From IMG/VR virus record IMGVR_UViG_2751185959_000007: DNA of 13,881 nt; one strand, 5' to 3'. The position numbers were made by a program, and so were the translations under genes. Positions 1 through 13,881 of this stretch are shown here, one piece after another. The notes under the pieces are model-generated. The model saw only the letters and a list, made by a program, of their open reading frames with translations, was not told the DNA's origin and did no database searches. Position 1 is the stretch's first letter. Each line of letters starts with the position of its first letter. Source of the stretch: a virus. Its lineage: Duplodnaviria; Heunggongvirae; Uroviricota; Caudoviricetes.

Positions 1-93
1 GAGTTCGGGGTCGAGGTAATCCCCCAGAGAAGTCAGTGGGTTACGCAGAGAATCGTAACGGGATACCAGATCAAGAGCCTGTCCAATGTGCAT
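1..93 (-). CDS. Partial ORF, only the first 31 codons visible (MHIGQALDLVSRYDSLRNPLTSLGDYLDPEL...), product unknown
   Basis: ATG at 93..91 on minus strand, open to window edge; no Shine-Dalgarno; the + strand frame 1..174 is also open, so strand and reality are uncertain. Confidence 0.25.
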   Translation of the reverse strand, partial: MHIGQALDLVSRYDSLRNPLTSLGDYLDPEL

Positions 94-96
94 AAA

Positions 97-130
97 AGAA
101 TCCGGAAACAAGTGAGCGTTTCCGGATTCT
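97..130. repeat. Perfect inverted repeat with 13-bp arms (AGAATCCGGAAAC / GTTTCCGGATTCT) and 8-nt loop; on the minus strand it is followed by TTTT and then the ATG at 93
   Basis: Direct base-by-base complementarity of 97..109 with 118..130. Confidence 0.6.
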
Positions 131-696
131 TACACAGCCACTGGATCGGTCAACTGATCCTTAACTGATCGGCATTACCCCGAAATGGAGCCGCCTTTCT
201 GAACAGATAACCCGCTGCGCCGTTTGTGTGTGTGATCCCAAACATAAGCACGGGGATGATAGCCGCTATCAGGCTGGTGGGCAATGCAATCAGTCTGGTT
301 CAGTGCGTTGCCATAACTGCGAAGTTCTCTCCTTTGATGAGTATTCTTTAAGGTACTTCTCAAGGGCAAAAGAACACGGCGCGAATCGTTCTGATTCATG
401 CTCTTTCTTTCTGCGTCGTCTTTTTCGTGCAGGTGATGTTTTTTCGGTTGATTCTTCGTTGGTCATTGTGTGCGCCTGTAAAGCAATGCGCCGTAGTACC
501 TCACACCACGGCGCTGATAGTTTTTATCCTTTGGGTTCTATGCCGCGTTGCTGTAATTCTTTGCGGATTATTCGCTTTATCCAGGCAGCAAGAGAATCAT
601 CGCCGTCCTGTTGTTGTGCCTTTTCCATCTTTTCCCGTAAGTCAGGATCTAAACGGAACTGGAACGGAGGATTACCACGCCTTTCGTTTTTGTGTG

Positions 697-726
697 TTGA
701 CACGTTAATTACACCTCAGGTAATGT
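697..726 (+). promoter_or_regulatory. Candidate sigma70 promoter for the rightward small-gene/primase operon: consensus -35 TTGACA (697..702), weak -10 TAATGT (721..726)
   Basis: Perfect -35 hexamer with 18-bp spacer to a 3/6 -10; position upstream of first RBS-bearing ORF at 833. Confidence 0.3.
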
Positions 727-731
727 ATTTA

Positions 732-752
732 TGTGTAGTGACACATTACACA
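732..752. promoter_or_regulatory. Inverted repeat TGTGTA-N9-TACACA, candidate operator just downstream of the putative promoter
   Basis: 6-bp perfect arms at 732..737 and 747..752; contains GTGACAC, also present in the 11874..11908 repeat array. Confidence 0.35.
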
Positions 753-832
753 CAATCAACACAAAAAGCAAAGCCCCGCACTGTAGGAGCAGTAACGGGG
801 CTTCTAACCAACAACGTAAACTAGGAGCCGTT

Positions 833-1033
833 ATGGTTGCCGTAAATCATATACCACACCTTGTACACACACAAACGGCCTTTGTGTGGCGTTTTCTGGC
901 ACTGAGTGCCGGAGAATCCCAAATCATCCACGTAACCGCTTGGACGGAACGCGAAGCGCGTAGCCGTTGCCCGTCCGGTTGTGTTGCTGTATTCGCCGCC
1001 CGTATTCGTCAGGGGGAAACCTATGCACAATAA
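833..1033 (+). CDS. Hypothetical small protein (66 aa)
   Basis: Strong SD AGGAG at 823..827 with 5-nt spacer to ATG 833; internal start within track ORF 731..1033; stop overlaps next gene start. Confidence 0.4.
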   Translation: MVAVNHIPHLVHTQTAFVWRFLALSAGESQIIHVTAWTEREARSRCPSGCVAVFAARIRQGETYAQ

Positions 1034-1244
1034 AACCACACCGAACGCAGCAGCCGCCGCACTCACTACGCTGATGCACGCGCTTATTGATATTGAATGC
1101 ACGGCAGAGCTTGCGCAGGGAGAAGAACAGAAAGACCGGACACAGTTCGCCCTGGAATGTATCCGATACATCGCAACGCGGTCACTGAATGACGCTAAAA
1201 ATATTCTTGTTGCCGATTGTGAAAATGGGGGGGGTTATGCGTGA
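1023..1244 (+). CDS. Hypothetical small protein (73 aa)
   Basis: ATG 1023 preceded by GGGGGAAA; internal start within track ORF 981..1244; overlaps the next ORF by 8 nt (ATGCGTGA), suggesting translational coupling. Confidence 0.5.
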   Translation: MHNKTTPNAAAAALTTLMHALIDIECTAELAQGEEQKDRTQFALECIRYIATRSLNDAKNILVADCENGGGYA

Positions 1245-1389
1245 TGATCGTTTTAATTCCCTGAAACAGGAATTTTCCGGCGTTCCTGATGATGCGGCTG
1301 ATGCGCTTTCGTCAATGCCAGAACTTATTAGAGCGGCTTTTTTCTTACTTTCCACGAGAGAATATAAATCAACGGGCTTGATGTACTGA
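1237..1389 (+). CDS. Hypothetical small protein (50 aa)
   Basis: ATG 1237 preceded by GGGGGG run; internal start within track ORF 1189..1389. Confidence 0.4.
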   Translation: MRDDRFNSLKQEFSGVPDDAADALSSMPELIRAAFFLLSTREYKSTGLMY

Positions 1390-1458
1390 ATATCGCCGCC
1401 GATTATGCTGATTTCGTGACAGAGGTTATTTTAAGAAAAACGACGGACGGGGATTAAT

Positions 1459-1692
1459 ATGCGTGATATTTACCACGAAACAATAGACCGCGCATTTCTT
1501 GCACTTTCTCACAGTGAAAACATGCTGGAAATATTGCGCATATGGCTTGAAACACTTGGCGACAATGAACGCGACAAACAAAAATCAAGAATTGCCACGG
1601 CATTAATAACGCTTCTTGAGCCTGTAATAATGGAACTGCAAGAAATAGATCTATTGCACGACAGATATAAAGAACAACACACCGGAGAATAA
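1459..1692 (+). CDS. Hypothetical protein (77 aa)
   Basis: Track ORF; GGGGA-type SD upstream of ATG 1459; same strand, tight spacing with neighbours. Confidence 0.55.
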   Translation: MRDIYHETIDRAFLALSHSENMLEILRIWLETLGDNERDKQKSRIATALITLLEPVIMELQEIDLLHDRYKEQHTGE

Positions 1693-1697
1693 AAATA

Positions 1698-1997
1698 ATG
1701 AAACTTAAATATTCTGGCTTAACTGCCAGTGGCAACACTCACCCTAAATTTACGCGCGGTGATATTTACCGCGACCAGTACGGCGGCATGGTAACGATTA
1801 AAGGCGTGGCAGAACGGCGCATCACCTACCGCCGTGAAGGTTACGAATATGATTGCGTGATGCCTGTTTATCAATTCCGGCGTGATTTCACGCTGGTACA
1901 GGCAGCGCCCCGCAGTAAACCAACCAGCAGGGAGAAAGCACGCGCCAATATTCAGGAAATAAAAAAGATGCTTAACGTATTCAGGGGTAAAAAATGA
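1698..1997 (+). CDS. Hypothetical protein (99 aa) immediately upstream of, and translationally coupled to, the primase gene
   Basis: SD GGAGAA at 1684..1689; stop TGA overlaps primase ATG (ATGA at 1994..1997). Confidence 0.6.
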   Translation: MKLKYSGLTASGNTHPKFTRGDIYRDQYGGMVTIKGVAERRITYRREGYEYDCVMPVYQFRRDFTLVQAAPRSKPTSREKARANIQEIKKMLNVFRGKK

Positions 1998-3742
1998 AAC
2001 TGGCACCGAACGTAAAAAAACAGCCACGCGGAATAAAACACAAAGACACAGAGGTAATTATCTTTGCGGGTAGTGATGCCTGGTCGCACGCGAAACAATG
2101 GCAGGAGCAGGATGGCCCCGCATCCGGCGATAATGTGCCGCCTGTGTGGCTTGGGCCAAATCAGCTTGCCGAACTTGATGCACTGAAAATTGTTCCGGAT
2201 GGAAAAAAACGCGTAAGGCTGTACCAGGCCGGAGAACTGGATTTGGTGGAGACCAAAAAGATTGGTCAGAAGCTGGCGGCGGCAGATATTCAGGACGCAA
2301 ATTTTTACCCCGAAGGAATGCACGTCCAGAAGTGTGAAAACTGGCGGCGCTATCTGAATGCTGAGCGTGAAAATATTGCCGCAGGGCTTACCATGCCGGA
2401 GCAGAAAAATACGCAACTGGCACAAATGGCAGACAGTGAGCGCGCGCAGCTGCTTGCCGAGCGCTTTGATGGCGTTTGTGTGCATCAGGAAAGTGAAATC
2501 GTTCACGTATGGCGCGGCGGGGTATGGTGTCCGGTCAGCACAATGGAACTTAGCCGCGAAATGGTGGTGATCTATTCAGAGCACAGGGCCACTTTCAGCA
2601 AGCGCGTAATCAATAACGCCGTGGAAGCGTTAAAAGTTATTGCCGAACCAATGGGCGAGCCGTCCGGCGATTTGCTGCCGTTCGCCAATGGTGCGCTTGA
2701 CCTGAAAACGGGGGAATTTTCCCCGCACACGCCGGAGAACTGGATCACCACGCACAACGGCATTGAGTACACGCCACCAGCACCAGGGGAGAACATCCGC
2801 GATAACGCGCTAAACTTTCATAAATGGCTTGAGCACGCAGCCGGAAAAGACCAGCGCAAGATGATGCGTATATGTGCCGCGCTGTACATGATTATGGCGA
2901 ACCGGTACGACTGGCAGATGTTTATTGAGGCCACCGGAGACGGCGGGAGCGGTAAAAGTACATTCACACACATAGCCAGCCTTCTGGCAGGGAAACAGAA
3001 CACGGTAAGCGCTGAAATGACATCGCTTGATGATGCTGGTGGACGTGCGCAGGTTGTCGGGAGTCGTCTTATCGTCCTGGCTGACCAGCCGAAATATACA
3101 GGCGAAGGAACGGGCATCAAGAAAATCACGGGCGGTGACCCCGTGGAAATTAACCCGAAATACGAAAAGCGTTTCACGGCTGTAATCAGGGCGGTGGTGC
3201 TGGCGACCAACAATAACCCGATGATATTCACCGAACGGGCCGGAGGTGTGGCACGTCGTCGCGTGATTTTCCGTTTCGACAATATCGTTAGTGAGGCCGA
3301 AAAAGACAGGGAGCTACCGGAAAAGATTGCGGCTGAAATCCCTGTCATTATCCGCCGATTGCTGGCGAACTTTACCGACTCTGAGAAAGCACGGGCTTTA
3401 CTACTGGAACAGCGTGACGGTGATGAAGCTCTGGCAATAAAGCAACAGACGGATCCGGTTATTGAGTTTTGCCAGTTCCTGAATTTTCTGGAGGAAGCAC
3501 GCGGCCTGATGATGGGCGGCGGTGGCGATTCAGTGAAGTACACGACCAGAAACAGCCTTTACCGCGTCTATCTGGCGTTTATGGCGTACGCAGGCAGGAG
3601 CAAACCGCTAAACGTAAATGACTTTGGCAAGGCTATGAAGCCAGCCGCGAAAGTTTACGGACATGAATATATTACGCGGAAAGTTAAGGGAGTAACGCAG
3701 ACTAACGCAATAACAACAGACGAGTGCGACGCGTTTTTATAA
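1994..3742 (+). CDS. Replication protein: P4-alpha-family primase/helicase (D5_N / SF3 helicase-type NTPase), 582 aa
   Basis: Long ORF with Walker A motif GDGGSGKST and downstream hydrophobic-D Walker B-like LIVLAD; overall resemblance to phage/plasmid primase P4-family C-terminal region; iteron array directly downstream. No canonical zinc-finger/TOPRIM primase motif recognised in the N-terminal 300 aa. Confidence 0.88.
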   Translation: MKLAPNVKKQPRGIKHKDTEVIIFAGSDAWSHAKQWQEQDGPASGDNVPPVWLGPNQLAELDALKIVPDGKKRVRLYQAGELDLVETKKIGQKLAAADIQDANFYPEGMHVQKCENWRRYLNAERENIAAGLTMPEQKNTQLAQMADSERAQLLAERFDGVCVHQESEIVHVWRGGVWCPVSTMELSREMVVIYSEHRATFSKRVINNAVEALKVIAEPMGEPSGDLLPFANGALDLKTGEFSPHTPENWITTHNGIEYTPPAPGENIRDNALNFHKWLEHAAGKDQRKMMRICAALYMIMANRYDWQMFIEATGDGGSGKSTFTHIASLLAGKQNTVSAEMTSLDDAGGRAQVVGSRLIVLADQPKYTGEGTGIKKITGGDPVEINPKYEKRFTAVIRAVVLATNNNPMIFTERAGGVARRRVIFRFDNIVSEAEKDRELPEKIAAEIPVIIRRLLANFTDSEKARALLLEQRDGDEALAIKQQTDPVIEFCQFLNFLEEARGLMMGGGGDSVKYTTRNSLYRVYLAFMAYAGRSKPLNVNDFGKAMKPAAKVYGHEYITRKVKGVTQTNAITTDECDAFL

Positions 3743-3756
3743 TTTTTTGTAATTGC

Positions 3757-3981
3757 TGTCTACCCTGTCTACCTGAGTAAAGAAAAATACATTTAATTCA
3801 GTGCATTAAGTTAGGTAGATAGCCTTTTTTTACTGTCTACCCACTATCTACCCTCTCTACCTGATTTTACCTGAATCAGACAGGGAGGTAGACACGGGGT
3901 AGATAGTGGATAAAAGCACTCTACCCCGCTGAAAGCAGCGCCATTACTGGCATGAGGGCCACTAAGGTAGATAAGGTAGAC
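3757..3981. repeat. Iteron array, probable origin of replication: at least 11 copies of the core TCTACC (extended (C)TGTCTACC / CTATCTACC), forward at 3757, 3766, 3834, 3846, 3856, 3920 and reverse (GGTAGA) at 3814, 3887, 3898, 3966, 3975
   Basis: Counted directly in sequence; forward copies cluster on the left, reverse copies on the right, with an AT-rich stretch (3775..3812) between; located immediately 3' of the replication gene as in SaPI and P4 replicons. Confidence 0.8.
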
Positions 3982-4030
3982 AAGGGGAGGCACAACTCAA
4001 AACTTTTTAAACGAGGGGGTAAAAATAAAT

Positions 4031-4309
4031 ATGCACACTTCAGGGAAATTTAATAAATCATTCAAAAAACGCAGAGACAGAACAGAACCGAAATATCGCG
4101 CGTTAGACATGACAGAGCACGCTTTAAAGGTGGCAATCAGAACGATAGACCGCCACGCGGGGGAAGGATACGCGAAAGCACATCCCGAACTGATAAGCGC
4201 ATTCATGACCACGACGGCGGCAAATTTTGCCACGCTGACAGAGCGGGAGATTGCCGAAGCGGAACAGGTAACAACAATCAACGTTAAAACCGGAGAGGTG
4301 GAATCATGA
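4031..4309 (+). CDS. Hypothetical protein (92 aa), first gene of a three-gene accessory operon
   Basis: Track ORF; GAGGGGG upstream of the ATG; stop overlaps next start (ATGA). Confidence 0.55.
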   Translation: MHTSGKFNKSFKKRRDRTEPKYRALDMTEHALKVAIRTIDRHAGEGYAKAHPELISAFMTTTAANFATLTEREIAEAEQVTTINVKTGEVES

Positions 4310-4611
4310 GCGAACCAAAATTTGGTGAAAAATTTTACAAGCACAACGGACGGATCACGATTCTGCAAATAAGCGCAGCTACACCAGGCTGGTGGGTTGA
4401 AACAGACGAAGGATCCTCACCCGTGGCATCATGGGAGCTTTGTGTGCTTAGTTACCCTGACCGCGATGTGTATCAGGATATTCTGCCTGTGATATCCACT
4501 GACAAAGGCATGAAACCCGTAGACATCAAAAACATGGGGTTTCAGTGCGTAATGCTCACTGAAAAAATGATGGAAGAGATGAAAAAGAACAATGCCGGAT
4601 CGCTTCACTGA
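4306..4611 (+). CDS. Hypothetical protein (101 aa)
   Basis: Track ORF; SD GGAGAGGTGG upstream; coupled to neighbours. Confidence 0.6.
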   Translation: MSEPKFGEKFYKHNGRITILQISAATPGWWVETDEGSSPVASWELCVLSYPDRDVYQDILPVISTDKGMKPVDIKNMGFQCVMLTEKMMEEMKKNNAGSLH

Positions 4612-4620
4612 GGTGGCAAT

Positions 4621-4782
4621 ATGACAGCACAAATTGCAGCTTACGGGCAGCTGGTGGGCGACCCGCTGGTAAAACAGAGCAGCAAGGGCACACCGGAGCC
4701 GCCAACGGAGAACTACGCAGACCTGAGAAATGCAGTAAATCGCACTTACGCAGACATGGGGCTGAGCAAATTAGCAGAGTAG
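4621..4782 (+). CDS. Hypothetical small protein (53 aa)
   Basis: ATG 4621 with SD GAGGTGG at 4610..4616; followed by a strong intrinsic terminator. Confidence 0.45.
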   Translation: MTAQIAAYGQLVGDPLVKQSSKGTPEPPTENYADLRNAVNRTYADMGLSKLAE

Positions 4783-4804
4783 GAATATCAGAACCACACC
4801 ACGC

Positions 4805-4830
4805 AGCCGGAGCAATCCGGCTTTTTGTTA
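4805..4830 (+). terminator. Rho-independent terminator: 7-bp stem AGCCGGA / TCCGGCT with GCAA tetraloop, then T-tract
   Basis: Stem 4805..4811 / 4816..4822, loop 4812..4815, T-run 4822..4826 then GTTATTTTTT. Confidence 0.7.
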
Positions 4831-4871
4831 TTTTTTGTAAATTATTTGTTCGTGGTTGTTCCACGTTGTTC
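4826..4871. repeat. Helically phased direct repeats: TGTTA, TGTAA, TGTTC, TGTTC, TGTTC starting at 4826, 4836, 4847, 4857, 4867 (10 to 11 bp period); last unit reads TGTTCAC
   Basis: Counted in sequence; candidate protein-binding array (terminase, replication or regulator). Confidence 0.5.
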
Positions 4872-4947
4872 ACTGAGCGGATCGGCATATTTTACCCGAA
4901 CTGAATCATGATTATTCTCGCCCGTGGTGCCAGGACGCTGGGGCCAC

Positions 4948-4995
4948 TTTCCCGCCTGTTAATGTGCTCGCCAATATTCATTACCAGGCGGGAAA
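4948..4995. repeat. Large dyad: TTTCCCGCCTGTTAATG / CATTACCAGGCGGGAAA (16 of 17 complementary; outer 11 bp perfect) with 14-bp spacer
   Basis: Base-by-base complementarity of 4948..4964 with 4979..4995. Confidence 0.6.
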
Positions 4996-5048
4996 ACGAT
5001 CGGTGCGATTACTGATTTCCTTATGAAAAACGGTTGAGTGTTTGCCGC

Positions 5049-5085
5049 GTCCTGGAGTTCCTTACTTAACCCCAGGACTTTTTTT
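5049..5085 (+). terminator. Terminator-like hairpin (GTCCTGG-N16-CCAGGAC) followed by T7, ending immediately before the capsid ATG at 5086
   Basis: Stem 5049..5055 / 5072..5078, T-run 5079..5085. The 16-nt loop is long for a canonical terminator; may be a regulated attenuator or a 5' UTR structure. Confidence 0.4.
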
Positions 5086-6243
5086 ATGCAGAGAATAATC
5101 GAATTACGCCAGCAGAAAACCGCCATTAAAAATCAGATGCGCGACATGCTGGAGAACGCTGAAAAAGAAAACCGCAGTCTTAACGATGCTGAGGGCGCAA
5201 AATTTGACGAATTACGCGCTAAAGCTGAATCCCTCGATAAAGACATTTCCCGCCTTGAAGCCATTGCAGACGAAGAGCGCAGCAAGCCAGGTAAAAGCAG
5301 CCAGACCACTGACCCCGCAGAACTACGTAACTACATTCTGACCGGTGAAACCCGCGCATTAAGTACAGGCGTTCCCGCTGATGGTGGTTATACCGTTATC
5401 CCTGAACTGAACACCGAAATCATGCGAATGCTGGCGGATGAATCCACCATGCGTCGCATCTGTACCGTGAAGAAAATCAGCAGCAACGAGTTTAAGCAGC
5501 TTGTTTCCGCTGGCGGTGCGACCGTTAACCACGGTGAAGAGGGTAAGGCACGCGAACAGACCAGCACCCCGCAGATTAACGAGGTGAGCATTAAGCTGTA
5601 TCCGGTCTATGCGTACCCGCGCACCACACAGGAAATCGTGGATTTTTCCGATGTGGACATCCTTTCATGGCTGACGGGTGAGATTGGCGACACCTTCACG
5701 GAAACCGAAGAAAGCGATCTGGTTGTGGGCGACGGTGACAAAAAAGCAAAAGGTTTTTTATCCGTACCCCGTGCAGAGAAGAACGACAAAGAGCGTGATT
5801 TTGGTACGTTGCAGGTAATTAAACCTTCCGAATCTCTGGCGTGGACATCTGCGGACCCGCTGATCGACCTGAAATTTGCATTACGTAAAAAATACCGCAA
5901 AAACGCGGTCTGAGTGGTTAACTCCACGACGGCGGCAAAACTTCAGAAGGTGAAGAACGCGAACGGTGATTATATCTGGCGCGACCGTTTACAGGCGGGT
6001 GATCCTGATACGTTGCTGGGCCTTCCGGTCGAATATCTGGAGTTTATGCCTGATAACGTTATTGCCCTGGGTGACTTCAAACGCGGTTACTACATTGTTG
6101 ATCACGAAACAGGTGTTCGCACCAGACCGGACAACCTGACAGAACCAGGATTCATCAAAATTTTCACGCAAAAATATTTAGGCGGTGGCGTGGTGGATTC
6201 GAACGCGATCAAGATTCTGGCACTGCCGGAAGACGACGATTAA
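5086..6243 (+). pseudogene. HK97-family major capsid protein interrupted by an in-frame TGA at 5911..5913 (N-terminal 275 codons 5086..5910; C-terminal 109 codons 5914..6243; 385 residues if the stop is read through)
   Basis: Track ORFs 5038..5913 and 5914..6243 are in the same frame, separated only by TGA. N-terminus MQRIIELRQQ... is a coiled-coil delta-domain-like region. Context NAV-TGA-VVNSTT is consistent with an ancestral TGG (Trp) codon. Confidence 0.85.
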
Positions 6244-6253
6244 CAGCATACAG

Positions 6254-6281
6254 AAGGGGCTAAAAAGCCCCTTTAGTGTTT
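6254..6281 (+). terminator. Hairpin (8-bp stem AAGGGGCT / AGCCCCTT, loop AAAA) with weak T-rich tail directly after the capsid stop; candidate partial terminator
   Basis: Stem 6254..6261 / 6266..6273, followed by TAGTGTTTT. Confidence 0.45.
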
Positions 6282-6297
6282 TATGGGTGAAAAAATT

Positions 6298-6855
6298 ATG
6301 AAGAGTATGGAAATCCGGTCATCGGAAATCACCACCAGCGGAGCCGGTACGCTGACGGGCTACGTTGTTCGCTGGGATAAGCTTTCAGAACTGTTATGGG
6401 GTGAGTTTTACGAAAAATTCCAGCGGGGGGCGTTTACTGAATGGCTTGCGGCGGGTAATGACGTTCGCGGCCTGTATGAGCATGACCACAGCATGTTACT
6501 GGGGCGCACCCGTTCCGGCACGCTGAAACTGGAAGAGGACGAAACAGGGTTACGCTTTGAACTGACCCCACCGGATACCAGTACAGGGCGCGACGTTATC
6601 GAACTGGTTAAGCGTGGGGACATCTCGGGGATGAGCTTTGGCTTTCGCTCCCGTAAGGATGTATGGGATACCACAACAGATCCATGCGTGCGCACCGTGC
6701 TGGTGGCGGAACTGTACGAAATTACCGTTACATCGGTACCGGCTTACCCCGATTCCGGCGTGGAGCTGGCCCGCCGTTCCCTGTATGAGCAGCACCCCGA
6801 AAAAATGCCGCGTGCGGATAATCGCCGCTGGTGGGCGGATTTAGCGGGGGTGTGA
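6298..6855 (+). CDS. Prohead (head maturation) protease, HK97 family; start may alternatively be 6283 or 6307
   Basis: Sequence resembles HK97-type prohead proteases (…GYVVRWDK…GAF…); sits between capsid and portal genes; stop overlaps portal start. Confidence 0.85.
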   Translation: MKSMEIRSSEITTSGAGTLTGYVVRWDKLSELLWGEFYEKFQRGAFTEWLAAGNDVRGLYEHDHSMLLGRTRSGTLKLEEDETGLRFELTPPDTSTGRDVIELVKRGDISGMSFGFRSRKDVWDTTTDPCVRTVLVAELYEITVTSVPAYPDSGVELARRSLYEQHPEKMPRADNRRWWADLAGV

Positions 6856-6856
6856 T

Positions 6857-13881: not shown

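What the first reader, a model, noticed from the sequence alone, without database searches (positions are those of the whole stretch)
3757..3981. Iteron array immediately downstream of the replication gene (candidate origin)
At least 11 copies of the TCTACC core sit in about 225 bp. Forward copies are mostly on the left and reverse copies on the right, with an AT-rich stretch (3775..3812) between the first iteron pair and the rest. Tandem copies are spaced 9 to 11 bp apart. The motif differs from the P4 iteron TGTTCACC as I recall it, so the initiator's DNA specificity may be distinct.
Basis: partly seen in the sequence, partly recalled or inferred. Interest (0 to 1): 0.55.

Follow-up and report, generated by a model that had tools for sequence, protein, structure and literature searches.

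The report
Known satellite-island replication origin (iterons)
The repeat cluster is real and is the replication origin of a phage-satellite island (PICI); an almost identical copy in E. coli CFT073 was shown in 2018 to support replication, so it is a correct but ordinary finding.

Summary
Observation confirmed. 11 of the window's 12 TCTACC copies lie in 3759..3980, against about 0.11 expected. They are spaced 9-11 bp apart, and a 24%-GC stretch (3775..3812) follows the first pair.

Interpretation supported, and already known. The window is a capsid-forming PICI from Shigella/E. coli, inserted between roxA and phoQ. Its intergenic region 3743..4030 is 95% identical to the region 3' of pri-rep in EcCICFT073, with all 11 cores kept. 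The published primers show that this intergenic DNA is what was cloned as "ori" and deleted as "delta-ori" in Fillol-Salom et al. 2018 (PMC6092414). Rep plus this DNA maintained a temperature-sensitive plasmid at 44 C.

New supporting evidence:
- The cores are footprinted across nine diverged alleles: 54/66 core columns are invariant against 69/222 others.
- The array layout recurs in five other genera.
- Iteron class tracks the Rep C-terminal winged-helix domain, a homologue of the P4 alpha origin-binding domain, better than it tracks the helicase core.
The commonest 8-mer here, TGTCTACC, differs from it at two positions.

Still unexplained: a conserved non-iteron block (3929..3956), and a "primase" that lacks a primase domain. 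Interest is low.

The parts
1994..3742 (+). Rep initiator-helicase, annotated 'DNA primase family protein'. Domains: D5_N (151-280), SF3 P-loop/DUF5906 (314-415), Pox_D5 C-terminal winged-helix domain (485-574). Residues 1-140 are unassigned.
   Evidence: Pfam. PDB hits 7ola (SaPI5 PriRep5 helicase, E 6.5e-16) and 1ka8 (P4 alpha origin-binding domain, E 7e-7). No Zn-ribbon or Toprim primase domain, unlike P4 alpha. 100% identical to Shigella flexneri proteins.
3733..3758 (.). T-rich, low-stability DNA spanning the rep stop codon, on the left of the first iteron pair.
   Evidence: The 30-mer starting at 3733 is among the 15 least stable in the whole window: -31.7 kcal/mol, against a mean of -41.7 and sd of 3.3.
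3756..3774 (+). Iterons 1-2, a forward tandem pair 9 bp apart (cores 3759..3764 and 3768..3773). Sequence: CTGTCTACCCTGTCTACCT.
   Evidence: Invariant position (offsets 17 and 26 from the rep stop) in all nine E. coli/Shigella alleles and near-constant in other genera. Forms an 86% inverted repeat with 3961..3982. P4 crr has the same 9-bp-spaced pair, TGTTCACACTGTTCACC.
3775..3812 (.). AT-rich spacer, 24% GC. Inferred DNA-unwinding (melting) region between convergent iterons.
   Evidence: GC 0.237. 30-mers at 3770..3809 score -31.8 to -32.3 kcal/mol, about 3 sd below the window mean. An AT-rich block occupies the same place in most TCTACC-class relatives. Melting here is inferred from the SaPI model (PMC9371898) and has not been shown.
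3814..3819 (-). Iteron 3, reverse, closing the AT-rich spacer.
   Evidence: Conserved at offset ~70-72 in the alleles (or ~82 in L006; a second copy at 82 in L004, L007, L008) and in distant loci.
3836..3871 (+). Iterons 4-6, forward (cores at 3836, 3847, 3856), plus a degenerate fourth copy, TTTACC, at 3866.
   Evidence: Spacings of 11, 9 and 10 bp. All lie on one helical face. L017, L081 and L082 carry an exact fourth copy nearby.
3887..3903 (-). Iterons 7-8, reverse (cores at 3887 and 3898). With iterons 4-6 they form an imperfect palindrome.
   Evidence: I4: 3838-3853 / 3897-3912, 94% complementary. As single-stranded DNA, 3800..3940 folds with z = -5.7. The sub-threshold Rfam miRNA-hairpin hits are an artefact of this symmetry.
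3920..3925 (+). Iteron 9, a lone forward copy.
   Evidence: Conserved at offset ~177-179 in all alleles and present in distant loci.
3929..3956 (.). Conserved non-iteron block CTGAAAGCAGCGCCATTACTGGCATGA. Function unknown; possibly a second cis element of the origin.
   Evidence: Nearly invariant across nine alleles whose flanking spacers have diverged. Recognisable with 4-6 mismatches in Raoultella, Symbiopectobacterium and the CCCTACC-class loci. The ~40-bp spacer length and a CTNAAAGCC element are kept in most genera compared, though not in Tolumonas L031.
3966..3980 (-). Iterons 10-11, a reverse tandem pair 9 bp apart; the mirror image of iterons 1-2.
   Evidence: I2. Conserved at offsets ~222-234 in eight of the nine alleles; in L008 only the second core of the pair is exact.
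3999..4030 (+). Conserved leader AAAACTTTTTAAACGAGGGGGTAAAAATAAAT, containing the ribosome-binding site of the next gene. It lies inside the published 'ori' fragment, but its role in replication is not known.
   Evidence: Nearly invariant in the nine-allele alignment. GAGGGGG lies 9-15 nt upstream of the ATG at 4031.
4031..4309 (+). First gene downstream (92 aa, PHROG 1231, unknown function). Not part of the minimal replicon.
   Evidence: The published pri-ori clone ends about 22 nt into the homologous ORF, so its product is not needed for plasmid maintenance.

Best explanation
Window 3743..~3996 is the vegetative replication origin of a phage-inducible chromosomal island (PICI). It is of the type first defined in EcCICFT073, here attached to a capsid-forming (cf-PICI) packaging module.

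Proposed mechanism:
1. After induction by a helper phage, the island expresses Rep (1994..3742). Rep is an SF3 self-loading helicase with a C-terminal winged-helix domain.
2. That domain recognises the ~6-10-bp iterons (core TCTACC). There are 11-12 of them, in tandem pairs or triplets spaced about one helical turn apart and arranged as converging sets.
3. Binding of several Rep protomers on both sides of the easily melted AT-rich stretch (3775..3812) opens the duplex. Rep hexamers then assemble on the opened DNA and unwind it.
4. Priming and synthesis are done by host enzymes, because this Rep has no recognisable primase domain.

What is shown and what is inferred:
- Shown in the literature, on a 95%-identical allele: Rep plus this intergenic DNA are sufficient for plasmid maintenance, and each is needed.
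- Shown here: the repeats are non-random, are the most conserved part of the region, travel with rep, and change with the Rep C-terminal domain.
- Inferred: that Rep's winged helix contacts TCTACC directly, that melting occurs at 3775..3812, and that two hexamers load.
For: 1. Identity with a tested origin. CFT073 carries the same intergenic region at 95% identity with all 11 cores. The published primers place the 'ori' fragment at the homologue of window ~3746..4053. The paper reports rep-ori-dependent maintenance of ts pKO3-blue at 44 C, no colonies with delta-rep, and significantly fewer with delta-ori.

2. Non-randomness. 11 copies against ~0.11 expected.

3. Footprinting. In nine alleles down to ~72% identity, 54/66 core columns are invariant against 69/222 non-core columns (Fisher p = 3e-13). 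Copy positions and orientations are kept.

4. Deep conservation of layout. The same order >> [AT] < >>> << > [~40 bp] << occurs in Rosenbergiella, Xenorhabdus, Symbiopectobacterium, Tolumonas and Raoultella.

5. The initiator. SF3 helicase homologous to the SaPI PriRep5 self-loading helicase (7ola, E 6.5e-16). Its C-terminal domain is homologous to the P4 alpha origin-binding winged helix (1ka8, E 7e-7).

6. Covariation. Among 42 replicons with arrays, iteron class agrees better with C-terminal-domain clusters (AMI 0.63) than with helicase-core clusters (AMI <= 0.40). There is also a double dissociation: L012, L013 and L015 have a 70-71% core but a 32-33% C-terminus and carry other iterons, while L081 and L082 have a 52% core but a 51% C-terminus and carry TCTACC.

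7. Linkage to rep rather than to packaging. The same array follows rep in islands with four different packaging modules.

8. Physical features. The lowest duplex stability flanks iterons 1-2, and the eight central iterons share one helical face.
Against: - No experiment exists on this exact allele or in Shigella.
- The published delta-ori plasmid gave reduced colony numbers rather than none. Residual maintenance, or a contribution from other DNA, is therefore not excluded.
- I found no report of direct Rep binding to TCTACC.
- The covariation is confounded by shared ancestry and has exceptions. L026 and L080 combine a P4-like C-terminus with TGTCTACC iterons. L012 and L013 have nearly identical C-termini but different iterons.
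- The AT-rich block is off-centre (2 iterons to its left, 9 to its right), unlike the roughly central AT region described for SaPI origins. The melting site is therefore a guess.
- This copy of the island appears to be decaying: there is a stop codon in the capsid gene and an IS4 fragment at the left end. The origin may no longer be used in this host.
Confidence: 0.9

Rival explanations
1. The array is a cis-acting replication enhancer like P4's crr, not the initiation site itself. Rep binds here, but DNA synthesis starts at a separate origin elsewhere in the island.
For: The array occupies exactly the position of P4 crr, directly 3' of the helicase gene. It has the same 9-bp-spaced tandem pair and convergent iterons around an AT-rich spacer. 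The Rep C-terminal domain is homologous to that of P4 alpha.
Against: There is only one TCTACC cluster in the window and in the two intact islands examined, L001 and CFT073. The published minimal construct contains rep plus this region only, and it replicates.
Confidence: 0.04
2. The repeats are mainly a transcriptional operator. Rep or another island protein would bind them to control the downstream operon or rep itself, as with iteron-mediated autoregulation or handcuffing in plasmids.
For: The array lies between rep and the next gene, and a conserved leader follows it. Iteron origins of plasmids commonly double as regulatory sites (general knowledge).
Against: No sigma-70-like promoter was found on the forward strand and no terminator in 3500..4300. 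Gram-negative PICIs are described as transcribed unidirectionally from upstream. Deleting the region impairs replication in a construct where rep is driven by an arabinose promoter. An additional regulatory role is not excluded.
Confidence: 0.03
3. The array is the packaging recognition site (cos/pac, TerS binding repeats) of the island's own HK97-type terminase.
For: This island encodes HNH, TerS and TerL. Small terminases often bind short repeated sites.
Against: The same array is present in EcCICFT073, which has no TerS and whose cos sites were assayed and deleted separately from the ori constructs. It also follows rep in islands with unrelated packaging modules. In every locus it sits at a fixed offset from the rep stop codon, about 5.4 kb upstream of terS in this window.
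Confidence: 0.01
4. The cluster is a chance or low-complexity feature with no function.
For: None beyond the shortness of the 6-bp core.
Against: Poisson P is about 7e-19 and 0 of 200 shuffles reach the count. Positions and orientations are conserved across alleles and genera.
Confidence: 0.005

Closest known systems
EcCICFT073 pri-rep-ori replicon (Gram-negative PICI origin; Fillol-Salom et al. 2018, ISME J, PMC6092414)
   Same: Same chromosomal attachment site (roxA/phoQ). Same gene order: DUF4222, rep, array, small ORF. Intergenic region 95% identical, with all 11 TCTACC cores at the same offsets. Rep C-terminal domain 99% identical. [quoted passage not shown]
   Different: The Rep N-terminal 140 residues are only 68% identical. 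The packaging module differs: EcCICFT073 has no terminase or portal and uses helper cos sites, whereas this island has a full HK97-type capsid/portal/HNH/TerS/TerL set, i.e. it is a cf-PICI. This copy carries a capsid nonsense codon.
SaPI origins and Rep self-loading helicases (Staphylococcus aureus pathogenicity islands; summarised in PMC9371898)
   Same: Same logic: 6-12 short (5-6 nt) iterons immediately downstream of rep, an AT-rich region between oppositely oriented sets, and an SF3 helicase whose C-terminal winged helix reads the iterons. The helicase core is detectably homologous (7ola, E 6.5e-16).
   Different: No DNA sequence similarity. The AT-rich region here is off-centre (2 iterons on one side, 9 on the other). 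The iteron set forms a nested palindromic pattern. An extra conserved non-iteron block is present.
Satellite phage P4 crr/ori and alpha protein
   Same: crr lies directly 3' of the helicase-initiator gene. The iterons are 8 bp (TGTTCACC) against TGTCTACC here, with 6 of 8 positions identical. Both have a tandem pair spaced 9 bp and convergent iterons around an AT-rich spacer. The D5_N, SF3 and winged-helix domains are homologous, with the 1ka8 hit covering Rep residues 486-577.
   Different: P4 needs two clusters (ori and crr) about 4.5 kb apart, while this island has one. P4 alpha carries a Zn-ribbon and Toprim primase, and this Rep does not. The P4 core TTCACC is absent from the array. C-terminal domain identity is only ~31%.
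Iteron-type theta plasmid origins (e.g. pSC101, R6K, RK2, P1)
   Same: Repeated initiator-binding sites next to an AT-rich unwinding element.
   Different: Those iterons are typically 17-22 bp and are bound by dimeric or monomeric RepA-family winged-helix proteins that recruit host DnaA, DnaB and DnaC (general knowledge). Here the repeats are 6-10 bp and the initiator is itself the helicase. The single DnaA-box-like site (3906..3914) is not conserved.

Membership tests
Gram-negative PICI origin (EcCICFT073 type) | Lies immediately 3' of the replication initiator gene | tested here: met
   The first core starts 17 bp after the rep stop codon. The offset is the same in all nine alleles.
Gram-negative PICI origin (EcCICFT073 type) | [quoted passage not shown] | tested here: met
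   Forward pair at 3759/3768, then 24%-GC DNA at 3775..3812, then a reverse iteron at 3814 followed by eight more.
Gram-negative PICI origin (EcCICFT073 type) | Sequence homology to the experimentally defined ori fragment | tested here: met
   95% identity over 288 bp to CFT073, with all cores conserved. The fragment was delimited by mapping the published primers.
Gram-negative PICI origin (EcCICFT073 type) | Supports Rep-dependent autonomous replication | not testable with these tools
   Shown for the CFT073 allele in PMC6092414. Not tested for this allele.
Gram-negative PICI origin (EcCICFT073 type) | Island context: integrase, AlpA-type regulator, unidirectional genes, PICI-specific attachment site, no lysis or tail genes | tested here: inconclusive
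   The right junction at phoQ and the gene order match. The window begins in an IS4 fragment, so int and alpA are not visible. The collinear intact relative L001 has both.
Capsid-forming PICI (cf-PICI) | Own capsid, protease, portal, adaptor/closure, HNH, TerS and TerL genes, without tail or lysis genes, in a 10-18 kb island | tested here: met
   Pfam and PHROG hits for all of these. 98% identical to the module in L001. The capsid gene here has one in-frame stop.
P4-type ori/crr | Type 1 iteron TGTTCACC | tested here: not met
   No TTCACC in 3700..4060. P4 has 11 exact TGTTCACC copies and no TCTACC.
P4-type ori/crr | Two separated iteron clusters (ori and crr), both required | tested here: not met
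   A single cluster in the window and in the intact islands L001 and L002.
P4-type ori/crr | Initiator with DnaG-type primase, SF3 helicase and C-terminal winged helix in one polypeptide | tested here: not met
   The helicase and winged helix are present. The Zn-ribbon and Toprim domains are absent.
SaPI-type origin | 6-12 penta/hexanucleotide iterons downstream of rep, with at least two on each side of an AT-rich region pointing in opposite directions | tested here: met
   11-12 hexamer cores. Two forward copies lie left of the AT-rich region and a reverse copy lies immediately to its right. The definition is taken from PMC9371898. This is an architectural match only; there is no DNA homology.
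Iteron-type theta plasmid origin | 17-22-bp iterons bound by a RepA-family initiator, with conserved DnaA boxes | tested here: not met
   The repeat unit is 6-10 bp. The initiator is an SF3 helicase. The only DnaA-like box (3906..3914, 8/9 match) is absent from the diverged alleles.

The most novel reading that the evidence does not exclude
The origin contains a second, undescribed cis element: the conserved non-iteron block at 3929..3956 and its fixed ~40-bp spacing between iteron 9 and the terminal inverted pair. This element would serve as the actual helicase-loading or priming site, or as a host-factor site. It could explain how a Rep without a primase domain gets primers.

Related idea: Rep specificity is set by a short segment just before the conserved T/S-N motif (residues ~564-573), so islands can switch origin specificity with a few substitutions or a small insertion there. 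L012 versus L013, and the insertion in L026/L080, would be examples.
Probability: 0.25. Interest if true: 0.35.

Novelty: already known. Interest (0 to 1): 0.15.

Why it matters
It matters little as a discovery. The origin type, its position and its function were published in 2018, and the architecture parallels the SaPI and P4 origins.

The practical value is in annotation. RefSeq leaves this region unannotated ('none' under every match), although it occurs in about 10% of complete E. coli genomes (564 of 5426). The gene beside it is labelled a primase although it has no primase domain.

The comparative data here give three things for anyone dissecting PICI replication, or cross-talk between co-resident islands that share an origin:
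- a precise iteron map;
- a candidate extra cis element;
- candidate specificity residues.

Tried and rejected
- Rfam scan of 3500..4300. Only sub-threshold miRNA-precursor models matched (about 22-24 bits, against gathering scores of 59-150). They were picking up the palindromic iteron arrangement. Rejected as an RNA gene.
- Promoter and terminator scan. No forward-strand sigma-70 consensus and no intrinsic terminator, so there is no support for a promoter/operator reading or for a transcription stop after rep.
- DnaA box. AGTGGATAA at 3906..3914 matches 8 of 9 positions, but it is lost in alleles L003-L008. Not treated as part of the mechanism.
- Second iteron cluster, as in P4 ori plus crr. 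None found in the window, L001 or L002, even allowing one mismatch.
- cos/pac reading. Rejected because the array follows rep regardless of the packaging module.
- The search for homologous proteins with Rep. It returned 120 near-identical Shigella/E. coli sequences, which were useless for diversity. Diversity came from the 50%-clustered search and the genome scan.
- Primer rep-2cNotI. It did not map exactly. It matches L002 9291..9311 if the printed table has dropped one C, and its 3' 11 nt match exactly. The right-hand end of the published ori fragment is therefore known to within 1 nt only.
- First translation of the capsid gene. It was out of frame because of an indel offset, and was corrected.
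- Many ~800-aa alpha-like Reps of Xenorhabdus show no strong array within 350 bp of the stop codon. Their origins may lie elsewhere. They were left out of the covariation test.
- N-terminal domain structure. I did not attempt a prediction, because no sufficiently diverse admissible alignment was available.
Full report
**1. The observation**

The hexamer TCTACC occurs 12 times in the 13,881-bp window on both strands, and 11 of these lie between 3759 and 3980. None of 200 dinucleotide-preserving shuffles of the whole window reached 12 copies. From base composition, about 0.11 copies are expected in 225 bp, giving Poisson P(>=11) of about 7e-19.

Forward copies start at 3759, 3768, 3836, 3847, 3856 and 3920. 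Reverse copies start at 3814, 3887, 3898, 3966 and 3975. Tandem spacings are 9, 11, 9, 11 and 9 bp. A degenerate twelfth copy (TTTACC, 3866) follows 3856 by 10 bp, close to where some relatives carry an exact fourth forward copy. The extended consensus is about CTRTCTACCY.

The stretch 3775..3812 is 24% GC, against 51% for the window. The outer pairs are mirror images of each other (3757-3778 against 3961-3982, 86% complementary). No ORF of 50 aa or more covers 3743..3996. Every factual statement in the finding is therefore correct.

**2. What the surroundings are**

The gene ending at 3742 encodes a 582-aa protein with D5_N, DUF5906 (the SF3 helicase P-loop) and Pox_D5 C-terminal domains. Downstream lie an HK97-type capsid gene, prohead protease, portal, head-closure and adaptor proteins, HNH endonuclease, TerS and TerL. 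There are no tail or lysis genes, and the window ends in phoQ.

The closest complete genome (NZ_CP073589, L001) shows the same island between roxA and phoQ, with an integrase and a helix-turn-helix regulator at its left end. This is the layout of a capsid-forming phage-inducible chromosomal island (cf-PICI; 10.1101/2022.09.08.507074).

The Rep protein is 100% identical to Shigella flexneri proteins seen on more than 1000 contigs, and to a Shigella flexneri chromosome locus. The window is therefore probably from Shigella.

**3. Identity with a published, tested origin**

A search with the intergenic region alone found it in 564 of 5426 complete E. coli genomes, always unannotated. One hit is strain CFT073, at 95% identity over the full 288 bp.

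The CFT073 locus (L002) is at the same roxA/phoQ site and has the same order: int, regulator, icd-like gene, DUF4222, rep. All 11 cores align without change, and the substitutions fall between or beside them.

Fillol-Salom et al. [quoted passage not shown] They tested EcCICFT073.

I mapped their primers from the supplementary table onto L002:
- The pri-ori clone (pJP2027) runs from L002 7202 to about 9311.
- The pri-delta-ori clone (pJP2028) stops at L002 9004, which corresponds to window 3745.
- The reverse primer of pJP2027 matches L002 9291..9311 once a single-base discrepancy in the printed sequence is allowed for. Its 3' 11 nt match exactly.

The DNA called 'ori' therefore corresponds to window ~3746..4053, which is the array, its conserved leader and about 22 nt of the next ORF.

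The paper reports that rep-ori allowed a thermosensitive plasmid to give colonies at 44 C. The delta-rep plasmid gave none, and the ori deletion significantly reduced them. Neither the DUF4222 gene nor the downstream ORF is in the construct.

**4. Footprinting within E. coli/Shigella**

I fetched six further alleles, chosen from across the identity range (L003-L008). An unbiased 6-mer count of each post-rep intergenic region returned GGTAGA/TCTACC as the top word in every one. There were 9-11 copies, at nearly constant offsets from the stop codon: 17, 26, ~71, ~104, 113, ~145, 156, ~178, ~224 and ~233.

In the nine-sequence alignment, 54 of 66 core columns are invariant, against 69 of 222 other columns (Fisher p = 3e-13; mean pairwise identity 0.92 against 0.65). 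The three bases 5' of the core differ by allele (CTG/CTA here, CCC in O157-type islands), so TCTACC(Y) is the constrained unit.

The array follows rep in islands with quite different downstream modules:
- SSB, PerC and a lambda-type capsid/decoration pair;
- a ClpP-capsid fusion;
- TerS plus a capsid gene;
- ProQ plus TerS.

This argues that the array belongs to the replication module and not to packaging.

**5. The initiator and its relatives**

Rep matches the cryo-EM-solved SaPI5 PriRep5 self-loading helicase (7ola, E 6.5e-16, residues 176-430). It also matches the crystal structure of the P4 alpha origin-binding winged-helix domain (1ka8, E 7e-7, residues 486-577).

For SaPI Reps, the literature states that the C-terminal winged helix recognises penta- or hexanucleotide iterons. 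Six to twelve of them lie immediately downstream of rep around an AT-rich region. No loader is needed, and origin binding and melting are ATP-independent (PMC9371898).

P4 alpha is described as a DnaG-type primase, an SF3 helicase and a winged helix in one polypeptide (PMC2777425). Pfam confirms Zn_Ribbon_Prim and Toprim in alpha but not in this Rep. The first 140 residues of this Rep match nothing in Pfam or NCBIfam.

Among the E. coli alleles, the C-terminal domain is 92-100% identical to the window's in seven of eight (81% in L005). The helicase core is 94-99% identical. The N-terminal 140 residues range from 39 to 100%.

**6. Comparison with P4**

The P4 record annotates 16 'ori type 1 repeats' with the consensus TGTTCACC, 11 of them exact.

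The commonest 8-mer in the window's array, TGTCTACC, differs from P4's only at positions 4-5. P4 crr also has a tandem pair spaced 9 bp (TGTTCACACTGTTCACC, against TGTCTACCCTGTCTACC here) and convergent iterons around an AT-rich spacer.

The differences are:
- P4 needs two clusters 4.5 kb apart. The window and the intact islands L001 and L002 have a single cluster.
- The Rep here lacks the primase domain.
- C-terminal domain identity to alpha is about 31%.

**7. Covariation across genera**

A search of the 50%-identity clustered protein library gave diverse Rep homologues. An alignment of 31 of them (A2) retrieved 80 genomic loci. In most of these loci the 350 bp after the rep stop contains a dense array, and the cores fall into discrete classes:
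- TCTACC: 16 loci besides the window, from Shigella (L010), Rosenbergiella, Xenorhabdus, Symbiopectobacterium, Tolumonas, Yersinia, Raoultella, Pantoea, Escherichia ruysiae and Kluyvera;
- CCCTAC(C);
- P4-like TGTTCACC or TGTTCAC;
- TGTTCAT;
- TGTATACC;
- two Aeromonas motifs.

Iteron class agrees better with clusters of the C-terminal domain (adjusted mutual information 0.63) than with clusters of the helicase core (0.40 or less). Pairs in the same class share 63% C-terminal identity, against 41% for pairs in different classes. For the helicase core the figures are 71% and 64%.

There is also a double dissociation. L012, L013 and L015 have cores 70-71% identical to the window's but C-termini only 32-33% identical, and they carry other iterons. 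L081 and L082 have 52% cores but 51% C-termini, and they carry TCTACC. The TCTACC class occurs with both ~600-aa Reps and ~800-aa alpha-like Reps, so N-terminal architecture is irrelevant to iteron choice.

This is suggestive rather than conclusive, because the sequences are related by descent and there are exceptions. L026 and L080 pair a P4-like C-terminus with ACTGTCTACC iterons. L012 and L013 have almost identical C-termini but TGTTCAT and TGTATACC iterons.

In both sets of exceptions, the proteins differ in one short segment just before a conserved T/S-N motif (window residues ~564-573, KVKGVTQTNAI). L026 and L080 have a 5-residue insertion there. L012 and L013 differ at four positions in the domain, two of them in this segment. 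I propose this segment as the specificity determinant. That is an inference.

**8. Architecture and likely mechanism**

The order >> [AT-rich] < >>> << > [~40-bp block] << is kept in five other genera.

Nearest-neighbour stability is lowest on both sides of the first pair. Segments 3733..3762 and 3770..3809 score about -32 kcal/mol per 30-mer, against a window mean of -41.7 with sd 3.3. The eight central iterons (3814..3920) lie within about 35 degrees either side of one helical face.

I therefore favour the SaPI-type model. Rep protomers bind the iterons through the winged helix, distort and open the adjacent AT-rich DNA, and assemble as hexameric helicases. Host enzymes prime and extend.

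Steps shown:
- sufficiency and necessity of rep plus this region (literature, near-identical allele);
- non-randomness, conservation and linkage of the repeats (this work).

Steps inferred:
- direct contact between the winged helix and TCTACC;
- the melting site;
- the stoichiometry.

**9. Rivals**

- P4-crr-like enhancer with a separate origin. Made unlikely by the single cluster and the minimal construct.
- Pure operator. No promoter or terminator consensus was found, and there is a replication phenotype under a heterologous promoter. A secondary regulatory role remains possible.
- Packaging site. Excluded by the array's presence in the TerS-less EcCICFT073 and in islands with other packaging modules.
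- RNA gene. Not supported.

**10. What remains unexplained**

The block CTGAAAGCAGCGCCATTACTGGCATGA (3929..3956) is nearly invariant among alleles whose neighbouring spacers have diverged. It is recognisable in Raoultella, Symbiopectobacterium and CCCTACC-class loci. Nothing I read describes it.

The Rep N-terminal domain is mosaic and unassigned.

The island copy in the window looks degenerate. Its capsid gene (5086..6243) has one in-frame stop at 5911..5913, and the left end is an IS4 fragment.

**11. Verdict**

The feature is the already-known EcCICFT073-type PICI origin, here in a cf-PICI of Shigella/E. coli. Interest is low (0.15). The modest new content is the detailed iteron map, the cross-genus conservation, the evidence for covariation with the C-terminal domain, and one candidate extra cis element.

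Noticed in passing
window 3929..3956: The non-iteron block CTGAAAGCAGCGCCATTACTGGCATGA is almost invariant in nine alleles whose surrounding spacers have diverged. It is recognisable (4-6 mismatches) in Raoultella, Symbiopectobacterium and CCCTACC-class origins. The ~40-bp spacer it fills has constant length across genera. Its function is unknown.
   Followed up: partly
window 1994..2413 (Rep residues 1-140): The protein annotated 'DNA primase family protein' has no Zn-ribbon or Toprim primase domain, whereas P4 alpha does. Its N-terminal 140 residues match nothing in Pfam or NCBIfam and are mosaic between alleles (39-100% identity), while the rest of the protein is 81-100% identical.
   Followed up: partly
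window 5086..6243: The major capsid gene has one in-frame stop codon at 5911..5913 when compared with the intact 385-aa homologue in L001 (14043..15200). This copy of the cf-PICI probably cannot make its own capsids.
   Followed up: partly
window 1..192: The left end of the window is an IS4 transposase fragment, 98% identical to IS4 copies in lambda-derived records. Collinearity with the intact island in L001 starts only at window 178, so the integrase/AlpA end of the island may be interrupted.
   Followed up: no
window 3906..3914: AGTGGATAA matches the DnaA-box consensus TGTGNATAA at 8 of 9 positions and overlaps the flank of iteron 8. It is present only in CFT073-type alleles and not in L003-L008. 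P4 has a perfect TGTGGATAA just beyond its crr.
   Followed up: partly
window 4612..4880: Compared with EcCICFT073, the ssb gene and most of the perC-family gene that follow the origin are missing. Only about 145 bp matching the perC region remain (4682..4826). RefSeq annotates SSB and PerC remnants as pseudogenes at the same place in L001.
   Followed up: no
L026 (Escherichia ruysiae) and L080 (Kluyvera georgiana), 350 bp after the rep stop: These replicons combine a P4-like Rep C-terminal domain (about 30% identical to the window's) with ACTGTCTACC iterons. They carry a 5-residue insertion in the segment before the conserved T/S-N motif. This may be an example of a specificity switch.
   Followed up: partly
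L012 (Escherichia sp. ESNIH1) versus L013 (Pseudocitrobacter faecalis): The Rep C-terminal domains are nearly identical (four differences, including KTRG-VVTN against KNRG-MVTN), but the iterons differ: GGTGTTCAT against GTGTATACC. This is a natural pair for mapping specificity residues.
   Followed up: no
L036-L070 (mostly Xenorhabdus/Photorhabdus, ~800-aa alpha-like Reps): No strong iteron array lies within 350 bp of the rep stop; there are only 3-5 copies of TACATC/TGTATA. Their origins may lie elsewhere, as P4's ori does.
   Followed up: no
window 1994..1997: The DUF4222 gene (1698..1997) overlaps the rep start by 4 nt (ATGA), which suggests translational coupling. DUF4222 precedes rep in every allele examined, but it is not in the published minimal replicon.
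   Followed up: no
E. coli genome collection: Some genomes carry up to 4 copies of this origin region (up to 5 matches with the longer rep/ori probe), i.e. several islands with the same iterons and nearly the same Rep DNA-binding domain. This raises the possibility of cross-activation or incompatibility.
   Followed up: no

What the first reader, a model, noticed from the sequence alone, without database searches (positions are those of the whole stretch)
4805..5088. Repeat-rich region bracketed by two terminators just upstream of the capsid gene
Between the terminator at 4805..4830 and the hairpin-T7 at 5049..5085 lie five TGT-core repeats at 10-bp phasing (4826..4871) and a 17-bp-arm dyad (4948..4995). 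The dyad's inner arm sequence CAGGCGGGAAAACG loosely resembles my recollection of the GC-rich P2/P4 cohesive end. A transcriptionally insulated, symmetric, repeat-flanked site is what a cos or terminase-recognition site, or a tightly regulated late promoter, would look like.
Basis: partly seen in the sequence, partly recalled or inferred. Interest (0 to 1): 0.55.

Follow-up and report, generated by a model that had tools for sequence, protein, structure and literature searches.

The report
Control region of satellite capsid operon
The interval is the conserved on-switch in front of the capsid and packaging genes of a phage satellite (a capsid-forming PICI): a terminator, a row of protein-binding repeats, a weak promoter and a folded RNA leader. 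It is not the site where the DNA is cut for packaging.

Summary
The window is an E. coli/Shigella-type capsid-forming PICI (cf-PICI), and here it is degenerate. The interval 4805-5088 is colinear upstream of the capsid gene in more than 140 related elements.

Its anatomy:
- An intrinsic terminator at 4805-4826.
- Five 6-bp TTGTNN direct repeats one helical turn apart (4825-4871).
- A weak sigma-70-type promoter: -35 TTTACC at 4891-4896, and -10 TATTCT at 4913-4918. The T, A and final T of the -10 are invariant in 40 of 40 distinct upstream sequences.
- A leader RNA of about 160 nt. It starts at hairpin A (4924-4947), continues with the "dyad" as hairpin B (4948-4995), and ends in hairpin C plus U7 (5049-5085), which buries the Shine-Dalgarno sequence.

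Compensatory base changes support the hairpins as RNA structures. The same repeat array recurs beside the att core and, in intact relatives, between int and alpA. That is the pattern of excisionase-type regulators such as 186 Apl, P2 Cox and P4 Vis. I infer an AlpA-dependent late promoter. No transcription start or protein binding has been measured.

The cos site is most likely in the HNH-terS gap. The replication origin is at 3750-3990.

The parts
4805..4826 (+). Intrinsic terminator that ends the upstream (replication/accessory) transcription unit. Its T-run overlaps the first repeat.
   Evidence: One search gives the stem (7 bp, 5 G-C) plus T-run. A sister lineage has a different but still complementary stem at the same place: GGCCCGGA..TCCGGG and GGCCTGGA..TCCAGG.
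4825..4871 (+). Array of five 6-bp direct repeats one helical turn apart: TTGTTA, TTGTAA, then TTGTTC three times. It includes the family-invariant box TTTTGTAAATTAT at 4833-4845. I infer this is the operator array of the island's excisionase-type regulator AlpA. The centres lie at about -56 to -98 from the predicted transcription start.
   Evidence: Repeats and their significance. The box lies at -215 to -258 from the capsid ATG in nearly all relatives. The same array sits beside the att core, and between int and alpA in intact relatives.
4891..4896 (+). -35-like hexamer TTTACC (predicted).
   Evidence: In 40 distinct upstream sequences aligned on hairpin A, TTT is 40/40 and C is 32/40 at this offset, and the spacer to the -10 is fixed at 16 nt.
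4913..4918 (+). -10-like hexamer TATTCT (predicted). It ends 5 nt before hairpin A.
   Evidence: T and A at hexamer positions 1-2 and T at position 6 are 40/40, and T at position 3 is 38/40. The match is too weak for the consensus scan, which suggests the promoter depends on an activator.
4924..4947 (+). Hairpin A, the predicted 5'-terminal stem-loop of the leader RNA. Its GACG loop is invariant.
   Evidence: Of 9 pairs, 4 have compensatory double changes and 99.6% of cells are paired. More than 120 IMG/VR contigs carry the majority 25-mer. In 70 of 70 testable contigs a capsid gene starts 120-146 nt downstream.
4948..4995 (+).
   Evidence: One search gives the arms. At least 12 unrelated stem sequences occupy the same position in relatives. 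Nine of 10 modelled pairs have compensatory changes.
4998..5017 (+). Small hairpin found only in the E. coli lineage of the leader.
   Evidence: Minimum-free-energy folds. Other lineages have a C-rich linker here instead.
5049..5085 (+). Hairpin C plus U7. The Shine-Dalgarno AGGA (5074-5077) lies in its 3' arm. It is terminator-like in the E. coli lineage only.
   Evidence: Its z-score is -4.5 to -5.4. The homologous hairpin GGUUUC..GAAACC in other lineages lacks a U-run but also covers the weak GGA Shine-Dalgarno.
5086..6243 (+). HK97-fold major capsid gene, first gene of the packaging operon. In this window it is broken by TGG>TGA at 5911-5913.
   Evidence: Pfam Phage_capsid on the intact relative. 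The nonsense change G5913A is shown.
12278..12339 (+). Second copy of the repeat array (TTGTGT, TTGTTC, TTGTTT at a 10-bp period, 12278-12303), followed 17 nt later by the att core GGTGTAGTTAATGGTGTAG (12321-12339) at the island's right end.

Best explanation
The interval is the cis-regulatory region of the cf-PICI packaging operon (capsid-protease-portal-connectors-HNH-terS-terL).

Reading 5' to 3':
1. A terminator (4805-4826) stops transcription coming from the replication/accessory genes.
2. Five 6-bp operators spaced one DNA turn apart (4825-4871) bind several copies of an island-encoded winged-helix protein. AlpA is the most likely candidate. It belongs to the excisionase/recombination-directionality family and is the master activator of Gram-negative PICIs.
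3. The bound protein helps RNA polymerase use a weak sigma-70 promoter (-35 at 4891-4896, -10 at 4913-4918).
4. Transcription starts at about 4924-4926. The resulting leader of about 160 nt begins directly with a stable stem-loop (A), continues with a long hairpin (B, the 'dyad'), and ends in a hairpin (C) that pairs the Shine-Dalgarno sequence. In E. coli-type islands hairpin C is followed by U7 just before the capsid AUG.
5. The leader probably stabilises the long mRNA and sets how much capsid is transcribed and translated.

Shown by computation:
- Conservation, colinearity and uniqueness of the module.
- Invariance of the promoter hexamers.
- RNA covariation in the hairpins.
- Recurrence of the operator array at the att core and in the int-alpA gap.

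Inferred:
- The transcription start.
- Which protein binds the array.
- That binding activates rather than represses.
- What the leader does.

In this particular window the island is decayed, so the region is probably a relic here.
For: Context. The window is a cf-PICI next to phoQ. Pfam confirms the capsid, protease, portal, HNH, Terminase_4 TerS, TerL and D5-type primase.

Conservation.
- The region is 95-99% identical in hundreds of E. coli genomes.
- It is colinear in Rosenbergiella, Citrobacter and Erwinia; in Gilliamella only a degraded box is recognisable.
- It is also colinear in about 75 IMG/VR loci.
- It travels with the packaging module and not the replicon. The window has a primase and L001 a RepA helicase, yet their intergenic regions differ at one base.

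Promoter. TTTaCt-16 nt-TATnTT lies at a fixed offset from hairpin A. The diagnostic -10 positions are 40/40.

Leader RNA.
- A covariance model finds it once per locus, always abutting the capsid ATG (71 hits; window 4922-5091 at 70.9 bits).
- 88.6% of cells are paired against 79.0 +/- 0.5 in shuffles.
- 183 cells carry double changes against 55.6 +/- 7.4 in shuffles (0 of 500 shuffles reach this).
- Slid controls give 31-47% paired.
- Whole-leader z-scores run from -2 to -6.8.

Operators.
- TTGT three times at a 10-bp period occurs twice in the window (0.01 expected).
- In the intact relative L001 it occurs at four places (0.00 expected): left of the attL core, in the int-alpA gap on the opposite strand, upstream of the capsid gene, and in the attR arm.
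- In L096 the capsid array and the int-alpA array are 24/25 identical.
- Islands with other att cores (L097, L106, L149, L158, L160) show the same distribution.

Association with AlpA.
- AlpA gave the highest correlation with repeat divergence among 14 proteins (0.455; TerS gave 0.096).
- GTT[CT] arrays upstream of the capsid gene occur in 13 of 18 islands with type II AlpA and in 3 of 32 with type I.

Literature.
- Operators of recombination-directionality factors (RDFs) are direct repeats one turn apart. At least three adjacent operators are needed. Apl, Cox and P4 Vis also regulate promoters far from att through att-like arrays (PMC7498355).
- AlpA has a TorI/Xis-like fold and is required for excision (PMC10803314).
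- AlpA activates its own promoter and is required for induction (PMC6092414; 10.1101/2022.09.08.507074).
- A strain overexpressing alpA alone was used to purify EcCIEDL933 capsids (10.1101/2025.02.11.637232, methods).
Against: - No transcription start, footprint or reporter data exist for this region in the papers I could read.
- The promoter is weak by consensus (7 of 12 matches) and was not called by the scan.
- The link to AlpA is circumstantial. Int and AlpA co-vary, so the Int arm-binding domain could be the binder instead.
- Three loci (L109, L112, L113) combine a type I AlpA with a TTGTTC-type capsid array. L109 and L110 share the same array but carry different AlpA types.
- In type I islands I found no second copy of the capsid array.
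- The TTTGTAAAT unit is invariant across all AlpA and Int types. A co-evolving island protein does not explain this.
- If hairpin C plus U7 is an efficient terminator, an additional antitermination step would be needed in E. coli-type islands.
- Pair counts on an alignment made with the covariance model lean towards the modelled structure.
Confidence: 0.65

Rival explanations
1. The interval is the cos or terminase-recognition site. TerS would bind the phased repeats, and the dyad or its neighbourhood would be cut.
For: The repeats are helically phased and a long dyad follows. The cos site has not been mapped in the papers I read.
Against: - The dyad stem sequence is completely different in sister lineages while pairing is kept. 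Their TerS, TerL and HNH proteins are homologous.
- TerS shows the lowest correlation with repeat divergence (0.096).
- The HNH-terS gap carries a nearly invariant element: GGGGTGGGGGAGG...CACCnCCnGCCCCCTC plus A/T-tracts. This is the usual position of cos in HNH-dependent HK97-type phages, by my own knowledge.
- The linear, virion-derived record LR881103.1 ends and starts inside that gap, with about 70 nt missing.
- The same repeats occur at the att sites, which points to recombination proteins and not terminase.
Confidence: 0.04
2. The repeats are arm-type binding sites of the island's tyrosine integrase, not AlpA sites. Int would then regulate the capsid promoter, or the array would be a relic of an att arm.
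For: The arrays lie directly beside the att core at both island ends. Integrases of this kind bind clustered arm sites, by my own knowledge. Int divergence also correlates with repeat divergence (0.28), and Int co-varies with AlpA.
Against: - All units of an array point the same way at one-turn spacing, which is the stated hallmark of RDFs (PMC7498355).
- Arrays also sit in the int-alpA gap, and in L097 immediately flanking alpA, where AlpA is known to autoregulate (PMC6092414).
- alpA overexpression alone yields capsids (10.1101/2025.02.11.637232).
- AlpA correlates better than Int (0.455 against 0.276).
Confidence: 0.15
3. The key control is attenuation. The promoter fires, the 160-nt leader RNA ends at hairpin C plus U7 (5049-5085), and the capsid operon is made only when an antiterminator lets polymerase read through. 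The antiterminator could be island-encoded, helper-encoded, or the leader RNA itself. This would resemble lambda pR'-tR'/Q or HK022 put.
For: - Hairpin C followed by 7-8 U is conserved in all E. coli-lineage variants and directly abuts the AUG.
- Other lineages have a covarying G+C hairpin plus T-run elsewhere in the module.
- Hairpins A and B are adjacent stem-loops with an invariant loop.
Against: - In the other lineages the T-run hairpin lies upstream of the conserved -35/-10 pair. There it insulates the promoter rather than attenuating the leader.
- Their hairpin C has no U-run, so attenuation cannot be the conserved function.
- No Q-, N- or put-like element was found by Rfam.
- The P. aeruginosa antiterminator called AlpA is a different, Q21-like protein (PMC9371919, PMC7969949).
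Confidence: 0.15
4. The direct repeats are bound by a host response regulator of the OmpR/PhoB family (for example PhoP, CpxR, ArcA or OmpR), tying capsid expression to host physiology.
For: Such regulators bind hexamer direct repeats at 10-11 bp spacing. By my own knowledge, the consensus sites are GTAAA-N5-GTAAA for CpxR and TGTTTA-N5-TGTTTA for PhoP. The invariant box contains GTAAA, and one lineage has TGTTTAC. A host factor would explain why the box is invariant across AlpA types.
Against: Identical arrays lie at the att arms and around alpA within the same island, and the repeat class is associated with the island's AlpA type. This argues for an island-encoded binder. I ran no test against any host regulator's motif.
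Confidence: 0.06
5. The repeats are iterons of the island's replication origin.
For: Short direct repeats next to AT-rich DNA resemble iterons.
Against: At least 12 copies of TGTCTACC/GGTAGA in both orientations lie at 3750-3990, immediately after the primase gene. That is the canonical position of a PICI origin (PMC6092414). The capsid-upstream region is the same in islands with unrelated replication proteins.
Confidence: 0.02

Closest known systems
Dual-purpose recombination-directionality factors and their operator arrays (coliphage 186 Apl, P2 Cox, satellite P4 Vis)
   Same: The operators are 6-bp direct repeats about one helical turn apart, with three or more adjacent copies. They are present both at att and at a promoter far from att, with similar sequence and arrangement (PMC7498355). 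P4 Vis is an AlpA homologue that regulates P4 late promoters; I saw only the title of Polo et al. 1996, cited in PMC2603039.
   Different: Here the array lies upstream of the promoter (about -56 to -98), as an activator site would, and in front of a capsid/terminase operon. Apl and Cox operators overlap the promoters they repress. Binding has not been shown here. One unit (TTTGTAAAT) is invariant across AlpA types.
Lambdoid late-gene leader (pR' - 6S RNA - tR' with Q) and HK022 put RNA
   Same: A promoter is followed by a structured leader of 150-200 nt and, in E. coli-type islands, by a hairpin plus U-run in front of the morphogenesis genes.
   Different: There is no Q gene, no recognisable Q-binding or pause element, and no put-like match. 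The U-run is lineage-specific. The conserved feature is burial of the Shine-Dalgarno sequence, not termination.
5'-terminal stem-loops that stabilise E. coli mRNAs (for example the ompA 5' UTR)
   Same: Hairpin A starts within 0-2 nt of the predicted 5' end. By my own knowledge, that arrangement protects mRNAs from 5'-end-dependent RNase E attack.
   Different: The transcription start is only predicted. The invariant GACG loop suggests a specific recognition beyond simple protection.
cos region of HNH-dependent HK97-type phages and cos-type SaPIs
   Same: The island does have the HNH, TerS and TerL proteins of this packaging type.
   Different: The element with cos-like properties is in the HNH-terS gap. 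In this window it survives as a remnant at 9303-9347, next to a 98-bp deletion. It is not at 4805-5088.

Membership tests
RDF (Xis/Apl/Cox/Vis/AlpA-type) operator array | Short operators arranged as direct repeats spaced about one DNA turn apart, with at least three adjacent copies | tested here: met
   Five TTGTNN units with spacings of 10, 11, 10 and 10 bp. The phased pattern occurs twice against 0.01 expected.
RDF (Xis/Apl/Cox/Vis/AlpA-type) operator array | The same kind of array is present at the element's attachment site | tested here: met
   Window 12278-12303 lies 17 nt from the att core at 12321-12339. L001 has arrays by both att cores and in the int-alpA gap. L097 and L106 have an array by an att core at the right end; L097, L104, L149 and L158 have arrays upstream of int.
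RDF (Xis/Apl/Cox/Vis/AlpA-type) operator array | Cooperative binding by the cognate RDF protein | not testable with these tools
   Only indirect evidence is available. AlpA (PF05930) gives the best correlation with repeat divergence, and there is a 13/18 against 3/32 association, with exceptions.
Sigma-70 promoter | -35 and -10 hexamers with a 16-18 nt spacer; A at position 2 and T at position 6 of the -10 are conserved | tested here: met
   TTTACC-16 nt-TATTCT. T, A and T at hexamer positions 1, 2 and 6 are 40/40, and TTT of the -35 is 40/40. Only 7 of 12 positions match consensus, so the scan did not call it.
Sigma-70 promoter | An experimentally mapped transcription start | not testable with these tools
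   No transcription-start data were found in the papers searched.
Conserved cis-regulatory RNA structure | Base pairs maintained through compensatory substitutions in diverged homologues | tested here: met
   16 of 31 pairs have double changes. 183 cells carry them against 55.6 +/- 7.4 in shuffles (0 of 500). 88.6% of cells are paired against 31-47% when the partner is slid. RNAalifold on a plain MAFFT alignment independently recovers hairpin A.
Any Rfam family | A match to a curated covariance model | tested here: not met
   A search of 3600-5400 at E <= 10 returned only chance microRNA or snoRNA matches far below the gathering scores.
Rho-independent terminator (5049-5085) | A G+C-rich hairpin immediately followed by a U-run, conserved as such | tested here: inconclusive
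   This is met in the E. coli lineage (10 of 11 pairs plus U7-8). The homologous hairpin in other lineages has no U-run.
cos site of an HNH/TerS/TerL packaging system | A conserved cleavage sequence that co-occurs with the terminase and lies next to the terminase genes | tested here: not met
   The dyad sequence is not conserved. The conserved candidate lies between HNH and terS, and the virion-derived record breaks there.
PICI replication origin | An iteron cluster next to, and co-varying with, the pri/rep gene | tested here: not met
   The iterons are at 3750-3990. The interval is the same in islands with different replicases.

The most novel reading that the evidence does not exclude
The leader of about 130-170 nt (hairpin A with its invariant GACG loop, a covarying hairpin B, a C-rich linker, and a hairpin C that hides the Shine-Dalgarno sequence) could be a previously undescribed riboregulator. 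It would gate capsid synthesis in capsid-forming satellites by responding to a helper-phage or island factor, through antitermination at hairpin C/U7 or by unmasking the ribosome-binding site. Capsids would then be made only when helper tails are on the way. Together with AlpA operators shared between att and the late promoter, one small excisionase-like protein would couple excision directly to morphogenesis.
Probability: 0.2. Interest if true: 0.65.

Novelty: new variant of a known kind. Interest (0 to 1): 0.45.

Why it matters
Capsid-forming PICIs were described only recently, and how their packaging operon is switched on has not been reported in the papers I could read.

This analysis gives an explicit, testable map:
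- Which 47 bp should bind the regulator.
- Which hexamers should be the promoter.
- Where the mRNA should start.
- Which hairpins are under selection.

It also predicts that the excisionase-like AlpA acts directly at the late promoter through the same operators it uses at att. It relocates the likely cos site to the HNH-terS gap. This is useful for engineering these islands as delivery vehicles and for annotating them.

The conserved 25-nt hairpin A sequence and the TTTGTAAAT box are practical markers of the family in the sample I checked. In 70 of 70 testable contigs carrying the hairpin, a capsid gene followed.

Tried and rejected
- **Rfam** search of 3600-5400 at E <= 10 found nothing real.
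- **Phage collection** searches (blastn 'distant' mode) with the interval matched only the capsid coding part. With the cos gap as query, only LR881103.1 and a 1.6-kb fragment matched.
- **P. aeruginosa AlpA.** I first suspected a link to this antiterminator. I rejected it because that protein has a Q21-like fold, is considerably larger (DNA-contact residues numbered to 142), and recognises GGGACG between the -35 and -10 (PMC9371919, PMC7969949). It is unrelated to the 62-aa PF05930 AlpA of PICIs.
- **The invariant box as a promoter element.**
  - As a -10 (TAAATT): its last base varies between T, A and G.
  - As a -35: no TAnnnT follows at 16-18 nt.
- **A leader peptide** starting at ATG 4908: the ATG is absent in several lineages.
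- **PerC as the activator:** it is present in only 18 of about 80 loci and is truncated in this window.
- **Plain MAFFT plus RNAalifold** recovered only hairpin A, because the 3' arm of hairpin B was misaligned. A covariance-model alignment was needed.
- **Second copies of the array in type I AlpA islands.**
  - A 30-nt scan found none.
  - Those islands carry other 10-bp arrays upstream of alpA (ACAGCATTCA, CGACACGTAA, TGTTCATC).
  - Their relation to the capsid array is unclear.
- **The 10/10 complementarity** between 4910-4919 and 5091-5100. Its 5' arm lies upstream of the predicted start and is not kept in all E. coli-lineage variants. I did not build on it.
- **PDB search with AlpA** found only an unpublished 'AlpA family' entry, 8C3T.
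Full report
**What the window is.** PGAP annotation of a near-identical relative identifies the genes (NZ_CP023165, locus L001; 99.8% identical over 4700-5200). Pfam scans agree. The window holds a capsid-forming phage-inducible chromosomal island (cf-PICI) of the EcCIEDL933 type, inserted next to phoQ:

| Coordinates | Feature |
|---|---|
| 1994-3742 | D5-type primase |
| to 4782 | small accessory ORFs |
| 4783-5085 | intergenic region containing the finding |
| 5086-6243 | HK97-fold capsid gene |
| 6283-6855 | prohead protease |
| 6857-8068 | portal |
| 8023-8696 | head closure and connector |
| 8696-9136 | HNH |
| to 9684 | terS |
| to 11329 | terL |
| 12421-13881 (- strand) | phoQ |

The cf-PICI family and this gene order are described in 10.1101/2022.09.08.507074. 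The authors note that the region before the packaging operon is variable (10.1101/2025.02.11.637232). Neither paper describes a promoter or maps cos.

**The observation.**
- The terminator is at 4805-4822 plus a T-run.
- The five TTGTNN repeats are at 4825, 4835, 4846, 4856 and 4866.
- The dyad is at 4948-4964/4979-4995 with 16 of 17 positions complementary.
- The hairpin 5049-5078 is followed by T7 and then the ATG at 5086.

Three TTGT at an exact 10-bp period occur twice in the window against 0.01 expected. The + strand RNA folds with z = -6.35.

**The module is conserved as a unit.**
- Fetching relatives through the capsid protein gave five further genera (Gilliamella keeps only a degraded box) and 80 IMG/VR loci.
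- Upstream of nearly every capsid gene is the box TTTTGTAAATTAT, 215-258 nt before the ATG.
- Three more repeat units follow at a 10-bp period. They read TTGTTC in the window's lineage and GTAC/TTTAC/TTAC in another.
- The whole stretch from the box to the capsid ATG is colinear.
- It travels with the packaging module. The window has a primase and L001 has a RepA helicase plus intact SSB and PerC, yet their intergenic regions differ at one base, 4968.
- A scan for the majority 25-mer of hairpin A hit more than 120 viral contigs, mostly 14-18 kb long. In 70 of 70 testable contigs a capsid homologue starts 120-146 nt downstream. In 65 of those 70 the GTAAAT box lies at the expected offset.

**The promoter.** I aligned 40 distinct upstream sequences on the first base of hairpin A.
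- The hexamer at -11 to -6 reads T(40) A(40) T(38) n T/C T(40).
- TTT at -33 to -31 is 40/40, followed by A/T and then C (32/40).
- The spacer between the two hexamers is always 16 nt.
- Hexamer positions 1, 2 and 6 are the ones that matter most in a sigma-70 -10 element, by my own knowledge.
- In the window this gives -35 TTTACC (4891-4896), -10 TATTCT (4913-4918) and a predicted start at 4924-4926, the base of hairpin A.
- The match to consensus is poor (7 of 12), which is why the scan missed it. It suggests the promoter needs an activator.
- The invariant box is not itself a -10, because its sixth base varies.
- In the E. coli lineage a terminator precedes the repeats. In the other main lineage the upstream ORF runs up to the box, and a covarying G+C hairpin plus T-run sits between the repeats and the -35. 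In both arrangements the promoter is insulated from upstream transcription.

**The leader RNA.** Single-sequence folds of about 50 distinct leaders give the same architecture:
- Hairpin A has a GACG loop.
- Hairpin B immediately follows it.
- A linker comes next.
- Hairpin C has a 3' arm that contains the only Shine-Dalgarno-like purines.

The evidence that these are selected RNA structures:
- RNAalifold on a plain alignment recovers hairpin A, with 4 of 9 pairs changed on both sides.
- A covariance model built from 23 sequences finds one hit per locus, 71 in all.
- On that alignment 88.6% of cells pair, against 79.0 +/- 0.5 in column shuffles and 31-47% when partners are slid.
- 183 cells carry double changes against 55.6 +/- 7.4 (0 of 500 shuffles).
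The caveat is that an alignment fitted to a model leans towards that model.
- At least twelve unrelated stem sequences occupy the hairpin B position.
- Whole-leader z-scores are -2 to -6.8.
- There is no Rfam match.

The U7 after hairpin C exists only in the E. coli lineage. What is conserved is pairing of the Shine-Dalgarno sequence.

**What binds the repeats.** In the intact relative L001 the phased TTGT pattern occurs in four places, with 0.00 expected:
- Left of the attL core (1982-2015).
- In the int-alpA gap on the opposite strand (3349-3392).
- Upstream of the capsid gene (9147-9170).
- In the attR arm (16542-16565).

In L096 the capsid array and the int-alpA array are 24/25 identical. 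The window keeps the attR copy at 12278-12303, 17 nt from the core at 12321-12339. Islands with other att cores show the same distribution: L097, L104, L149 and L158 upstream of int, L097, L106 and L160 at the right end, and L097 also around alpA.

This is the published signature of recombination-directionality factors that double as regulators. Their operators are direct repeats one helical turn apart, at least three adjacent copies are needed, and att-like arrays occur at distant promoters (186 Apl, P2 Cox, P4 Vis; PMC7498355).

The case for AlpA as the binder:
- PICI AlpA belongs to PF05930.
- It has a TorI/Xis-like fold and is needed for excision (PMC10803314).
- It activates its own promoter (PMC6092414).
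- It is required for cf-PICI induction (10.1101/2022.09.08.507074).
- A strain that only overexpresses alpA was used to purify EcCIEDL933 capsids (10.1101/2025.02.11.637232).
- Among 14 island proteins, AlpA divergence correlates best with repeat divergence (0.455; TerS 0.096).
- GTT[CT]-type capsid arrays occur in 13 of 18 type II AlpA islands and 3 of 32 type I islands.

The weaknesses:
- Int co-varies with AlpA.
- Three hybrid loci break the association.
- Type I islands show no second copy of their capsid array.
- The TTTGTAAAT unit is invariant whatever the AlpA type.

I therefore put the promoter-and-leader reading at about 0.75-0.8, AlpA as the binder at about 0.5, and the composite statement at 0.65.

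**Why it is not cos.**
- The HNH-terS gap is almost invariant across the family. It reads GGGGTGGGGGAGGTTTTCAGGAC, then about 30 variable nt, then CACCnCCnGCCCCCTCAAATTTTTAyGCACGGTGATTTTTTTGAAAATAA, then terS.
- GenBank LR881103.1 (vB_KppS-Ant, 'induced prophage', 16,548 bp, linear) is a Klebsiella cf-PICI. Its record ends at ...GGTTTTCAGGAC and begins 22 nt before terS. It lacks about 70 nt that integrated relatives have between those points. A virion-DNA assembly broken at physical ends would look like this.
- This is indirect evidence. Together with the RNA-type covariation of the dyad and the poor TerS correlation, it leaves the cos reading at about 0.04.

**Why it is not the origin.** The origin is at 3750-3990, where at least 12 TGTCTACC/GGTAGA iterons follow the primase gene.

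**State of this copy.** The island in the window is decayed.
- An IS4 end occupies 1-192, where alpA would be expected.
- The ORF at 4621-4782 is an SSB-PerC fusion remnant.
- The capsid gene has TGG>TGA at 5911-5913.
- A 98-bp deletion between CCCCGCC microhomologies removes most of the putative cos region and the terS start.

The regulatory region itself differs at a single base from that of an intact island.

**Verdict.**
- The cos interpretation is rejected.
- The late-promoter interpretation is supported and refined.
- The module is a new variant of a known regulatory design: an RDF operator array driving a distant promoter, joined to a leader RNA that has no described family.
- Interest is moderate.

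Noticed in passing
window 5911-5913: The major capsid gene carries an in-frame TGA where the intact relative has TGG (Trp276; G5913A). This splits it into 5086-5913 and 5914-6243.
   Followed up: yes
window 9303-9372 (junction about 9347/9348); L001 13604-13726: There is a 98-bp deletion between CCCCGCC microhomologies relative to L001. It removes most of the HNH-terS intergenic region and the terS ATG plus its first codons. In intact relatives this gap is almost invariant, G-rich, near-symmetric and A-tract-flanked. The virion-derived record LR881103.1 is broken there. It is the best cos candidate.
   Followed up: partly
window 1-192: The left end of the window is the terminus of an IS4 element (97.9% identity to IS4 copies in many E. 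coli genomes). It lies just where alpA would be expected, so int and alpA are displaced or lost from this copy.
   Followed up: partly
window 3750-3990: There are at least 12 copies of the iteron TGTCTACC/GGTAGA(T/C)A in both orientations around a T-rich core, immediately after the primase gene. This is the probable replication origin of the island. It also explains the microRNA-like chance matches from Rfam.
   Followed up: partly
window 4621-4782: A 53-codon ORF fuses the N-terminus of the island's SSB to the C-terminus of its PerC-family protein. Both genes are intact in L001. Other relatives (L002) carry an extra insert of about 360 bp with a small ORF at the same spot, so this is a hot spot of rearrangement just upstream of the terminator.
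   Followed up: partly
window 12278-12339; L001 1970-2049 and 16542-16607: Array plus att core (GGTGTAGTTAATGGTGTAG) occurs at both island ends in the same orientation. The DNA left of attL therefore already looks like a phage-side arm, perhaps a remnant of an earlier island at the roxA-phoQ site.
   Followed up: no
L146 2180-2415, L134 786-1039, L174 7129-7324: Islands with type I AlpA carry three consecutive tandem arrays with a 10-bp period upstream of alpA: ACAGCATTCA 4-9 times, CGACACGTAA about 5 times, and TGTTCATC about 5 times. Their function is unknown. TTGTTCAT resembles the invariant TTGTAAAT box.
   Followed up: no
window 4910-4919 and 5091-5100: There is a perfect 10-nt complementarity between the -10 region (GATTATTCTC) and capsid codons 2-5 (GAGAATAATC). 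In sister variants with CCG at codon 2 the pairing shifts to TATTCTCG/CGAGAATA. The helix would form only in transcripts reading in from upstream and would then cover the start region. It could also be chance.
   Followed up: partly
L155/L139/L146/L154/L116/L127, immediately upstream of alpA: In type I AlpA islands the alpA Shine-Dalgarno GGAGG lies in a hairpin (CCTCCAC...GTGGAGG) whose loop holds two TGTTT-like units. This hints at translational or operator control of alpA itself.
   Followed up: no

What the first reader, a model, noticed from the sequence alone, without database searches (positions are those of the whole stretch)
4843..4870. 18-bp sequence shared between the internal region and the phoQ-proximal junction
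TATTTGTT + CCACGTTGTT is contiguous at 12285..12302. The same sequence occurs at 4843..4870 but is interrupted by an extra degenerate unit (CGTGGTTGTT). A second shared 9-mer, CCCGCCTGT, lies near each copy (4951..4959 and 12262..12270). Exact 13-mers are expected by chance at about one per window this size, but the composite match is longer. Possible explanations are att core or recombination scars bounding the head module (4870..12285), or binding sites for the same regulator.
Basis: seen in the sequence. Interest (0 to 1): 0.5.

Follow-up and report, generated by a model that had tools for sequence, protein, structure and literature searches.

The report
Phased TTGTTC regulator boxes in satellite
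The shared 18-mer is part of a set of TTGTTC boxes spaced one DNA turn apart, found at both integration arms of a capsid-forming phage satellite, beside its regulator gene and in front of its capsid operon; they are most likely docking sites for the satellite's AlpA excisionase/activator, not the integration core or a recombination scar.

Summary
TTGTTC occurs three times at a 10-bp period at 4846-4871, and TTGTGT/TTGTTC/TTGTTT at 12278-12303; the two sites share an exact 15-mer.

The window is a capsid-forming PICI satellite inserted beside phoQ, 99-100% identical to one in Shigella flexneri. The true att core is GGACATATTT (12413-12422). The empty K-12 site has no 18-mer, and the head module ends at 11342, so the att-core and scar readings fail.

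In complete relatives the same phased arrays sit at four places: the attL arm just upstream of int, the int-alpA spacer (inverted), upstream of the capsid operon, and the attR arm. Across 55 loci (872 kb), 122 of 125 arrays lie at these positions.

Next to both arm arrays lies a tandem 12-mer (12321-12344). It changes with the integrase and matches the layout of the arm repeats annotated in phage P4, so it is the likely Int arm-type site.

The TTGTTC arrays stay constant across integrase variants. They are missing from the arms and the capsid-operon upstream region only where the AlpA recognition helix and wing differ.

Best reading (about 0.6): these are AlpA (P4 Vis-like excisionase/regulator) boxes that couple excision with capsid-operon expression. 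No binding experiment exists. This would be a new member of a known kind.

The parts
4805..4830 (+). Intrinsic terminator closing the replication/perC region. Homology with classical PICIs ends at 4826.
   Evidence: stem 4805-4822 plus T-run; homology to EcCICFT073 ends at 4826
4833..4845 (+). TTTTGTAAATTAT, a conserved motif that opens the packaging module in cf-PICIs of several genera.
   Evidence: present in Shigella, Rosenbergiella, Citrobacter, Erwinia and IMG/VR relatives
4846..4871 (+). Phased array of three TTGTTC units (4846, 4856, 4866) upstream of the capsid operon. This is the internal copy of the finding and a candidate AlpA box array. The third unit sits at the -35 position of a possible promoter.
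   Evidence: Present in 46 of 46 loci where this region is available. Kept in L068, where the flanks diverge.
4888..4893 (+). TATTTT, a candidate -10 hexamer 16 nt after the third unit. This is an inference; the consensus promoter scan found nothing here.
   Evidence: Conserved as TATTTTA at the same distance in L068. No consensus promoter.
4948..4995 (+). Conserved palindrome or RNA hairpin in the operon leader. It contains the 9-mer CCCGCCTGT.
   Evidence: I15, 17-nt arms, 94%; stem kept and loop changed in L068
5048..5085 (+). Hairpin plus U7 immediately before the capsid gene ATG (5086). It buries AGGA, the best Shine-Dalgarno match.
   Evidence: fold, z = -4.7 for 4895-5095; conserved in L068
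12278..12313 (+). attR-arm phased array: TTGTGT (12278), TTGTTC (12288), TTGTTT (12298) and a degenerate CAGTGC (12308). This is the phoQ-proximal copy of the finding.
   Evidence: An array at this position was detected in 32 of the 55 loci scanned.
12321..12344 (+). Tandem 12-mers GGTGTAGTTAAT and GGTGTAGTCAAT, the likely integrase arm-type sites.
   Evidence: The same pair lies just before int in attL. The pair changes with Int in both arms. P4's annotated 'attP arm sequence repeat' pairs have the same layout.
12386..12398 (+). AATCAATGACTTG, which matches the IHF consensus WATCAANNNNTTR and lies between the arm sites and the core. This rests on a consensus match only.
   Evidence: Read; consensus from general knowledge
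12413..12422 (+). att core GGACATATTT, overlapping the phoQ stop codon.
   Evidence: same 10-mer at attL and attR of L001; GGGCATATTT in the empty K-12 site
12421..13881 (-). phoQ, the host gene flanking the island.

Best explanation
The 18-mer is not a unit in itself. It is two units of a phased array of TTGTTC hexamers (consensus TTGTTY-SWSR, exact 10-bp period, 3-6 units).

The E. coli/Shigella family of PICI satellites carries such arrays at four defined places:
- the attL arm, directly followed by a pair of 12-bp integrase arm-type sites and the int start;
- the int-alpA spacer, in inverted orientation;
- the attR arm, again followed by the 12-mer pair;
- in capsid-forming members only, about 20 bp inside the left edge of the HK97-like packaging module, roughly 215 bp upstream of the capsid gene.

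I propose that the arrays are the binding sites of the island's 62-aa AlpA protein (Pfam Phage_AlpA, a winged-helix excisionase-type protein homologous to P4 Vis). AlpA would bind head to tail, one protomer per helical turn.
- At the arms it would bend the DNA next to arm-bound Int and drive excision (inferred).
- In the int-alpA spacer it would mediate the published auto-activation of alpA (the activation is shown in the literature; the site is inferred).
- Upstream of the capsid operon it would switch on capsid and packaging genes, with the third unit occupying the -35 position 16 nt before a conserved TATTTT (inferred).

One induced protein would then couple excision with capsid production. 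Unit number varies between arrays and between close relatives.
For: Clustering and specificity:
- In the full island L001, TTGTT-N5-TTGTT (up to 1 mismatch) hits 14 times against 2.65 expected, 0 of 100 shuffles. The hits cluster at the four places (sequences).
- Across 55 loci (872 kb), 122 of 125 arrays fall at these four positions.

Footprint:
- In 49 units from 13 distinct arrays, TTGT is invariant although one mismatch was allowed, while the 4-nt spacers vary.
- Arms of different att types keep the hexamers and phasing but share no flanking sequence.

The arrays are not Int sites:
- The adjacent tandem 12-mer changes in both arms together with Int: GGTGTAGTTAAT in L001; GGTGTAGTCACT in L002 (Int 93%); TGTGTGGTCAGT in L031/L061 (Int 65-67%); TGTGTATTGCA in L065 (Int 44%).
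- L008 and L031 share the same AlpA (98%) but differ in Int and in the 12-mer.
- The TTGTTC arrays stay constant throughout.

P4 parallel:
- The P4 record annotates 12-bp 'attP arm sequence repeat' pairs on both sides of the core.
- Directly before the int-proximal pair lie four units at a 10-bp period (TCGTCC, TCTTCC, TTGTCC, AAATCC), then 'atc'. This is the same geometry as TTGTTC x4 + 'atc' + 12-mers in L001.
- Vis binds P4 attP DNA by EMSA and footprint (PMC2603039). From memory, Cali 2004 places the Vis boxes between int and the core.

Co-variation with AlpA:
- Array-bearing elements keep the helix (S/C)RT(C/T)RY and the wing LGGRSVGW.
- L065 (ANRTFW, IGATAVTY) lacks arrays in both arms and upstream of the capsid gene.

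Literature:
- AlpA activates its own promoter, and its overexpression triggers excision and replication of EcCICFT073 (PMC6092414).
- alpA is required for cf-PICI induction, and its overexpression is used to produce cf-PICI capsids.
- A Vibrio PICMI AlpA is sufficient for excision and resembles TorI/Xis (PMC10803314).
- RDFs bind direct repeats one helical turn apart, and several (186 Apl, P2 Cox, RdfS) also act at promoters (PMC7498355; PMC11963761).
Against: - No binding data exist for any PICI AlpA.
- The arrays do not change between the two AlpA types, which are 57% identical. The co-variation evidence therefore rests on one contrasting lineage (L062/L065), and that lineage also lacks PerC.
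- Fillol-Salom 2018 found no AlpA effect on Pint in EcCICFT073, although an array sits just upstream of int.
- The int-alpA array is inverted and about 300 bp from alpA, an odd geometry for simple activation.
- Classical PICIs with the same AlpA have no array before their packaging genes.
- The consensus scan finds no promoter at 4780-5090.
- Any transcript from there must pass a hairpin plus U7 before the capsid ATG.
Confidence: 0.6

Rival explanations
1. The TTGTTC arrays are the integrase arm-type sites, bound by the N-terminal Arm-DNA-bind_3 domain. The copies outside att are Int-controlled operators.
For: - Int has an arm-binding domain.
- Arrays flank the core in both arms in direct orientation.
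- P4 Int is reported to repress its own promoter (title of Piazzolla 2006, cited).
Against: - The neighbouring tandem 12-mers co-vary with Int and match the layout of the arm repeats annotated in P4.
- The arrays are unchanged from 100% down to 65% Int identity.
- Two of the four positions lie 1.4 kb and 7.5 kb from the core and have no 12-mers nearby.
Confidence: 0.12
2. The arrays bind some other factor: a host protein that recognises phased direct repeats (an OmpR/PhoB-class response regulator or a nucleoid protein), or another island protein such as PerC.
For: - The arrays are invariant across both AlpA types.
- PerC is present in array-bearing lineages and absent from L062/L065 and L011-L014.
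- The island sits beside phoPQ.
Against: - The PhoP box is a hexamer repeat with an 11-bp period and a different sequence (general knowledge), whereas these arrays have an exact 10-bp period.
- The arrays follow the island to unrelated integration sites.
- The fixed geometry next to the Int sites, the same as in P4, argues for a recombination partner.
- In this window PerC is reduced to a fused C-terminal fragment, yet the arrays are intact.
Confidence: 0.15
3. The two copies are att cores or scars of site-specific or homologous recombination that delimit, or once delivered, the head module.
For: - The internal copy lies only about 20 bp inside the left boundary of the capsid-forming module.
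- The preprint describes variable regions before and after the packaging module.
Against: - The empty site lacks the 18-mer, and the true core is GGACATATTT at 12413-12422.
- The right boundary of the module is at 11342, not 12285.
- Classical PICIs have the attR array but no array at their module junction.
- No Int 12-mers accompany the internal copy.
Confidence: 0.03
4. Chance similarity or low-complexity T/G-rich sequence with no function.
For: An exact 15-mer shared within 13.9 kb has a chance expectation of roughly 0.1-0.2 (my estimate).
Against: - 0 of 200 and 0 of 100 shuffles reach the observed counts.
- 122 of 125 arrays in 872 kb lie at four homologous positions.
- The hexamers are conserved while the spacers and flanks diverge.
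Confidence: 0.02

Closest known systems
Satellite phage P4 Vis (ORF88) and its boxes in attP and at the late promoter PLL
   Same: - Vis is an AlpA-family protein (aligned) encoded by a satellite with a P4-type integrase.
- P4 attP has tandem 12-bp arm repeats on both sides of the core. A four-unit, 10-bp phased array follows, then 'atc', directly before the int-proximal pair. This is the geometry seen here.
- Vis acts both as excisionase and as a regulator of late promoters (titles and text; partly from memory).
   Different: - The unit sequence differs (T(T/C)GTCC-like in P4, TTGTTC here).
- I could see a phased array only on the int side of P4 attP, whereas the PICIs have one in both arms.
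- P4 has no capsid operon; here the extra array precedes an HK97-like capsid/terminase operon.
- I identified the P4 array by eye. I could not check that it equals the Vis boxes.
Coliphage 186 Apl and P2 Cox operators
   Same: One small protein serves as both recombination directionality factor and transcription regulator. It binds 5-7 direct repeats spaced 10-11 bp apart, both at att and at promoters (PMC7498355).
   Different: - Apl and Cox belong to other sequence families.
- At promoters they repress a lysis-lysogeny switch. Here the known role of AlpA is activation.
- The sites are different sequences.
Lambda Xis X1-X1.5-X2 and ICEMlSym RdfS
   Same: These are winged-helix RDFs that oligomerise head to tail on phased sites next to Int arm-type sites. 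RdfS also binds its own promoter and stimulates intS (PMC11963761). The IntS arm consensus TGKTGGTATC resembles the 12-mer core TGGTGTAGT found here.
   Different: - Lambda Xis sites are in one arm only and have no promoter role of this kind.
- RdfS sites show no clear consensus, whereas TTGT is invariant here.
Pseudomonas aeruginosa AlpA antiterminator and its ABE (GGGACG)
   Same: The name only, plus the fact that its target operon has a terminator in the leader.
   Different: It is an unrelated, much larger Q-like protein that binds a single 6-bp element between -35 and -10 (PMC9371919). It is not a model for the 62-aa PICI AlpA.

Membership tests
Operator arrays of winged-helix recombination directionality factors (Xis/Vis/Apl/Cox type) | Three or more direct repeats spaced about one helical turn apart | tested here: met
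   Exact 10-bp period with 3-6 units
Operator arrays of winged-helix recombination directionality factors (Xis/Vis/Apl/Cox type) | Located in an att arm next to integrase arm-type sites | tested here: met
   In both arms the array is followed within 3-13 nt by the tandem 12-mers that co-vary with Int
Operator arrays of winged-helix recombination directionality factors (Xis/Vis/Apl/Cox type) | A cognate small wHTH RDF gene is present in the element | tested here: met
   The alpA gene of complete relatives matches Pfam PF05930 at E = 5e-17. It also matches PDB 8c3t, an AlpA-family protein. alpA itself lies outside the window.
Operator arrays of winged-helix recombination directionality factors (Xis/Vis/Apl/Cox type) | The protein binds and bends these sites and is needed for excision | not testable with these tools
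   Indirect only: AlpA overexpression causes excision in EcCICFT073 and PICMI
Operator arrays of winged-helix recombination directionality factors (Xis/Vis/Apl/Cox type) | Site sequence co-varies with the protein's DNA-reading residues | tested here: inconclusive
   Arrays are absent where the helix and wing differ (L065). This is one lineage only, and the two AlpA types that have arrays share the reading residues.
Integrase arm-type sites | Sequence changes with the integrase arm-binding domain | tested here: not met
   TTGTTC is constant over Int identities of 65-100%. The 12-mers change instead.
att core / direct repeats bounding the element | The same sequence lies at both island-host junctions, with one copy in the empty site | tested here: not met
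   The junction repeat is GGACATATTT. The K-12 empty site has GGGCATATTT and no 18-mer.
Capsid-forming PICI (cf-PICI) | PICI backbone (int, alpA, pri-rep) plus its own HK97-type capsid, protease, portal, connectors, HNH, TerS and TerL | tested here: met
   Annotation of near-identical islands. The window matches Pri, MCP, TerL and the 93-aa protein. int and alpA lie left of the window (L010). The capsid gene here carries a nonsense codon.

The most novel reading that the evidence does not exclude
The TTGTTC array acts as a portable 'AlpA cassette'. By sitting at the left edge of a phage-derived HK97-like head and packaging module, it wires that module to the same protein that triggers excision. 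This would explain how capsid-forming PICIs make filled capsids as soon as AlpA appears, even without a helper phage. Arrays that grow or shrink in 10-bp units (3-6 units among close relatives) would tune that response.
Probability: 0.4. Interest if true: 0.55.

Novelty: new member of a known kind. Interest (0 to 1): 0.42.

Why it matters
AlpA is described as the master switch of Gram-negative PICIs. However, the papers I could search report no AlpA binding site, and none describes how the capsid operon of cf-PICIs is turned on.

A defined 10-bp phased box at four specific positions gives directly testable targets:
- which promoters AlpA controls;
- whether AlpA is also the excisionase;
- how a satellite placed a captured phage head module under its own control.

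The analysis also separates the probable Int arm-type sites (tandem 12-mers) from the RDF-type sites. This helps in annotating att sites of P4-type integrases.

Tried and rejected
- P. aeruginosa AlpA/ABE antitermination as a model. It is an unrelated, larger protein with a single 6-bp site.
- PhoP or other response-regulator boxes, considered because of the phoPQ neighbourhood. The period and sequence do not fit, and the arrays follow the island to other loci.
- A cos or TerS recognition site. By analogy with the HK97 gene order (recalled from general knowledge, not checked here), I expect cos in the HNH-terS gap, and four copies including the att arms do not fit cos. This was not tested directly.
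- CCCGCCTGT as a second shared element. It is not conserved at attR. At 4951 it belongs to a leader palindrome.
- A search for a matching array with a different unit in distant cf-PICIs. TACCC x3 occupies the same slot after TTTTGTAAATTAT in the Erwinia and Rosenbergiella elements, but no second copy was found elsewhere in those loci, so this gave no co-variation test.
- Rfam on the whole window: no family.
- NCBIfam and Pfam on small ORFs near the right end: nothing.
The 5-sequence version returned mostly close relatives.

Full report
**1. The observation**

Reading the window confirms the finding. TATTTGTT-CGTGGTTGTT-CCACGTTGTT lies at 4843-4870 and TATTTGTTCCACGTTGTT at 12285-12302. They share the exact 15-mer TTGTTCCACGTTGTT.

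The 18-mer with up to 3 mismatches hits three times against 0.03 expected, and 0 of 200 shuffles reach that count.

Both sites are runs of TTGTTC-like hexamers with an exact 10-bp period:
- TTGTTC at 4846, 4856 and 4866;
- TTGTGT, TTGTTC and TTGTTT at 12278, 12288 and 12298, followed by a degenerate CAGTGC.

So the 'inserted degenerate unit' is simply one more unit of a phased array. The repeat finder also aligns the sites without a gap, at 71% over 38 nt.

The second shared word, CCCGCCTGT, is real but the pairing is probably coincidental. Near attR it is not conserved in relatives. At 4951 it is half of a conserved 17-nt palindrome (I15).

**2. Context**

The window is a capsid-forming PICI (cf-PICI) inserted between roxA and phoQ.
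- Near-identical islands in complete E. coli genomes are annotated with: integrase, AlpA-type HTH regulator, primase, SSB, PerC, HK97-type major capsid protein, protease, portal, head closure protein, connector, HNH, TerS, TerL, a 93-aa protein, then phoQ.
- The window is 99-100% identical to the island of Shigella flexneri SFBU1023.
- int and alpA lie to the left of the window.

**3. The att-core and scar ideas**

- Both junctions of the complete island L001 carry GGACATATTT.
- The island-free K-12 spacer reads GGGCATATTT and contains nothing like the 18-mer.
- In the window the core is at 12413-12422 and overlaps the phoQ stop codon.
- The attR-arm segment with the 18-mer is found in 886 of 5426 E. 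coli genomes, close to the 904 that have this alpA. The window query, which includes phoQ, matched in all 5426 genomes.
- The same segment ends islands inserted in tqsA, at cspD/clpS and at a further site. It is therefore island DNA lying about 110 bp inside attR.
- Compared with the classical PICI EcCICFT073 at the same locus, homology stops at 4826 and resumes at 11343. The head module is thus 4827-11342. The internal array lies about 20 bp inside its left edge, but the right-hand copy is about 940 bp beyond its right edge.
- Classical PICIs have no array at their own module junction.

**4. More copies in complete relatives**

In L001, TTGTT-N5-TTGTT (up to 1 mismatch) occurs 14 times against 2.65 expected, 0 of 100 shuffles. 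The hits cluster at four places:
- the attL arm, 55-89 bp upstream of the int start: TTGTTC, TTGTTT, TTGTAG, TTGTGC;
- the int-alpA spacer on the minus strand: five units, about 300 bp upstream of alpA, plus a weaker phased AACAA/CACAA run just 5' of alpA;
- upstream of the capsid operon;
- the attR arm.

Across 55 E. coli/Shigella-type loci (872 kb), my scan found 125 arrays, and 122 lie at these four positions. These include 46 of 46 loci in which the capsid-upstream region is available.

In 49 units from 13 distinct arrays, TTGT is invariant although one mismatch was allowed. Position 5 is T in 80% and position 6 is C or T in 92%. The four spacer bases vary.

Arms belonging to different integration types share the phased hexamers but not their flanks. 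Unit number ranges from 3 to 6 among close relatives.

**5. Separating two kinds of site in the arms**

In both arms the array is followed, after 3-13 nt, by a tandem 12-mer. In attL this pair ends 22 nt before the int ATG.

The 12-mer changes in both arms together with the integrase:

| Locus | Int identity to L001 | 12-mer |
|---|---|---|
| L001 | 100% | GGTGTAGTTAAT |
| L002 (tqsA site) | 93% | GGTGTAGTCACT |
| L008 | 76% | GGTGTAGTYAAT |
| L031 / L061 | 65-67% | TGTGTGGTCAGT |
| L065 | 44% | TGTGTATTGCA |

L008 and L031 carry the same AlpA (98%) but different Int and different 12-mers.

The GenBank record of satellite phage P4, whose Int is of the same type, annotates exactly this layout. 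Pairs of 12-bp 'attP arm sequence repeats' lie on each side of the core, and the int-proximal pair is just upstream of int.

I therefore assign the 12-mers (window 12321-12344) as the integrase arm-type sites. The TTGTTC arrays do not change with Int, so they are something else.

**6. What binds the arrays**

The geometry is that of recombination directionality factors. These bind direct repeats one helical turn apart, next to arm-bound integrase. This is stated as a general rule for Xis, Cox, Apl and others in PMC7498355 and illustrated by RdfS in PMC11963761.

The element's only protein of that class is AlpA: 62 aa, Pfam Phage_AlpA at E = 5e-17, related to PDB 8c3t.

In P4, directly before the int-proximal 12-mer pair, I find TCGTCC, TCTTCC, TTGTCC and AAATCC at a 10-bp period, followed by 'atc'. 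This is the same arrangement as TTGTTC x4 + 'atc' + 12-mers in L001.
- P4 Vis, an AlpA homologue, binds attP DNA (PMC2603039).
- From my memory of Cali et al. 2004, Vis binds at two boxes between int and the core, and it also regulates the P4 late promoters.

Published work on PICIs fits a dual role:
- AlpA activates its own promoter, and its overexpression causes excision and replication of EcCICFT073 (PMC6092414).
- alpA is required for cf-PICI induction, and its overexpression is used to produce EcCIEDL933 capsids.
- A Vibrio PICMI AlpA is sufficient for excision and resembles TorI/Xis.

Co-variation is limited but in the right direction. Every array-bearing element keeps the helix (S/C)RT(C/T)RY and the wing LGGRSVGW. 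The L062/L065 lineage (ANRTFW, IGATAVTY) has Int 12-mers in both arms but no TTGTTC array there or before its capsid gene.

**7. The internal copy**

At 4846-4871 there are no Int 12-mers, so a recombination role is unlikely.

The array follows a terminator and a motif, TTTTGTAAATTAT (4833-4845), that opens the packaging module in cf-PICIs of several genera.

In L068 the capsid protein is only 69% identical and the surrounding DNA has diverged. Even so, the three units and a TATTTTA 16 nt after the third unit are retained. I infer a weak promoter in which the third unit takes the -35 position and units 1-2 lie upstream, activated by AlpA. This inference is weak:
- The consensus scan finds no promoter there.
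- The 190-nt leader is highly structured (z = -4.7) and ends in a hairpin plus U7 right before the capsid ATG.

In elements with the second AlpA type (L008, L031), a plus-strand array directly follows alpA, ahead of the next gene. This is another promoter-proximal position.

**8. Weak points**

- There is no binding experiment.
- The arrays are identical for two AlpA types that are 57% identical.
- The single contrasting lineage also lacks PerC.
- AlpA did not affect Pint in EcCICFT073.
- The int-alpA array is inverted and distant from alpA.
- Classical PICIs with the same AlpA lack an array before their packaging genes.

I put about 0.9 on 'functional phased protein-binding arrays of the island's recombination and regulation system, not an att core or scar', and about 0.6 on AlpA as the binder.

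**9. Novelty**

Dual-purpose RDF operators are well known (P4 Vis, 186 Apl, P2 Cox, RdfS). In the papers I could search, no AlpA site and no control element of the cf-PICI packaging operon is described.

This is a new member of a known kind. It offers a testable link between excision and capsid production in cf-PICIs.

Noticed in passing
window 5911-5913 (capsid gene 5086-6243): The major capsid gene carries a TGG-to-TGA nonsense codon at position 276. The same codon is in Shigella flexneri SFBU1023 (L010), whereas E. coli relatives have Trp. This copy of the satellite probably cannot build capsids.
   Followed up: yes
window 4610-4826 (ORF 4621-4782): Relative to EcCICFT073, about 504 bp are missing. 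This fuses the 5' end of ssb to the 3' end of perC, so neither SSB nor PerC is intact here. The terminator and the TTGTTC array that follow are unchanged.
   Followed up: partly
window 11874-11908: A second, unrelated phased array: GTGAC x4 at a 10-11 bp period, in the variable region between the 93-aa gene and the attR arm. It is also present in L001 and L010. No binder is suggested.
   Followed up: no
window 4895-5085: The capsid-operon leader folds far better than shuffles (z = -4.7). It contains a palindrome/hairpin at 4948-4995 and a hairpin plus U7 at 5048-5085 that buries AGGA just before the ATG. In L068 both stems are conserved while the loops differ, which suggests attenuation or translational control.
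   Followed up: partly
window 4833-4845; L011, L012, L013, L062, L065 upstream of the capsid gene: TTTTGTAAATTAT marks the start of the packaging module in cf-PICIs from Shigella, Rosenbergiella, Citrobacter and Erwinia. In the Erwinia and Rosenbergiella elements it is followed by TACCC x3 at a 10-bp period plus a terminator, instead of TTGTTC x3.
   Followed up: partly
window 267-282, 10951-10966 and (inverted) 12142-12159: The 16-18-nt motif TATCAGGCTGGTGGGC recurs three times: downstream of the alpA region, inside terL, and inverted at the right end. Similar words appear at the same two island positions in other PICIs. Unexplained.
   Followed up: no
window 11931-12107, minus strand: A small hydrophobic ORF (58 aa, MMIQMCTFST...VVIMTVQPVTLIRIFR) lies in the right-end variable region and is conserved in relatives. 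It has no Pfam or NCBIfam match. It could be a small membrane or toxin-like peptide.
   Followed up: partly
L001 5337-5381 and homologous int-alpA spacers (L082-L148): The inverted array in the int-alpA spacer has 3, 5 or 6 units in otherwise close relatives. In some islands it contains the exact 25-mer found upstream of the capsid operon. This suggests gain and loss in 10-bp steps, or exchange between arrays.
   Followed up: partly
window 12386-12398: AATCAATGACTTG matches the IHF consensus WATCAANNNNTTR. It lies between the Int 12-mers and the att core, where a bending site would be expected.
   Followed up: no

What the first reader, a model, noticed from the sequence alone, without database searches (positions are those of the whole stretch)
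5086..6243. Single in-frame TGA splits an otherwise full-length capsid gene
The two track ORFs 5038..5913 and 5914..6243 share a frame and are separated only by TGA at 5911..5913. Reading through gives a 385-residue HK97-size capsid protein. The context (NAV-stop-VVNSTT) looks like a TGG-to-TGA change at a tryptophan. Every other head gene appears intact, so this is either a very recent inactivation, a sequencing error, or a capsid made at low level by natural UGA readthrough, which would reinsert the presumed ancestral Trp.
Basis: partly seen in the sequence, partly recalled or inferred. Interest (0 to 1): 0.65.

Follow-up and report, generated by a model that had tools for sequence, protein, structure and literature searches.

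The report
Dead capsid gene in Shigella satellite
The stop codon is real: a single G-to-A change turned an invariant tryptophan codon of a phage-satellite capsid gene into TGA, and because thousands of Shigella flexneri assemblies share it alongside a second packaging-gene lesion, it is an ordinary fixed pseudogene in a decaying mobile element.

Summary
TGA at 5911-5913 is the only interruption of a 385-codon HK97-fold capsid gene (5086-6243). All relatives examined have TGG (Trp276) there.

The gene belongs to a capsid-forming phage-inducible chromosomal island (cf-PICI) of the EcCIEDL933 type, which lies next to phoQ in Shigella flexneri. With Trp restored, the protein differs at six residues from the solved EcCIEDL933 capsid protein (PDB 9GYI).

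It is not a sequencing error. The exact 275-aa and 109-aa fragments each occur on at least 1000 public contigs, and seven of seven sampled loci carry the TGA. None of 5426 complete E. coli genomes has it, while 339 have the TGG version.

The statement that every other head gene is intact is wrong. A 97-bp deletion, also in all seven loci and absent from E. coli, removes the start codon and upstream region of the small terminase gene. In this window an IS4 end also abuts the island's regulatory side.

Nothing suggests programmed recoding. There is no hairpin downstream of the UGA and no Rfam hit, and intact homologues carry a plain Trp codon there. Trace UGA readthrough could not rescue an island that lacks a terS start.

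Verdict: a fixed nonsense pseudogene in a degrading satellite. Low interest.

The parts
5086..6243 (+). Major capsid protein gene of the cf-PICI (HK97 fold, 385 codons), now a pseudogene
   Evidence: Translation. PF05065 matches residues 100-378 in one stretch. With Trp restored, six residues differ from PDB 9GYI, the EcCIEDL933 capsid protein. 98.6-98.9% nucleotide identity to genes annotated 'phage major capsid protein' in 361 E. coli genomes.
5911..5913 (+). Premature TGA at codon 276, derived from TGG (Trp) by G to A at 5913
   Evidence: W276 is invariant in all 120 aligned sequences. A 32-mer with TGA matches 0 of 5426 E. coli genomes; the same 32-mer with TGG matches 339. TGA is present in 7 of 7 S. 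flexneri-type loci.
5914..6243 (+). Orphaned 3' part of the capsid gene (109 codons, most of the A-domain and the C-terminal strands). Public records annotate it as a separate 'bacteriophage protein'.
6283..6855 (+). Prohead protease (Peptidase_S78), intact
6857..8068 (+). Portal protein, intact
8065..8403 (+). Head closure/completion protein, intact
8400..8696 (+). Head-tail connector protein, intact
8696..9136 (+). HNH endonuclease of the packaging module, intact
9348..9354 (+). Junction of a 97-bp deletion: the single remaining copy of the 7-bp direct repeat CCCCGCC. The deletion removed the terS start codon, its first seven codons and the 77 bp upstream.
   Evidence: Alignment to L001 and L003. 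Repeat positions and size. The junction is in 7 of 7 S. flexneri-type loci and in 0 of 5426 E. coli genomes.
9349..9684 (+). Small terminase (P27 family, Terminase_4) remnant. Residues 8-118 are 100% conserved, but the native start is gone; the first possible start is GTG 9373.
9668..11329 (+). Large terminase, intact (TTG start, as in the E. coli orthologue)
1994..3742 (+). Island replication protein (D5_N/primase family), intact
1..177 (-). End of an IS4 element abutting the island's regulatory region. The integrase and alpA that other S. flexneri loci have to the left are not in the window.
   Evidence: IS4 transposase annotation. (position 178 corresponds to L005 2730, downstream of int and alpA).
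12421..13881 (-). Chromosomal phoQ, flanking the island

Best explanation
The window comes from a Shigella flexneri chromosome and holds most of a capsid-forming phage-inducible chromosomal island (cf-PICI) of the EcCIEDL933 type, inserted between roxA and phoQ. Its major capsid gene was inactivated by one G-to-A transition (TGG Trp276 to TGA). The change arose in an ancestor of the sampled S. flexneri strains and is now fixed there. Translation ends at codon 275. The product keeps the N-terminal scaffolding region and part of the HK97 fold but lacks most of the A-domain and the C-terminal strands, so it cannot build the T=4 shell. The same lineage also lost the start of terS to a 97-bp deletion between 7-bp repeats, and individual strains add further damage (IS4, IS1, a split terL). 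The island is therefore a stranded satellite decaying under relaxed selection, as is usual for mobile elements in Shigella. Shown here: the mutation, its ancestral state, its distribution and the second lesion. Inferred: loss of capsid function and of mobility.
For: The mutation and its ancestral state are shown. W276 is invariant in 119 homologue representatives of 66-99% identity from Escherichia, Citrobacter, Salmonella, Morganella, Proteus, Xenorhabdus and Photorhabdus. The solved EcCIEDL933 capsid chain, PDB 9GYI, also has W there, and the capsid of the Rhodobacter gene transfer agent has Phe.

The identity of the element rests on its gene order: (int-alpA in sister loci)-primase-capsid-protease-portal-head closure-connector-HNH-terS-terL, with no tail genes, next to phoQ. 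That is the order described for proteobacterial cf-PICIs, whose prototype is EcCIEDL933 (10.1101/2022.09.08.507074).

The mutation is not an error and not private to one strain. The exact 275-aa and 109-aa products are each on at least 1000 contigs and are named S. flexneri. The index lists the 275-aa product in 3556 collection blocks. Seven of seven sampled loci have the TGA, including two that differ at two other sites in the gene and one from a gut metagenome assembly. TGA is absent from 5426 complete E. coli genomes, while 339 have the same 32-mer with TGG. In the species-representative genome set, only an S. flexneri chromosome matches the 50-mer carrying the TGA.

The 97-bp deletion of the terS start is shared by all seven loci and is absent from E. 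coli. Knocking out each gene of the EcCIEDL933 packaging module abolished transfer, except one hypothetical gene whose loss only reduced it severely. Later decay is visible as IS4 in this window and as IS1 plus a split terL in L007.

A weak hint of relaxed constraint: the Shigella branch carries 3 non-synonymous or nonsense changes against 4 synonymous, while four E. coli alleles differ at 3 non-synonymous and 25 synonymous codons (Fisher p = 0.08).
Against: All other structural and packaging genes are still full-length and 96-100% identical in protein to their E. coli orthologues. That could be read as continued selection, but it is equally expected if the lesions are young relative to the neutral decay rate, because S. 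flexneri strains are very close to each other. Loss of function was not measured. Some UGA readthrough by tRNA-Trp is expected in enterobacteria (general knowledge), so a trace of full-length protein cannot be excluded. Only seven loci were read at the DNA level, so I could not establish what fraction of all S. flexneri lineages carry the TGA.
Confidence: 0.9

Rival explanations
1. Functional low-level UGA readthrough: tRNA-Trp reads the UGA, restores Trp276 and supplies enough full-length capsid protein for the island to make particles. The stop would then act as an expression throttle.
For: Readthrough would restore exactly the ancestral residue. All the other capsid-assembly genes are intact. 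UGA is the leakiest stop codon in E. coli and its relatives (general knowledge; phage Qbeta makes its A1 protein this way).
Against: No homologue of 119 uses a stop here; all encode Trp. There is no stimulatory structure downstream (MFE z = -0.68) and no Rfam match. The base after the stop is G, whereas enhanced natural UGA leakiness is associated with a following A (from memory, not tested). A T=4 shell needs 240 subunits, and percent-level readthrough in the presence of an excess of truncated subunits is unlikely to support assembly. The same lineage lacks the terS start, and packaging-module knockouts abolish transfer, so capsids could not be filled even if made.
Confidence: 0.04
2. Sequencing or assembly error: the true sequence is TGG.
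For: It is a single-base difference from all the E. coli orthologues.
Against: The identical truncated products are on at least 1000 contigs each, from many independent submissions (NCBI, ENA, Logan), and the index lists the 275-aa product in 3556 collection blocks. Seven of seven loci read at the DNA level have the TGA. The site is not in a homopolymer run.
Confidence: 0.01
3. A split or domesticated capsid. In one version the 275-aa fragment, which keeps the scaffolding-like N-terminus, is retained because it interferes with assembly of HK97-like phages and so acts as a defence. In another, the two fragments are both made, by termination at the UGA and reinitiation at the adjacent GUG (UGAGUG), and work together.
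For: The stop and a GTG are directly adjacent. The fragment allele is extremely conserved and widespread in S. flexneri. Satellites are known to interfere with helper capsid assembly (background in 10.1101/2022.09.08.507074).
Against: Conservation within S. flexneri is explained by the low diversity of the species. There is no Shine-Dalgarno sequence before GTG 5914. The split lies inside a single domain. EcCIEDL933 with an intact capsid gene does not interfere with its helper phages. No other lineage shows a comparable split. The co-occurring terS deletion and IS insertions point to general decay.
Confidence: 0.04
4. Selenocysteine insertion at the UGA.
For: An in-frame UGA in an otherwise intact gene.
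Against: Homologues have Trp here, not Cys or Sec. There is no significant hairpin 3' of the UGA. No RNA family matches at gathering score anywhere in the window.
Confidence: 0.005

Closest known systems
EcCIEDL933 (CP-933C), the prototype capsid-forming PICI of E. coli O157:H7 EDL933 (10.1101/2022.09.08.507074; capsid structure PDB 9GYI, 10.1101/2025.02.11.637232)
   Same: It has the same gene order and content: primase, capsid, protease, portal, head closure, connector, HNH, terS and terL, with no tail genes. With Trp restored, the window's capsid protein differs from 9GYI at only six residues. O157:H7 genomes carry the capsid gene at 98.6% nucleotide identity.
   Different: The window's copy has TGA in place of Trp276 and a 97-bp deletion of the terS start. 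It also has an IS4 end on its regulatory side and, in this strain group, an additional deletion of about 340 bp upstream of the capsid gene. It is therefore expected to be immobile, whereas EcCIEDL933 is transferred by helper phages HK106 and HK446.
Pseudogenes and degraded prophages or islands in Shigella genomes (reductive evolution with IS expansion; general knowledge, not tested against a specific paper here)
   Same: Point nonsense mutation, short deletion between direct repeats and IS insertion all occur in one non-essential mobile element and are fixed across the species.
   Different: Nothing of substance. This is simply a case in a cf-PICI rather than in a prophage or a metabolic gene.
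Phage Qbeta A1 protein, a minor capsid protein made by natural UGA readthrough with Trp inserted (general knowledge)
   Same: An in-frame UGA in a capsid gene, with Trp as the residue that readthrough would insert.
   Different: In Qbeta the stop is the conserved natural end of the coat gene and the extension is an added domain. Here the stop interrupts a single fold at a position where every relative has a Trp codon, so it is a lesion and not a design.
HK97 gp5 major capsid protein (HK97 fold)
   Same: Pfam PF05065. The EcCIEDL933 protein superposes on HK97 gp5 at about 1 A RMSD and has the same delta-domain cleavage motif (paper text).
   Different: The satellite protein has an extra connector loop at residues 227-248 and forms T=4 rather than T=7 shells. 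HK97 gp5 was not retrieved by sequence search at E <= 0.001.

Membership tests
HK97-fold major capsid protein (Pfam PF05065 Phage_capsid) | Full-length match to the family profile above the curated threshold | tested here: met
   With Trp restored: 208.1 bits against a cut-off of 24.2, residues 100-378 covering profile positions 1-278 of 280 in one stretch.
HK97-fold major capsid protein (Pfam PF05065 Phage_capsid) | An uninterrupted reading frame encoding the whole fold | tested here: not met
   TGA at codon 276 inside the domain. By descent it is a member, but it is a pseudogene.
HK97-fold major capsid protein (Pfam PF05065 Phage_capsid) | Close relative with an experimentally solved capsid structure | tested here: met
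   PDB 9GYI chain B, 385 aa, E = 2.5e-253, aligned over residues 1-385. Described as the T=4 EcCIEDL933 capsid in 10.1101/2025.02.11.637232.
Capsid-forming PICI (cf-PICI), proteobacterial type | Packaging operon in the order capsid-protease-portal-head connectors, then hnh-terS-terL | tested here: met
   Window ORFs and Pfam assignments match the order stated in 10.1101/2022.09.08.507074.
Capsid-forming PICI (cf-PICI), proteobacterial type | No tail genes; island size about 15 kb | tested here: met
   Nothing lies between terL (plus a 93-aa ORF) and phoQ in the window. In sister loci the span from int to the last island ORF is about 14 kb.
Capsid-forming PICI (cf-PICI), proteobacterial type | PICI-type int, alpA and replication (primase/rep) genes at the left | tested here: inconclusive
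   The primase is present and intact in the window. Int (409 aa) and AlpA (PF05930) are present in sister S. flexneri loci L005, L009 and L010. In this window the island is cut by IS4 at position 177/178, so they are not visible here.
Capsid-forming PICI (cf-PICI), proteobacterial type | Helper-phage induction, production of small island-encoded capsids and transfer | not testable with these tools
   Shown experimentally only for EcCIEDL933 and a few others. Predicted to be lost here because of the capsid and terS lesions.
Programmed stop-codon readthrough or selenocysteine recoding site | The stop codon is conserved at the site in homologues | tested here: not met
   All 119 homologue representatives, and 339 E. 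coli genomes at the DNA level, encode Trp/TGG.
Programmed stop-codon readthrough or selenocysteine recoding site | A stimulatory RNA structure (SECIS or readthrough hairpin) immediately 3' of the stop | tested here: not met
   The 65 nt from the UGA fold at -13.1 kcal/mol, z = -0.68, and 51 of 200 shuffles fold at least as well. No Rfam family reaches gathering score.

The most novel reading that the evidence does not exclude
The most novel reading not excluded is that S. flexneri retains the 275-aa N-terminal capsid fragment, possibly together with the 109-aa fragment reinitiated at the adjacent GUG, because it acts as a dominant-negative decoy against HK97-like phages that assemble related capsids. 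That would make a satellite pseudogene into a domesticated anti-phage factor. A weaker version is that percent-level Trp readthrough still yields occasional functional satellite capsids.
Probability: 0.04. Interest if true: 0.6.

Novelty: already known. Interest (0 to 1): 0.12.

Why it matters
It matters little beyond annotation. In S. flexneri genomes the two adjacent 'bacteriophage protein' ORFs next to phoQ should be annotated as one pseudogene: the capsid gene of an EcCIEDL933-type cf-PICI. The island should be regarded as immobile, because both the capsid gene and terS are damaged. That is useful when cf-PICIs are counted in surveys, since the family's papers list S. flexneri as a host. 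It also gives a small natural example of how a phage satellite decays after being stranded in a host-restricted pathogen. The TGA and the 97-bp deletion junction are absent from 5426 complete E. coli genomes, so they could serve as lineage markers for S. flexneri.

Tried and rejected
1. Selenocysteine or programmed readthrough. Folding the 65 nt from the UGA gave no significant structure, Rfam gave no hit in the window and homologues have Trp. Rejected.

2. Two normally separate genes. Pfam gives a single-domain match, PDB 9GYI is a single chain, and 119 homologues are all single proteins. Rejected.

3. Sequencing error. Rejected on the counts of exact products and the seven loci.

4. The same terS truncation in E. 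coli CE10. The longest contig listed for the 103-aa TerS has the length of the CE10 chromosome (5,313,531 bp). The RefSeq record, however, has the full 118-aa terS, and the deletion junction is absent from all complete E. coli genomes. The 103-aa call in CE10 is probably an alternative start choice in an older annotation.

5. An independent W276 stop in E. coli. Two E. coli-type 275-aa N-terminal fragments exist in the protein collection, but they are labelled 'partial' and sit on 3-kb contigs, so they are contig-end truncations and not stops.

6. The position of the cf-PICI cos site. I looked for it in the founding paper to judge whether the 97-bp deletion removes it, but the text does not give it.

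7. Relaxed selection on the Shigella branch. The test had too few substitutions: 3 non-synonymous against 4 synonymous, versus 3 against 25 in E. coli, p = 0.08. Suggestive only.

Full report
**1. The observation**

The window reads ...AAA AAC GCG GTC TGA GTG GTT AAC TCC ACG... around 5911-5913. ORFs 5038..5913 and 5914..6243 are in one frame and are separated only by this TGA. Translating 5086-6243 gives 385 codons with a single internal stop at codon 276, in the context KNAV*VVNSTT. With Trp at the stop, Pfam Phage_capsid (PF05065) matches residues 100-378 as one stretch covering profile positions 1-278 of 280 (208 bits, E = 2.4e-61). The stop therefore lies inside a single HK97-fold domain. 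The real start is ATG 5086, as annotated in the E. coli orthologues, not GTG 5038.

**2. The ancestral state**

Megablast of 5000-6300 finds the gene in 361 of 5426 complete E. coli genomes at 90-99% identity, always annotated as one 'phage major capsid protein'. Base-by-base comparison with two of them shows that codon 276 differs only at position 5913: A in the window, G in E. coli, that is TGA versus TGG.

A search of 5.8 billion protein clusters returned 671 homologues. The 119 full-length representatives listed (66-99% identity; Escherichia, Citrobacter, Salmonella, Morganella, Proteus, Xenorhabdus, Photorhabdus) all have W at this column, within the conserved motif KYR(K/R)NA(V/T)W(V/L)MNS. 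The Rhodobacter gene transfer agent capsid (PDB 6TB9) has Phe at the aligned position.

**3. What the gene belongs to**

- **Gene content of the window.** It holds a DUF4222 ORF, a D5/primase-family replication protein (1994-3742) and two small ORFs. These are followed by capsid (5086-6243), prohead protease (6283-6855), portal (6857-8068), head closure (8065-8403), head-tail connector (8400-8696), HNH (8696-9136), a 60-aa ORF, terS (remnant, ends at 9684), terL (9668-11329) and a 93-aa ORF. Chromosomal phoQ follows on the minus strand at 12421-13881. There are no tail genes.
- **Complete copies.** In E. coli and in other S. flexneri assemblies the complete element lies between roxA and phoQ and begins with a tyrosine integrase and an AlpA-type regulator.
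- **Family.** This is the architecture defined for proteobacterial capsid-forming PICIs (cf-PICIs), whose prototype is EcCIEDL933 of E. coli O157:H7 (10.1101/2022.09.08.507074).
- **Solved structure.** With Trp restored, the protein differs at only six residues (2, 117, 155, 276, 379 and 382) from PDB 9GYI chain B (E = 2.5e-253). The depositors describe 9GYI as the EcCIEDL933 capsid: a T=4 shell of 240 subunits with an HK97 fold plus a connector loop at residues 227-248 (10.1101/2025.02.11.637232).
- **Effect of the stop.** Codon 276 falls just after that loop. The 275-aa product keeps the N-terminal scaffolding (delta) region, N-arm, E-loop and part of the P-domain and G-loop, but lacks most of the A-domain and the C-terminal strands. 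This last point is inferred from the domain order given.

**4. Where the window comes from and how widespread the stop is**

A 50-mer spanning the TGA has one exact match in the species-representative genome set, an S. flexneri chromosome. Window 178-13881 is 100% identical to an S. flexneri chromosome locus (L011, CP004057.1).

The exact 275-aa N-terminal product and the exact 109-aa C-terminal product are each recorded on at least 1000 contigs (the counter's ceiling), with source names that are all S. flexneri, including strain 301. The gene-position index lists the 275-aa product in 3556 blocks of the collection. Seven loci were read at the DNA level, from six genome assemblies and one gut-metagenome assembly. 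All have TGA at codon 276, including two (L007, L009) that carry the E. coli-like base at two other sites in the gene. The mutation therefore predates diversification within the sampled S. flexneri.

By contrast, a 32-mer centred on the TGA matches none of 5426 complete E. coli genomes. This test requires an exact 28-mer, so it is specific to the base. The same 32-mer with TGG matches 339 genomes. The intact version of the Shigella allele (Q2, W276, A379) is not present among about 15 billion proteins. Sequencing error is excluded, and 'very recent' should be replaced by 'fixed in the lineage'.

**5. Are the other genes intact?**

Mostly, but not all.

- **Intact genes.** tblastn with the proteins of an intact E. 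coli island shows full-length matches at 96-100% identity for protease, portal, head closure, connector, HNH and terL, with no stops or frameshifts. The primase is also full-length, at 91% identity.
- **terS.** It matches only from residue 8. Alignment shows a 97-bp deletion between two copies of the 7-bp repeat CCCCGCC, one copy of which remains at 9348-9354. The deletion removed the terS ATG, its first seven codons and the 77 bp upstream. The first in-frame start now available is GTG 9373, with no evident ribosome-binding site. The junction is present in all seven S. flexneri-type loci and in no complete E. coli genome.
- **Why that matters.** In EcCIEDL933, individual knockouts of the packaging-module genes abolished transfer, except for one hypothetical gene whose loss only reduced it severely. 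So the Shigella island has two independent lesions, each expected to be disabling.
- **Strain-specific damage.** Window positions 1-177 are the end of an IS4 element that abuts the island downstream of where int and alpA lie in sister loci. The window and L011 lack about 340 bp upstream of the capsid gene, lost between two copies of a terminator-like hairpin repeat, and with it a 74-aa ORF. Locus L007 has an IS1 fragment and a split terL.

**6. Recoding hypotheses**

The 65 nt starting at the UGA fold no better than shuffled sequence (-13.1 kcal/mol, z = -0.68). No Rfam family reaches its gathering score anywhere in the window. No homologue has a stop at this site.

From general knowledge, natural UGA suppression by tRNA-Trp in enterobacteria is at most of the order of a percent and is favoured by a following A. 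Here the next base is G. This point is recalled from memory and was not tested. A trace of full-length protein is therefore possible, and it would indeed carry the ancestral Trp. But 240 subunits are needed per particle, truncated subunits would be in large excess, and terS has no start. Readthrough is not a plausible functional mechanism here.

Reinitiation at the adjacent GTG 5914 (UGAGUG) could in principle yield the 109-aa fragment. There is no Shine-Dalgarno sequence upstream and no precedent for a split HK97 fold among the homologues.

**7. Mechanism and verdict**

The best-supported account has four steps.

1. An EcCIEDL933-type cf-PICI was integrated between roxA and phoQ in an ancestor of S. 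flexneri.
2. A G-to-A transition at 5913 created W276*.
3. A slipped or illegitimate recombination between 7-bp repeats deleted the terS start.
4. Both lesions became fixed, and further IS-mediated and repeat-mediated damage is accumulating strain by strain.

This is the ordinary fate of a non-essential mobile element in Shigella, whose genomes are known for pseudogene and IS accumulation (general knowledge). Substitution counts give only a weak hint of relaxed constraint: 3 non-synonymous or nonsense against 4 synonymous changes on the Shigella branch, versus 3 against 25 among four E. coli alleles (Fisher p = 0.08). Confidence in the pseudogene reading is about 0.9.

**8. Comparison with what is known, and novelty**

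The element is a member, now defective, of the published cf-PICI family. The founding paper already lists S. flexneri among species with such elements. The gene is a pseudogenised orthologue of the structurally solved EcCIEDL933 capsid protein. Public S. flexneri records already carry the two halves as adjacent ORFs. Nothing here departs from known kinds.

The only non-excluded unusual reading is retention of the N-terminal fragment as an anti-phage decoy, or functional readthrough. There is no positive evidence for either, and I put the two together at about 4%. Interest is low, at 0.12.

Noticed in passing
window 9302-9373 (junction at 9348-9354): A 97-bp deletion between two copies of the 7-bp direct repeat CCCCGCC removes the terS start codon, its first seven codons and 77 bp of upstream DNA. 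It is shared by 7 of 7 S. flexneri-type loci and is absent from 5426 complete E. coli genomes. Whether it also removes the island's cos site is unknown.
   Followed up: yes
window 1-177: The end of an IS4 element, with the transposase start on the minus strand, abuts the island at 177/178. That point lies downstream of where int and alpA sit in other S. flexneri loci. The window does not show whether this is a simple insertion or an IS-mediated rearrangement or deletion.
   Followed up: partly
window 4804-4826: One copy remains of a terminator-like hairpin repeat (CAGCCGGAGCAATCCGGCTTTTT). Other S. flexneri loci (L004, L005) and E. coli (L003) have two copies about 340 bp apart, flanking a 74-aa ORF just upstream of the capsid gene. 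The window and L011 have lost that segment.
   Followed up: partly
L007 (CP026810.1) 3719-4012 and 12582-14242: This S. flexneri strain shows further decay of the same island: an IS1 transposase fragment in the regulatory region, and terL split into 371-aa and 183-aa ORFs.
   Followed up: no
proteins P0018, P0180 and P0181 (E. coli alleles of the capsid fragments): A 109-aa E. coli-type C-terminal fragment starting at the same GTG is annotated on 17 contigs. Two E. coli-type 275-aa N-terminal fragments also exist, but they are flagged 'partial' on 3-kb contigs. These may be contig breaks, or upstream frameshifts in the nearby A-runs, rather than a second W276 stop.
   Followed up: partly
window 4612-5085, compared with L001 4751-5444: The region between the replication genes and the capsid gene is mosaic. 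Some E. coli islands (L001, L012) carry full SSB and PerC-family regulator genes here. The window, like E. coli L003, has only short remnants of both, together with two different small ORFs (92 and 101 aa).
   Followed up: partly
window 5090 and 6221: Two further Shigella-specific non-synonymous changes lie in the capsid gene (P2Q and E379A). Neither is seen in the four E. coli alleles compared or in PDB 9GYI. They are consistent with relaxed constraint, but they are too few to test.
   Followed up: partly
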